The notes under the pieces: model-generated | The model's database searches: none | The model's input: only the letters and a program-made list of their open reading frames with translations | Told to the model about the DNA's origin: nothing | Shown: positions 1-49,339 of the stretch, piece after piece | Layout of the letters: each line of letters starts with the position of its first letter | Numbering within the stretch: the stretch's first letter is position 1 | Made by a program: the position numbers and the translations under genes | From: a virus | IMG/VR virus record: IMGVR_UViG_3300045988_118528 | Span: 1-49,339 of that record | Strand: one strand, 5' to 3' | DNA length: 49,339 nt

Positions 1-46
1 TGGTGGAGACAAGCGGGATCGAACCGCTGACCTCTTGAATGCCATT
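1..46 (-). repeat. attL core: duplicated 3' end of a tRNA-Ala gene (fragment only)
   Basis: 1..46 is identical to 49294..49339. The reverse complement reads ATGGCAT (anticodon loop) TCAAG AGGTC AGCGG-TTCGATC-CCGCT (T-arm) TGTCTCC-A-CCA. Bases 47..80 hold no matching 5' acceptor strand or D-arm, so this copy is not a whole tRNA. Confidence 0.85.
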
Positions 47-157
47 TCCAGCCACAAGCCTTTGAGAAAGCTTTATTTTACGGTCACGGTGGCATTATAG
101 CGCTTGTTTTAGCAACCATGAAAACCCGCATTCTTTCGTGCAAAAACAAGGCTATAA

Positions 158-177
158 ACTCCCATTTTACTCCCATT
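158..177 (+). promoter_or_regulatory. Putative integrase arm-type sites (2 x ACTCCCATT, 11-bp spacing) next to attL
   Basis: ACTCCCATT occurs at 158..166 and 169..177. The same core (ACTCCCATT / ACTCCCTT / ACTCCCGT) recurs three times next to attR at 49204..49246 in the same orientation. Confidence 0.45.
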
Positions 178-193
178 AAAATTATATCATATT

Positions 194-219
194 AAGCCTA
201 CCGCAACCGGTAGGCTTTT
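194..219 (+). terminator. GC-containing hairpin (10-bp stem, CAAC loop) followed by TTTT
   Basis: AAGCCTACCG-caac-CGGTAGGCTT followed by TT. Lies in the non-coding stretch between attL and the first gene. Orientation of function is uncertain. Confidence 0.3.
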
Positions 220-235
220 ACACATAGTACAGCAC

Positions 236-265
236 AAAAAAAAGAGCTGCTATCCTAAGCAGCTC
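236..265 (-). terminator. Rho-independent terminator downstream of the DUF3800-like gene
   Basis: GAGCTGC / GCAGCTC 7-bp stem (244..250 / 259..265) preceded on the + strand by A8 (236..243). On the minus strand this is a hairpin followed by U8. Confidence 0.6.
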
Positions 266-363
266 CCCACCCAAGTCGGCGCACTTACAAGTACGCTTAA
301 TAATAATATCGAACTTTGAGTGTAAACAGTACATATTGTCTGTATCTAAATTATACTATCCTT

Positions 364-1056
364 TTAGGGCAATGTCAACATTGTATGATTGGGAAGTTTC
401 CTAAGGTTAGGGCGATTGTATTTAAACGAAGCATATATTCTATTCGCCAAAATATCACTAGCCTGGATCATATAATTGTTACTTGAAACACAATATTGCA
501 CTTTTACATCTACATTACTATTAAATATGGGAGCGTGAAAGCAATTATAATCATAGTTTCTGATTCCATGTTGCAATTCTTCTTTTATTGAAACCTCTAG
601 CCCATAAATACCATCTGTAGCAGTTAATTGTTCATCAATAAAAATCTTTATGGCTATGTCTTCATTTATATCTATAACATTTTGGGAAACTAAAGATTCT
701 ATCTTATATTTTACGAGCCGTTTCAACGCATAATCTTTATAGCGACATATTGACTGCGGTGTTGCTAATATATAACTATATAACCTCGGAATATTAACAA
801 TCAATCCAAGACTTTCCGTATTACGAAGAACATTATATAATGCCCTTTTGTGATTGCCAGATAACGAGGAAGCTTTTATTTCATTTGTCGTACACAATTT
901 CTCTTGAATCTTCTTAACTACACTCTTATATTTTCGCTTTGCGTGATCCACTTCTGCTTGTGATTTAAATACATATCCAGCATATATAAATTTCCCTACA
1001 CCATTCGTTTCATGCAATATACCAGAATCATCAAAAAAGAAAATCAGTTTTTGCAC
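364..1056 (-). CDS. DUF3800-like protein (accessory/moron gene)
   Basis: 230-aa ORF. The N-terminus LIFFFDDSGILH resembles the (I/F)xDESG start typical of DUF3800 proteins. AT-rich relative to the core genes. Has its own terminator. Confidence 0.5.
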   Translation of the reverse strand: MQKLIFFFDDSGILHETNGVGKFIYAGYVFKSQAEVDHAKRKYKSVVKKIQEKLCTTNEIKASSLSGNHKRALYNVLRNTESLGLIVNIPRLYSYILATPQSICRYKDYALKRLVKYKIESLVSQNVIDINEDIAIKIFIDEQLTATDGIYGLEVSIKEELQHGIRNYDYNCFHAPIFNSNVDVKVQYCVSSNNYMIQASDILANRIYASFKYNRPNLRKLPNHTMLTLP

Positions 1057-1128
1057 AATTGTTACCCCTGTCTTTTTATAATGCTTTTATATTATAACAC
1101 AAAATAAAATAGTTAGGAGTTGATTTTT

Positions 1129-1257
1129 ATGTCAAATGCAGTTATATACGCCAGCTATTCTTCCGGTCATCAGCGCGAAGAAAGTATTGATAGACAGATT
1201 AGAGAATGCACAGATTTTACAAAACGTAATGGCCTAACTGTTGTCGAAGACTTAGTA
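1129..1257 (+). pseudogene. N-terminal remnant (about 43 codons) of a serine recombinase (resolvase/invertase family)
   Basis: AGGAG RBS at 1115..1119 and ATG at 1129. MSNAVIYASYSSGHQREESIDRQIRECTDFTKRNGLTVVED matches the catalytic-Ser N-terminus of serine recombinases. Similarity stops near 1255, and the rest of the ORF is antisense to the convergent gene. Confidence 0.7.
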
Positions 1258-1761
1258 TGCATAAGTCACCCACAAGCCAGCTTTATTATCCCGCCAATCA
1301 TATTCACCCCGGACACCAATATATTTGCTTCCAATACGCCTACTCACTCCAAAACTGGCGCCACGAACATAATCATCAACATCAATCTTTATCCCGACTT
1401 CCCGTAGTAGCTCTGGCGCGGACGGCGGCAAGGATTTCTCTACTTTCTTTAATGATTTTTCCTGCCTCTCTGATTTCTCCAGTGAGGTCAGTAGCTTGCT
1501 CTCTAATCTGTAACATTCCTTCTCTAACTGTTCCTGCTTGTTTAGAGATATTTCCAGCTCCTGCTGCAGCTTCTCTGATTTCTCCAGTGAGCTCTTGTTG
1601 ATTTGTTCCAAGCTGCTGAAGTTGTTTTCCAGTGTTGTTAGTTCTGTTTCCGTTATCAGATATACCTGTTCGGCTGAGCAAATGGAAGGCAATAATAAGA
1701 ACTGCAACGATAATAAAAGCACCCAGAATATACTTACTACCTTTGATCTGTTTTTCATCAT
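1252..1761 (-). CDS. Secreted coiled-coil protein with short beta-rich C-terminus ending in aromatic residues (candidate outer-membrane/spanin-like protein)
   Basis: 169 aa. Signal-peptide-like N-terminus (MMKNRSKVVSIFWVLLLSLQFLLLPSICSA|EQ), an E/K/L/S-rich heptad region, and the C-terminus GIKIDVDDYVRGASFGVSRRIGSKYIGVRGEYDWRDNKAGLWVTYAY. The unique 3' part (1252..1381) has strong purine-first codon periodicity. It overlaps ORF 1382..1768 in another frame, so the true coding frame upstream of 1382 is uncertain. Confidence 0.45.
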   Translation of the reverse strand: MMKNRSKVVSIFWVLLLSLQFLLLPSICSAEQVYLITETELTTLENNFSSLEQINKSSLEKSEKLQQELEISLNKQEQLEKECYRLESKLLTSLEKSERQEKSLKKVEKSLPPSAPELLREVGIKIDVDDYVRGASFGVSRRIGSKYIGVRGEYDWRDNKAGLWVTYAY

Positions 1762-1768
1762 TTAACAT
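1382..1768 (-). CDS. N-terminally anchored membrane protein with helical repeats (DUF948-like / i-spanin-like architecture)
   Basis: 128 aa. GAGGTGG sits 5 nt upstream of ATG 1768. One TM segment (YILGAFIIVAVLIIAFHLL) is followed by LTGEIREA-type repeats. Purine-first codon pattern. Overlaps ORF 1252..1761 for about 380 nt. Confidence 0.5.
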   Translation of the reverse strand: MLNDEKQIKGSKYILGAFIIVAVLIIAFHLLSRTGISDNGNRTNNTGKQLQQLGTNQQELTGEIREAAAGAGNISKQAGTVREGMLQIREQATDLTGEIREAGKIIKESREILAAVRARATTGSRDKD

Positions 1769-1940
1769 TACACCACCTCTACTTTCGCACTAGAAACGTA
1801 CGAGAAAAAACGAGAAACAGCAAATTACCAGCATGTTAAAAACGACGCTGCTATGCCGTTTCTCGTTAGTTTTAATTTTAGCGCGCGTTTTTTAGCAACT
1901 TGAATCGCACGATAATCAAACGAAAATCGTATGAAAACTT

Positions 1941-1980
1941 TACTTGAAACTACTTGAAACTACTTGAAAGAGCTTGAAGC
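1941..1980. repeat. 10-bp tandem repeat TACTTGAAAC x2 plus two degenerate copies
   Basis: tacttgaaac tacttgaaac tacttgaaag agcttgaagc. Abuts the stop codon of the small ORF at 1981. Confidence 0.8.
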
Positions 1981-2079
1981 CTACAGCCCAAAATAATTAT
2001 GTAATGCGCCTAAAGTAAAACCGATAATCATACCAGTCCAAAAAAGTTTGCTGGTGATATACTCTTTAACCTTCTTCAT
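1981..2079 (-). CDS. 32-aa small membrane protein downstream of the endolysin (below the ORF-track cutoff)
   Basis: ATG at 2077..2079, with GGAGG (2087..2091) 7 nt upstream. Translation MKKVKEYITSKLFWTGMIIGFTLGALHNYFGL has one hydrophobic helix. TAG at 1981..1983. Confidence 0.5.
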   Translation of the reverse strand: MKKVKEYITSKLFWTGMIIGFTLGALHNYFGL

Positions 2080-2123
2080 ATTCAAGCCTCCTTTCAACTA
2101 TTTCTATTTTGGAAATAGTTAGT

Positions 2124-2663
2124 TTACCAATTATGATGCCACCAGATCGCCTTGCCCCTGATGACCTGCCCGCCTGGTTTCAGTTCTCCGTCACCTGATA
2201 TGTCTAGTAATTTCCACAAGTCCCATCTTTCAAAGGTTGTTGCCGGCCCATAGTCATCTAAGTCTGCTGCTTCTGCATGTGTCATTACGGTATCGGCATT
2301 AATGTCCAATCCAAGTTCCTCACACAGTACAGCTACAACTTTCGCCATACTATCTATCTGCAGTTCTGTCGGCGGCACGTTGCCAAAATCAATATTCCCA
2401 TTAGCATAGGCTACAGCATCTACACAGCACGCTAAAGCAATCCCAATAGCTCTAGAATTGCGCCGCCATGTATGAGCCTTATATTCAGTTAAATCATCGG
2501 TTGTCGCCATAACAGCGCCGTCGCTGTCAATGTTTAAGTGATAGTCACTAAAAAACTGGTGATAATTACCAGCTGACCAGTGTAGATAGATCTTATCAAT
2601 ATTACCAGCTGCAGCTTTTGCCAACTGTCGTAATTCATCCAAAGTTATCCTTTTAATTGTCAT
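2124..2663 (-). CDS. Endolysin, N-acetylmuramoyl-L-alanine amidase (amidase_2/PGRP, T7-lysozyme-like), no cell-wall-binding domain
   Basis: 179 aa. IYLHWSAGNYHQ...HTWRRNSRAIGIAL...MTHAE is typical of amidase_2. The start overlaps the holin stop (TAATG). Confidence 0.8.
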   Translation of the reverse strand: MTIKRITLDELRQLAKAAAGNIDKIYLHWSAGNYHQFFSDYHLNIDSDGAVMATTDDLTEYKAHTWRRNSRAIGIALACCVDAVAYANGNIDFGNVPPTELQIDSMAKVVAVLCEELGLDINADTVMTHAEAADLDDYGPATTFERWDLWKLLDISGDGELKPGGQVIRGKAIWWHHNW

Positions 2664-2938
2664 TACTTTCCATCTCCAATCTTTTTCCCCACTTCGCCAG
2701 GGGAACTGTTGAACTTGCTATTAATAAGTTTATTTGCAATTTGAGTAGCCGCACTGCCGCCGCCTGTCATGGTAGCAAATGTTTCATAGTTGCCCCAAGT
2801 TTGGCCCTTATAAATCAAATAACAACTTCCAATTAAAAAAGCAGCGAACCCGATAACGGATAGAATCCGTGTTAGCGAGTATACGCCGCCTTCTTTTAAC
2901 ATCTCATTAAATTTTTCAAGCACTCGTATCATCTCCAT
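2663..2938 (-). CDS. Putative holin
   Basis: Small protein with the TM segment LTRILSVIGFAAFLIGSCYLIY and a charged C-terminus, immediately upstream of and overlapping the endolysin. Start chosen at ATG 2938 because the upstream gene ends at 2916. The exact start is uncertain. Confidence 0.6.
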   Translation of the reverse strand: MEMIRVLEKFNEMLKEGGVYSLTRILSVIGFAAFLIGSCYLIYKGQTWGNYETFATMTGGGSAATQIANKLINSKFNSSPGEVGKKIGDGK

Positions 2939-3233
2939 CCGGCTCTGTTGGCAATGCCATGACTTTGAGTTTGATGTCATCCATAACACCGTTTAAGCCA
3001 AGATTGTGGTAAGCGTTATACACATTTTCAAAACTTTGCTTAGCATAAATCGGCATATAACCTTTATTGTAGTAATAATGATTATATATCTGAATCATTC
3101 TATCTCTCAGCATCGCTTGCATGCCAGCTTTAACCGCTTCGTTTTCCTGATTGATAGTCCGTATCTTTTTAGCCATATAACCTACTAACCCGCCCACTAG
3201 CAAATTTATCCCGTAAATTACTATTTCGTTCAT
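2916..3233 (-). CDS. Membrane-anchored protein upstream of the holin (function unknown, possible lysis accessory)
   Basis: 105 aa. N-terminal TM (IVIYGINLLVGGLVGYMA). Lies between the fibre genes and the holin. Confidence 0.45.
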   Translation of the reverse strand: MNEIVIYGINLLVGGLVGYMAKKIRTINQENEAVKAGMQAMLRDRMIQIYNHYYYNKGYMPIYAKQSFENVYNAYHNLGLNGVMDDIKLKVMALPTEPDGDDTSA

Positions 3234-3243
3234 CTCACACCAC

Positions 3244-3765
3244 CTAAATTTTAGTTGTCCATTTTATTTTTTTAATTGCACTTACCGACTTACTGTTTTG
3301 TACTTTGTTCCGCAGACTATAAAACCGATTGTAAGCCGCAGACTGCTCTGTCGCTGACTTAACCAGTACACTTTGAAAATCAGAAGCTGATAACATTACC
3401 CATAGACTTTCGCCTTCAGCATTTTTTACGCCATAGCCATTCTCCCCTTTTAATAGTGCAACATTATAGGCCGAATTAAATTTATTGATATCAGATGCCA
3501 ACCTATCAAAATAATAGGCAATACCGCCTACCTTATACTCAGTGGGCCTATCACGTTCTGCTTCGTACATAGCGTAAAGCTCGGCAATTTTCTGTGTCTT
3601 TGTTTCCTGCAAATCTAAATCAATAACGCTTCTTTTAACACCAAAATTTTCTAATTGCTCATCGGTCGGATTTAGCGGCCACGAAATATTTGGTAAAAGC
3701 CTCTTGATTTTATCAAAGTCATCATAAGTATTACCTAAATAAGTGTAGACTATCTTTTTATACAT
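3244..3765 (-). CDS. Tail-fibre-associated protein (possible fibre assembly/chaperone)
   Basis: 173-aa ORF directly downstream of the 897-aa fibre gene. The call is by position only. Confidence 0.4.
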   Translation of the reverse strand: MYKKIVYTYLGNTYDDFDKIKRLLPNISWPLNPTDEQLENFGVKRSVIDLDLQETKTQKIAELYAMYEAERDRPTEYKVGGIAYYFDRLASDINKFNSAYNVALLKGENGYGVKNAEGESLWVMLSASDFQSVLVKSATEQSAAYNRFYSLRNKVQNSKSVSAIKKIKWTTKI

Positions 3766-3780
3766 TTTAGATCCTCCTCT

Positions 3781-6474
3781 TTAACCGCTAAACGGCAATG
3801 CTACACTATCACAAACCTGTATACTAAAACTACCTGTGTCATCTACAATTGCAATAACATTTATGATATTGTTAGCATTTGCAGTTAATGCTGGCGCAAC
3901 GCCTTTCGGGTAGTATACTGCGCTACCTGTCGGGAACGTCCATGCTACTGTTGGCACCGTAGCACCTACAGCAAGCCAGAATGTTAATGTCTTGCACATA
4001 TACGGCACGCTTCCAACGGTCGCTTTGAAGTCCATGCCTTCAAAATTCATAGTTAAGCTTGACGGATTGTTGATTGCGCAGTTAATTAGATAGCAGTTTG
4101 CAGATGGTTGATATAGTATGACATTGCCAGTATTAGGCGTTGAATAATAGGTGTTTTCTGCTGTGCCACAGAAATACAAACAGTTTTCACTGTTGCCAGC
4201 ACGAATAACGCCATTTTGCAAATTAGTGTTTGCGGTCGAGCCAACGATTAAATTTTCTTTCAAGCTTAACGTCCCGTTATAGTCAATCTGTGCCAGCCTA
4301 TCGCCTGATGATTCAAACAAGATGTTTGCTGTACCATTCTTTACGCCGTTAACACTTAAAGTTAAATTTTGAGTTGTTTTATCTATTTCTAAAAACTTAA
4401 AGCTGCCTACCTGTAAAGCTGCATTGTTGGCGTAGTTGATAGCAGAGTTATTCTGCAAGGAAAAAATGCTATAATCTGTGCTGATAGCTTCTGCTTGATT
4501 TGAAAGCCGCATACCTGCCGTGTTATCGGCGGCTTCGGGATAAAAACCTATAATTTTGCTTGTGCCACCGCCACCTACTCTTAAACCACTTGAAGTGCTA
4601 TAGTTTAGAATACGGTTAGCTAAAAAGTCAAGCGTTGCCGTGGTTGCAGTGCCGCCAATGTTGGCAACTTCTGTTGTACCAACATTGAAGAAGTGTGCCA
4701 GTCCTTCTGTGGCTGTATAGTACATTGCTCCCGTGGTAGTGGAGTTTATTTTTGCTTGCGTTGTTGCGCTGTTAGGCTTCATGCCTAATGTAATAGTTCC
4801 ACCAATGCCCGCAAGTGCGCCGTCCCTCACTGTTATAGGTTTATTAAATGTGTTCGTTCCTGTAAAGTTGTTATCTCCTGCGGCGGTAACATCACCGCCG
4901 CCCCCGCCTGCTTCAATGGTAATATCTTGCGTGCCGTCAAAAGCCACACCATTTATTGTGCGGGCAGTTTCTAACTTCGTGGCAGTCTTTGCATTGCCTA
5001 ACCATTTTGCAACGCCTGCATGAGTTACCGTTGCGAAAGCTTGATTATTACTAATTAAAGCCATTTTTAAGGTATCATCACGTATGCTAAGCACATCGTT
5101 GTTAGTTCCAATTCTAAATACATGAGGTTGCGAAGTACTCGTGTTATAAAATAATCCCCCGAAATTGTCTGTACCAATTCTCGCCCGTACTGTTTCATCT
5201 GCTGGAGGAATGCCAAAATTTATACTGCCACTGCTACCTGCCGTTGTGCCATTCGATACAGTAAGGTTTGCTCTGAAAGTATTTAAAGCGGTAAAGGTGT
5301 TAGATGAATTTAATTGAGCATAGCCGCTTAAATCATGGTTGCCTGCGAGAGTATCCCATTTTGTACCGTTCCATGCTACGTTATCTCCCGCCTTGATACC
5401 ATGTCCAGGGTCTGCCGTTTCGACGTTATAAACGTCACCTATTTTTTGCCCTGTAGTCGGCAGGTCGGCATAGGTAGCCACACTGTCTTTGTACGTGTAT
5501 ACTGTTGCAAGCCCTAACTGTTCTGCGGTTACTTTATGCGGGTTGTTATAGTCGGCTTCGTGTGTTGCAAGGTCAGTAGCTACTGTATTAATTTTTTCTG
5601 TTAAATCTGTTGTAGTATTATCTAAATCAGATTTTAACGTATATTCTACCCAGTTTGACCACTCCGACACAGTAACAGGATCGCTGTCTGGTACTATGGT
5701 ACCAAATCTGACATAAGTTTTACCGCTAGCTTGCCCCATAAACTTTTGCCTGATGTATGTTTCGTTGAAATCATCGTCTACATCCAACCAGCCGCTGCCT
5801 GTTTCCGGCGCGTTAGTATTATTGGATGCTTCCAGCAGTTCGCGGGCAAATTCTGTTTTGTCATTAAGATCTACAGCAGTATCAATATTATCGTAATAGC
5901 GTAATTCTTCAACAACAGGAGTAAGGCTGTCTAACCTATTTAACGCTGATGTGGCATCATTTTGTGCATTATCAGCCGTTGTCTGCGCAGTTGTCGCAGT
6001 CGCAATCGCAGTATTAGCAGAAGCTTGAGCATTATCCGCAGTTTCTTGAGCGTTGGCTGCAGCAGTAGCGGCATTATTTGCCGTTGTTTGGGCGTCGGCT
6101 GCAGCTGTTGCCGCATCATCTGCAGTTTTTTGAGCGCCGGCTGCAGCAGTAGCGGCATTATTTGCCGTAGTCTGTGCGTTTTGAGCAGTAGTTTCAGCGT
6201 GGTTAGCTATTTCTATTGCAGATTGTGCTGCATTATACGCCTGATTTGCAGTTGTTAAAGCCTGAGTTGCTATTTCATATGATCCATAAGACATATTTCC
6301 TATATCGTTTATAGCATCCTCCGTCTGCTGCTCAAAGCTAAGTCCTGGTAGTGGTCCAGTCAACGGTGTATACTGAAATTTATAGTATGACCGATTATTT
6401 ATTAAAGTCTGGATGTCAGCAGCAATACGCGCTGACCGTAAAGATGCGGCACGTGATACTTTTGTGTAGTTCAT
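3781..6474 (-). CDS. Tail fibre protein
   Basis: 897 aa. Ala/Thr/Gln-rich tandem repeats (AQTTANNAATAAAGAQKTADDAATAAADAQTTANNAATAAANAQ...) and repeated NTF...T(V)..G modules. Sits downstream of the baseplate genes. Confidence 0.75.
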   Translation of the reverse strand: MNYTKVSRAASLRSARIAADIQTLINNRSYYKFQYTPLTGPLPGLSFEQQTEDAINDIGNMSYGSYEIATQALTTANQAYNAAQSAIEIANHAETTAQNAQTTANNAATAAAGAQKTADDAATAAADAQTTANNAATAAANAQETADNAQASANTAIATATTAQTTADNAQNDATSALNRLDSLTPVVEELRYYDNIDTAVDLNDKTEFARELLEASNNTNAPETGSGWLDVDDDFNETYIRQKFMGQASGKTYVRFGTIVPDSDPVTVSEWSNWVEYTLKSDLDNTTTDLTEKINTVATDLATHEADYNNPHKVTAEQLGLATVYTYKDSVATYADLPTTGQKIGDVYNVETADPGHGIKAGDNVAWNGTKWDTLAGNHDLSGYAQLNSSNTFTALNTFRANLTVSNGTTAGSSGSINFGIPPADETVRARIGTDNFGGLFYNTSTSQPHVFRIGTNNDVLSIRDDTLKMALISNNQAFATVTHAGVAKWLGNAKTATKLETARTINGVAFDGTQDITIEAGGGGGDVTAAGDNNFTGTNTFNKPITVRDGALAGIGGTITLGMKPNSATTQAKINSTTTGAMYYTATEGLAHFFNVGTTEVANIGGTATTATLDFLANRILNYSTSSGLRVGGGGTSKIIGFYPEAADNTAGMRLSNQAEAISTDYSIFSLQNNSAINYANNAALQVGSFKFLEIDKTTQNLTLSVNGVKNGTANILFESSGDRLAQIDYNGTLSLKENLIVGSTANTNLQNGVIRAGNSENCLYFCGTAENTYYSTPNTGNVILYQPSANCYLINCAINNPSSLTMNFEGMDFKATVGSVPYMCKTLTFWLAVGATVPTVAWTFPTGSAVYYPKGVAPALTANANNIINVIAIVDDTGSFSIQVCDSVALPFSG

Positions 6475-6488
6475 TTTTACTGCCTCCC

Positions 6489-7322
6489 CTAATTACTTAA
6501 CGTTGCTTGAATAGAACATTTTGAAAATCGATTGCCATAAGCTGTAGTAATGTTAATAATGTCACCTTGTTTAATTGAATACTTAAAAGTGTTAGCATCG
6601 CTGTTTGATGTCGGATAACCCCAATAATGACCTTTACTACCTGATTTTGTTACACTAGTACTCATGTTTAATGTACCAACTGTGTTCCCGTTAACTTGGA
6701 CTGTAACATTTGCATAACTGCTCCAACCTCCATCCGGGGCTTGTCCCCAGTCTGCTGTAGCCATAACTGCTATGCTATTAGCAGCAGCTGCTGCAGTAAA
6801 ATTCAATGTATTTTTACCGCAGACAGTTTGACTGCTGACCAACGTCTTTTTAGCATCATCTACTGCGCTATTAACCAAATCCTTTATCTGATCAGCACTA
6901 AGCGATCCAAGCCACACCAAATATTCTTGCCAATAAACAGTGCTTCCCTCTGTGCCAGGTATTACAACACCCGCAGCAGTGTCAACGCCGTTTTCTTTAA
7001 TGCACATATAACTGATACCGTTATAAATAACCATACAGTTAGGCGCATAACGAAGTGTAGCTTTATACTGCCACTGACCGCCTGATTGCAACCAATAGGC
7101 AAAAGCTGACAGCATATAATACATACCATTAAAATCCGCTCTCTGGGGCGGCAAACCGCCTGCTTCCGGTTTAACCTGTGTTATCGGTGGGAAGCCCTGT
7201 GTTAAACTCGCGCGTCCATCCGTACCGGCATTATCATCTGGTGGGATAGTTTTTAAGCCTTGATCTGCAAAAGGCCGACTAAAAAGATTGACTGGTTCCT
7301 GTACTACTGGTAATGTTGCCAT
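6489..7322 (-). CDS. Tail fibre / receptor-binding protein (proximal)
   Basis: 277 aa. The N-terminal segment ...GGLPPQRADFNGMYYMLSAFAYWLQSGGQW resembles conserved N-terminal regions of phage fibre/collar proteins. Position is after the baseplate I-like gene. Confidence 0.5.
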   Translation of the reverse strand: MATLPVVQEPVNLFSRPFADQGLKTIPPDDNAGTDGRASLTQGFPPITQVKPEAGGLPPQRADFNGMYYMLSAFAYWLQSGGQWQYKATLRYAPNCMVIYNGISYMCIKENGVDTAAGVVIPGTEGSTVYWQEYLVWLGSLSADQIKDLVNSAVDDAKKTLVSSQTVCGKNTLNFTAAAAANSIAVMATADWGQAPDGGWSSYANVTVQVNGNTVGTLNMSTSVTKSGSKGHYWGYPTSNSDANTFKYSIKQGDIINITTAYGNRFSKCSIQATLSN

Positions 7323-7336
7323 AATTTACCGCCTTT

Positions 7337-7990
7337 CTATTCCGTTATGGTTCCAACAGGGTCAAATACGCCGCAGTTAAAAGGCTGCAACCCGCTGCCA
7401 GCAAAACCAAAAACATTTTCTTTATCTATCTGGTATAAGTCCCAGCCTACTCCGGCTCCGACACATAGAGTGCCGCCAACCTTAAACAACGCCAGTTCTT
7501 CATCTGTAAGATAACGTTGAAAAAGCCAGCGAACGTGCATGGGATAGGTATTGTAGTAAGTACCGTTTCCATCCTGCGCTTCGATGATGACGCTGAAAAC
7601 CATAGCGTTATACTGTGGAAACAGCTTATTGATCATGTAGTTTAGTGTATAAAGCGATGCGTCAGTAATATTAGCCAAAGCTTTATACATAAGCAACGTC
7701 CTGTAAAAATCATCATCAAGCGTTATTTTAGTATCATCATCTAAAATAATAGTGCGTGCAATACCAACGATATTGCCCCATGTATCCAGTCCTACACCAG
7801 TAGCTGTTTTAATATCCATCATGTTTTTATAAAAAGTCTGGATATCGGCGTCCGGGCGAATATTGGATCTGAAATCATCAAGTATTTGCTTAATCACAGG
7901 GCTTGCTGAATACTGCGACTGGATATACGGCTGAGGTTCCATCCTGATATCATCGCTTGCCCTGACGTCCTCTTGTCCATGAAAGTCCAT
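7337..7990 (-). CDS. Baseplate protein (DUF2612 / gpI-Mu gp48-like position)
   Basis: 217 aa. Directly downstream of the baseplate J-like gene. The N-terminal region SPVIKQILDDF...DTWGNIVGI is reminiscent of DUF2612. Confidence 0.5.
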   Translation of the reverse strand: MDFHGQEDVRASDDIRMEPQPYIQSQYSASPVIKQILDDFRSNIRPDADIQTFYKNMMDIKTATGVGLDTWGNIVGIARTIILDDDTKITLDDDFYRTLLMYKALANITDASLYTLNYMINKLFPQYNAMVFSVIIEAQDGNGTYYNTYPMHVRWLFQRYLTDEELALFKVGGTLCVGAGVGWDLYQIDKENVFGFAGSGLQPFNCGVFDPVGTITE

Positions 7991-7991
7991 A

Positions 7992-9197
7992 TTAAGCCTC
8001 CAAAATTACCGTTACGTCGTCCTCTGACAGCGTTGGCATATTATCCAGCGGGATGTCTACTTCGTCGCTGAAAGTCCCATTTGACGGAAAAGCAACCTCT
8101 ATAGACGAAAGATTTTTCACACCGGCACTCGTAACCGAGTTATAAAAACGGCTGGCATACAGAGTATCACCCATTTTCACCCGCGGCTCATCCACGGTTT
8201 GGCCGTTAAAGTTAGCCAAAACAGCAGCTTTAATATCTGCAGTAATGGTAGTAGGTGTTGTCGCTGTCTGTTTAAGAGTCACCTTGACTGCTGCTCCTAC
8301 TACAGTAGGACTTTGATAATAATAAACCTGCTCACTGCCATTAGTAGGATCTGCAATCGTTACCTTCGTGTTTCCCGTAGTCCCGCAGCCGCCGTCAATT
8401 TTCTCGTGCATTGCCATAGCTATTTTTTCCTGTTCACCGCCGTAAACGCTCAAATAAACGCTGTGAGGAGGAATTGTGACACCATATTTTGTTATTGTCA
8501 CATCCCCGCGGTTTTGCTCGATTCTACAGGCGATAACGCCGTCGATATTACCGACTGTCCCTTCAACAGCTTCTGCAAGCCCGTGAGCATTTTTAGCGAC
8601 ACTGTCACTACGGCGCTGTTCAAATTCAGCCTGTGTCTCAAAATCGCGCCCAGGAGCACCAGCAGCAGCGTTATTAACACTATCCCAACCAGGTATTACA
8701 GTAATAATCTTATTAACGATATTTGCTCCGACTTGTATTGGTCCATACTGACTACATCTAAAGATACATTCTGCTATACCGGTTGCACCAATCGTCGTAG
8801 CATTGATGTTGTAAAAAGTGTAACCATTAACATCCTGCACTACGGCTCCATAGGGGATTATAGTACCCTGCAAGCCAGCGCACTGGCATGTTACTAGTGT
8901 CGGTTGCGCTACCTGCCGATCTAAAAAATAAATCGCGGCTAAAGCATCCTGATAAATACCTGTGGCCGTTTTAGGGTTAAATCCATTAGCCAGTCGTAAC
9001 ACTTCCCCGTCTTTTTCGGCTACTAATGCGGCCATACCATCAATCAGCTGACCTGCTGGCGTTTCTGGACCGGTATTAAGTTCTGGAGCACTTTCATCAG
9101 TTTTAAAGGCAGTTTTCCAGTCAGTTGCAATTTGATTACGTATCGTACCGGTTTCATCAGCAATAAAGCCAGTATCAGGGTTAAATATTATTGCCAT
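7992..9197 (-). CDS. Baseplate J-like protein (Mu gp47 / P2 gpJ family)
   Basis: About 401 aa. Start moved to ATG 9195..9197 (MAIIFNPDTGF), with GGAAAGGAG upstream. Size and position are typical of Baseplate_J. Confidence 0.6.
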   Translation of the reverse strand: MAIIFNPDTGFIADETGTIRNQIATDWKTAFKTDESAPELNTGPETPAGQLIDGMAALVAEKDGEVLRLANGFNPKTATGIYQDALAAIYFLDRQVAQPTLVTCQCAGLQGTIIPYGAVVQDVNGYTFYNINATTIGATGIAECIFRCSQYGPIQVGANIVNKIITVIPGWDSVNNAAAGAPGRDFETQAEFEQRRSDSVAKNAHGLAEAVEGTVGNIDGVIACRIEQNRGDVTITKYGVTIPPHSVYLSVYGGEQEKIAMAMHEKIDGGCGTTGNTKVTIADPTNGSEQVYYYQSPTVVGAAVKVTLKQTATTPTTITADIKAAVLANFNGQTVDEPRVKMGDTLYASRFYNSVTSAGVKNLSSIEVAFPSNGTFSDEVDIPLDNMPTLSEDDVTVILEA

Positions 9198-9224
9198 ATC
9201 CCTGCTCCTTTCCAAAATGGGTAT

Positions 9225-9252
9225 AAAAAAGACACTATATCGCTATAGTGTC
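9225..9252 (-). terminator. Rho-independent terminator inside the baseplate module
   Basis: GACACTATA-tcgc-TATAGTGTC 9-bp stem (9231..9239 / 9244..9252) preceded on the + strand by A6. On the minus strand this is a hairpin plus U6, immediately followed by the RBS of the baseplate J gene. Confidence 0.65.
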
Positions 9253-9263
9253 CAAAAATATTT

Positions 9264-10115
9264 TTAAAGCTGTACACTTACTGTTGTGCCGCCATCCAAT
9301 GTAATAACTACATTACCACTAACCAGCCTGCCGTCATCGTCATATTCGAGTACTGGCTCGCAGCCAGTCGTCCCCGATATTGACATAACGGCTTTTTTTA
9401 TGCGATTAACAAGCATGGATTCCGACACATCAGGACGTTTCCCCAGTTCGATATCAAAGTGTGGAATACCTTGAGTCGCATTAAAATAAGCGTCATTAGT
9501 AAACAGCCTGATTCTATTCGCCGCATTCTGCGCTACTGCATAGGCCCCTTTTGTAGTAGCAATATTACCAGCATCATTAACATTTATATCCCAGTTTTTA
9601 TCAAGATATAGGGTATGCCCATACTTTATTGCTGGATTGTAAGGATCAATATAACTATCATATTCGCCGCCGGTAATAAGAGGCTCCGGATTATTTGGTA
9701 CAGGTATCGGCTCAGGTTCCGGTGACAAAACTGTGATTTCTGCAATGTAGGTATTTTCACTGTCTAAAGATGACAGCAGACCTTCAAACGGATACCTGAC
9801 CATTTGCCCTTGCAACTGTTCAAAATTATAAACTGCAGATACTTCTTCTATATACCCGCCAACAACTCGTAAAGTATTACCTTTAACAAATTCACTTTCG
9901 TCGGGCTGCGCCGTTACATATCCTTGTATAGTTGGGTACGACTCCCACTCCTTTTTAGTATTGGCACTAACAAATTTTGACGCATCCGAGGCAGCAGTAA
10001 CATATCCTTGCATTTTAGGATATGCCTGCCACTCTCGCTTTGTATTTGCCTTTATAAACTTACTTTCATCGGGTGTAGCGGTAACATATGCCTGGATTTT
10101 TACTGTTTCTGCCAT
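9264..10115 (-). CDS. Baseplate-associated protein with three N-terminal tandem repeats (gpW/gp25-like position)
   Basis: 283 aa. Three repeats of about 30 aa (IQAYVTATPDESKFIKANTKREWQAYPKM / QGYVTAASDASKFVSANTKKEWESYPT / IQGYVTAQPDESEFVKGNT). Function is inferred from position only. Confidence 0.4.
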   Translation of the reverse strand: MAETVKIQAYVTATPDESKFIKANTKREWQAYPKMQGYVTAASDASKFVSANTKKEWESYPTIQGYVTAQPDESEFVKGNTLRVVGGYIEEVSAVYNFEQLQGQMVRYPFEGLLSSLDSENTYIAEITVLSPEPEPIPVPNNPEPLITGGEYDSYIDPYNPAIKYGHTLYLDKNWDINVNDAGNIATTKGAYAVAQNAANRIRLFTNDAYFNATQGIPHFDIELGKRPDVSESMLVNRIKKAVMSISGTTGCEPVLEYDDDGRLVSGNVVITLDGGTTVSVQL

Positions 10116-10127
10116 TTTTCAGCCCCC

Positions 10128-10658
10128 TTATGGTGTAACCGCTGTTTCTGAAAAGCTAAATTCAATTAAATCAAAAGCATTGTTTATTGTTTGTGGTATT
10201 TCTCCATGATTTACAACACACAACATAACAGTGCTATTTACATCTGTAATTGCATTACTTTCATCTATGATTAAATTATTATCAGAGTATCCACCTGCAT
10301 TTAAATATAATTGATTAGACTGCATATAGGTATTTATTTCATCTATAGTTTTAAATAATTTGATAGGATTTGAGCTGTAAGGGCCTGTTGCTAATCCACC
10401 AATAAAACAATTTGCATTTAACGAATAAAAAATTTTTAATGTTGCACTATTTACTTTATATCCACTTTCGCAACGAAAACATAATGGAATAAATAAAATT
10501 GGATAACTCCCCATTTGGGATATGTATGATGGATTTGAATTAGATAATAAAACTTTATATGTATTGGTAATCAATTCTAATGGCTTTGTTATATCTAATT
10601 CTGTCCCATCTTTTTCCCCTGGCGTTCCGTTGATGTAAATATGTAAATGACTAGCCAT
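10128..10658 (-). CDS. Hypothetical tail-module protein, paralog family 'YINGTxGxKDG' (1 of 3)
   Basis: 176 aa. The N-terminus MASHLHIYINGTPGEKDGTELD is shared with the next two ORFs. Very AT-rich. Confidence 0.55.
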   Translation of the reverse strand: MASHLHIYINGTPGEKDGTELDITKPLELITNTYKVLLSNSNPSYISQMGSYPILFIPLCFRCESGYKVNSATLKIFYSLNANCFIGGLATGPYSSNPIKLFKTIDEINTYMQSNQLYLNAGGYSDNNLIIDESNAITDVNSTVMLCVVNHGEIPQTINNAFDLIEFSFSETAVTP

Positions 10659-10673
10659 GTTTTATTCTCCTTA

Positions 10674-11081
10674 TTAAATGTTTTTTCTATATGGGTCTAA
10701 TACTATTGCATAAAAAAACAATGATGTATCCACCGTTCCAATTTCATCGCTTGTAGCTAAAAACATTACTTTTAATTCTATATTAGTGTCTGTTACTTTT
10801 TTTAATAAATAATATTGTTGACCGTTATTATATACAGTTAAATATTGTGAATTTACTTCTGGTGTTTCCGCCATTCTAATTTTTTTGTATTCATCTAATG
10901 AGCTTCCATAATATACATTATTATAACTTTCGCCCTCATCGGCTCTTATAAAAACGCTGATAGTCTTGCTTGCTGGTAGACTTCCTGCGGGAAAAAGCCC
11001 TGTCGCTGTAATCGGATTATCAGGTGTGACTTCTACACCGTCTTTACTTCCAGCCGTGCCATTAATATAAAATCTAACCAT
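10674..11081 (-). CDS. Hypothetical tail-module protein, paralog family (2 of 3)
   Basis: 135 aa. N-terminus MVRFYINGTAGSKDGVEVTPDNPI. Confidence 0.55.
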   Translation of the reverse strand: MVRFYINGTAGSKDGVEVTPDNPITATGLFPAGSLPASKTISVFIRADEGESYNNVYYGSSLDEYKKIRMAETPEVNSQYLTVYNNGQQYYLLKKVTDTNIELKVMFLATSDEIGTVDTSLFFYAIVLDPYRKNI

Positions 11082-11083
11082 TT

Positions 11084-11461
11084 TTACGCCCCCTGTTCGC
11101 TTACAGTTTCAATATATTTGAAAACCAAATTATTGACTACCGCTGTACTGTATTGCGCATCTGCAGGAATATTGGCTCTTACATAAAATAACGTATTAGT
11201 GCTACCAATATTGCTGAAAAATAATGTACTGCCCCACGTCTTAGCATCTGCTGATAGTTCCAACCAATCAGGATTAGTCCCTATGACCGATATAGTAACG
11301 TTATAAACATTGGTTTCTACAGAGCAGCGTAAAGCGTATTTCACTGCATCGCCCAAGCTACCTTTTTCTGCAGCATACTTTAAAGGATTCGTAGTTAAAA
11401 GCAAAGCCCCATCTGTACCTCCTTCTGTCACCTTCCCACCGTAAAACCCTAATTGTGCCAT
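11084..11461 (-). CDS. Hypothetical tail-module protein, paralog family (3 of 3, more divergent)
   Basis: 125 aa. N-terminus MAQLGFYGGKVTEGGTDGALLLTTNPL. Confidence 0.5.
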   Translation of the reverse strand: MAQLGFYGGKVTEGGTDGALLLTTNPLKYAAEKGSLGDAVKYALRCSVETNVYNVTISVIGTNPDWLELSADAKTWGSTLFFSNIGSTNTLFYVRANIPADAQYSTAVVNNLVFKYIETVSEQGA

Positions 11462-11474
11462 ATTTTTACCCCTT

Positions 11475-12098
11475 TCAATCAGCCAACCGGAAAGGATTGA
11501 TATGAAAAGCTATCATAGCCCTACCGCTTAACCCTTTTATTTTCCAACCTAAATAAATTCTTATGTAAAACCATTTACAGTATTTTTTACAATAATAAAA
11601 GCTCCACGTTTTAGTGAAAATATTTCTGTTGTCCTGTACGATGCCGATATAACATGCATCTTGATCTGAATTTTCATAATTTCGGTAAGTCTTGACGTCA
11701 TACTTATCATAATCACGTCCGCAAACCTCGTATGCAAAGCCATAACCAGTATTACGATACAACCACCATAAACGACAGAAATAACGCTGCACGCGCTCTC
11801 TAAGCGTAAATTCAGAATCAATTATTTTGACATATCCAGGAATCATCAATGCCCCGTCTTTTACTTCAGGATAATAAATGTAGTGCTTATCAAAATCGTA
11901 TCTAAATATTTTAGGCACAACTTCTTTTGCAATAAAATCTACGTCAAGGCAGTTATCATATGTCTGCCACCAACGCAAACATTTTGGCAGATTGCCATAT
12001 TCATCAGCAAAGAAAATCACCAGCCAATTAGTCAGGTAGCAAATTATACTAAAAACAACATCGGCTATGATATATAATATCCAATTCATTTTATTCAC
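11475..12098 (-). CDS. Membrane-anchored Trp/Tyr/Cys-rich protein of unknown function inside the tail module
   Basis: 207 aa. N-terminal TM (WILYIIADVVFSIICYLTNWLVIFF) followed by the motif LRWWQTYDNCLDVD. Confidence 0.5.
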   Translation of the reverse strand: MNKMNWILYIIADVVFSIICYLTNWLVIFFADEYGNLPKCLRWWQTYDNCLDVDFIAKEVVPKIFRYDFDKHYIYYPEVKDGALMIPGYVKIIDSEFTLRERVQRYFCRLWWLYRNTGYGFAYEVCGRDYDKYDVKTYRNYENSDQDACYIGIVQDNRNIFTKTWSFYYCKKYCKWFYIRIYLGWKIKGLSGRAMIAFHINPFRLAD

Positions 12099-12105
12099 CT
12101 TCTTA

Positions 12106-12768
12106 TTAATAATCTAGCACGTTAGGTGTTATACCGTTTATACGCTGCGAATATCTTATAAACGCACTGCCGCCTGTTCCATCTACTTCACTGCTATAAT
12201 CAACAGTAATACGATACTTTTTTTGAGGTGTAACGCCAATATACTTCGTAGCACCTGCGCTGTCTTCTCCCGAAGCACTAAACCATGTTTTAGTGCTTGA
12301 ATACATGCTGCAATAGCAATACTCGCCGGTTATACTACCATTTATTCCGCCCCCCACATAAATTACATTTACGCCAGCCGGAATAGTTATATCAAACGTA
12401 TCATAAAATCCGCCCTCGTCAGCTGCTGTTGTACTCCATAAGTTAGTATCTTCCGCTGGTAGTGGTTTCGTTAAAACAACATATTCTGTTTCATATTCCA
12501 CGTCAGTGTCAATAATCCACGTCCCCGACGCCGTATTATATCCTAATGCTGAAATAATATAAGAAATTTCTTCCCCGGTCGGTATGTTACTAAATAGGGC
12601 TATACCTTTGTTGTCCGTGTTGGCTGTATTACTTTTACCGTCATATGTTATCTCCACACGGGCTGAACTGATGTGACCGCCGTCTGCTGTGTCTACGTGA
12701 ACTTCAAGGACTGAATACGTTTGTGGCGGTGTCCCCCCCGAATTTATTAATAAACGTCGGTTAAACAT
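12106..12768 (-). CDS. Tail/baseplate accessory protein with MFNRRLLI N-terminus and prealbumin/CarboxypepD_reg-like domain
   Basis: 220 aa. GAGGTG RBS. Shares MFNRRLLI plus a beta-sandwich-like segment (VHVDTADGGHISSARVEITYDG...TDNKGIALFSNIP) with the next ORF. Confidence 0.5.
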   Translation of the reverse strand: MFNRRLLINSGGTPPQTYSVLEVHVDTADGGHISSARVEITYDGKSNTANTDNKGIALFSNIPTGEEISYIISALGYNTASGTWIIDTDVEYETEYVVLTKPLPAEDTNLWSTTAADEGGFYDTFDITIPAGVNVIYVGGGINGSITGEYCYCSMYSSTKTWFSASGEDSAGATKYIGVTPQKKYRITVDYSSEVDGTGGSAFIRYSQRINGITPNVLDY

Positions 12769-12782
12769 ACTCTTTCACCTCA

Positions 12783-14195
12783 TTAAATTTCTATAGGCGG
12801 TTCTGTCGGTAAGTCGATATTTGGATTGCTTATCGTACATGGAATTATATTCCCTACGTTATTTAGAAAAACCTCATAAAGTTGCTCCGTTACATCCGGG
12901 TCGCCACCGAATTCATACACTGCCATGTCGTCGAAAAAGTCTACATAAGGCATTATAATGTCGCCATAGCTGCCAAAAACAACTCTTAAATCTGTCGGGA
13001 ATCCGCTTCCGTCCCACAAGATATACATTGTGATGTAGGTTCTGCCTGTTATATATAAGCATTTTACTTCTCCTGTTTTACCGGATATTGTAATCGGATT
13101 AGGCAACAACTTTCCGTAAGCTTCCGTTCCAGTACCCAACACACTACCGTCGCTGTAGCCGTAATAGCCGCCACTATTACCGACAAATAATCCTGCAACA
13201 TTTATTGATGATGTTAATTCAAACGGTAGTGTATTTCCTATATTCGCGCCCCAATATGACCACCATTGCGTTGTTAAATTTGGGTCATTATTGCCGAACG
13301 CACAAGTAGTATTATCTTTTTCGGAATAGCCCCACATTATAAAACCAAAGTTCATTTCAGGCAAATTTGACATTTTTAATGTAAGTATAGCATTTTCATA
13401 TATAGGGTCGTTCTCCCCTACGTCAATTTCTATGTTGCACTGGTCTTGTTGAAGCATAACAAATTTAATAGTTCCTTTTGTTGAAGGCGTCATTTGAATT
13501 CTTTTAGGATTAATGTTTCCAAACGTTTCAGGTGCTGCATCTGATGACCCGTCTGAATAGCCTAATATTCCTGCTATTGAGGGGTATTCTCCTATCGTTA
13601 TACCTTCTAGCGGGGGATTAATAAGCATATATCTAATGATTTGCACTGTTGAAAGATTTGCGGCAAATGGCTCGCTTATTGCTGACACTGGTAAATTTTT
13701 ATAATAAAAACAATACTCCCCGACGTCTAATGTCAAGCCCTGCCATTCTGCTAACCCGTCTACAGTAAACATGTCGGGTATTCCTACAGGTGTAGTTGAT
13801 TGGTCGACTACTGAAATTGCAGCGTCATTTACGGGGGCTAATGTTTTTTCTGATAACAGATAACATTTAGCTGAATTATTAGAATTGGAAAGAGGAACAA
13901 TCCACGTTTCATTTGCCAACCCTCTTAACTGGAAACTATTTGTATAATTTAAATATGTTTCCATTCCGGTATCAGCAACTCTAACAACAAAAGATTTTTT
14001 AACATCTTCTTTCTTAAATCCCCGCCATTCAACATTACCAGCAGCATCGGTTGTCTGAATGGTTGATGTTCCGCCCTCAACGTAAACTTTTGCTAAAGGA
14101 ATAGGGCTGCCGCTGGTATCGTTTATAACCTTTATTTTTACGAACAGCCCGCTATCCCCCCCGATTCCTTGTATCAGCAATCGTCGATTAAACAT
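12783..14195 (-). CDS. Tail/baseplate accessory protein with MFNRRLLI N-terminus (larger paralog)
   Basis: Start set at ATG 14193..14195, with GGAGG 5 nt upstream, just after the stop of the spike gene. 470 aa. IKVINDTSGSPIPLAKVYVEGG...TDAAGNVEW resembles a CarboxypepD_reg-like fold. Confidence 0.5.
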   Translation of the reverse strand: MFNRRLLIQGIGGDSGLFVKIKVINDTSGSPIPLAKVYVEGGTSTIQTTDAAGNVEWRGFKKEDVKKSFVVRVADTGMETYLNYTNSFQLRGLANETWIVPLSNSNNSAKCYLLSEKTLAPVNDAAISVVDQSTTPVGIPDMFTVDGLAEWQGLTLDVGEYCFYYKNLPVSAISEPFAANLSTVQIIRYMLINPPLEGITIGEYPSIAGILGYSDGSSDAAPETFGNINPKRIQMTPSTKGTIKFVMLQQDQCNIEIDVGENDPIYENAILTLKMSNLPEMNFGFIMWGYSEKDNTTCAFGNNDPNLTTQWWSYWGANIGNTLPFELTSSINVAGLFVGNSGGYYGYSDGSVLGTGTEAYGKLLPNPITISGKTGEVKCLYITGRTYITMYILWDGSGFPTDLRVVFGSYGDIIMPYVDFFDDMAVYEFGGDPDVTEQLYEVFLNNVGNIIPCTISNPNIDLPTEPPIEI

Positions 14196-14205
14196 ATTTA
14201 CCTCC

Positions 14206-14829
14206 TTATTTCGGGCCGCTGGTATTACTGCCGCCACTTTCTACACCACCGTGCACGTGTTTCGTAAGGCTTATGCCATTAGCGATAACATCACCTTCAA
14301 CAGTTACATCGCCTTTAATATTCACACCTGATGTAGCAATCAGATTGCACTTATTATCCTGCGTCAACTCTAAGTAGCAACTAGGAGCCTGATTTAAGAA
14401 ACCACCAATATAAAAACCATCAGACTGGCTATGTTTACGTAAGCTACCTGGTTGTTGTGGTTCTCTTGTCCCTGCTGTAACATTACTGCTATCAGATTGA
14501 GCAAAAACAGCAACTCCGATATCATCAGGGACCGGATCAATAATCAGTGCTGCTTTACCTCCCTGTACTCTACTGTATGGCAAATGATACAACGTTACAG
14601 GCTGCACTGCCTGACCTTTGCCATCTACATAGGTAACAAGTGGCAAAACATCTACATAACCTGTAGGTCCTTGTGCCCCCTGCGTATCAACGGCAACGAC
14701 TTTAACCGGCTGTGCAGTAGCTATTTTGTTCTGTAACATACGCACAAAAAAATCTATAGCATTAACATCACTGTTAGCGCTATAGATATTTTTTTGACCT
14801 TGTACTGCTTCATTATTTGACACGCTCAT
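14206..14829 (-). CDS. Baseplate spike / assembly protein V (Mu gp45, P2 gpV-like)
   Basis: The C-terminus GVNIKGDVTVEGDVIANGISLTKHVHGGVESGGSNTSGP is typical of gpV-family spikes. ATG 14827..14829 overlaps the upstream stop (ATGA). Confidence 0.7.
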   Translation of the reverse strand: MSVSNNEAVQGQKNIYSANSDVNAIDFFVRMLQNKIATAQPVKVVAVDTQGAQGPTGYVDVLPLVTYVDGKGQAVQPVTLYHLPYSRVQGGKAALIIDPVPDDIGVAVFAQSDSSNVTAGTREPQQPGSLRKHSQSDGFYIGGFLNQAPSCYLELTQDNKCNLIATSGVNIKGDVTVEGDVIANGISLTKHVHGGVESGGSNTSGPK

Positions 14830-15689
14830 ACCCCCTGAACCCACACGCCGTTAAGACTGGTCATCCAGTCGCCGCCAGTTGGTTTATTGGCACTCAATTT
14901 ATGCTCCAACTTACTTATCTTCCATATCCCGGAAGCCGCCGGCAAAATCGTTTGCAACTCGAAAAACCCGCCCAATGAAAGATTGGGATTAAAGTAGATC
15001 TTGCACTGTACGCCGTCATTTGTAAATGAAGGATAACCATACTGACCTGAATCGCCTTTAACCAAAACCACATTCCCATAATTTTTGATCTCATAAGGCT
15101 GAATGATAAACTTACGGTCATCTATCAACAGATCAATACCAGTCTGCCGTGCCAATTCGTGCGCTTTTTGGATAGGTGAACCAACAAACGTACTGTTCTT
15201 TACGCTGGCAGTAATGCCTTTGTTTTCAAAACCATATCCAGCTTCGCCGGCAAAAATTTTCATTAGTTTTTCGATTGTTGTTTCGCCTTTGGCCGACGTA
15301 GGAGGAGTCGGAAGCTGATTAGGATAATAGCCTGTTCTAGCTTCGATTTTAAAGCTGACGCTGCCATCTTTGTCCATCACGGGCACCGCAGACGATATCT
15401 CTCCTTCAAATACTGTATTAAGCTTCCGTCCCAACTCGCCCGCTTCTATTTTGATAATGTTATTAAAAGTTTGCAGTTTCCTGAATGCCAGCATAGTTAG
15501 CTGCTGCATAGTATCTAACTTCATGTTATTTACTGTAACAGTAGCCTTGCCCATATCCTCGCCTCCCGGTTTAGATACGTTTACTTCTATTGGCAGGCCT
15601 TCAAAGCTTACAGTGTTGCTACCGCCATTAAAACTACCTTGCCGCATATATACAGTTGTCCTGATTGTTTTTTCGCTGAAACTTGTCAT
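14826..15689 (-). CDS. Baseplate hub-like protein (Mu gp44 / gpD-like position)
   Basis: 287 aa. Immediately upstream of the spike gene. The call is mainly positional. Confidence 0.4.
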   Translation of the reverse strand: MTSFSEKTIRTTVYMRQGSFNGGSNTVSFEGLPIEVNVSKPGGEDMGKATVTVNNMKLDTMQQLTMLAFRKLQTFNNIIKIEAGELGRKLNTVFEGEISSAVPVMDKDGSVSFKIEARTGYYPNQLPTPPTSAKGETTIEKLMKIFAGEAGYGFENKGITASVKNSTFVGSPIQKAHELARQTGIDLLIDDRKFIIQPYEIKNYGNVVLVKGDSGQYGYPSFTNDGVQCKIYFNPNLSLGGFFELQTILPAASGIWKISKLEHKLSANKPTGGDWMTSLNGVWVQGV

Positions 15690-15982
15690 AATTCGTCCTC
15701 ATAGTAAAGCACATAACGCGTTCCAAGCCCGCTATAATGCGGGGCAGTATCTTTGTTCGTCATATCGGCAAAAAACAGCGTACCGCTAAAATACGGCGTT
15801 GGGTACTGCACTAAATTCATTGCTGTCAAGCAAATACCTCCCTGCCTTACAATAGTACCGTCACAGGTCAAATCCAGATACATATAATCACCCTTTTGGT
15901 ACAAATGGATAGTACAGTTTTGTCCATTCAACACAATATTAAATTCTTGGTTCGGTATTTGCTGTAATGGTATGACTTGCAT
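15686..15982 (-). CDS. Hypothetical tail protein
   Basis: 98-aa ORF translationally coupled between the tape-measure-distal genes and the hub gene. Confidence 0.5.
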   Translation of the reverse strand: MQVIPLQQIPNQEFNIVLNGQNCTIHLYQKGDYMYLDLTCDGTIVRQGGICLTAMNLVQYPTPYFSGTLFFADMTNKDTAPHYSGLGTRYVLYYEDEL

Positions 15983-15986
15983 ATTA

Positions 15987-16592
15987 TCACTTCCCGCTTG
16001 GATATTTCACTTTGCCTATTCCCTTATGCATTATTGATTCAGCTCGTTCTCCAGCTTCCTGCTGTTCACCTGTCGGCTCGGCTGGTGTAGTAGTACCGGT
16101 ATTTACTTTGCTGGCATCTGACGGATTTTTAGCGTCAGCCGCCGTTATGGTACTGACATCAACACTACTGTAAGCTACATCGACCTCACGGACTTCGACA
16201 AACTGAGCATTGATATGCAGCACACCTAAGCCATCAGTAGCATTAAGACTGTAATCGTAGTTTTGCAGTGTCATGCGCTCATACTCATAAATTGGCGTAA
16301 CAATAGAAAAATAGCTGATTTCCTGTTTTAAATTCTCTATCATGTCAATTACAGATTGTAAATAAGCATTAGTCCCCGAAAATGATAGATCAGCGTTGAT
16401 TTCCAGAGGGCTAGTAACTTTGTTATAGCTCATAAAAGAACCTTTTTCGATAGGTTCAGATACCACCTTGCCACCCGATGTAACGCTTACCTGAAATACA
16501 ACTGCGTCCGGCAGTACATTTCGTCCTTGCTCATTTACAAAGCGCCATTTACTTGATTGTTTTTGTTTGTCTGAAATTGGTAATGTTGTCAT
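15987..16592 (-). CDS. Hypothetical tail protein (distal-tail / DNA-circulation-like position)
   Basis: 201-aa ORF directly after the tape measure gene. Confidence 0.45.
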   Translation of the reverse strand: MTTLPISDKQKQSSKWRFVNEQGRNVLPDAVVFQVSVTSGGKVVSEPIEKGSFMSYNKVTSPLEINADLSFSGTNAYLQSVIDMIENLKQEISYFSIVTPIYEYERMTLQNYDYSLNATDGLGVLHINAQFVEVREVDVAYSSVDVSTITAADAKNPSDASKVNTGTTTPAEPTGEQQEAGERAESIMHKGIGKVKYPSGK

Positions 16593-16609
16593 ATCTTATA
16601 CCTCTATCA

Positions 16610-18151
16610 TTAATATGATCCATTAGCAGGCCCATCAACAAGCGGACTGCTAAGAGCATCTCGAGTAAATTTATCACGTGCATCTTCTGCATCTTTAACA
16701 CCATAAAAATTATTAGTTAGTTTAACATCGGTCTGACGATTGCTGTTATCTATCCCACCAGCTCTACGATCATCAATAGACAGATGCACGTTTTTATTGC
16801 CATTACCGAAAAAGTTGAGCAATTTGTTAAAGATAGGTGCGACAAAATCCCACCACTTAAACAAGGTATCCTTCATGCTGTCAAAGGTTTTGTTAAAGCT
16901 GTTTTTAAGCTTGTCCCACGACTTAGCCACTCTATCAGTTGATTCCTTACTACCAGAAACAAACATTCTAATAATATCGTTAACAAACTGAACTGCATCA
17001 TAGACTGTTTTAGCCCAGTTCCAGACTGTAATACCAATACTGAGTAAAAGTTCACCAAAATCAATAACATGTGGCTTTATCTCGGTCCAGACTTCTAACA
17101 TAACAGTTTTAAATTCTTCAAAGGCTTCCAGCGCATCATCAACAAAACCATTGATAATTTTTTTCGCATTCTCAGTACTCCCAAAAATCGATTCATAAAA
17201 ATCGCCAAAAGCACTTTCTCCGCCTTCGAGCCATACTATAAAGTCTTCAAAAACTAACCCTATAGCCAAAAGTGCTGCCAATAGCGCACCCCATGGCGAT
17301 AAAATAAAACCACGTGCAGTTAAAAGGAGTTTCTCTAAAACTGGTAACATATGTGTAGCTACAGCAACTCCAATTCCAATCAAAACAGGTATCAATGCTT
17401 CGGCGTGCTGCGCCATAAAAGACAACCCTTCGGCAATTTTCGTAGCTGCCGGAGCAAGTACCCTGTAAACCGGCAGAAGCATCATCTTCATAGCTCTGGC
17501 TAAATCATTACTGGCATTAGTAAATTCTTTGGCCGCTTTAGCATCTTCTTTGGTATACACACCAAGCCTTTTAACATGTTCTAACTGAGCATTGATACCG
17601 GCACTGCCTTGCTGTAGCCATGCCACAACATCAGCCCTGCCGATGCCTATCTGCCGGCCTATTCCTGTAGCTTCCTGTTTGCTCATATTGCGGAAAGAAT
17701 CTGCCATCTCCATTAAATATTGTTCAGAGTTTTTTAATTCGCCATTAACATTTTTTACTGGTGTTAATAACCCCTTTTCTACTGCATCTTTTAACGGACC
17801 ACTGTCATTATAAGCAAGATCTGTCATCCAATCGTTAATATCCGCAAACAGTTCACCAACTTCCTCTCCTGCGACACCTGCCATCTCAGCGGCACCCTGC
17901 CACTGCTGCAATTTCTCAATATTGATGCCTAAGGATTCGCTTAATCTGTCTACCTGAATAATCTCCTGCGTAAACTGCTGCACTATCTGTCCTGATGTAA
18001 TAGCGGCTAAAGCAGGGGCAACCACACCCATAGCGATACTTTTCAATTTGCTGCTTACATTATCAACTAGTGCATTGATATTTTTATCTACATCGCTGGT
18101 GTCCATACCAATAGCAATAAAAAATTCATCGACAATATTCCTACCTGCCAT
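16610..18151 (-). CDS. Tail tape measure protein
   Basis: About 513 aa. Start at ATG 18149..18151 (MAGRNIVDEFF) after GGAGGAGG. Helical, with central hydrophobic segments (LIPVLIGIGVAVATHMLPVL...). Follows the frameshifted chaperone pair. Confidence 0.7.
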   Translation of the reverse strand: MAGRNIVDEFFIAIGMDTSDVDKNINALVDNVSSKLKSIAMGVVAPALAAITSGQIVQQFTQEIIQVDRLSESLGINIEKLQQWQGAAEMAGVAGEEVGELFADINDWMTDLAYNDSGPLKDAVEKGLLTPVKNVNGELKNSEQYLMEMADSFRNMSKQEATGIGRQIGIGRADVVAWLQQGSAGINAQLEHVKRLGVYTKEDAKAAKEFTNASNDLARAMKMMLLPVYRVLAPAATKIAEGLSFMAQHAEALIPVLIGIGVAVATHMLPVLEKLLLTARGFILSPWGALLAALLAIGLVFEDFIVWLEGGESAFGDFYESIFGSTENAKKIINGFVDDALEAFEEFKTVMLEVWTEIKPHVIDFGELLLSIGITVWNWAKTVYDAVQFVNDIIRMFVSGSKESTDRVAKSWDKLKNSFNKTFDSMKDTLFKWWDFVAPIFNKLLNFFGNGNKNVHLSIDDRRAGGIDNSNRQTDVKLTNNFYGVKDAEDARDKFTRDALSSPLVDGPANGSY

Positions 18152-18784
18152 TATTTCGTTTCGCCTCCTCCATCGCTCGATATTCATTGATATTATTGAC
18201 TACAACGATCTCATAAAAATCGAGCAGATCCTCGTAGCTGTAAACGCTCTGCAGTTCGCAAAGCGTTGCCAACTTTTGAGATACTACGATACCGGTCAGC
18301 GTCCCGACGTTGCGGTAGTTTTCGCAAAGGTAATTGACGGCTGGACCTGTTGACCTTGGGCACTCTGCCCGATCTGAAAAAAATCAAAATTCACCTTTAA
18401 TGCTTCCCATCTCAGGCGATACAGATTTTTAAATTCACCGATAATCGTATCGATATTCGCCGCAGTACACGGCACAGAAAAGCTTGTATTAACTGGGTCT
18501 GGTACGTGCTCACAACAATTCAAAAGCTCATCGTAAAGCGGCTCTACTTTGTCATAATCCAGCTGACCAATAACCTTAAAAATTTCCTGCAGTTTGTCGG
18601 TCCCACTGAATTTAGATTTTAAACTACTAAATTCAAAATCGCTGATTTGTCCAGTAGCAGAGTTAGCCAATAAAGCAACAACTCTGTTAACCCATCGTTC
18701 GCCTTTGGTTGCTGGCATTTGTTTGACCTTAAAAGTCAACTGGCGGCCATCGTCAGTAATATTAAATAAAACTTCTTTTCTCAT
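18141..18784 (-). CDS. Tail assembly chaperone long form (gpGT-like) via programmed -1 frameshift
   Basis: On the minus strand, GAT TTT TTT CAG (A7 on the + strand at 18377..18383). The -1 frame from there stays open for 78 codons (SDRAECPRSTGPAVNYLCENYRNVGTLTGIVVSQKLATLCELQSVYSYEDLLDFYEIVVVNNINEYRAMEEAKRNNGR) and stops at 18141..18143, just inside the tape measure start. Confidence 0.6.
18296..18784 (-). CDS. Tail assembly chaperone (gpG-like, short product)
   Basis: 162 aa. Lies between the tube and tape measure genes and contains a U7 slippery run near its 3' end. Confidence 0.65.
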   Translation of the reverse strand: MRKEVLFNITDDGRQLTFKVKQMPATKGERWVNRVVALLANSATGQISDFEFSSLKSKFSGTDKLQEIFKVIGQLDYDKVEPLYDELLNCCEHVPDPVNTSFSVPCTAANIDTIIGEFKNLYRLRWEALKVNFDFFQIGQSAQGQQVQPSITFAKTTATSGR

Positions 18785-18794
18785 AATTTACTCC

Positions 18795-19220
18795 TTATTT
18801 AACACTTTCAAAATCGAATGTATAAGGGATCGGCGCAAAAACCTGCTGTGCATCTGCCAAAAGCTTGCCTGTCTTTAATACACCGTTGCTGTAAGTAAGC
18901 GTTTTACCAAGTGCCGGAATAGACATCAGCAATGTAAGCCAGTAAATCTTTTTCCCTGAACGTGTCGCCCTGGCTAAAGTATCAAGATATTCGACGCTAG
19001 GGCTGGATGGTTCAAGTGTAATAGTCAAAGTTTTTACTCCGTCTACATAACCGGCAACCATTTGACCGTCGACGCCTTTTCGTGTTTCTGCAAAGGTTTC
19101 ATCTGCCTGTGAAATCATAGCATCAGTAGAAAATTGTTCTAAAATGATACCCTGCGGAAATAAATCTTCGCATTGTAATACAATTGTCGCATCAGCGGAT
19201 GTAATGTTTCTATTTTCCAT
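18795..19220 (-). CDS. Tail tube protein (DUF3277-like)
   Basis: 141 aa. Lies between the sheath and chaperone genes. Size and position are typical of a tube protein. Confidence 0.55.
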   Translation of the reverse strand: MENRNITSADATIVLQCEDLFPQGIILEQFSTDAMISQADETFAETRKGVDGQMVAGYVDGVKTLTITLEPSSPSVEYLDTLARATRSGKKIYWLTLLMSIPALGKTLTYSNGVLKTGKLLADAQQVFAPIPYTFDFESVK

Positions 19221-19262
19221 GTTGTCAACTCCTTAATTTTAATAAAAAATATTTAACCCTTC

Positions 19263-19291
19263 TTGTTTTATACGTGTACACGTGTTATAAT
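19263..19291 (+). promoter_or_regulatory. hicAB promoter with palindromic operator in the spacer
   Basis: TTGTTT (19263..19268), a 17-bp spacer, then TGtTATAAT (extended -10, TATAAT at 19286..19291). The perfect 12-bp palindrome ACGTGTACACGT (19272..19283) lies in the spacer. Confidence 0.55.
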
Positions 19292-19313
19292 ATGTATGTG
19301 AGGAGGTCAGCCA

Positions 19314-19499
19314 ATGGTCACAATGAAAGATAAAGACCTGCTAAAATTACTAATAAAAAATGGTTGGGAATTAGATGGCATAAAAGGCAGCCATCACCGA
19401 CTAAAGAAAGATGGTAAATTAGAGGTTATACCAGTTCATGGAAAAGACATGAAACTCGGACTATTAAAAAAGATTTTAAAAAGAACAGGGCTTGAATAA
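19314..19499 (+). CDS. hicA: HicA mRNA-interferase toxin
   Basis: 61 aa. LLIKNGWELDGIKGSHHRLKKDGKLEVIPVHGKDMKLGLLKKILKRTGL matches the HicA signature (GSHH...IP.H...L..G.L..IL). AGGAGG RBS. Confidence 0.85.
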   Translation: MVTMKDKDLLKLLIKNGWELDGIKGSHHRLKKDGKLEVIPVHGKDMKLGLLKKILKRTGLE

Positions 19500-19535
19500 A
19501 GCCCCGTTCTACATATTATAAAAGGAGTAAATATT

Positions 19536-19922
19536 ATGTTACTTATTTATCCAGCAATTATACACGATGACAAAGACGGTTTATGGGCAGAATTTCCAGA
19601 TTTAGTTGGATGCTCTACACAAGGGGACAACCAACAAGAAATTCTTGCAAACGCTGCTGAAGCAGTGGAGTGTTATATCTTAGGTATTTTGGAAGCAGGG
19701 GAAAAACTTCCTCAAGCAACCTCTCCTAAGAATATTATTCTCGAAGAAGAAAATACATATATATCTTTAATTCAGGCAAATATAGATTTAGCGAAAAATA
19801 CTAAATCTGTCAAAAAAACTTTGACCATCCCAGCTTGGCTTAATCAAAAAGCATTAGACGAAAATATAAACTTCTCTAATGTTTTGCAAAAAGCTCTGAT
19901 TAAAGAATTAAAAATCGGATAA
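19536..19922 (+). CDS. hicB: HicB antitoxin
   Basis: 128 aa. YPAIIHDDKDGLWAEFPDLVGCSTQGDNQQEILANAAEAVECYI is the HicB N-domain. The C-terminal KKTLTIPAWLNQKA is RHH-like. Confidence 0.8.
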   Translation: MLLIYPAIIHDDKDGLWAEFPDLVGCSTQGDNQQEILANAAEAVECYILGILEAGEKLPQATSPKNIILEEENTYISLIQANIDLAKNTKSVKKTLTIPAWLNQKALDENINFSNVLQKALIKELKIG

Positions 19923-19954
19923 AAAAGATCCCTCAATTACGAGGGATCTTTTTT
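19921..19954. terminator. Bidirectional rho-independent terminator (ends hicB on + and the sheath gene on -)
   Basis: A6-GATCCCTC-aattac-GAGGGATC-T6. Confidence 0.75.
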
Positions 19955-19956
19955 AT

Positions 19957-21450
19957 TTATAATACTGCTGTAGCTGGCAATTCTACCTTATGAACACTGC
20001 CGCCATATGTATACCACAGTCCCATAACAGGACTTTCGCGGTTAGCACGAACAACTGCCCCCGGGTCTGTTATCTGTAGATAGTAGCCGTTAGTAAATAT
20101 CTCACTGGATACATCCTGACCGATTTCGGTAATCAGCTCAGCTTTCTGCGCTTCAGATAAAGTCACCCCAGTATCAATAATGCCATTATTCAGTGCTCTG
20201 TTGATTGGATCACTGCACCACGCTCTGATAATGGCATAGCCACGTTCTACGTATGGTACACGGCCTGTTTGATTCAAGCCGTTCATAATAGCTACCTGCA
20301 AAGCGTTACGCAGCCAGATATTACCAACATATGCATCAGCATAACCAAAGTTACCGCCAATCATCTTGCCCTGATAATATTGGATAAAGTCATCATTACG
20401 TGTAGCCCAACGTCCGTAATAGTTACAATTCATAGCTACCAGATTTTCAGCAGTGGTTTCATCTGTCACGGATGCAGCTAACCCTGTTTGTGTTTTGAAA
20501 GCATAAGTTACAAGGCCGTTTACCCTGTTCCAATCAATGCACGCACCGATAGATAGGACCAGTAAAGCATCTTCTAACCCACCAAAGGTTAAGATAGTTC
20601 CTTCAAGATTTGCTGCAATTAAAGTATTAGGCAAATTGGAAGTATTGCTGGGCAGCGTATCTGCAGGGTTTTGTGTCCAAGGGCAATACATATAAGAAAC
20701 ATTCTGCAGGTTAGTCCATTCGGCCAAAGCAACAACAGTTGCATCATCTACTGCATCCAACGTGGTAAAACTTACCCAGTTTTGGTTTTGATCGATAATG
20801 CTGTCCATATTTTGACTCGGGGTAAGTTCAGCAGAGCCGGCAGATACCAAAGCTCCGGTATCTGTAGTAAGACCTAAAGCCTGTGCCGGAGTATAACCTC
20901 CAACCGCAGTGCCACCAGAAGCAACTGAAACTGCCGATGCAACACCGGTCGTAGCCGATGTAACAATAAAGCTGCCTAAATTACTGTTATAGTTTACTGT
21001 AGTCCCCGTAAGTTTTGCCTGCAACGCTGCAGCCACATCGCTTTGAGTATTGGCGCTGCTAAAATCCAGCCCTGTCACACTTTTTTCAGTACCGTCGATA
21101 CTGATAGTCAAACCACCGTCTGTAATGGTTTTCAGCGTTTCCAGATTTTGCGCTGTGCCCCCGATCAAACTACCGGCTGCTGCTTCAGTTAGCAAGCGGG
21201 CAAAACGCAGACGGCGCGGTTTCCTAAAGCTCTTATCATAACCTAAAAAATATTTTGTTGCAGCCAGATATTCAGCACTGTCAAGTCCGAAATAACTTCC
21301 TACAGCTGCTTTAGATGTAAAAGCCATTGTCCCGGGCACGATGCACAAAGGATTTGTTGTTAAAATAAGCCCTGTAATTTCCAGATCATTACCGCCGGCA
21401 TTAATAACCCGCGGTGTAACATTTACAATTTGTGATGCAGGAATTGCCAT
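19957..21450 (-). CDS. Tail sheath-like structural protein (DUF3383-like)
   Basis: About 497 aa. Start at ATG 21448..21450 (MAIPASQIVNVTPRVINAGG) after AAAGGAG. A large structural protein upstream of the tube, chaperone and tape measure genes. Confidence 0.55.
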   Translation of the reverse strand: MAIPASQIVNVTPRVINAGGNDLEITGLILTTNPLCIVPGTMAFTSKAAVGSYFGLDSAEYLAATKYFLGYDKSFRKPRRLRFARLLTEAAAGSLIGGTAQNLETLKTITDGGLTISIDGTEKSVTGLDFSSANTQSDVAAALQAKLTGTTVNYNSNLGSFIVTSATTGVASAVSVASGGTAVGGYTPAQALGLTTDTGALVSAGSAELTPSQNMDSIIDQNQNWVSFTTLDAVDDATVVALAEWTNLQNVSYMYCPWTQNPADTLPSNTSNLPNTLIAANLEGTILTFGGLEDALLVLSIGACIDWNRVNGLVTYAFKTQTGLAASVTDETTAENLVAMNCNYYGRWATRNDDFIQYYQGKMIGGNFGYADAYVGNIWLRNALQVAIMNGLNQTGRVPYVERGYAIIRAWCSDPINRALNNGIIDTGVTLSEAQKAELITEIGQDVSSEIFTNGYYLQITDPGAVVRANRESPVMGLWYTYGGSVHKVELPATAVL

Positions 21451-21454
21451 AATA

Positions 21455-21976
21455 TCACTCCTTTTTTGGTTTATGGTGAGCGTCGATATTTTCGACCAGG
21501 TTGATCTCAACCTTTTCTGCATACTCCTGGCTAGTGCTAACGCTTTCCCATTGTGTCAGGTGCAGCGTCACACGATAGCGGTGTATGTATTGGTCACTTA
21601 AATCGACAAAAGGTAAATAGGCCATATCGTCAGCGTAATTAAAGCCGATAGCATAACCTTTGAAAAAATCAACTGCAATATAATCGCGTCCAAGAGTAGC
21701 CAATGCTGAGGCTCTTTTGTGTGCTGTCATCTGATCATCACAGACAAAGTCAATGTCAATCGTGTATTCATACAGGGCCTTTGTCGTATAGATATTGTCG
21801 GCAGCCTGCGCATCGTCGCCGATATTAGTACCTACACGCGAAGTATCAGACACAGAAATTACCGTATAATCCTGAACATCCGGCAGACTGGCCCTGTTAA
21901 AATAACCTCGGTAAATATTGTCCTGTACCACACCAGGCGCGAATTTCAAAATAAAATCGTTTACTGCCTCAAACAT
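21455..21976 (-). CDS. Head-tail joining / tail completion protein (hypothetical)
   Basis: Start set at ATG 21974..21976 (MFEAVNDF), overlapping the upstream stop. Call is positional. Confidence 0.45.
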   Translation of the reverse strand: MFEAVNDFILKFAPGVVQDNIYRGYFNRASLPDVQDYTVISVSDTSRVGTNIGDDAQAADNIYTTKALYEYTIDIDFVCDDQMTAHKRASALATLGRDYIAVDFFKGYAIGFNYADDMAYLPFVDLSDQYIHRYRVTLHLTQWESVSTSQEYAEKVEINLVENIDAHHKPKKE

Positions 21977-22415
21977 TTGTATCACCCTTGCTCCAGTCAC
22001 TGGCGCTAAAATCCGGTGCCGTGATTTGCTGACTGATGCCTGCATTAGCCCAGCCGTCACGTGTCCAATCCTCAATAACAGACGTTATCAGCCACCAAGT
22101 ACCATCAATCCGTTTAATAAAATCACCACTGCGTAAAAGCGGCTGACGTTGTCCTGCTGAAATCGGCATCACCATATCCGAATATAAAAAAATCTGCTCA
22201 CTGGCTTTGGTATCACCCACACGTTCAAGATGCTGCAGCGCCTGTGTATCCAGCGGCTGAAAATTTACCTTAACGGATTGCGGCTCACTATATTTGCTTT
22301 TGACTATGCCTTTGACGTTGACCTGTCCGACAGATTGATAAAGAGTACATTCTTCATCAGGATGCACAGCAGTAATAACGCCCCGCACGACCTTATGCAA
22401 GTTTAAACCTATCAT
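21969..22415 (-). CDS. Head-tail joining protein (hypothetical)
   Basis: 148-aa ORF in the connector block, translationally coupled on both sides. Confidence 0.45.
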   Translation of the reverse strand: MIGLNLHKVVRGVITAVHPDEECTLYQSVGQVNVKGIVKSKYSEPQSVKVNFQPLDTQALQHLERVGDTKASEQIFLYSDMVMPISAGQRQPLLRSGDFIKRIDGTWWLITSVIEDWTRDGWANAGISQQITAPDFSASDWSKGDTNV

Positions 22416-22903
22416 GCCTTCACCTCATAACTGACAGCGCCAATCATTTGACCTGTATCGATCAATACTGTTTCAGGATTTATCGCCTGCAGATTCTTAC
22501 CGGTGCGGGCACGCCGTTCTTTAGCTTTTTCTGTAGATTCTTTATTACCACCAGGCGGCCACGCCTTAATCGTCTTTTTAACATCGCCTACAGCTACAAC
22601 AGCGGCACGTTCATAAGCCAGCTTGACACCTGACCTTGACATACCTGCCATTTTGATATTTTTTTTGATACCAAGTACCCATTTCTTAATATTCTTGCGT
22701 GCAGTGCGCTTCATAAAAGGCCGACGCGGATTATGTCCGCCGTATTCGTTAAGATAGGCCACATAAGCCACTGATGTTCCATTTGGGTAAGTAGCCCTAT
22801 CAAAAAAGCCTACCTTTGCCTGCGCCTTGATCGCCGCTATTTCCCGCAGTTTTTGCTGCAACTTTTCGCCACCGGTTATTTTTTTAACATGGATGCCAGG
22901 CAT
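22412..22903 (-). CDS. HK97 gp10-like head-tail connector protein
   Basis: Start at ATG 22901..22903 (MPGIHVKKITGGEKLQQKL...). ...AYLNEYGGHNPRRPFMKRT resembles the HK97 gp10 family. Confidence 0.5.
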   Translation of the reverse strand: MPGIHVKKITGGEKLQQKLREIAAIKAQAKVGFFDRATYPNGTSVAYVAYLNEYGGHNPRRPFMKRTARKNIKKWVLGIKKNIKMAGMSRSGVKLAYERAAVVAVGDVKKTIKAWPPGGNKESTEKAKERRARTGKNLQAINPETVLIDTGQMIGAVSYEVKA

Positions 22904-23264
22904 TATAGCGCACCCCCAGACGATATTTAGCAGTAGCCGCCCAGTAAATTGCTCCGCACTGCGTCTGCTGATACCAGTTAGCATTATTGAACGGCGTTAC
23001 CGACACATTGACTTTTCCCTCTGCTGCACTTGTTATTGTTCCTACCAGCGTGTCACCTCGCTCTTTCAGCGTTGCAATATGGCAGGTCAGGATATAAAGC
23101 AGCGTTTCGCGTTCAGCAAGGTCCGTAACCAGCGATTTAGGCGTGTTATTCAAAAGCAGAGTTGCCGCATTAAAATAATTAGTTAAGATAACATCGGACA
23201 CTGCAGCAAATTGCGGATACAGTTCCTTGAATTTGGCAGGATCAAATATTACTACTCCGTCCAT
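22884..23264 (-). CDS. Head-tail adaptor (DUF4054-like)
   Basis: 126 aa. FDPAKFKELYPQF...ETLLYILTCHIATL resembles DUF4054/gp6-like adaptors. Confidence 0.45.
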   Translation of the reverse strand: MDGVVIFDPAKFKELYPQFAAVSDVILTNYFNAATLLLNNTPKSLVTDLAERETLLYILTCHIATLKERGDTLVGTITSAAEGKVNVSVTPFNNANWYQQTQCGAIYWAATAKYRLGVRYNAWHPC

Positions 23265-23266
23265 GA

Positions 23267-23794
23267 TCAGCCATTATAGGGACGGCTGTTTGCTTTTTTG
23301 GTATCGGCAGGCTCAAAACCATGTCGCAATTCAGCGCGTTCTTTGGCTGCGGCCCTGGCTTTAGATGCCGTAGTAGCAAAAACCAATCCTTTTTTAATAA
23401 ACTCATCGTCAGGACGATGTTTTAAAATCCATTCCCAGGCATCTTTGGGCACGCCTGTAGTCACACCATAGCCACCGATAGGGATAATGCCTTTTTCTTT
23501 ACCGCGCAGGTTTGTGGCATTACCTTTGATAACTATAGCTACTTGACGGCCGGAATTATCTGGAACCATAAATTTCAAGTCGCGCGGGTAGTTAGAGCAG
23601 ACGGTTACAGTTTCACCGCTAGTCTGCATCGGTGCTTCTTCGACAGTTTCTTCTGTTTCGCCACCGATTACTTCGCCGTCAACAACTTCGTCAGCAGTAG
23701 CCGTCGAAGTCACTTTTTCCGCTTCTTGTGCCGTTTCTGTAGTTTTGTTTTCAACTTCGTCAGTAGTAGGTTTAGATGTTCTTTTAGTTGCCAT
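23267..23794 (-). CDS. Hypothetical head-associated protein with acidic N-terminal region
   Basis: 175-aa ORF after the capsid-gene terminator. AAGGAG RBS. Confidence 0.5.
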   Translation of the reverse strand: MATKRTSKPTTDEVENKTTETAQEAEKVTSTATADEVVDGEVIGGETEETVEEAPMQTSGETVTVCSNYPRDLKFMVPDNSGRQVAIVIKGNATNLRGKEKGIIPIGGYGVTTGVPKDAWEWILKHRPDDEFIKKGLVFATTASKARAAAKERAELRHGFEPADTKKANSRPYNG

Positions 23795-23811
23795 ATTATC
23801 GCTCCTTTAAA

Positions 23812-23841
23812 TAAAAAAGGCACCTGTGTTTCACAGATGCC
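23812..23841 (-). terminator. Rho-independent terminator after the major capsid gene
   Basis: Minus-strand RNA: GGCAUCUGUG-aaa-CACAGGUGCC plus U6 (one G-U pair), followed directly by the next gene's RBS. Confidence 0.7.
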
Positions 23842-23853
23842 TTAATTTTAAGT

Positions 23854-24873
23854 TTATACGCCTGCCATGCTGGCGATCGCAAACGGACGATAGATAATCG
23901 CGCCATAAGTACCAAATGCAAATTTCTGCTCCCAGCTGGAAGTATTTGGGATAAGCTGGAATGCACGCATTTTTTCGCTATACCCCAGTTGTGCAGTCGG
24001 TAAGCCCTGTACAGTCCTAGCAATCAGCATAACACTGTTACCGCTGGTTGCTGCTAATTCAGGCAAAGTTACAAAGCTGATATTGTCAAAATACTTAGTA
24101 AGCATATCTTTGACGCTAACGTTGAAATCAGTAGCTTTGCCCAGCATAACATTGACAGTAGGCGGAACTGCAAGCACAAGGTCGGACTTTTCGTCGATAT
24201 TGCCATTAGAGTTCTCAAACAGTTCTGCTGCCAAAAGCAGGATATCATTATAAATCTGTTGAGTAGTTTTATCTGTCCATTTAGTCTTGTCTGTATCAAC
24301 TACGGACGGTGTCAGTGCAGCAGGCAAATTGGGGTCATTGAGTAACCCATAGATTTCTTTACCTTTCACGCCATACAAATAAAACTTATTCTGTTCCTTG
24401 TTGATGATTGTAGCGGCGCTACGCTGTTTTTCAGATGCCAGATTGATCATGGCCCGGCCAGACACTGCCATTTCTAACTCACCATAACGGATATGGGTTT
24501 GAGCCAGATAATTTTGACGTGTCGGATAGGTAACATTAACGTCAGCTGTAGCACCGTTGCCGTAGTCGGTGTACTCAGTGCTTTCACCGGTAGCCTCAAC
24601 AGCCTTGAAGATAGCATTGCTGTCAGTCCAGTCGCCTTTCTTCGTTTCACCAAAGATCTCGCGGGCGTTAGTTGGTGCTGTAAGAATTTCCACTACAGCA
24701 GGATCAATCCATGTAGTCATTACAGCTGGTACACCGCTGTTAGGAGCAGTAATCATTGCAGCGCTATCCTGTAAAATACGCTGCATATTTTTTTCAGTAA
24801 TAAAGCCTTGTGCGCGATCAAAGACAAATCCCTTTTCGCGCATCAAGCGCATTGCATCTCTTTCAGTAAGCAT
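23854..24873 (-). CDS. Major capsid protein (DUF2184-like)
   Basis: 339 aa. Follows the scaffold/DUF2213-like gene and a small structural gene. Has its own downstream terminator. Confidence 0.65.
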   Translation of the reverse strand: MLTERDAMRLMREKGFVFDRAQGFITEKNMQRILQDSAAMITAPNSGVPAVMTTWIDPAVVEILTAPTNAREIFGETKKGDWTDSNAIFKAVEATGESTEYTDYGNGATADVNVTYPTRQNYLAQTHIRYGELEMAVSGRAMINLASEKQRSAATIINKEQNKFYLYGVKGKEIYGLLNDPNLPAALTPSVVDTDKTKWTDKTTQQIYNDILLLAAELFENSNGNIDEKSDLVLAVPPTVNVMLGKATDFNVSVKDMLTKYFDNISFVTLPELAATSGNSVMLIARTVQGLPTAQLGYSEKMRAFQLIPNTSSWEQKFAFGTYGAIIYRPFAIASMAGV

Positions 24874-24888
24874 TATTTATGTCCCCCC

Positions 24889-25392
24889 TTACGCGCCAGC
24901 TGCCGGAATAACCGGAGTGGCTCCGTAGTTAGTAATAATCGCGATGCCACCAGCTTCTGCACCAGTAGCAAATGCCCAGTCGGTTTCAACCGAGCCGGAC
25001 ACAGTAGCACCAGCAGCGCCACCCGATACAGCGCCTGTAGTTAAATTTGCAAACACCTTCTGCCCCTTGGTTACTGCAGCCTCCGGTTGAACATAGAAGT
25101 CGCCTTCGACCATAATGCATGGAGTACAACCTTCAGGCACAAAGTTCTGTGCAGGATCAAAGGATGCGATAGGATAAATCACATCGCGACAGACGAAGCC
25201 TAAAGGCTTGCCAGTACCGCGGGGCAAAACTTCGCCCTCATTGCTCGGGTCATCCCAGCAGAAACCACCGATAGGTACATCGGCGCCTGCAATACGGCCG
25301 AGCGATGTAGATACGATAGGATTGACAGACGCAAACGCACCCGGTACGCCCACCGCAGGATAAATATTTACTTTAGTTTGAAAATCAGCCAT
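24889..25392 (-). CDS. Head structural/decoration-like protein
   Basis: 167-aa Gly/Ala/Val/Pro-rich ORF between the scaffold-like and capsid genes. Confidence 0.4.
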   Translation of the reverse strand: MADFQTKVNIYPAVGVPGAFASVNPIVSTSLGRIAGADVPIGGFCWDDPSNEGEVLPRGTGKPLGFVCRDVIYPIASFDPAQNFVPEGCTPCIMVEGDFYVQPEAAVTKGQKVFANLTTGAVSGGAAGATVSGSVETDWAFATGAEAGGIAIITNYGATPVIPAAGA

Positions 25393-25407
25393 TATTTTAA
25401 TCCTCCT

Positions 25408-26943
25408 CTACTGGATTTTTTCAAGACGTTCAAAAGCTTTCATGCTTCCTTCGTCTAAAGTACTACGACGTCCAAAAGCACTGTCGTTAGCGATAGGATA
25501 AGCAGCTTTAGCATCAAGCAAAATATCAACCATACCTGCATAAGCAGCTTTGCTATAGTTGGCAGGGTCTTTGCCTGCTTGACGCAAAGCGAATGCATAA
25601 ATATCCTCGGCACTGTCAAAAGCTATAGGGTCCTGAATAGTGCCGACAATAGGTCTTACTTTGGCTGCAGCGTTGTTTAACGCACGCAAGCTACCACGCA
25701 TCTCTTTAGCAACCTGAGCTTTAACTTTAGCGATAGTATCCTCGCCTAGAGCACGTTTTTCTCCCTCACGTTCGTGGTCACGGTCAATACGTGTAGGATC
25801 AGCCTTTTCACGTTTTTCACCATATTTGACGCCCATTTCAAAGGCTGCTTTAAAAGCAGGGTCCTTCATTTTTTCGTCAAGTTCATCATCTTCAACTTTG
25901 ACATCTTCGTCCAAGACTTTTTTCATTCCCTCAGATTCATGTTCACTGTCAAGTTTCCGACGCTCTGCCGGATCTTTTTCCAGTTTTTCACCGTACTTGA
26001 CGCCTTCCTCAAAGTCGTCATCCTCTAAGGTTTTTTCAATATCCTCATCGGCAACGTCTGCACCTTTAAGTTTGGTCAGGATCCCTTTGTAAGCTTCCTT
26101 GCTTTCATCATCCAAACCTGGCATAAACTTAGCTACGATTTCGTCAACGGTAGCATTAGCATCAATATCAAGACCTACTTCACGCGGGTCGTAGCCCTCA
26201 ACTTGTGCTTCAATAACGTTGACCGCTTTTAAAAAGCCAGCGCTGGTAACTTCGGATGCTTCGATGCCTAAATTAGCATCCTGCGCCAAACCGTTGCGAC
26301 GGCGTTTAAAAGCTGTAATTCTTTGTCTTTTGGTCATTTGTTTGGTCCCCCTTTGTTTAATATTTAAATGTGGCATACTGTCTGCAACGGCTACATCAGC
26401 CCCTGCACGACCTTCTGCCACAAGCGCGACATGGTTTCCCGATATTTCACGCATAATAAAGTCATAATGTACCTTGTCACCATTACCTACGTCATATTCT
26501 CCGGCTGTAAAGTCTGGCGTAAATCTGTAAGCGCAGGAAATTTCTCTCGCTGTGCCATCCTCAATAGCAGCAATAGCTTCAGCATCAGTAACGCTCATAC
26601 TGTTTTTAAGATACGGTGCTTCAAACACTGCGTCTGTCCCTGTACTACCGACTGTGTAATCCTTCTGTGGATTATCTGCGCTGATAGTATGGTGATCTAA
26701 AAGCAGCGGCAGCCCGTTAAAAGTCGAAGCTGCTTTTTCCAGTTCTTCAGGATCACGCAGCCCATAATAAATGCGGTCCGGATCAAGACCTTCTTCTTCC
26801 CAGCCAGGCAGTTCACGGCCAAGGTAAGGATTGACACAGGCCTTGCTGATAGGCGTCAGCGCAACATGTAAATAACCGTTGTCGTCAATGTGGCGCATGC
26901 TCAAACGAGCGTCAAAAGCAATTTTATTTTTATCTCGATTCAT
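25408..26943 (-). CDS. Scaffold / prohead protein (DUF2213-like N-domain, acidic repeat C-region)
   Basis: 511 aa. The N-terminus ...[27 protein letters not shown]...LLLDHH is DUF2213-like. Internal duplication GVKYGEKxEK...R.xDxEHExEGxK. Confidence 0.55.
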
Positions 26944-26977
26944 TTTGGTTTCACCCCCTCTCTCTAAAAGTGGGCAT

Positions 26978-27006
26978 AAAAAAGACGCCTACTTTTGTAG
27001 ACGTCT
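26978..27006 (-). terminator. Rho-independent terminator after the MuF-like gene
   Basis: Minus-strand RNA: AGACGUCUAC-aaaa-GUAGGCGUCU plus U6 (one G-U pair), followed by the GAGGGGGTG RBS of the scaffold gene. Confidence 0.65.
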
Positions 27007-27017
27007 GAGTTATTTAA

Positions 27018-27839
27018 TCATTCATCAAATCCGGGCATTAAAACCTCAAATTGGCAGTTACAATATATAAGCTCACCCGGTTTGACATTTCGGTGTACAT
27101 CTTTATCGTACAACCCATCTGACAAAGGAAATACTTTCCCATTCATTTCAACATGAGTTTTACGACTGCTATATTTACCTGGCACGTGTATCCAACGACC
27201 TTTAGTTGCACCTAACGCCTGTGCATTGGCAGTTGCCAGTTGCTGTGTAGCCTTATTGGTTTGGTCACGTGCTATCAGTGCAGCTCTGTGTAAAGCTCTA
27301 CGTTCAATCTGTTTAGTTTCGTTTTGCATTTTTTCAACTAATTGTTTTTTGATTATAGGCTTTAATGCAGTTGTTATACTTTGCATATCGTGGCCTTTAA
27401 TAAATGAAGTTGACACAACTTTTTGTATCCCTCTCAAATACTGCTGCGGTATGGATTTAATCATTCCAACATTTTCAGCAACAATCTCACTGATGAGTTG
27501 TTTCTGCGCTGCTGTGTAAGAAGGAGTTATCGTCATACCCACTTCCTTTAGCTTGCGCTGGATCTGCGCCATAGTTCGCTTATCGGTTTTATCTGCAAAC
27601 CACTTAGCCAGTTCGCGGGCCTTTACATCAAATTCACGGTACCACTTTTGGCGAAGCGCCTTCATTATCTGGACCCATCTTACAGAAGCAGCATCAGTAA
27701 CAAGTTCGTTGTTATAATATTGAGTTATTTCCTGCTCAACATCTTTTTGCATCTTAGCAATAAGTTCCTCTAACACTCGCCTGTATTGCAGTTCCCAAGC
27801 TATACTTGGGCGACTGCGACCAAAAGTTTGCTGTTTCAT
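27018..27839 (-). CDS. Head morphogenesis protein, Mu F / SPP1 gp7 family
   Basis: 273 aa. The C-terminal ...THVEMNGKVFPLSDGLYD...VKPGELIYCNCQ matches the MuF-family signature. Lies downstream of the portal gene. Confidence 0.7.
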   Translation of the reverse strand: MKQQTFGRSRPSIAWELQYRRVLEELIAKMQKDVEQEITQYYNNELVTDAASVRWVQIMKALRQKWYREFDVKARELAKWFADKTDKRTMAQIQRKLKEVGMTITPSYTAAQKQLISEIVAENVGMIKSIPQQYLRGIQKVVSTSFIKGHDMQSITTALKPIIKKQLVEKMQNETKQIERRALHRAALIARDQTNKATQQLATANAQALGATKGRWIHVPGKYSSRKTHVEMNGKVFPLSDGLYDKDVHRNVKPGELIYCNCQFEVLMPGFDE

Positions 27840-27877
27840 ATATTGCTCCTATATTGGTAATATGATATAATGTATTT

Positions 27878-27985
27878 ACCAAATAGATTGTCGACAGCAG
27901 AAAGTCGCCTTAGCTGCTAACGAATGATGGGAACTGGGTGTCAATCCCAGACGGCGTCCATCCGACAATCTATTTTATTTTTTTG
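27878..27985 (+). ncRNA. Candidate structured small RNA, antisense to the late operon, in the portal-MuF intergenic gap
   Basis: Plus-strand promoter: TTGCTC (27843..27848), 17-bp spacer, TGaTATAAT (27863..27871). A 13-bp perfect closing stem (27881..27893 / 27963..27975) is continued by a 6-bp stem (27926..27931 / 27957..27962). Two hairpins (27896..27900 / 27914..27918 and 27934..27938 / 27946..27950) follow, then TTTTATTTTTTT. Confidence 0.4.
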
Positions 27986-29948
27986 TTCTTCTCTTGAATG
28001 CAGTTAGAAGAAATGTAAAATTATTTTCATGCAGTTCTGGTGAAACAACAGCAACTTTTCCGTCTTTCGACAGCTCAAAAGTTCCTCGATCATTTTTTCC
28101 CAATGCACCTGTTTCAATAACATTACCAAGTTCAGAGAAAAATTTATCAAGTTTCTCTTGTGTAAACCCCTGTTTAGTACGTTGTGTAATTATATGTTTT
28201 AGCCCCGCTTTATCGTCACCCCATAATACACTTATGCCGCCTATATCCTCACGGGTAAAGGCGTTTTTTATATGTCCGTTTTTCTCTTGAAGCAACTTAT
28301 CTATAGCCTTTTGACCTGTGTAGCCTTTATACTCCTTGCCCATCAATTCCTTCGCCGATTTTGTCAACTCATTGCCACTTTCACTTGAACCGCCGCCAGA
28401 TGTAAATTTTCCATCTGCATCTCGCTTGTGATCGCTTTCATTAAAATTGGCATCTATTGTCACTTCTTTCCGTTCAATATCAGGGCTATCGAGCGGATCA
28501 AGAGACAGGTCAAAAGGTTCTAACGGGTCAGTACTCGGAGCAACAGGGTCATAAGGTTCTAAATTATTAAAACCGCTGTCCGGATCATTAATCAACTGTT
28601 CGCGTACTTCTTCCGGAGCTACGACCCCAGCATCCATAAGCATTACATTAGTTTCAGCTTTAGTCTTATTATTGGTAATTTTAAGCGCTTCATCATCTTC
28701 TGATAATGGTGCAAATTTAAACTCTATTGCCGGATCAATTTCGCCAAACGCATTAAGCTGTAAAAGTTTGCATAACCTTGTCATAGGTTCGCCAAACATT
28801 TTCTGCTGCAGACTTTCGATATTATCATAGTGATTACGCAGGTCAGAGTCGCCGGTATTAAAACCTGCCGGTGAAAGTCCCCACATCTTCGTTACAGGCT
28901 CGTTAAACATCGCCGCAACATATTCCATTGCCTGCCTTACCAAATCAGTTACACCAGCCAAAGACGTGGTCATAACGACCAAATCTTCTTTTTCTTTGTC
29001 GATCGTAGCACAGCCGTCATTACTCCGGTTCTGGACAAAATACTGTATGCGCTGCTGCAGTGTCGTATCCATACCACCACTTAATATTTCAGTCATATCA
29101 GTTTTAAAAACAGTAAGCGAATATTTTTCAAGCAACCGGTTTGCCGACTCTCGACAACCAGTAAAATGACTTACTGCATCCAATACCTTTTGCGCTAATG
29201 ATAAGCCAAAAAAATTATAAGCCGGCCGCAGAATAGTTGGCAGTGCATTTTCTGCGAAGTACAGCATCCTTGAAGCATGTACTGGTATCCCCTGCACATA
29301 CCATAGTGTAGGCTTGTAATAATCATCTGCCATCGGGTTAACCGAATTATAATAACCAGGGCTTACTACATATGGCTCAATAAGTTTTACACCTTTAAAC
29401 CCGCCTTGTTTGATAGTTTCCTGCGATAAAATCAGAGGATCAGCCCATCTATCCTGCGCCTCTCCAGTATCAATAAAGCCTAGCGTGCCGCCATAATACC
29501 CACAATAGCTAGAAGCTTTATTAAATATCGCAGGCAATTTATATTTCACAGCATCTTCGTTAAGTTTTTTGACTTTATCGTCATTATCATCAGTATCAGT
29601 GTCATCGTTATCGCCAGTCCTGATAAACTCGCCCCATTTACGAGTCATTTCGTCAGACCGCATTTCAATGCCGGCGCGAACAATCCCGACTTGCGCAAGA
29701 CCTGTTAAAACACCATAGCCGACAAACATAGGGATACCTTCTGCGGCAAGCCCCTTGATGCTGTGCTCTAAAAGTGACGATACCGGAGCAAAGCAACTAT
29801 CTAAAATAACTTGCTGTTCTTCCGGCACACCACCCAAAGTATAGGGCAGGTTAAAATCATCCGGGCACAACATTTTAGGAGCAGTATCAGCAACTATCAT
29901 GTTATTTATTTTCATTTTTAACGGTTTTGAATGCGGTTTCGTTCTCAT
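27975..29948 (-). CDS. Portal protein (DUF1073-like) with extra C-terminal domain of about 150 aa
   Basis: 657 aa. Lies downstream of terL. The portal-sized body is followed by an acidic/Pro linker, DHKRDADGKFTSGGG, and a further globular domain (…GGISVLWGDDKAGLKHIITQR…). Confidence 0.7.
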   Translation of the reverse strand: MRTKPHSKPLKMKINNMIVADTAPKMLCPDDFNLPYTLGGVPEEQQVILDSCFAPVSSLLEHSIKGLAAEGIPMFVGYGVLTGLAQVGIVRAGIEMRSDEMTRKWGEFIRTGDNDDTDTDDNDDKVKKLNEDAVKYKLPAIFNKASSYCGYYGGTLGFIDTGEAQDRWADPLILSQETIKQGGFKGVKLIEPYVVSPGYYNSVNPMADDYYKPTLWYVQGIPVHASRMLYFAENALPTILRPAYNFFGLSLAQKVLDAVSHFTGCRESANRLLEKYSLTVFKTDMTEILSGGMDTTLQQRIQYFVQNRSNDGCATIDKEKEDLVVMTTSLAGVTDLVRQAMEYVAAMFNEPVTKMWGLSPAGFNTGDSDLRNHYDNIESLQQKMFGEPMTRLCKLLQLNAFGEIDPAIEFKFAPLSEDDEALKITNNKTKAETNVMLMDAGVVAPEEVREQLINDPDSGFNNLEPYDPVAPSTDPLEPFDLSLDPLDSPDIERKEVTIDANFNESDHKRDADGKFTSGGGSSESGNELTKSAKELMGKEYKGYTGQKAIDKLLQEKNGHIKNAFTREDIGGISVLWGDDKAGLKHIITQRTKQGFTQEKLDKFFSELGNVIETGALGKNDRGTFELSKDGKVAVVSPELHENNFTFLLTAFKRRTKK

Positions 29949-29950
29949 TT

Positions 29951-31414
29951 TTACCTCCGTAATATCCGAGGATTAATAATTATTTTTCTATGTTGCTGCA
30001 AGTCTCTAAGTGCTTGCGTCGTAGCATCGACCTGATCATCATGGGCAACGATCGGAAATTGCGATAATTCCGACTCATAATCTTTGACCCATGAAGCAAT
30101 CTCTGGTGCAGGTATATAAACGTTACCAGCTTCAAACATCGGTGTTACCGCATACGCTCTCGCAACCTTACTGCCGTCCGGCTCAATCGGTATAATGCCT
30201 TGCACAGAGTGTTTTAAAACGTCAATTACCGCAGGTCCATTTGCTTTATCCTCAACGAGTTTGCGTAGTGCCTTTGGATATTTATTGCTCAACTCCAAAA
30301 AGGCATCTATGGTTTCCGTGAAACTCATGCGGCCACGTTTTTGGTCAATCAGATAACAGTCCGCTCCTTTGCGCCCCCAAACTTGACCGACAACAAAGTC
30401 GCTTGTACTGGTATCTTTAAATGTCATATCCCAGGAAATAACAATAGTATCAAAACTGTCAGGCAGCTTCGTATAATATTTTAGCCATTCTTTTTTTATA
30501 ATCGTGCCACCATCAATAGTTGGTCTTTGCTGATATAACGCTTCCCAATCACGACTGCCGACTGCCGCTTTGATTTTCAGCAGTTGTTCAAGAGAATATC
30601 TCTCTGGATGCAGTGCTTCACCAGTCTTGCGGTATAGTTCGTCACTTGTAGCAATAGCAGGGTATTCAACTACTTCCCACTGATCACCATCATTTTTAGA
30701 CGCATTAGCAAGAAGTCGGCCACATAAATCGTCAGTATGCCAGCGGGTCATAATTATCAATATCCCGCCGCCTGGCGCAAGCCTTGTGTAAAGTGTCGAC
30801 GTATACCAGTCATATATCTTTTGTCTAATAGTAGGGCTGTCGGCCTCTGCTCTATCTTTAAGCGGATCGTCAACAATAAGAATATTGCCGCCCATGCCGG
30901 TAATACCACCACCTACACCGGCGCTTCTATATGTGCCAGCATGTCCAACTATTTCAAAAATATCAGAATTTCTTAAATATGCACCATTACCAACTATACG
31001 AATATTTTTCCCGAACAAATTTGTATTTGGGAATACATTATGATATTCCTCGCTATCCATAACACGTTGAACATCACGGTTATTGCGACTTGATAAATCA
31101 GCTGCATATGAAGTTCCTATAATTGACATATCGGGATATTTACCAAAAGTGTATGCAGGAAATCTACGTGATATAATTTCAGATTTACCGGAACGAGGCG
31201 GGGCCATAATCATAAGTCTCGGGCTTTTTTTATTTTTTACATCCTCTAGAAACTGATCTAACTTTTGACATATTTCTTCATGTACCCACCCCATCTGATA
31301 ACCCGGATATGTATATAATGTAAAGCCGGCTAATGTCTGACGGGCCAGCTCTCGACGTATGCCCTCTTGCAAAGCATCTTTGCTAATCGTTAGGTTCATT
31401 TTTAAACGCCTCAC
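29951..31414 (-). CDS. terL: Terminase large subunit
   Basis: 487 aa. Walker A-like MAPPRSGKS, IVDDP (Walker B-like), and a C-terminal nuclease region with HDDQVDA. Confidence 0.85.
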   Translation of the reverse strand: MRRLKMNLTISKDALQEGIRRELARQTLAGFTLYTYPGYQMGWVHEEICQKLDQFLEDVKNKKSPRLMIMAPPRSGKSEIISRRFPAYTFGKYPDMSIIGTSYAADLSSRNNRDVQRVMDSEEYHNVFPNTNLFGKNIRIVGNGAYLRNSDIFEIVGHAGTYRSAGVGGGITGMGGNILIVDDPLKDRAEADSPTIRQKIYDWYTSTLYTRLAPGGGILIIMTRWHTDDLCGRLLANASKNDGDQWEVVEYPAIATSDELYRKTGEALHPERYSLEQLLKIKAAVGSRDWEALYQQRPTIDGGTIIKKEWLKYYTKLPDSFDTIVISWDMTFKDTSTSDFVVGQVWGRKGADCYLIDQKRGRMSFTETIDAFLELSNKYPKALRKLVEDKANGPAVIDVLKHSVQGIIPIEPDGSKVARAYAVTPMFEAGNVYIPAPEIASWVKDYESELSQFPIVAHDDQVDATTQALRDLQQHRKIIINPRILRR

Positions 31415-31898
31415 GAGTTAAAGCCATCAGTTCTTCTTTACTAAGCTTAGATAAATCCACGGAAGGGATTTGCTCAACCTGTATGGCCTTCCCGTCTTTA
31501 CCAGTTAATACCGTTTCACGTTGGTCCCGCCATCTTTCAGGCACTCTATTTTTAAGCCAGTAAATTTGGGCTGTGACATCCGGAACAACTTCTTTCTCTA
31601 TTTCCTTCGTAGTAACCATTTCACCGGTTATTTTATCGCGTTCTTTAATTACTTCAGTATACTTATATCCCACTGCTCTTTTATACAGCTGGTTTTCAAC
31701 ATGCCTGTCAGGAACTGCCTTGCACTCTTTTAAGGCGTCCGCTATGTCCTGAAAGCGATTCTCCCATACAGCTAAGGTAGAACGCGATATCCCTATGTTC
31801 TCTGCTATTTGTTCATTAGTTAAACCATCTTTTGCCCACCCTCTGATAAGAAGTAAGCCGTCAGGCTTTAACCAATCTTCAAATTTTCCTTTTGCCAT
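31383..31898 (-). CDS. terS: Terminase small subunit (HTH-containing)
   Basis: 171 aa. N-terminal HTH (LTNEQIAENIGISRSTLAVW). Overlaps the terL start. Confidence 0.7.
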   Translation of the reverse strand: MAKGKFEDWLKPDGLLLIRGWAKDGLTNEQIAENIGISRSTLAVWENRFQDIADALKECKAVPDRHVENQLYKRAVGYKYTEVIKERDKITGEMVTTKEIEKEVVPDVTAQIYWLKNRVPERWRDQRETVLTGKDGKAIQVEQIPSVDLSKLSKEELMALTREAFKNEPND

Positions 31899-31928
31899 TT
31901 GCTTATCTCCTCTCTGAAAGTTGGCAAT

Positions 31929-31957
31929 AAAAAAGCACCTAACCGAAGTTAAGTGCT
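31929..31957 (-). terminator. Strong rho-independent terminator about 30 nt upstream of the terS start codon
   Basis: Minus-strand RNA: AGCACUUAAC-UUCG-GUUAGGUGCU (10 bp, one G-U pair, UUCG tetraloop) followed by UUUUUAUU. Only the RBS fits between it and ATG 31898. Confidence 0.7.
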
Positions 31958-32082
31958 GTATATTAAGTTATATAACCCTGGACTTGACCTGTCCATTATT
32001 TTAATCTGCACGCTAATAATTGATATACTTTAGCGTGTTTTGTTGCATTTTTACCCGGATGTTATTTATGTAGTTTAAGTAG

Positions 32083-32241
32083 TTATTTACTACACCACAC
32101 CACGCTTGCTGCCCATGTTACTCCTATAACAAGATCAACTGGTCGTGTTGTTACATAGCCGTCTATAGCTCTTTCTACAGCCTTCCAATATCCCTCTATC
32201 AAGGTTAGGGCTACTAAAAACATTAGCGTTCGCTTTAACAT
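32083..32241 (-). CDS. 52-aa small hydrophobic protein (below the ORF-track cutoff)
   Basis: ATG 32239..32241 with GAGGT upstream. MLKRTLMFLVALTLIEGYWKAVERAIDGYVTTRPVDLVIGVTWAASVVWCSK. TAA at 32083..32085. Confidence 0.4.
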   Translation of the reverse strand: MLKRTLMFLVALTLIEGYWKAVERAIDGYVTTRPVDLVIGVTWAASVVWCSK

Positions 32242-32360
32242 GTTCGTACCTCAATTAAATATGCCGCTGTATCACCCCAACGGCAGGGCGGCAGCTGGAA
32301 GATTACCTGTCCAGCACACGCGCCTTTAAGCGTGGATAGGTGTTCCCCATCTATGCCAAA

Positions 32361-32433
32361 CTACCCGTGGCAGGACTCGAACCTGCGACAAATGATTAAA
32401 AGTCAATCGCTCTTGCCATCTGAGCTACACGGA
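32361..32433 (-). tRNA. Phage-encoded tRNA-Lys (anticodon UUU), no encoded CCA
   Basis: Hand-folded 73-nt cloverleaf: ATCCGTG TA GCTC AGATGGCAA GAGC G ATTGA CTTTTAA TCATT TGTC GCAGG TTCGAGT CCTGC CACGGGT A. Closely resembles bacterial tRNA-Lys(UUU) through the anticodon and T arms. Confidence 0.8.
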
Positions 32434-32539
32434 TAATGTCCAAGCGCTAAGCTTGAACGTTTCACCAAGCTTGTTGTAAGCCTACTTACTTATAATACTA
32501 TTTTAACTCATTAAAACAGGTAATATGTCGGAAACTTTT

Positions 32540-32983
32540 TTATTTTATCAAATTTTTTTTCAATGCCAAACCAACAGCATCTCGGAGAAACTCCTTACGA
32601 AATTCATAACAGGTATCTCTATTTACGCCGGTTAATTCTGCAATTATTTTCATCGGCTTCCTTTTTTCATATTTTTGATACATAACTTTACCAGTAAGCT
32701 GATTCTCATGTATCTTATAGGTTTCTGCGACAACTTCAAGCCATAGCTCCGGGTTCATTATTATCGACTGATATGGTCCATATCCAAACGATATCATACG
32801 TACTGGCTCAATGTTTTTTAATGCTGCTGTTTCTGTTGGATTACTAATAAAAGCATGACCCCCACTGCCAGTATGCCCTTTCCTTGCAGTACGCTGCTCT
32901 TTTTCTTCATCAACAACTTTTTGTATTTGCTTACGATCCCAAAAGTACCGCTCTACATGCTTAATATACTGTTCTATTAGCAT
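32540..32983 (-). CDS. ArpU/RinA-like late transcriptional regulator
   Basis: 147 aa. Last early gene before the packaging genes. The C-terminal HTH-like segment (IIAELTGVNRDTCYEFRKEFL) and the overall pattern resemble the ArpU family. Confidence 0.5.
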   Translation of the reverse strand: MLIEQYIKHVERYFWDRKQIQKVVDEEKEQRTARKGHTGSGGHAFISNPTETAALKNIEPVRMISFGYGPYQSIIMNPELWLEVVAETYKIHENQLTGKVMYQKYEKRKPMKIIAELTGVNRDTCYEFRKEFLRDAVGLALKKNLIK

Positions 32984-32995
32984 ATCAGTCTCCTT

Positions 32996-33274
32996 CTAGC
33001 TTTTCTTTTTTAATCGCCTAAATAATGCTCCAAAAGGATTTATGTTGTCTTCTACAAGTTGGTTCAAAATAGCCTCCTCAAACTCTCCGTGTTTATGCTC
33101 TTGTTCGCCCACAACAACCCAATATTCTTGCACCCATTCTCTCGTACCGTCTGCACTTTCAAGCAAATATAAGATACCTTTAGAATCTAATTTAACACCA
33201 AGTACTTTACGTTCTCCCTTAGGCAAATGTACATTATCACCTATATTAAACTTGCTTTCTATTGTTAATAACAT
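32996..33274 (-). CDS. Hypothetical protein
   Basis: 92-aa ORF in the co-directional early gene array. Confidence 0.5.
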   Translation of the reverse strand: MLLTIESKFNIGDNVHLPKGERKVLGVKLDSKGILYLLESADGTREWVQEYWVVVGEQEHKHGEFEEAILNQLVEDNINPFGALFRRLKKKS

Positions 33275-33410
33275 TTGTATCGCCCTTCTTATCTGATAGA
33301 TTTATTGTAAAAATACTAAACCTTCTTAAAGCTAATATAAACAAAAACGTTAATATCCAATGTTCATATACAAATTCAAATATCCATTTTATTAGATCAG
33401 GATAATTCAT
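33246..33410 (-). CDS. 54-aa small membrane protein (below the ORF-track cutoff)
   Basis: ATG 33408..33410 after AAGGAG. MNYPDLIKWIFEFVYEHWILTFLFILALRRFSIFTINLSDKKGDTNVINNRKQV. Overlaps the next gene's start by about 29 nt. Confidence 0.4.
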   Translation of the reverse strand: MNYPDLIKWIFEFVYEHWILTFLFILALRRFSIFTINLSDKKGDTNVINNRKQV

Positions 33411-33421
33411 GTCTTCACTCC

Positions 33422-33766
33422 TTAATCATCACATATAGCTTCACCGTCCATCTTTGCGCTGCAATAAGGGCAGTAATTTAGTTCTGCAATGTTTTCGTCA
33501 AAACGCATATCAAAAATACACTCGCTGCAAGCAATGATATTATTATGTCTTATCCAATGCCCATGATTGCGTTCTTCTACTGAGTGTTCGTATTTACATA
33601 ATATTTCTAGAATATTCCTATTGTTAAGAATGTCGATAGCTTCAGGAACTGTAACTCCAAATCGTTCGACTAATTCTCTACCTTTAGCCTTAAACTCAGA
33701 AGCAATTACTGGTTGATTTTTGTCTACTATATATTCTTTTATAACCTTTGCTGTAAGCTTTTCCAT
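33422..33766 (-). CDS. Hypothetical protein with C-terminal Cys4 zinc-ribbon-like motif
   Basis: 114 aa. CSEC...CPYC. Confidence 0.5.
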   Translation of the reverse strand: MEKLTAKVIKEYIVDKNQPVIASEFKAKGRELVERFGVTVPEAIDILNNRNILEILCKYEHSVEERNHGHWIRHNNIIACSECIFDMRFDENIAELNYCPYCSAKMDGEAICDD

Positions 33767-33769
33767 AAT

Positions 33770-33948
33770 CTATTCACCTACTATTTTTGTTATTGTTATA
33801 TCATAATGACTATCCACATTATTATAATCATCTTCCAAGTATGCTTCTTTTAAAGCATCCCAAATTTCGTCTTCTGTAGCGTCATTTTCTACGTCTATTT
33901 GTATCCTATACTCATTTTTTCAATAACTGTTGCTATTACTGTTTTCAT
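33770..33948 (-). pseudogene. Small ORF apparently split by a frameshift at a homopolymer run
   Basis: ATG 33946..33948 reads MKTVIATVIEKMSIGYK then a stop. After the A6 run (T6 on the + strand at 33915..33920), another frame reads on as ...NEYRIQIDVENDATEDEIWDALKEAYLEDDYNNVDSHYDITITKIVGE to TAG 33770..33772, with no start codon of its own. Confidence 0.35.
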
Positions 33949-33955
33949 AATTTAT

Positions 33956-34483
33956 TCACTGCTCCTTTATTAGCTCAGGATTATCATAGATATTACCAAT
34001 TACTTCGGCACAATTTACACCACATTGTTCTATATAACCAATATCTGCTCGATAAATAACTCGCTCTTCAATGCTTGTTAAACAAAAAGATCCACGCATA
34101 AAAGAAATAGCGCCGCATTTCAGATCAGTATTATTCATTTTTAAAACATCGCCCTCGAATATTTTCTTACCGTTTTTATCGGCAAAGCCTGTGTACTGTC
34201 CTACTGTTTCAGGTATTACTAAAACATTTACGTGATCTGAATAATGTATTCTCACACCTTGTTCGCCAATAGCAATACCTGTACCTTCTACCCAATTCCC
34301 CGCCTCTGTTTTACCTCTAAAAATAATTTCACGCATTTTCTTCACCATCTTTCTAAGTTTTTCCATTACTTTTTTGTTGCATTCCTCACAAAGCTCAAAG
34401 CTTTTATGTATACATGGTATTTCAAAGCCGCTGACTATACGTTTTATCTTTTTACAGCGGGTACAACGCCTGTATCTAACCAT
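33956..34483 (-). CDS. YopX-family protein with N-terminal Cys-rich extension
   Basis: 175 aa. REIIFRGK...GQYTGFADKNGKKIFEGDV...GNIYDNPEL is the YopX signature. The N-terminal 50 aa carry CxxC...CxxC. Confidence 0.7.
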   Translation of the reverse strand: MVRYRRCTRCKKIKRIVSGFEIPCIHKSFELCEECNKKVMEKLRKMVKKMREIIFRGKTEAGNWVEGTGIAIGEQGVRIHYSDHVNVLVIPETVGQYTGFADKNGKKIFEGDVLKMNNTDLKCGAISFMRGSFCLTSIEERVIYRADIGYIEQCGVNCAEVIGNIYDNPELIKEQ

Positions 34484-34571
34484 TGGTTATGTCATCCTTT
34501 ATCTCAATTAATGGGATTCCTTGACTACTGGCCTGCCTTGCCATAGCATTTAACAGCTGTTCTGCAAATGG

Positions 34572-34838
34572 TCAGTATCTCCTTAACGCTATTAGTTCTT
34601 CCCTTAAACGTTTATTTTCTATTAGGATTCCACCAATGTTATCTTTTAAATCATCTATAGCATCAAGTATGCCATGTGGCGTCTGCGCTTTACCGTTATC
34701 ATCTCTTGTTAGTATCTCTGCAATAAGCTCTGCATTTCTTCGACAATTCAACATCAACAGTATCTTTCGCTTTTTGTCACCAGCTTTTTCAAAAACACAA
34801 TGGTATTTTAAACTAGAGCCAACATAATATTTGGTCAT
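34572..34838 (-). CDS. Hypothetical protein
   Basis: 88-aa ORF coupled to its neighbours. Confidence 0.5.
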   Translation of the reverse strand: MTKYYVGSSLKYHCVFEKAGDKKRKILLMLNCRRNAELIAEILTRDDNGKAQTPHGILDAIDDLKDNIGGILIENKRLREELIALRRY

Positions 34839-35083
34839 CTACTCCACCGCCTTCGCTGATTAAAATAAGTTTCAAACAAATTTATTCTCTCATCAAACCT
34901 ATTTATAAGTCGGCCAATCTCTTGTACGGATCCGGCATCAGCATCATACATCAATCGCAAATAAAATTTACTCAAAGCTAATATTGATCTTTTTTTACAA
35001 ATTTGGCACTCTGCCGTAATTTGATAGTACATAGGATATTCTATGGTTCTCAACTTCAAGAAATCTATACAACTATGTTCCAC
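34835..35083 (-). CDS. Hypothetical protein
   Basis: 82-aa ORF coupled to its neighbours. Confidence 0.45.
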   Translation of the reverse strand: MEHSCIDFLKLRTIEYPMYYQITAECQICKKRSILALSKFYLRLMYDADAGSVQEIGRLINRFDERINLFETYFNQRRRWSR

Positions 35084-35095
35084 TACTCCACCGCC

Positions 35096-35518
35096 TTAAA
35101 CTTCTCGAAAATCAATATCTGGGTACTTATAAAGCAGCATCTTCTTTTTGATCATATACACCTGCGTCCGCATCCCTTTCGTATCGACGTAATATATATG
35201 CCCGTCAGCTTCTGTTACCTTGAAATCTGCCTTGTAAATAATAGGCCTTATCTTTTTACCTGCAACCTCATAAGCAGGCTGTAAAACAAATTCAGGCTGT
35301 AGTTCAATGCTTTTTACTGCACCGGTACGCTGCTGCCAAAGTAAATCTTCGTAATAGGCTGCTTCCTTTCGGCTGTCAAAGCGAATACCGTCTACCTCAG
35401 TTATTGCATTGCCATACTTCAGCACAGGTACAGCCCCGGGTAAATTCGCCGGCGCCGTTACGCTGTCCGAACGTATTTTACTTACAAGATGTGCTGGTAG
35501 TTCATTCCACGTCGTCAT
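35096..35518 (-). CDS. DUF1064-family protein (PD-(D/E)XK-like nuclease/resolvase candidate)
   Basis: 140 aa. IRFDSRKEAAYYEDL...ELQPEFVL...IIYKADFKV...YVDTKG fits the DUF1064 pattern. Confidence 0.6.
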   Translation of the reverse strand: MTTWNELPAHLVSKIRSDSVTAPANLPGAVPVLKYGNAITEVDGIRFDSRKEAAYYEDLLWQQRTGAVKSIELQPEFVLQPAYEVAGKKIRPIIYKADFKVTEADGHIYYVDTKGMRTQVYMIKKKMLLYKYPDIDFREV

Positions 35519-35726
35519 TTATTACTACCGCCGATAACATAATTTCTAGAGCTTTCTTCTCTCTCCGATACCGAGCCACTTTCCCGCCGAGCTGACTATT
35601 CTTCCGACGCAGATGTTTGAGTTCAGTCAGTATCTGCATAAGCACTGGTTTCAATACTGGTACATACTGATCGCCTGGTTCTTTTTCGATTAACGCCATC
35701 ATAATTTTTATATTTATTGGTTTCAT
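35502..35726 (-). CDS. Hypothetical protein
   Basis: 74-aa ORF in the early array. Confidence 0.45.
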   Translation of the reverse strand: MKPINIKIMMALIEKEPGDQYVPVLKPVLMQILTELKHLRRKNSQLGGKVARYRREKKALEIMLSAVVINDDVE

Positions 35727-35729
35727 ACA

Positions 35730-36017
35730 TTAACGCCCCTTATAATCAATGAAATCTTCATCACTGGATAGTAGTTCATCGAAAATTCTCTGGAAAGGTT
35801 CACTTATCACTATCTCGTCACTCTCTTCCATTGAATCGTCTACCAAGCGTTTGATTACATATTCAATAAATTTTTCTTCATTTCCCTTCTTAACTTCTGC
35901 ACCAAAATTTACAGGCGACAGTTTGAATAAACTCACAAGTTCTGCAATTTCAATGCTAATATTCAATCTTTTTTCATCTGCAGTTATTTCAAAAACTGTT
36001 TCTGTATTTTTTATCAT
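35730..36017 (-). CDS. Small acidic hypothetical protein
   Basis: 95 aa, strongly acidic (many D/E). Immediately downstream of the methyltransferase. Confidence 0.5.
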   Translation of the reverse strand: MIKNTETVFEITADEKRLNISIEIAELVSLFKLSPVNFGAEVKKGNEEKFIEYVIKRLVDDSMEESDEIVISEPFQRIFDELLSSDEDFIDYKGR

Positions 36018-36125
36018 AATAATCGCTCCTTATATTTAAAAGGCCGCCCCCTACGGGCTAATCACCTCCGCAGGGGTATACTTCCCTTTATGCTTGTATA
36101 TAGTTAGTATGCGCGGCCGTTTTAA

Positions 36126-37745
36126 CTAAAATAAATTTGTCGGTCTCTCGGCTTCTGCTGCTATACCTTGCATAACATATAGTGCATTAGGTAGAGCTAT
36201 TCCATTGCCCCACATCTTGTACTCTGCGCTGTCCGTATGCAGCTTGCTATACCAGGCAAGCATTTGCGCTTTTGTGTAGTCTTTAACGGCTTTGTTGTTG
36301 ATTTTTGCGTAAGCATTACGTACTTCAAGCCAAAATTTATATTCTTCATCCGTGAAGTTTTCTTTTTTATCGGGGTGTCCCCATGTATCGGGAAATCCTT
36401 GTAGGCGTGCACATTCTGTAGGTGTTAAGCGGCGTACTATATAATGCACAGGCACCGCCACGGGTTTTTCTTTGCCGACAACGAACATATCTGTATAGGC
36501 ATCTTGTCCGGTATAGCTACCAGGGTGACTGTTTGCCATGAGCGGACCAGTCGCTTTTTGATATGGGCATGGTTCTACAATAAGCTTTCCTTCTCCGACT
36601 TGTTGCTGTTGGACCCATTTATAGTCTGTTGCACAAAGACTCCCGACAACTTTTTGATAACACACTGCCGGCCGGTCAATGGTATTAAGCGTATAGCATT
36701 TATCCTCTCGCCAGCCTTTGCCGTTACAGCCTGCCGTATCTGCTCTATCTATGCCGTTTCCTTGTAAGCAATAAACGGGCTGTTCTTCGATACATAACGC
36801 AGTGTAATCTGTGACACGGTTGTTATGGTCTCCTGTGATAGTCGGTACAGTTTCACCGTCGCCGTTGCCTCTTGTATCGTAAACAAGAGTTTTTTTATTA
36901 ATAACGCAAGGCACATTTCCGTGCGCTTCGGCCCTTAAAGTAGGGCTTTTGCCGTCAGCGCGGACGCTGATTTGCTGTCCGCCCTGGTCGTCTAAAACTA
37001 ACTCGCTTTCTCCCGCTCTATCATCTGTTCCAGTGCCGTTTTCAGTATTTCCGGCAATTCCTTGCCCCGGCGTTCTGCTCTGCGTAAAATACCCTCGCAC
37101 GCCCTCGCGCTCAAATAATATTTTTCCGGCGCATTCGCCTCTAAAATCTGCGACAAGGTAGATTCTACGGCGACGCTGGGGTACTCCCCAATGTTGAGCG
37201 TCAAAAACTCGGTATGCAATGCTCCATCCGTCTCCACTGATACAATCTGCATATGCCCAGCCAGCTTGCGGAACCGCAGGCATAACGGCGTTCGGTTCCG
37301 TGATTTTAATAAATTCTTCAAGCACAAGCCGGAAATCTTCTCCCCGATTACTGCTAAATACTCCTGATACATTTTCCCAAACAGCGAATCTTGGATAAAT
37401 TCCATTTGTTTTAACCCTCATTTCTTTTATTATTCGGATTGCCTCCATAAACAGCCCGCTTCGTGTTGTTTCTTCGTCGCCGACAGCCGTATGTTTTAAA
37501 CCAGCACGTTTACCAGCTACTGACATGTCTTGACATGGGCTTCCGAAAGTTATAATGTCCACTGGTTCTATCTCTGCACCTTTGATTCTGCTTACATCAC
37601 CCAAGTGCTTCATATTTGGAAAACGGCTTTTAGTAACAGCTATTGGATATGGTTCAACTTCCGATGCATAAACAGGCTCTATTCCGCACAAGCTTGCTGC
37701 TAAAGGAAATCCTCCACTGCCATCAAATAAGCTCATTAGTTTCAT
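36126..37745 (-). CDS. DNA (cytosine-5)-methyltransferase, orphan, with an unusually long variable region
   Basis: 539 aa. Motif I LFDGSGG, IV GSPCQDMS, VI WENVSG, VIII QRRRRIYLV, IX/X RRLTPTECARLQGFPD...GNGIALP. About 230 aa separate motifs VIII and IX. No adjacent restriction endonuclease gene. Confidence 0.9.
   Translation of the reverse strand: MKLMSLFDGSGGFPLAASLCGIEPVYASEVEPYPIAVTKSRFPNMKHLGDVSRIKGAEIEPVDIITFGSPCQDMSVAGKRAGLKHTAVGDEETTRSGLFMEAIRIIKEMRVKTNGIYPRFAVWENVSGVFSSNRGEDFRLVLEEFIKITEPNAVMPAVPQAGWAYADCISGDGWSIAYRVFDAQHWGVPQRRRRIYLVADFRGECAGKILFEREGVRGYFTQSRTPGQGIAGNTENGTGTDDRAGESELVLDDQGGQQISVRADGKSPTLRAEAHGNVPCVINKKTLVYDTRGNGDGETVPTITGDHNNRVTDYTALCIEEQPVYCLQGNGIDRADTAGCNGKGWREDKCYTLNTIDRPAVCYQKVVGSLCATDYKWVQQQQVGEGKLIVEPCPYQKATGPLMANSHPGSYTGQDAYTDMFVVGKEKPVAVPVHYIVRRLTPTECARLQGFPDTWGHPDKKENFTDEEYKFWLEVRNAYAKINNKAVKDYTKAQMLAWYSKLHTDSAEYKMWGNGIALPNALYVMQGIAAEAERPTNLF
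36998..37405 (-). CDS. Embedded +1-frame ORF inside the methyltransferase gene (135 aa, candidate overprinted gene)
   Basis: ATG 37403..37405, with GAGGG 9 nt upstream. Product MEFIQDSLFGKMYQEY...TEFLTLNIGEYPSVAVESTLSQILEANAPEKYYLSARACEGILRRAERRGKELPEILKTALEQMIEREKAS. Purine-first codon periodicity in its 3' half. See findings. Confidence 0.35.
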   Translation of the reverse strand: MEFIQDSLFGKMYQEYLAVIGEKISGLCLKNLLKSRNRTPLCLRFRKLAGHMQIVSVETDGALHTEFLTLNIGEYPSVAVESTLSQILEANAPEKYYLSARACEGILRRAERRGKELPEILKTALEQMIEREKAS

Positions 37746-37941
37746 GTTGATCCTCGCTACTTATGCTAACGCATTCCTTGTCCTGCAATCTTTTAAAGTT
37801 ATTAAATATCTCCCGTGCTTTAACAGCCCGCAGATCATCTGACCACATCAAGCAGCTCGGGCAAATATGCACCTCAAAATATCGACCTCTGTTTACGTGA
37901 CTACCCGCCGTTGTATTCTTATGGCATATGTCGCAATTCAT
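37723..37941 (-). CDS. Small zinc-ribbon protein
   Basis: 72 aa. CDIC...CPSC. Confidence 0.5.
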   Translation of the reverse strand: MNCDICHKNTTAGSHVNRGRYFEVHICPSCLMWSDDLRAVKAREIFNNFKRLQDKECVSISSEDQHETNELI

Positions 37942-37950
37942 AATCTCACC

Positions 37951-38292
37951 TCAAAACGGTTCTGACTTATTAGTGTTCATCTTGTCAATATCTTCTGGCG
38001 TAGAGTAGTACCCTCTTGCAAGATTTTTTCTTATAACCGCTTCTTTGGCTTTGGCATAGATCACAAAAGCTTCAAAGTTATCATTCATAAGTTGATAAAT
38101 CAACGTATTACAGCAAGCCTTAACGTCTATAATCTCCATCATCAACGCCAGCAGCTTATCTTCTGTCGGCACTTTTTTAAACTCTGTGTAAGCAGCTTCT
38201 ACCTCAGCCAATTCTTCTTTGATTTTTGCAATCTGTTCTTCCGGTGTTGCGTCCCTGAATTTATAACATGGTGTTGTTGCTTTAATTTTCAT
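37951..38292 (-). CDS. MazG-like nucleotide pyrophosphohydrolase (tentative)
   Basis: 113 aa. EELAEVEAA...MEIIDV...IRKNLARGYY resembles small phage MazG-like proteins. Confidence 0.4.
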   Translation of the reverse strand: MKIKATTPCYKFRDATPEEQIAKIKEELAEVEAAYTEFKKVPTEDKLLALMMEIIDVKACCNTLIYQLMNDNFEAFVIYAKAKEAVIRKNLARGYYSTPEDIDKMNTNKSEPF

Positions 38293-38786
38293 TATTTCAT
38301 CTCCTTCATTGCCGCAAAGAATGTGATTGCCGCCATATACTCATCGTAATATTGCTCGTTAGGATTATTACCTTCACGTCCGTATACACTCTCTACACGA
38401 GTTTTAAATTCTTCTAGCGTACCACCTTTGTAGTTATTCCAGCATCCGCACAGGACATTGTCGTCATCTACGCAATAAGTAGTTGTTCCTCGGCGACTGC
38501 CAATTCTAACAACTTGATAATATGTTTTGTCTAGGTATGCACCGCGGAGGTCTGCATCGCGGAGGTCTGCACCGCGGAGGTCTGCATCGCGGAGGTCTGC
38601 ACCGCTGAGGTCTGCACCGCTGAGGTCTGCACCGCTGAGGTCTGCATCGCGGAGGTCTGCACCGCTGAGGTCTGCACCGCTGAGGTCTGCACCGCGGAGG
38701 TCTGCACGTTCCCCTCCTTCTTCGTTTCGCAACCATCTACCATGACTTTTTATAATCTCCTGTAATTTTTCTGCACTTATTTTCAT
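38292..38786 (-). CDS. Pentapeptide-repeat protein
   Basis: 164 aa. Eleven consecutive A-D-L-(R/S)-(G/D) pentapeptides flanked by a non-repeat N-terminal helix and a 75-aa C-terminal domain. Confidence 0.85.
38536..38706. repeat. Near-perfect 15-bp tandem repeat array (about 11 units) encoding the pentapeptide repeats
   Basis: Units gcaccgcggaggtct / gcatcgcggaggtct / gcaccgctgaggtct. All six frames are open across it, which explains ORFs 38506..38736, 38527..38745 and 38531..38743. Confidence 0.9.
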
Positions 38787-38799
38787 AGTTACCGCTCCT

Positions 38800-39450
38800 T
38801 TAAACTTTAGCTAATTCACCTTGACGACGGGTTGACCGTTTTGGTACTACATCAGGCACTAACGGATGATATTTATAACACCGCTCACGATCAGCAACCA
38901 CATAAGTAAATCCGCTTTCTTTGTCTACTCTCAAAAACGGTTGATGTCCGCTGTATGGGCAATCAACAGTGTTAATACATTCAGCGCATTTTCGTTCAAC
39001 ATCTGCGATAAAGCTGATATCGCTGCAATTACGCTTTATAAAGCTATCGTCGGCATCAGGAAAAATCCTCTTTGCTGCAACTCTAACTTTCTCGCTTATT
39101 GGCTGCCGTAGTTCACCAAATGTTTTGCCGGCAGCAAGATCAGCAAACAACTTTTTAACAAACTCATTTGCCGCTTTAGAATTACGCTCAATAGCCTTCT
39201 TCTCTGCACCGATTTTATTTTGTCGTAGGATTGATAAAGTATTATTAATATCTGCCCATGTTGGCCAATATTTATTATTATCAGCGATATAATCAACAGT
39301 ATCGCCCCACATCTCAATGTCTGTGTATTTATAACGCTCCAGGGTTTGCCTTTCAATATTTTTTTTTGCATCTTCGCTTCCCCAGTTTGGCTTTAATCCC
39401 GCCGCCTGCCACACTTCATACGCTACCGTTATCTCTCTAAGTTCCAACAT
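38800..39450 (-). CDS. Hypothetical replication-module protein with C-terminal Cys-rich motif
   Basis: 216 aa, directly downstream of the replisome organizer. [15 protein letters not shown]...CYKYH. No recognisable ATPase motif. Confidence 0.45.
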
Positions 39451-40342
39451 ACGGCATATCCCTCACTTCCTCCCAGTCCAGCCCCATAAAACAAGCCAGT
39501 CTGTATTTTCTTTTCTCTGGAGGTATCGCTGCCCAGCGCTCCTTATTTTTTGCAATCCATTCGTCTTTCTCCTGTGCTTCCCTGTCAGCAGCTTGCACTG
39601 CTTCAGACAATTTGATTTCATCCGTCCAACGTTCATCCTGCAAAAACGTATCCGGGTCAGGAATGTAACGTCCGTTCTTTTCCTGCCACTGGTCGGTCTT
39701 TTTGTATCGTTCAACGGCAGCACCAATCAAGGCGTACTGCTCTTGTGAGTGTACACGCATATTCAGCCACGCTATTTTGGCAACGTGCTTTTTCCGCTTT
39801 GTCGGGTAAATTTCCCAAAATTGTTCAAAGCCTTTATCTTTTTCGTTTACCGTTATTAGCTTTTCGGTTTGCTTCGCGCCCGCGCTTTTATCTGTGTTTA
39901 TATCTGTGTTTATATCTGTATTAGTATTAGTATTATTAATATATATATTATTAGAGTGGTGAATTTTCCCCGATGGAGCGGCGCAGTCACCTTGTCCATT
40001 AGGGAATTTTCCCCGGTGCATTTGGGAAATGCCAAGCAGTTCATATGCTTTTTCCGTTAGCGTATACCACAAAGTGCGATCATAACTGCTTTCGTTGTAG
40101 TTTCCGGTTTCAATAAGCCCATTCTTTTTTAGATTATCCAAGGCATATCTAATTTTGTTTTCTGTCATGTATGGGAATAATTCCGCAAATGCTTTCTTGC
40201 TGTTGTAAGTCCAATATTTCCCATCATAAAAATGCTTTTCGTTTGCAGTATTTTTTTGAACCCAAAAATAAATGTTTTTCAATATTATTGCTTCTTCTAT
40301 GCCGTATTCTTTGGCGATTTTTATATCAAAGCTATGTTCCAT
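39437..40342 (-). CDS. Phage replisome organizer / replication initiator (Phage_rep_org_N-like)
   Basis: 301 aa. The N-terminal region IAKEYGIEEAIILKNIYFWVQKN...YWTYNSKKAFAELFPYMTENKIRYALDNLKKNGLI is typical of replisome-organizer N-domains. The central low-complexity NNTNTNTDINTDINTD is encoded by DNA repeats. Confidence 0.65.
   Translation of the reverse strand: MEHSFDIKIAKEYGIEEAIILKNIYFWVQKNTANEKHFYDGKYWTYNSKKAFAELFPYMTENKIRYALDNLKKNGLIETGNYNESSYDRTLWYTLTEKAYELLGISQMHRGKFPNGQGDCAAPSGKIHHSNNIYINNTNTNTDINTDINTDKSAGAKQTEKLITVNEKDKGFEQFWEIYPTKRKKHVAKIAWLNMRVHSQEQYALIGAAVERYKKTDQWQEKNGRYIPDPDTFLQDERWTDEIKLSEAVQAADREAQEKDEWIAKNKERWAAIPPEKRKYRLACFMGLDWEEVRDMPYVGT
39889..39955. repeat. 12-bp and 6-bp tandem repeats plus an AT-only tract inside the replication gene (candidate origin)
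   Basis: tatctgtgttta x2, then tatctgtattag, then tattag repeats, then ttattaatatatatattatt. Confidence 0.5.
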
Positions 40343-40354
40343 TTTTCTGCTCCT

Positions 40355-40636
40355 CTAATCCAAATAATTTCTGCCGATAATCTTCATAAATTCTTCTCTG
40401 CTGTGAGTTTCTTCAAACTTGCGTTGACATTCTCTTTTCAGCAGTAAATCTGTTTGCCTATCCTGATGCGGACCGTTCTTCCCCTTATGATATTCAGGGG
40501 TAAGCCAAACTTTAAAGCCGTATCTTTCACTGATTTTTCGTAACGGACCAAAGAAACAATGATGCTCCTCAAGTGGCACATTTTGCACTCCAGATAGGTA
40601 ACAATATTTTTCTTTCTGTATGATACTCTTAGCCAT
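40355..40636 (-). CDS. Small Cys/His-rich protein (HNH-like, recombination-module associated)
   Basis: 93 aa. CYLSG...EEHHCFFG...WLTPEYHKGKNGPH resembles phage HNH-type zinc-binding proteins. Confidence 0.4.
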   Translation of the reverse strand: MAKSIIQKEKYCYLSGVQNVPLEEHHCFFGPLRKISERYGFKVWLTPEYHKGKNGPHQDRQTDLLLKRECQRKFEETHSREEFMKIIGRNYLD

Positions 40637-41180
40637 CTTTAACGCCCCACTCCCTGATCAGCTCATCTAATTCTTCCTGCGGCCTTGTTTCTACACCAAT
40701 ATCTTTTGCCATAGATACCAAACAATCTATAAAACGGCTCATCTCTTTCGTGTCATAAGCACTGCTACCGTAATATACCCTTACATTGCTATAGCCTTTA
40801 ATGTTCTGACATTCACCAAGCAATTCAGCTATCCAGCCAACACCATTACTTTGCCAAATTTCAATAGTTCTGTTTACAGCGTCAGTTGGCACTGGCCATA
40901 TTCTGCCGTAACCACATTCCCTGATTGCCTTCCTGTAAACATCTTCCTTGCTGTGAAAGCTCTCTTCTGACAGCTTTTCTGCTATCTTTTGGCATAATAC
41001 CCAAGCGTATTTATTAGCGTCGTTAGAACGCCCTTTACGCCATTGCTTGACTTCTACAACATACTGCTTTTCAGGATCGATTTTATTGATTTCTTCTTCC
41101 TCTGTTAAAGGGACAGGTACTACTAAATTTATGTATCCCATACCTTTTAATGTCTGCAATCCTTTAACCGTGAACTTCAT
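40629..41180 (-). CDS. NinB/Orf-like or HNHc_6-like recombination-associated protein (tentative)
   Basis: Start at ATG 41178..41180 (MKFTVKG), overlapping the upstream stop (ATGA). RSNDANKYAWVLCQKIAE resembles the RSxxxNxxxW motif of such proteins. Confidence 0.35.
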   Translation of the reverse strand: MKFTVKGLQTLKGMGYINLVVPVPLTEEEEINKIDPEKQYVVEVKQWRKGRSNDANKYAWVLCQKIAEKLSEESFHSKEDVYRKAIRECGYGRIWPVPTDAVNRTIEIWQSNGVGWIAELLGECQNIKGYSNVRVYYGSSAYDTKEMSRFIDCLVSMAKDIGVETRPQEELDELIREWGVKDG

Positions 41181-41833
41181 TTTGCTATTGCCTTCTGACA
41201 TTTCATACAGAGCGGCCTACCAAATTTCTGCACGCTATAATCATGTACTTTTTGGCTAATTTCAACCGTGCATTCCTGACACATCAAAAATTGTGGTCCA
41301 GTATTTTCGTCAGGAAACGCAGGCTTAGTTTGGTTTATAGGTGTAGGCTGTTCTGCTTTATTTGATGTTTTAGTGGTTGATGGTTCAATAGATTGCCGTT
41401 CTTCTCGAACGCTATATTTACCATCGCAAAACCCCCTGTACACATCTGCTGCAACGCCAATGTTTTTCATAGCGTTACCAAGCGCGTCAGTAAGACACAT
41501 CTTAAAGGCTTCATCATTTGCTGTAAGTCCAGTTTTGTATTTTTGAACAATGAAGTCGCCTCCACAACCAATGATAGGCTCGCTCCAACTATCACCGTTT
41601 TTGATAAACAAAGCTACCGTCATATACAGTAATATTTGCTTATCCTCTAATGGATATATAGTCTTATCTAAAATTTCAAATTTCCACCCAATACCACACA
41701 AACCAAACTGAGCAGTAATAGCTTCAATCTTCCATTGTGGGTTTATATCACTTTTTCCCCTTAGATTACCTGCTTGGATTGTTTTCAAAGCATCTGTAGG
41801 CGGGGTTGCTAAGTTTGTATATATATCAATCAT
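41177..41833 (-). CDS. Rad52/Sak-like single-strand annealing protein with C-terminal zinc ribbon
   Basis: Likely start at ATG 41831..41833 after GGAGG. ...NDEAFKMCLTDALGNAMKNIGVAADVY resembles Rad52-family annealases. C-terminal CQEC...CMKC. Confidence 0.55.
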   Translation of the reverse strand: MIDIYTNLATPPTDALKTIQAGNLRGKSDINPQWKIEAITAQFGLCGIGWKFEILDKTIYPLEDKQILLYMTVALFIKNGDSWSEPIIGCGGDFIVQKYKTGLTANDEAFKMCLTDALGNAMKNIGVAADVYRGFCDGKYSVREERQSIEPSTTKTSNKAEQPTPINQTKPAFPDENTGPQFLMCQECTVEISQKVHDYSVQKFGRPLCMKCQKAIAK

Positions 41834-41843
41834 GTCCTCCACC

Positions 41844-42332
41844 TCACTTTATCTGCACATTCTGATGCTCTACTACCTGTGCCCCATCAATCTTACTGCC
41901 AGCTTTGATCGCAGCCTTGATAGCCGCTTTGTCAGGTGATGTTGATGTAACAACTCTCAAAAATTCTGTCGGCAGCTTCTCCTTATCGGTAATTTCCACT
42001 GTCTCACTTTTTTTGTAGCTGACTGCGCCTTTGGGAGTCTCAAATTTTTCACCCTTTAAAGCGTAGGCTACATAACCTTTTAACCACTCCGCCTTATTTT
42101 TTAAGGTGGCTTTTCTTTCCGTCAGCCTTTTAATTTCTTCCTCAATGGCTGCTGTTTCTGCCATTTTGTTTTTGTAAACCACAAGGCAGCCTTCAATCTT
42201 TTCTACTCTATCCATCTTCAACTGATCTATATCCTCGGCAGTCAATATTTCACCTGTTTCAGTATCTACCATTCTTTCAGTATCAAGTTCTAGCAACCGC
42301 TCTAATTGTTGATTAATTTCATAAAGTTTCAT
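41844..42332 (-). CDS. Siphovirus Gp157-like protein
   Basis: Start at ATG 42330..42332 (MKLYEINQQLERLLEL...). Coiled-coil N-terminus plus ...GAVSYKKSETVEI is typical of the Gp157 family found next to phage recombinases. Confidence 0.55.
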   Translation of the reverse strand: MKLYEINQQLERLLELDTERMVDTETGEILTAEDIDQLKMDRVEKIEGCLVVYKNKMAETAAIEEEIKRLTERKATLKNKAEWLKGYVAYALKGEKFETPKGAVSYKKSETVEITDKEKLPTEFLRVVTSTSPDKAAIKAAIKAGSKIDGAQVVEHQNVQIK

Positions 42333-42334
42333 AT

Positions 42335-42511
42335 TTACACACCCCAATCTTCAATTTTATTTTCAATCGTATTTGCACTGTTTTTAATCCATTTCAGCAA
42401 AACATTTACTTTAGCTTCGCTTCCGTCCAAATCATCTGTGTTATTCAGATTTTCCTGCATTGCATCTAATTCATATCTAATCGAATATACTAAATCGTCA
42501 AATTTATCCAT
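42335..42511 (-). CDS. 58-aa acidic hypothetical protein (below the ORF-track cutoff)
   Basis: ATG 42509..42511, with GGAGG 9 nt upstream. MDKFDDLVYSIRYELDAMQENLNNTDDLDGSEAKVNVLLKWIKNSANTIENKIEDWGV. The stop lies 2 nt before the next start. Confidence 0.5.
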   Translation of the reverse strand: MDKFDDLVYSIRYELDAMQENLNNTDDLDGSEAKVNVLLKWIKNSANTIENKIEDWGV

Positions 42512-42553
42512 ACTTGCAATCCTCCAATTCTTTTGCTAAAATGAAGGTGGACG

Positions 42554-42634
42554 CTAAACTTCGTAAAATTTACATGTCCACCCTGAGCTACCAACGGTGC
42601 AACGTTGATAGCTCTTTTTCTTTTGCTTTCTCAT
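42554..42634 (-). CDS. 26-aa basic/Cys-containing micro-ORF
   Basis: ATG 42632..42634, with GGAGGA 6 nt upstream. MRKQKKKSYQRCTVGSSGWTCKFYEV. The 3' end lies in a GGTGGAC/GTCCACC hairpin. Confidence 0.25.
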   Translation of the reverse strand: MRKQKKKSYQRCTVGSSGWTCKFYEV

Positions 42635-42645
42635 AATCACTCCTC

Positions 42646-42822
42646 CTAAACTAAATCAGATACTTCACAGTCCATTGCTGCTGCAATTTTCCTGAGCGTA
42701 GATAATGTCACGTCTTTACCGTTTTCAATATCAATTAGATTTTTATACCAAACACCACTGACTTTAGCTACTTGATATCTGGACAAACCTTTTTGTTCAC
42801 GAATTTGTTTAATTTTGTTCAT
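42646..42822 (-). CDS. 58-aa XRE-family HTH protein (below the ORF-track cutoff)
   Basis: ATG 42820..42822. MNKIKQIREQKGLSRYQVAKVSGVWYKNLIDIENGKDVTLSTLRKIAAAMDCEVSDLV is a canonical HTH_3 domain. Confidence 0.7.
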   Translation of the reverse strand: MNKIKQIREQKGLSRYQVAKVSGVWYKNLIDIENGKDVTLSTLRKIAAAMDCEVSDLV

Positions 42823-42873
42823 CTTGAATACTCTCCTTACTGTGGTACAATTACTATATATGGAGGTGATATT

Positions 42874-43077
42874 ATGAAAATGATTGCTGTAGATTCATCA
42901 AACGTTGAATGTATTGGTTATGAGAATGGAGTAATTGAGGTTCATTTTCACAACGGATATGCTTATCGCTATCCAAACTGTACCGAAGATTTGTTCAACA
43001 AGTTTCTTGCTTCCCCATCTAAAGGGCAGTTTGTCCACAATGTTTTAAAAGGACGCGGTGAAACTCGCATTCGTTAA
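42874..43077 (+). CDS. KTSC-domain protein
   Basis: Start at ATG 42874 after GGAGGTG. VDSSNVECIGYENGVIEVHFHNGYAYRYPNCTEDLFNKFLASPSKGQFV fits the KTSC domain. A lone plus-strand gene in the early region. Confidence 0.7.
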   Translation: MKMIAVDSSNVECIGYENGVIEVHFHNGYAYRYPNCTEDLFNKFLASPSKGQFVHNVLKGRGETRIR

Positions 43078-43268
43078 TCCCAATCATCATCAAAAGGAAC
43101 TTGAATATCTGTGCTCAAAATCTCAACACTTGCGCCTGTGACTATTGCCGTAGTCATGGGCGTATGGTGTTTTCTAATGTATTCTACTAATGGTCTTGCA
43201 GCTTCTTCTAATGTTTTAGCTTCTTGCTTGATATTTTCGTTCATGTTTTTTCTCCTATCTTCGCTCAT
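43074..43268 (-). CDS. Hypothetical protein
   Basis: 64-aa ORF. ATG overlaps the upstream stop (ATGA). Confidence 0.5.
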   Translation of the reverse strand: MSEDRRKNMNENIKQEAKTLEEAARPLVEYIRKHHTPMTTAIVTGASVEILSTDIQVPFDDDWD

Positions 43269-43360
43269 CTCAATACCCCTACTGTCACTACAGCAGCCAT
43301 AATAGCAATGTATGTTCCGACAAATATTGCAGTAGTTGCTACGGTAAAATCTCTAATCAT
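43265..43360 (-). CDS. 31-aa single-TM micro-protein (below the ORF-track cutoff)
   Basis: ATG 43358..43360 overlaps the upstream stop, and its own stop overlaps the next start. MIRDFTVATTAIFVGTYIAIMAAVVTVGVLR. Confidence 0.45.
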   Translation of the reverse strand: MIRDFTVATTAIFVGTYIAIMAAVVTVGVLR

Positions 43361-43539
43361 AAGCCTGCCACCTGCCCCATAGCGTAACCAATATTGTAGA
43401 TCATTCGTACTACTACTAGAGTTGCTACTACAGTCAGCAACCACATCGCCGGATACCTTGCAATACTATCAAGTAAGCCTGCTGTTAAATCAACCGCTGC
43501 TAAGTATGCTAAGTGAATGTCTTTATAAATATTTTTCAT
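43357..43539 (-). CDS. 60-aa membrane protein
   Basis: Hydrophobic segments (AMWLLTVVATLVVVRMIY). Translationally coupled on both sides. Confidence 0.5.
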   Translation of the reverse strand: MKNIYKDIHLAYLAAVDLTAGLLDSIARYPAMWLLTVVATLVVVRMIYNIGYAMGQVAGL

Positions 43540-43967
43540 TTTGCGACCTCTCTTTCTGATCCAATCAGTGCCAATAATGACTGTGCTGCTTCTCTACATT
43601 CTTTTATCATTCGGCTACCAAGTTCGGTTTTACTTAGTGTTTTCTCTACCATCTCAGGCAGAAGCTTTGACACGTCAGATACTTCTTTATGTACCCTTAA
43701 TATCTTTATGCCCTCTGCATCATTAATCGGAACTAAACCGAAAATATCGCAAAATACAGGGTTTCGTTGCAGGTGTTGTACTCTAAGCCATGGAGTCCGA
43801 TACATTTCAGTCATTTTTAACACAAGCCAATCAGGAACAACCCTGCCATCTAGTTCGTATTCTGCAAGACTACGTTCCGATACTATCAATAACATAGCCG
43901 CTTTAGGCCTTGTCATACCTGCAAAAAGTCGGGCATTTAAATAAGGGTTCATGCTGTTTTTTTGCAT
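43536..43967 (-). CDS. HTH-domain early regulator (XRE-like N-terminus)
   Basis: 143 aa. LNARLFAGMTRPKAAMLLIVSERSLAEYELDGRVVP is HTH-like. Confidence 0.45.
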   Translation of the reverse strand: MQKNSMNPYLNARLFAGMTRPKAAMLLIVSERSLAEYELDGRVVPDWLVLKMTEMYRTPWLRVQHLQRNPVFCDIFGLVPINDAEGIKILRVHKEVSDVSKLLPEMVEKTLSKTELGSRMIKECREAAQSLLALIGSEREVAK

Positions 43968-44003
43968 GTTGTAACTCTCCTTTCGTGATATTATTTCAAG
44001 TAG

Positions 44004-44351
44004 TCAAACAACCTGTTTAGCAAGTAGTTGAGCGGCTCGTTCTGCTTTGCGCTTTTCGATACCTTTGCGTAACTCCTCTGCCCAGTTATCGTCAGATATT
44101 TGATCTTTCTTCCGATATTGTTTCATAGAAGCAGGCCTGCGTTTTGCCTGATTGATTGCTTCCGCCTTCTTCCTGGCGTTTTCTTCATCCTGACGTCTAA
44201 AAAAATCTAAAAGTGTGTCCTCAAAGACATACACTAGCGACCCTTTCTTACCACCGCCAGAATGAGGAAACTCACCTTTTGCCGCCCGGTCTTGCATACC
44301 TCGGTACGAAAAGCCATGCTTTTCACAAAAGGCTTTTAGTGTCATTCGCAT
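44004..44351 (-). CDS. Putative DNA-binding protein (excisionase/AlpA-like HTH, tentative)
   Basis: 115 aa. N-terminal MTLKAFCEKHGFSYRGMQDRAAKGEFPH and a basic helical C-terminus. Confidence 0.3.
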   Translation of the reverse strand: MRMTLKAFCEKHGFSYRGMQDRAAKGEFPHSGGGKKGSLVYVFEDTLLDFFRRQDEENARKKAEAINQAKRRPASMKQYRKKDQISDDNWAEELRKGIEKRKAERAAQLLAKQVV

Positions 44352-44353
44352 TT

Positions 44354-44545
44354 TTATATCTCCTTATCTGCTTTTCCAACATCTGAAACTGCTAATAAAT
44401 TTCCTTCAAAATCCCAATACTGCGTTACTATCCTACAAGGGTCTGTTATATCTAAACCACTTCCAACAAGCCCCTTGGTTTCAATAACTTGTATTACTCG
44501 TGCCTGATCCGTTCCTCTCGGTCTAGCTGCATATGAATTAAACAT
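44354..44545 (-). CDS. Hypothetical protein
   Basis: 63-aa ORF coupled to its neighbours. Confidence 0.45.
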   Translation of the reverse strand: MFNSYAARPRGTDQARVIQVIETKGLVGSGLDITDPCRIVTQYWDFEGNLLAVSDVGKADKEI

Positions 44546-44547
44546 GC

Positions 44548-44751
44548 TTACGCTCCTTTCTGATCTTTATTCAAGAAATATTCAATGGGTACATTGAAAT
44601 AGGCAGCTATTTTCGCAAGCTTATCAACCTTAGGATTGCTTCTGCCATTCTTCCAATCAGTAAAAGTAGACGGCACAATCCCTGTTTCTTTTGAAACCCT
44701 ATACGCTGTTATATTATTTTTAACTAATAGTTCTTCGAACTTCTCATACAT
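44548..44751 (-). CDS. Cro-like XRE-family repressor
   Basis: Likely start at ATG 44749..44751 (MYEKFEELL...) after AAAGGGGG. The HTH is paralogous to the divergent repressor (both contain YEKF..LL...STF.DWK.GRSNPK.DKL.KIA.YFNVP.EYF). Confidence 0.75.
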   Translation of the reverse strand: MYEKFEELLVKNNITAYRVSKETGIVPSTFTDWKNGRSNPKVDKLAKIAAYFNVPIEYFLNKDQKGA

Positions 44752-44770
44752 ATAGAACACCCCCTTTCAA

Positions 44771-44970
44771 TATTTCAGAATTATTGTTGAAATTATTTCG
44801 GAAATTCGTTATAATAAAATTAATTACGAATGTGTGTTTTGATTTTATTTAGTTTATGTGCTTCTATTTCTATTTTCCGTATTTTATTTGTTGGATATAT
44901 CTGATTTCCGTATTTTTATGTTAACACTGATTTTCGTAATTGTCAATTATTATTTTCTGATTTCAGAATT
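44771..44970. promoter_or_regulatory. Lysis-lysogeny switch region: six operator-like repeats (T[AG]ATTT[TC]CNGNAWT) and candidate face-to-face promoters
   Basis: Sites at 44771, 44794 (palindromic ATTTCGGAAAT), 44871, 44902, 44928 and 44958. Plus strand: TTGAAA (44787), 17-bp spacer, TATAAT (44810). Minus strand: TTGACA (44946..44941), 17-bp spacer, TAACAT (44923..44918). Confidence 0.5.
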
Positions 44971-44992
44971 TTTTTTACAGGAGACTTTTATT

Positions 44993-45367
44993 ATGGCAAA
45001 TTATGAAAAATTCGCTCAATTACTCTCTGAACGCAATATTAAATCTGTGGATGTTGCCCGAGCTACTGGAATATACACGTCTACTTTTTCAGACTGGAAA
45101 ACTGGTAGAAGTAATCCTAAAATGGATAAATTACAAAAAATTGCAACCTATTTCAATGTCCCGGTCGAATATTTTTCTGACCAACAAACACTCTCAAATA
45201 CTAAAAGCAAAAAAAAGATACCCAAAGACTTAAAAACAATACTTGATAATGAAGAAATTACTCTTAATGGACGTTTAATGTCACCAGGAGATAAAGAAAA
45301 AATGTTTCGTATAATAGAGGCAGCTTATTGGGACGCCAAAGAAATGAATAAGAAAAAGAAGGACTGA
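44993..45367 (+). CDS. Prophage repressor (XRE/ImmR-like, no S24 peptidase domain)
   Basis: ATG 44993 after CAGGAG. N-terminal HTH_3. Followed by an ImmA-like protease gene. Confidence 0.75.
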   Translation: MANYEKFAQLLSERNIKSVDVARATGIYTSTFSDWKTGRSNPKMDKLQKIATYFNVPVEYFSDQQTLSNTKSKKKIPKDLKTILDNEEITLNGRLMSPGDKEKMFRIIEAAYWDAKEMNKKKKD

Positions 45368-45374
45368 TGGCGAT

Positions 45375-45767
45375 ATGGCCTACAATATTCCATTACGTGT
45401 TCGTAATCTTATTAATAAAGTTGGATCGACTGATCCGTATGATATCGCCGACTATTTAGGCATAAAAATAAAAACCGTCGACACACCATCATATGTCAAC
45501 GGTTTTTGGCAACAAATATTAACCCATAAATTCATTTTCATAAATCAAAATCTTTGTGAATGGCAGCGAAAAGCAGTCATCGGGCATGAACTAGGCCACA
45601 TTATTTTACACCCAGAATATAGTTACTTTTGCATGAACAGGCGAACTTATTATTGCTCACAGCGTCACGAAAATGAAGCTGATTATTTTAGCATTGAACT
45701 TTGTAGTTATTCGATGGATATTGAAGAAAATTTTATTGAATTATTTTTAAAAGACGGCTGGAAATAA
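45375..45767 (+). CDS. ImmA/IrrE-family metalloprotease (anti-repressor protease)
   Basis: 130 aa. HELGHIILH (HExxH) plus a downstream ENEAD. Lies immediately after the repressor gene. Confidence 0.75.
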   Translation: MAYNIPLRVRNLINKVGSTDPYDIADYLGIKIKTVDTPSYVNGFWQQILTHKFIFINQNLCEWQRKAVIGHELGHIILHPEYSYFCMNRRTYYCSQRHENEADYFSIELCSYSMDIEENFIELFLKDGWK

Positions 45768-45820
45768 TATCATATTTGTTAAGCAATATCATTCAAATAA
45801 AAAACTTAGGGGATGATTTA

Positions 45821-47443
45821 ATGGGATTTTTTTCTGCAAGCGAATCAGAAGTACAAGAATATATTGAAAGGCTTGTAGGATTAGCTGAAGTAGGAAAAAT
45901 AAATTCTAATGATTTAGATCAATTAACAAGATTTGCAACAAGCGCATCATTTTCAAATAAACAGTTACAAGAAGCGCAAGTTGTGGTCTGTGCCAGATTT
46001 TACAAGCAAGTTATGTCTGATGATATTTTAGATAATGCCGAGCTTGCAAATTTCAAATTGTTAGTCGATTACTGTGCATATCTGCCAAAAGAAGTAAGAA
46101 CAAAATTAATTTCAGCTATTGGAAACTTAAATTCCATATATAAAATAAGAACAAGCGGAGAATTACCTATTCTACCCGATAACGCTGTAAATATTATGTT
46201 AAAAGCTAACGAAGTTATTCATTTCGTTTCAGATGCATCCATGCGCAAAAAACGAAAAGTTACAAAAACCGTAAATTATAGAGGAATAACAACTAGTATA
46301 AAAATTTGTAAAGGCGTTAGATACCGATTGGGATCTATTTCACCTACACGAGAAACTAATGAATTTTGGGAAAATGAAGATTATGGAAAATTCTTCATTA
46401 CAAATCAACGTATAGGGTTTCTCGGTATAACAAAAAATTTTACAATTTCTATATCTAAGATATTATCTTTATCTTATGGTGAAGGCGGATTAAATATATT
46501 TAAAGAAGGACGACAAAACCCTTTTATTTTACATTTTCCGCCTTATGATCTTCCACTATATATAATTTCATCTTTAATTAATGGAATTGAACAAATTTCC
46601 CCTGAACAAATTCAGCCGCTACAAGCCAATTTTAGTCACACTAATGACTTAGAAAATAATGAACCGAAACAATCTTTACCTAATCTTCAAACAAAGGATC
46701 AACCACCTATAAATAGAGAAAACAGTGGATGTTCCGGGTGTCTCAAAAAAATACTATATGGGATATTTATATTTGCGTTTTTGATAGGTCTTGCAAACAG
46801 TTGCGGGAAGTCGCCTTCAAATTCTGACCAAACTAAAACCCCTGCTCCACAATCTATTAAAATACCAAATCTAACAGATCAACAATCAGCTAATGTAGCT
46901 TCTGTGTTAGCACAATGTGGCTTTGAAAATTATAAATTATCAGAGGATAAATCTTTAGATAACGCTACAGGAGCAGCTGAAAAAGGGTACAAAATTGAAT
47001 ATGGCGAACTAAATTACTATAATTTATTACTTGCGCCAAATGGATCGGTTTATAAAATCACAAAATATGAATTTGATGTTTTTGCGAATGGTAAAGTCCA
47101 ACATAACGCAAATGAATTTTATTTGAGTAGAAGTGATAAAGAAGCATTAATGAAGATAGCAGAAACAGCAATAAAGAAAGAATTAGACAAAATGCAAGTG
47201 CCACATACAGACAAAATTGAGTATTGGGGCGTTTACGATTGGAGTTTTACTAAAAAGCCAGATAAAACTAAAATTAGTTCTTATTTTGTAATGACAAACA
47301 ATACAGGCGGAAAAAGACGAACTGATTTTTCTATGTATATTGATAACAAAACTAAAAATGTTTCTGAATTAACATTTGATAAAAGCCGGTCCGATAAAAT
47401 CCCGGAGAAAAAAGAATCTTTATTACACAAAATATTAAACTGA
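45821..47443 (+). CDS. Membrane protein: cytoplasmic helical plus PH/GRAM-like N-region, one TM, extracytoplasmic C-domain (lysogeny-operon cargo)
   Basis: Start at ATG 45821 after AGGGG. ...LKANEVIHFVSDA...DYGKFFITNQRIGFLG...GLNIFKEGRQNPFIL is bacterial-PH-like. TM segment ILYGIFIFAFLIGLANSC. Very AT-rich. Confidence 0.55.
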   Translation: MGFFSASESEVQEYIERLVGLAEVGKINSNDLDQLTRFATSASFSNKQLQEAQVVVCARFYKQVMSDDILDNAELANFKLLVDYCAYLPKEVRTKLISAIGNLNSIYKIRTSGELPILPDNAVNIMLKANEVIHFVSDASMRKKRKVTKTVNYRGITTSIKICKGVRYRLGSISPTRETNEFWENEDYGKFFITNQRIGFLGITKNFTISISKILSLSYGEGGLNIFKEGRQNPFILHFPPYDLPLYIISSLINGIEQISPEQIQPLQANFSHTNDLENNEPKQSLPNLQTKDQPPINRENSGCSGCLKKILYGIFIFAFLIGLANSCGKSPSNSDQTKTPAPQSIKIPNLTDQQSANVASVLAQCGFENYKLSEDKSLDNATGAAEKGYKIEYGELNYYNLLLAPNGSVYKITKYEFDVFANGKVQHNANEFYLSRSDKEALMKIAETAIKKELDKMQVPHTDKIEYWGVYDWSFTKKPDKTKISSYFVMTNNTGGKRRTDFSMYIDNKTKNVSELTFDKSRSDKIPEKKESLLHKILN

Positions 47444-47456
47444 CGAGGTACTTGAA

Positions 47457-48005
47457 ATGAGGAAAATATTATTACTCACGCTTGCTTTATGTTTAGCTTT
47501 CTCCTCGCTCGCCTCTGCAGCTAGTTGGAAATGGCTAACGTCAACAGATGATGTTACAGTATCAATCAATACAGATAATATTACACGTGTAAACGGAATA
47601 TACACAGTATGGGTGCAGATAAAATATGCTGATTATGCCCAAAAAAACTATAAAGGCGAAAAAATAGCTGTAACTTTAGAAAAAATGAATTTTAAACGAA
47701 CCGAAATGGGCGATGAAGGCAGATCTCTTGAAATTATTGACTATAGTTCCAAAGGTAATTTTTTACGTAACACGAAAGGTTCTGCAGCCTGGGAAAGTGT
47801 TATACCTAGTTCAATAGGCGAACAAATCTTCCAAGAAGTATTAAAATTACGTTCCGATGCAGATAAGGAAGATGATATTCAAATCCAAAAAGAAAAAGAT
47901 GCAGAGCAGACTCAAGCAGAAAAAGAAAAACGCAGCAAACAAAACAAAGAAAATACTAAAGTTGCAACTGACGTAGCATGTGCTGTTTTAGGTGGTTTAT
48001 TCTAA
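47457..48005 (+). CDS. Secreted protein (signal peptide, adhesin-E-like beta domain, Lys/Glu-rich tail)
   Basis: 182 aa. MRKILLLTLALCLAFSSLASA|AS signal peptide. WKWLTSTDDVTVSINTDNITRVNGIYTVWVQIKY pattern. The C-terminal KEDD...EKEKRSKQNKE is followed by a short hydrophobic end. Confidence 0.55.
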   Translation: MRKILLLTLALCLAFSSLASAASWKWLTSTDDVTVSINTDNITRVNGIYTVWVQIKYADYAQKNYKGEKIAVTLEKMNFKRTEMGDEGRSLEIIDYSSKGNFLRNTKGSAAWESVIPSSIGEQIFQEVLKLRSDADKEDDIQIQKEKDAEQTQAEKEKRSKQNKENTKVATDVACAVLGGLF

Positions 48006-48015
48006 AAAACAAAAA

Positions 48016-48035
48016 GCCGCTCCTAATGGAGCGGC
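48016..48035. terminator. GC-rich hairpin between the cargo genes and int
   Basis: GCCGCTCC-taat-GGAGCGGC. The A-rich run lies on its 5' side (+ strand), so the U-run is on the minus-strand reading. May attenuate on + and block antisense transcription on -. Confidence 0.45.
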
Positions 48036-48085
48036 AATATTTAAACCCTCTTGCCAAACATACGTTTTAAAGGAGTTGATATTTT

Positions 48086-49183
48086 ATGTCACGTGTTCGA
48101 GCCAAAGGCGAAGGCTCAGTATATTTTGAAAAACAACGTCAAAAATGGCGTGTAAGAATAGTAACGCCGGCCGGTGTTATCCAGAAGCGTTTTGATTCGC
48201 AGCAGGAAGCTATCGACTACAAAAACGAAGAAATAGCCAAAATCAAACAAAATGTCTATAATAAAGATGGCTTAGCTCCGTTTGGACAATTTGTTATTAA
48301 ATATCTTGCTGATTTTAAAACATATCCTACTGTATCAGAAGGAACAGAAATATTTTATCAGCGCCGGGCCAACAAAATAGCTCCTTTGGTAAAATATCCC
48401 ATAAAAAATATAACAACTGAAATTTTACAGCACTACTTTTTGAGTTTAAAAAGCAGTCAAGATGACAAGCGCAAAACATATGAATTTTTAAAAATGATAT
48501 TTACGTTTGCTGTATCTCGACAAATAATTCAATTCAATCCTATGCTTGCTGTTCCCAAGCCAGAAATGGCCTATAAAAACGAAGATGATGAACCTGAACC
48601 ATTTTCTCAGGAAGAAATCAAAACTATTTTAAATTACCTAAAATCAGATCACAATCAACATAAATATTATGTAATGATTTTGCTTGAAGTATCCACCGGA
48701 TGCCGTATCGGTGAGTTGTTAGGTATATTAAAAAAATGGTATAATTCCACCAATCAGCAGATAAAAATAAAAAAGTCTGTAAAACAAGATAAAAACAATA
48801 AAACAATTCTTGGCAATACAAAAAACAGACAATCAATACGTACCTATGATCTTAGTCGTAAGCTATGCGATATCTTGGATGAATATATAGAACGCACTGA
48901 ATATGCAAGCGAATATCTTTTCAGTACTCGCACAGGTACGCCCATAAGTCGTAATAATATGCGTAGAACCTGGAAACGTATTCTGAGTGAGCTGAATATC
49001 CCCTACAGGCGCTTTCATTTTCTCAGGCATACATACATCACTGAAATGCTGGCACAAATGCCATTAGCAGATGTCAGTGCAGCTGTAGGGCACAGCAAAA
49101 TTGAAACAACCTTGAAGTATGCACACAAGAAAAAAGGTAGCGGAAAAAAGCTTGCAGAAATTGCTGAAAATATGTATTACTAA
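48086..49183 (+). CDS. int: Tyrosine integrase
   Basis: 365 aa. The C-terminal catalytic region contains ...TGCRIGELLGI..., HFLRHTYITEM and GHSKIETTLKYAH (R-H-R-Y type). Adjacent to attR and the tRNA. Confidence 0.9.
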   Translation: MSRVRAKGEGSVYFEKQRQKWRVRIVTPAGVIQKRFDSQQEAIDYKNEEIAKIKQNVYNKDGLAPFGQFVIKYLADFKTYPTVSEGTEIFYQRRANKIAPLVKYPIKNITTEILQHYFLSLKSSQDDKRKTYEFLKMIFTFAVSRQIIQFNPMLAVPKPEMAYKNEDDEPEPFSQEEIKTILNYLKSDHNQHKYYVMILLEVSTGCRIGELLGILKKWYNSTNQQIKIKKSVKQDKNNKTILGNTKNRQSIRTYDLSRKLCDILDEYIERTEYASEYLFSTRTGTPISRNNMRRTWKRILSELNIPYRRFHFLRHTYITEMLAQMPLADVSAAVGHSKIETTLKYAHKKKGSGKKLAEIAENMYY

Positions 49184-49203
49184 AAGGTCAAAATAATTTA
49201 CAA

Positions 49204-49246
49204 ACTCCCATTCAACTCCCTTGACCCATTGAAAGGAAACTCCCGT
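49204..49246 (+). promoter_or_regulatory. Putative integrase arm-type sites (ACTCCCATT, ACTCCCTT, ACTCCCGT) next to attR
   Basis: Three copies at 49204, 49215 and 49239. Same motif and orientation as 158..177. Confidence 0.45.
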
Positions 49247-49251
49247 GCAAT

Positions 49252-49280
49252 AAAAAAAGCACTGCAAACTATTGCAGTGC
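49252..49280 (-). terminator. Rho-independent terminator just downstream of the tRNA-Ala 3' end (phage-supplied)
   Basis: GCACTGCAA-acta-TTGCAGTGC 9-bp stem preceded on the + strand by A7. On the minus strand this is a hairpin plus U7, 14 nt after the tRNA end. May also end int transcription on +. Confidence 0.65.
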
Positions 49281-49293
49281 CTACTTCTAACAG

Positions 49294-49339
49294 TGGTGGA
49301 GACAAGCGGGATCGAACCGCTGACCTCTTGAATGCCATT
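49294..49339 (-). tRNA. tRNA-Ala (anticodon GGC), 3' 46 nt only; the rest lies beyond the window edge (attR core)
   Basis: The reverse complement gives anticodon loop AUGGCAU, variable loop AGGTC, T-arm AGCGG-TTCGATC-CCGCT, acceptor 3' strand TGTCTCC with T at position 70 (compatible with G3:U70), discriminator A and CCA. Near-identical in this part to enterobacterial tRNA-Ala(GGC), as I remember it. Confidence 0.75.

What the first reader, a model, noticed from the sequence alone, without database searches (positions are those of the whole stretch)
36998..37405. Protein-like 135-codon ORF embedded in the +1 frame of the C5-methyltransferase gene, across catalytic motifs VI-VIII
Inside the methyltransferase gene (36126..37745, minus strand), a second ATG-initiated ORF runs from 37405 down to 36998 in the +1 frame, with GAGGG 9 nt upstream.

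It is read from the same bases as the ENV and QxRxR motifs. Methylase FAVWENVSG corresponds to alt SLFGKMYQE. Methylase GVPQRRRRIYLVADF corresponds to alt EYPSVAVESTLSQIL.

The alt product does not look like frame noise. Its last 60 aa (STLSQILEANAPEKYYLSARACEGILRRAERRGKELPEILKTALEQMIEREKAS) form a clean charged/amphipathic helical sequence with purine-first codon periodicity. Over those same bases the methylase frame is a Gly/Thr/Gln-rich low-complexity linker (GYFTQSRTPGQGIAGNTENGTGTDDRAGESE).

From memory only, and unverified here: strings of the type LFGK..PE, TLN.(S/G)E(W/Y)P and LSQ(I/V)LE...KY(Y/F)LS..AC.GILRRA..RGK.LP..L..AL occur in small hypothetical proteins annotated on phages and ICEs near methyltransferases.

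If that family is generally the +1 reading of dcm genes, this would be a conserved overprinted gene of unknown function. A methylase regulator or an anti-restriction/defence partner are speculative possibilities.
Basis: partly seen in the sequence, partly recalled or inferred. Interest (0 to 1): 0.75.

Follow-up and report, generated by a model that had tools for sequence, protein, structure and literature searches.

The report
Hidden subunit gene inside phage methyltransferase
A second, out-of-frame gene really is hidden inside this phage DNA cytosine methyltransferase gene; it is conserved in thousands of relatives, including phage P1, and most likely encodes a missing piece of the enzyme itself, so these enzymes are probably built from two proteins read from the same DNA.

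Summary
The 135-codon +1 ORF (window 36998..37405, minus strand) exists exactly as described, and it is not frame noise.

I sampled methyltransferase (MTase) homologues using only the non-overlapping N-terminus. In 137/141 unique loci the +1 frame is open for at least 125 codons (+2 frame: 3/141; null expectation: median 0.005). The ATG sits at a fixed position, preceded by a GAGG made from a rare AGG Arg codon. Excess frame-0 synonymous-codon identity begins at the alt SD/start (from about frame-0 codon 101) and ends at the alt stop. Observed/expected is 0.99 upstream, 1.2–1.7 across motifs VI–VIII, 2.3 over the last 43 alt codons, and 1.07 downstream.

The same +1 ORF lies inside annotated C5-MTase genes of phages P1 (dmt), Pectobacterium, Vibrio, Burkholderia, Akkermansia, Mycobacterium, Streptococcus and C. 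difficile phiC2. In many relatives it is fused in frame to the TRD–IX–X half of a split enzyme.

A profile–profile comparison (84%, E = 7e-6) aligns alt residues ~72–112 with the canonical segment that follows motif VIII in ordinary single-frame C5-MTases. Frame 0 lacks that segment here.

Best reading: alt is a small subunit that supplies this segment. The closest precedent is M.EcoHK31I. Expression and function remain untested.

The parts
36126..37745 (-). Frame-0 C5 cytosine methyltransferase ORF (539 aa) carrying motifs I, IV, VI, VIII, a linker, a large TRD, and motifs IX and X
   Evidence: ORF list. Pfam PF00145 E=4e-41. TIGR00675 E=3e-39. Motifs read directly from the translation.
36998..37405 (-). 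Alt ORF: 135 codons plus TAG, in the +1 frame, nested in the MTase gene
   Evidence: Open in 137/141 unique homologous loci. 1403 protein-database hits. 4481 cluster representatives in the profile search.
37415..37419 (-). Shine-Dalgarno GAGGG for alt, 9 nt upstream of its ATG. It is built from the frame-0 Met-Arg codons ATG-AGG.
   Evidence: ATGAGG at this position heads the unconditional 9-mer tally (109 of 141 unique loci among the 12 commonest 9-mers). GAGG or GGAGG is present in 103/104 filtered loci. AGG makes up only 13% of Arg codons elsewhere in these genes.
37403..37405 (-). Alt start codon ATG, formed by frame-0 Asn(AAT)-Gly(G..), 26 nt before the W of WENV
   Evidence: ATG at this exact position in 126/141 unique loci, counted without conditioning. 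AAT and AAC are about equally used elsewhere (88 vs 101).
37368..37376 (-). Frame-0 motif VI (ENV). The alt frame reads G-K-M across it, a motif forced by frame 0.
   Evidence: Reasoning from the codons, supported by the cross-phylum alignment.
37164..37178 (-). Frame-0 motif VIII (QRRRR). The alt frame reads SVAVE across it, followed by STLSQIL.
37193..37402 (-). Alt leader (residues 2–71). It is kept open and is under clade-level constraint, but it is not conserved across phyla and is predicted to be disordered.
   Evidence: AF2 pLDDT below 50 for most of it. Cross-phylum +1 identity over alt residues 1–67 is 0.22–0.26, against a baseline of 0.18. Within the clade the synonymous observed/expected ratio is 1.24–1.57.
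37070..37192 (-). Alt canonical module (residues ~72–112: GEYPSVAVESTLSQILEANAPEKYYLSARACEGILRRAE), homologous to the post-motif-VIII segment of single-frame C5-MTases
   Evidence: hhalign A4 vs A3: probability 84.3%, E=7.3e-6, aligned to JBP901 residues 179–222. Conserved in P1, Vibrio, Mycobacterium and other phages.
37001..37123 (-). Alt C-terminal basic two-helix hairpin (residues ~95–135: KYYLSARACEGILRRAERRGKELPEILKTALEQMIE...). It overlaps the C-terminal part of the canonical module.
   Evidence: AF2 pLDDT 76–93 for alt alone and 82–95 in the fused protein P0143. It is the best-conserved part: +1 identity 0.52 against frame-0 identity 0.31 across phyla. P(same codon | same amino acid) is 0.85.
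37002..37094 (-). Frame-0 low-complexity linker (GYFTQSRTPGQGIAGNTENGTGTDDRAGESE), encoded by the same bases as the alt hairpin
   Evidence: Frame-0 amino-acid identity over this region is only 0.24–0.50 in the 10-codon bins (0.38 overall for codons 206–248), yet the frame is kept open in 83 of 100 classified loci. A stop occurs in this region in the L003-type variants.
36390..36434 (-). Frame-0 motif IX (RRLTPTECARLQGFP)
   Evidence: Translation. It shows that frame 0 has its own motif IX, unlike M.EcoHK31I alpha.
36201..36209 (-). Frame-0 motif X core (GNG)
   Evidence: Translation.

Best explanation
The +1 ORF is a genuine, ancient, same-strand overlapping gene. It is translated by internal initiation, using its own GAGG Shine-Dalgarno and fixed ATG, on the methyltransferase mRNA.

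Its product has two parts. The first ~70 residues are a poorly conserved, probably disordered leader that exists because the start site lies upstream of motif VI. The rest is a conserved module: (aromatic)-P...LSQILE...KYYLS followed by a basic helical hairpin. This module is the counterpart of the segment that in ordinary single-frame C5-MTases directly follows motif VIII and leads into the target-recognition (small) domain.

In this family frame 0 lacks that segment and has a flexible linker in its place. The enzyme is therefore completed by the alt polypeptide. In the window's architecture alt acts in trans: a single frame-0 chain with motifs I–X plus a free 135-aa alt protein. In split relatives alt is the N-terminus of the second subunit (alt–TRD–IX–X).

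Shown: the frame is under purifying selection, the start and SD are conserved, the ORF is distributed across phyla, in-frame fusions exist, and the module is homologous to the canonical segment.

Inferred: the ORF is translated, the protein binds the enzyme, and it is required for activity.
For: 1. Frame conservation in a sample chosen without reference to alt. The 160 loci were fetched with MTase residues 1–113 only. The +1 frame is open for at least 125 codons in 137/141 unique loci, against 3/141 for +2. The null probability, given the frame-0 protein and each gene's own codon usage, has median 0.005 and mean 0.04. Stop density in +1 is 0.09 per 100 codons inside alt, 8.2 upstream and 4.2 downstream. 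The four loci with a broken alt also have a truncated frame 0.

2. Start signals. ATG is at the same nucleotide in 126/141 loci. An upstream ATGAGG creates GAGG, although AGG is only 13% of Arg codons elsewhere.

3. Synonymous constraint bounded by the ORF. Observed/expected codon identity is 0.99 (codons 1–100), 1.39 (SD and start), 1.24, 1.57, 1.67, 2.28 (last 43 alt codons) and 1.07 after the stop.

4. Cross-phylum conservation. The +1 ORF lies inside annotated C5-MTase CDSs of P1 dmt and of Pectobacterium MA11, Vibrio K456, Bcep22, Akkermansia Chantilly, Mycobacterium Porcelain, Streptococcus Javan108, C. difficile phiC2, an S. suis phage, Curvibacter and Brevundimonas phages. Over alt residues 93–135 the +1 identity is 0.52 while frame-0 identity is 0.31. 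The baseline +1 identity in motifs I–IV is 0.18.

5. Rosetta-stone fusions. About a third of the top 150 cluster representatives are long proteins with the alt domain at the N-terminus. Of the 10 scanned with Pfam, 9 have only the C-terminal (IX–X) part of PF00145 after the alt domain; the tenth is a frame chimera. L167 shows the alpha ORF ending at 498 and the +1 beta ORF spanning 35–1897.

6. Coupling junction. In L003-type loci (18 contigs) the alt stop overlaps the ATG of the TRD–IX–X ORF (GCATGAGC), with GGAGG 10 nt upstream.

7. Homology to the canonical segment. hhalign of the alt module against single-frame MTases gives 84% probability and E=7e-6, aligned exactly to the post-motif-VIII segment. 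Compare phiC2 and S. suis in +1 (LLDILEDEVHEKYFLS, LSDILEAEVDEKYYLS) with the canonical consensus (LKDxLExEVDEKYYLS).

8. Precedent. M.EcoHK31I needs a second polypeptide encoded in another frame inside its own gene (PMC2836561, PMC3404938).
Against: - There is no direct evidence of translation: no Ribo-seq or proteomics data were available.
- Structure prediction could not show packing of alt against the enzyme. Alt alone has mean pLDDT 59, and in the fused P0143 model only the hairpin and the IX–X region are confident.
- There is no PDB relative by sequence or by fold.
- The hhalign match is moderate (84%, 41 columns, Neff 2.5). Part of the module's sequence over motif VIII is forced by frame 0 (+2 identity there is also raised, to 0.34).
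- The homologous module shares its nucleotides with motif VIII itself. Simple frameshift or split scenarios do not explain that, so its evolutionary origin is unresolved.
- Frame 0 is kept open through the linker in 83/100 loci, so a single chain is clearly selected. It has not been shown that this chain is inactive without alt.
Confidence: 0.62

Rival explanations
1. Alt is a real translated protein, but it is not a structural part of the enzyme. It acts as a regulator of methyltransferase expression or timing, a DNA-binding factor, or an anti-restriction or anti-defence partner. The overlap merely ensures co-inheritance and co-expression.
For: The coding signatures say nothing about function. 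The hairpin is basic (RRAERRGK) and folds confidently on its own, as a small DNA- or protein-binding module might. In the dominant architecture alt is a free protein (83/100 loci). No packing against the enzyme could be modelled.
Against: Alt is repeatedly fused in frame to TRD–IX–X in independent lineages. It is never seen apart from this MTase family in any search. It resembles the canonical intramolecular post-VIII segment, and that segment is missing from frame 0. It matches no PADLOC defence model.
Confidence: 0.2
2. The alt frame is used only through programmed ribosomal frameshifting. Ribosomes translating frame 0 would shift into +1 after motif VIII, or ribosomes in alt would shift back to frame 0 before its stop. 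The conserved module would then be incorporated into a longer chain rather than made as a free 135-aa protein.
For: The post-VIII region is a hotspot of frame changes among relatives: single chain, alt fused to beta, and three-ORF forms. In the split forms a +1 shift would regenerate a near-canonical single chain. The conserved part of alt lies downstream of motif VIII.
Against: The alt frame is kept open for about 70 codons upstream of the module in all lineages, including distant ones. The ATG position and the SD are conserved, and synonymous constraint begins at the SD. None of that would be needed for frameshifting. No slippery heptamer is evident near the alt stop in the window, by inspection. 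Form A would need two shifts.
Confidence: 0.08
3. The ORF is not translated. Its openness and the synonymous-site conservation reflect nucleic-acid-level constraints (RNA structure, an internal regulatory element) or codon and amino-acid bias of the MTase frame.
For: There are no expression data. Some alt motifs are forced by frame 0: GKM from WENV, and part of the motif VIII stretch, where +2 identity is also raised. Long alternative-frame ORFs can arise in conserved genes.
Against: Stops in +1 are depleted 50- to 90-fold only between the fixed ATG and the alt stop. The null openness probability has median 0.005, against 97% observed. Across phyla the +1 amino-acid identity (0.52) exceeds the frame-0 identity (0.31) over the module. 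Other evidence against it: in-frame fusions to the C-terminal MTase half, a coupling junction, a confident predicted fold and the profile match to a real protein segment.
Confidence: 0.03

Closest known systems
M.EcoHK31I (alpha/beta C5-methyltransferase of E. coli HK31)
   Same: It is a C5-MTase whose gene contains, entirely within it and in a different reading frame, a second ORF whose product is required with the large polypeptide for methylation (PMC2836561, PMC3404938). The small polypeptide has a dispensable N-terminal part: activity falls sharply only between deletions of 65 and 70 residues (PMC2836561). That matches the ~67–71-residue non-conserved, low-confidence leader of alt.
   Different: In M.EcoHK31I the beta chain is reported to supply motif IX, which alpha lacks. 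Here frame 0 has a clear motif IX of its own (RRLTPTECARLQGFP), and alt matches the post-motif-VIII segment instead. M.EcoHK31I belongs to a restriction-modification system. The enzymes here match an orphan-methyltransferase (oMTase) model and occur in phage and prophage contexts. Sequence homology between beta and alt could not be tested because the sequence was not obtainable.
M.AquI (two-subunit C5-methyltransferase)
   Same: It is naturally split in the variable region after motif VIII: alpha carries motifs I–VIII and beta carries the distal variable region plus IX–X (PMC3404938). The split relatives found here (L167, L003, Mycobacterium phage Porcelain, P0143-type proteins) have the same division.
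   Different: In the relatives found here the second subunit's reading frame starts about 130–155 codons upstream, inside the alpha gene, overlapping motifs VI–VIII. In the window itself the enzyme is not split: frame 0 is continuous, and only the small alt piece is separate.
Ordinary single-frame phage C5-methyltransferases (e.g. Bacillus phage JBP901 gp139, SPbeta-type)
   Same: They have the same catalytic motifs I–X. The alt module aligns to their in-frame segment F.FP....L..RLKD.LE.EVDEKYYLS, which follows motif VIII.
   Different: They have no +1 ORF (the +1 frame is full of stops), and the segment is read in frame 0 about 20 residues after motif VIII. In the window the equivalent is read from the +1 frame, on the same nucleotides as motif VIII.
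Classical overprinted genes of small viruses; dcm/vsr overlap in E. coli
   Same: Two proteins are read from one DNA stretch on the same strand. The added leader is disordered and compositionally biased, as is typical of overprinted regions (PMC8227390 and PMC6195259, for the general properties).
   Different: The overlap is long (135 codons), sits across the catalytic motifs of a dsDNA-phage enzyme, and is conserved across phages of several bacterial phyla. The conserved part is not a de novo sequence but resembles an ancestral segment of the same enzyme. From my own knowledge, unverified here, the dcm/vsr overlap is only a few codons at the gene end.

Membership tests
C5 cytosine DNA methyltransferase (PF00145 / TIGR00675), frame-0 gene | Significant match to the family profile | tested here: met
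   PF00145 E=4.4e-41. TIGR00675 E=2.9e-39, 135.6 bits against a cut-off of 100.65.
C5 cytosine DNA methyltransferase (PF00145 / TIGR00675), frame-0 gene | Catalytic motifs I (FxGxG), IV (PCQ), VI (ENV), VIII (QxRxR), IX and X (GNx) in canonical order | tested here: met
   LFDGSGG, GSPCQ, WENV, QRRRR, RRLTPTECARLQGFP and WGNG, read from the translation.
C5 cytosine DNA methyltransferase (PF00145 / TIGR00675), frame-0 gene | Canonical post-motif-VIII segment (F.FP...L.D.LE...KYYLS) in the same frame | tested here: not met
   Frame 0 reads ...AGKILFEREGVRGYFTQSRTPGQG.... The segment is found in the +1 frame instead.
Protein-coding overlapping gene (alt ORF) | The alternative frame is kept open in diverged homologues, beyond expectation | tested here: met
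   137/141 loci, against 3/141 for the +2 frame. Null median 0.005. Stop densities.
Protein-coding overlapping gene (alt ORF) | Suppressed synonymous variation in the host frame, confined to the overlap | tested here: met
   Composition-corrected observed/expected is 0.99 before the overlap, 1.24–2.28 inside it and 1.07 after it.
Protein-coding overlapping gene (alt ORF) | Conserved start codon and ribosome-binding site | tested here: met
   ATG is fixed in 126/141 loci, with GAGG made from the rare AGG codon. Sites in distant phages are less clear.
Protein-coding overlapping gene (alt ORF) | Direct evidence of translation (ribosome footprints, peptides) | not testable with these tools
   No expression data are accessible. 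The only indirect evidence is the coupling junction and the in-frame fusions.
M.EcoHK31I-type heteromeric C5-MTase (small subunit encoded in another frame inside the large-subunit gene) | A second ORF entirely within the MTase gene, in a different frame | tested here: met
   Architecture as described in PMC2836561.
M.EcoHK31I-type heteromeric C5-MTase (small subunit encoded in another frame inside the large-subunit gene) | The small polypeptide supplies motif IX, which is absent from the large polypeptide | tested here: not met
   Frame 0 carries motif IX at 36390..36434. Alt has no PF00145 match and aligns to the post-VIII segment.
M.EcoHK31I-type heteromeric C5-MTase (small subunit encoded in another frame inside the large-subunit gene) | Both polypeptides are required for methylation | not testable with these tools
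   This needs biochemistry or genetics.
M.EcoHK31I-type heteromeric C5-MTase (small subunit encoded in another frame inside the large-subunit gene) | Sequence homology of alt to M.EcoHK31I beta | not tested
   The sequence was not obtainable: the original paper and the supplement are not held.
M.AquI-type split C5-MTase (alpha I–VIII; beta TRD–IX–X) | The enzyme is encoded as two polypeptides split after motif VIII | tested here: not met
   In the window frame 0 is continuous over 539 aa. The feature is met in relatives: L003, L167, Porcelain and the P0143 type.

The most novel reading that the evidence does not exclude
A very large family of mostly orphan phage, prophage and phage-plasmid C5-methyltransferases, including the dmt gene of phage P1 and its relatives on about 500 enterobacterial plasmids, are obligate two-chain enzymes. 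An essential canonical segment of these enzymes has been encoded in the +1 frame across catalytic motifs VI–VIII since before the lineages infecting Proteobacteria, Firmicutes, Actinobacteria and Verrucomicrobia diverged. That would make it one of the oldest and most widespread long same-strand overlapping genes in dsDNA phages.

A further possibility is that the in-frame post-VIII segment of ordinary C5-MTases and this overlapping version are related by a frame-shifted duplication, so that an overlap was either resolved or created by duplication.
Probability: 0.4. Interest if true: 0.88.

Novelty: new variant of a known kind. Interest (0 to 1): 0.8.

Why it matters
1. Standard annotation misses a conserved gene in thousands of phage and mobile-element methyltransferase loci, including the textbook phage P1. 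Gene callers sometimes go further and replace the catalytic half of the enzyme with the nested ORF (L001).

2. If alt is a required subunit, any codon-optimised, recoded or truncated clone of these enzymes would silently destroy it. That would matter for methylome engineering, for overcoming restriction barriers, and for REBASE-style specificity assignment of orphan methyltransferases.

3. It gives a rare, statistically very clean example of long dual coding across the catalytic motifs of an enzyme. Natural variants in which the overlap partner is free, fused or coupled make a ready-made system for studying how overlapping genes arise, are maintained and are resolved.

4. It suggests that the single known curiosity, M.EcoHK31I, may be one instance of a general design. 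This is directly testable in P1 and E. coli with simple synonymous mutations.

Tried and rejected
- Pfam, NCBIfam and PADLOC scans of alt found no family. Only a weak to moderate match to the uncharacterised phrog_16143 turned up.
- The PDB sequence-profile search returned only antibody noise. Foldseek of the alt model returned nothing (best E=1).
- AF2 of the fused alt–TRD–IX–X protein (P0143), meant to show packing of alt on the enzyme, left the TRD unmodelled. It gives no information on contacts.
- I considered that the database hits were artefacts of gene callers on short contigs. I rejected this because long contigs and NCBI records show the same ORF nested in intact genes, and because the sample fetched independently of alt shows the same pattern.
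- I considered that the window's MTase carries a compensated double frameshift or a sequencing error. I rejected this because the same arrangement recurs in more than 100 independent loci and in isolate phage genomes.
- I considered that alt is motif-IX-like, as in EcoHK31I beta. There is no profile support, and frame 0 has its own motif IX.
- A scan for an internal promoter upstream of alt found nothing on the coding strand.
- The attempt to obtain the M.EcoHK31I and P1 genome papers and sequences failed.
- Four literature searches for a prior description of this nested ORF found none, but the library lacks most subscription journals.
Full report
OBSERVATION

The window carries a 539-aa C5 cytosine methyltransferase (MTase) ORF on the minus strand (36126..37745). 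It matches PF00145 at E=4e-41 and TIGR00675 above its cut-off. Motifs I, IV, VI, VIII, IX and X are present in canonical order.

Nested in it, in the +1 frame, is an ATG-initiated ORF of 135 codons (37405 to 36998). GAGGG lies 9 nt upstream of its ATG.

IS THE ORF MORE THAN CHANCE?

The alt product finds 1403 proteins at E<=0.01 in the 5.8-billion-protein collection. Nearly all are stand-alone gene calls of 130–145 aa with 59–92% identity. The loci examined showed that these calls are the same nested ORF:
- in an NCBI MAG the 620-aa MTase frame is intact and alt is open inside it (L001);
- in a variant seen on 18 contigs (L003–L006) frame 0 has a stop after motif VIII, alt is open, and a downstream ORF carries TRD–IX–X.

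Such hits are selected for openness, so I built a sample that does not depend on alt. I fetched 160 loci from viral contigs and GTDB genomes using only MTase residues 1–113, which lie upstream of alt. They are 64–100% identical in that part and come from Clostridia, Bacilli, Tissierellia and Negativicutes.

Among 141 unique evaluable loci:
- The +1 frame is open for at least 125 codons in 137, against 3 for the +2 frame (medians 138 and 22 codons).
- Resampling synonymous codons from each gene's own usage gives a median probability of 0.005 (mean 0.04) that +1 would be stop-free.
- +1 stop density is 8.2 per 100 codons upstream of alt, 0.09 inside it and 4.2 downstream. The +2 frame stays at 5.5–7 throughout.
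- The four loci with a broken alt also have a truncated frame 0.
- The ATG is at the same nucleotide, 26 nt before the W of WENV, in 126/141 loci.
- The frame-0 Met-Arg upstream is read ATG-AGG in most loci (109 of 141 among the commonest 9-mers), which creates GAGG. AGG is only 13% of Arg codons elsewhere in these genes.

On a codon alignment of 104 sequences (5014 pairs below 85% identity), the chance that two sequences with the same amino acid use the same codon was:

| Frame-0 codons | P(same codon given same amino acid) |
|---|---|
| 1–105 | 0.35 |
| 114–205 | 0.56 |
| 206–248 | 0.85 (frame-0 amino-acid identity only 0.38) |
| after the alt stop | 0.37 |

Corrected for amino-acid composition, observed/expected is 0.99, 1.39 (SD and start), 1.24, 1.57, 1.67, 2.28 and 1.07. 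The constraint starts at the alt SD/start and ends at the alt stop.

HOW WIDE IS IT?

A tblastn search of alt against 50,697 GenBank phages hit 135 records from many host groups. In each of the seven records with a single annotated C5-MTase CDS under the match, an alt-like ORF of 131–192 aa lies in the +1 frame of that CDS. It starts shortly before motif VI and ends about 180–220 nt after motif VIII. The seven records are P1 dmt, Pectobacterium MA11, Streptococcus Javan108, Mycobacterium Porcelain, Vibrio K456, Akkermansia Chantilly and Burkholderia Bcep22.

A more diverse HMM also finds it, again in +1, in C. difficile phiC2, an S. suis phage, Curvibacter PCA1 and Brevundimonas Bajun. It is absent from Bacillus JBP901, Klebsiella GWPR59 and Mycobacterium KFPoly.

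A further 532 plasmids, mostly P1-like phage-plasmids of E. coli and Salmonella, carry the module inside the gene PGAP names a Dam-family methyltransferase.

As a control I anchored the comparison on the frame-0 alignment of the window plus seven distant phages. The +1 amino-acid identity is 0.18 in motifs I–IV, which is the baseline and equals the +2 value. It is 0.22–0.26 for alt residues 1–67, and 0.39 over motif VIII, where it is partly forced (+2 is 0.34). It is 0.52 for alt residues 93–135, where frame 0 is only 0.31 identical.

So across phyla the selected part is the C-terminal module. The leader is merely kept open, although within the Firmicutes clade it is also constrained.

WHAT IS IT?

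An exhaustive profile search found 4481 cluster representatives. About a third of the best 150 are long proteins with the alt domain at the N-terminus. Of the 10 scanned with Pfam, 9 have only the C-terminal (IX–X) part of PF00145 after the alt domain, and the tenth (P0245) is a frame chimera. In L167 the alpha ORF (motifs up to VIII) ends at 498, and the +1 ORF 35–1897 encodes alt–TRD–IX–X.

In L003-type loci the alt stop overlaps the ATG of the TRD–IX–X ORF (GCATGAGC), with GGAGG 10 nt upstream. That is a translational-coupling junction.

In the window's own clade, the 100 loci that could be classified break down as follows:
- 83 have a continuous frame-0 chain plus a separate alt ORF;
- 15 have frame 0 interrupted after motif VIII;
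- 2 have alt fused to TRD–IX–X.

AlphaFold2 predicts a confident two-helix hairpin for alt residues ~95–135, both for alt alone and in a fused protein. Residues 1–90 have low confidence.

The key clue came from comparison with ordinary enzymes. In single-frame C5-MTases the consensus after motif VIII is F.FP....L..RLKD.LE.EVDEKYYLS. The +1 frames of phiC2 and the S. suis phage read EYPKIENEYSLLDILEDEVHEKYFLS and EYPKIENVSILSDILEAEVDEKYYLS. The window reads EYPSVAVESTLSQILEANAPEKYYLS.

A profile–profile comparison of a 19-sequence alt-module alignment with 35 canonical enzymes gives probability 84% and E=7e-6. It aligns alt residues ~72–112 to JBP901 residues 179–222, which is exactly that segment. 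Frame 0 of the alt-bearing enzymes lacks it and has a variable linker instead.

MECHANISM (BEST EXPLANATION)

Alt is translated by internal initiation and supplies the enzyme's missing post-motif-VIII segment plus a basic hairpin. In the window it does so as a free small subunit. In split relatives it does so as the N-terminus of the second subunit.

Shown:
- selection on the frame;
- conserved start signals;
- cross-phylum distribution;
- in-frame fusions;
- the coupling junction;
- homology to the canonical segment.

Inferred:
- translation;
- physical association with the enzyme;
- requirement for activity.

The rival explanations, with my estimated probabilities, are an independent regulator or anti-defence protein (about 0.2), use of the frame only through programmed frameshifting (about 0.08), and a non-coding constraint (about 0.03). 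They are set out with their tests in the rivals section.

COMPARISON WITH WHAT IS KNOWN

Only two natural two-polypeptide C5-MTases are cited in the literature I could read: M.AquI, which is split after motif VIII, and M.EcoHK31I, whose beta chain is encoded in another frame entirely inside the alpha gene (PMC3404938, PMC2836561).

The window resembles M.EcoHK31I in architecture. The resemblance extends to the dispensable N-terminal ~65 residues of beta (PMC2836561), which match alt's ~67-residue non-conserved leader. It fails one reported defining feature, that beta supplies motif IX, because frame 0 has its own motif IX and alt matches a different segment. Sequence homology to beta could not be tested.

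The split relatives resemble M.AquI, but with an overlap of 130–155 codons.

I found no description of this nested ORF in P1 dmt or in phage MTases in four literature searches. One uncharacterised PHROG (phrog_16143) shows that some annotators have called it as a gene.

I therefore rate it a new variant of a known kind. If beta and alt turn out to be homologous, it would be the general form of a known curiosity.

CAVEATS

- There are no expression data.
- The structural models say nothing about contacts.
- The hhalign match is moderate.
- The origin of a canonical-like segment that shares nucleotides with motif VIII is unexplained.

Noticed in passing
L167 1760-1925; proteins P0192, P0243, P0258, P0168; L170 2501-3733: Several alt–TRD–IX–X (beta-type) proteins continue after motif X into a ~45-residue copy of the MTase N-terminus (M(A/G)SLFDGIGGFPL...WASEIEEFPIAVTK.RFP, i.e. 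motif I) and then stop. In L167 the stop is followed by a GC-rich inverted repeat and a T-run that looks like a terminator, judged by eye. This could be a duplicated motif-I tail or the remnant of a tandem or permuted enzyme. Its meaning is unknown.
   Followed up: partly
L170 2501-3733 (Faecalibacterium phage Lelie orf49): The annotated 'hypothetical protein' is a frame chimera. It has the alt N-terminus (about 50 residues), then frame-0-type motifs VII–VIII, the linker, TRD, IX, X and a motif-I tail. It is either a natural indel variant or an assembly frameshift.
   Followed up: no
L001 3622-5484 (NCBI MAG GCA_965337045.1): The gene calls on record skip the intact 620-aa MTase ORF. Instead they call the nested alt ORF (4001–4420) plus a 337-aa C-terminal fragment, leaving motifs I–IV uncalled. 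This suggests the alt frame out-scores frame 0 for the caller, and it is a systematic annotation hazard.
   Followed up: partly
L179 1786-2881 (Mycobacterium phage KFPoly genes 78 and 77): Two 'DNA methylase' CDSs are annotated as overlapping by 173 nt in a +1 relationship. This is a split C5-MTase with a long overlap but no detectable alt module, so long alpha/beta overlaps may have arisen more than once.
   Followed up: no
Literature: PMC2836561 compared with window 37205-37405: M.EcoHK31I beta loses activity sharply between N-terminal deletions of 65 and 70 residues. That is the same length as the non-conserved, low-pLDDT leader of alt (residues 1–67). It hints that beta and alt may be the same kind of protein.
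   Followed up: partly
Plasmid collection, (e.g. NZ_CP040893.1 56768-57031): 532 plasmids (449 from E. coli, mostly non-mobilizable P1-like phage-plasmids) contain the alt module inside the gene PGAP names 'Dam family site-specific DNA-(adenine-N6)-methyltransferase'. The frame relative to that CDS was checked only for P1 itself (L168), not for these plasmid records. The P1-type Dmt is an N-terminal C5-MTase fused to a C-terminal Dam domain.
   Followed up: partly
window 37723-37941 (-): A 72-aa ORF with CxxC...CxxC (zinc-ribbon-like) lies immediately upstream and overlaps the MTase start codon region by 23 nt. A similar small ORF precedes the MTase in relatives (e.g. L002 3367–3585).
   Followed up: no
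L180 1849-2799 (C. difficile phage phiC2 p73): The annotated 316-aa 'cytosine-C5 specific DNA methylase' ends just after motif IX and appears to lack motif X. Frame 0 keeps a partial canonical 'FP..8..LEQL' at the usual distance from motif VIII, while the full LLDILEDEVHEKYFLS lies in the +1 frame. So two partial copies of the same canonical segment sit in two frames about 66 nt apart.
   Followed up: partly
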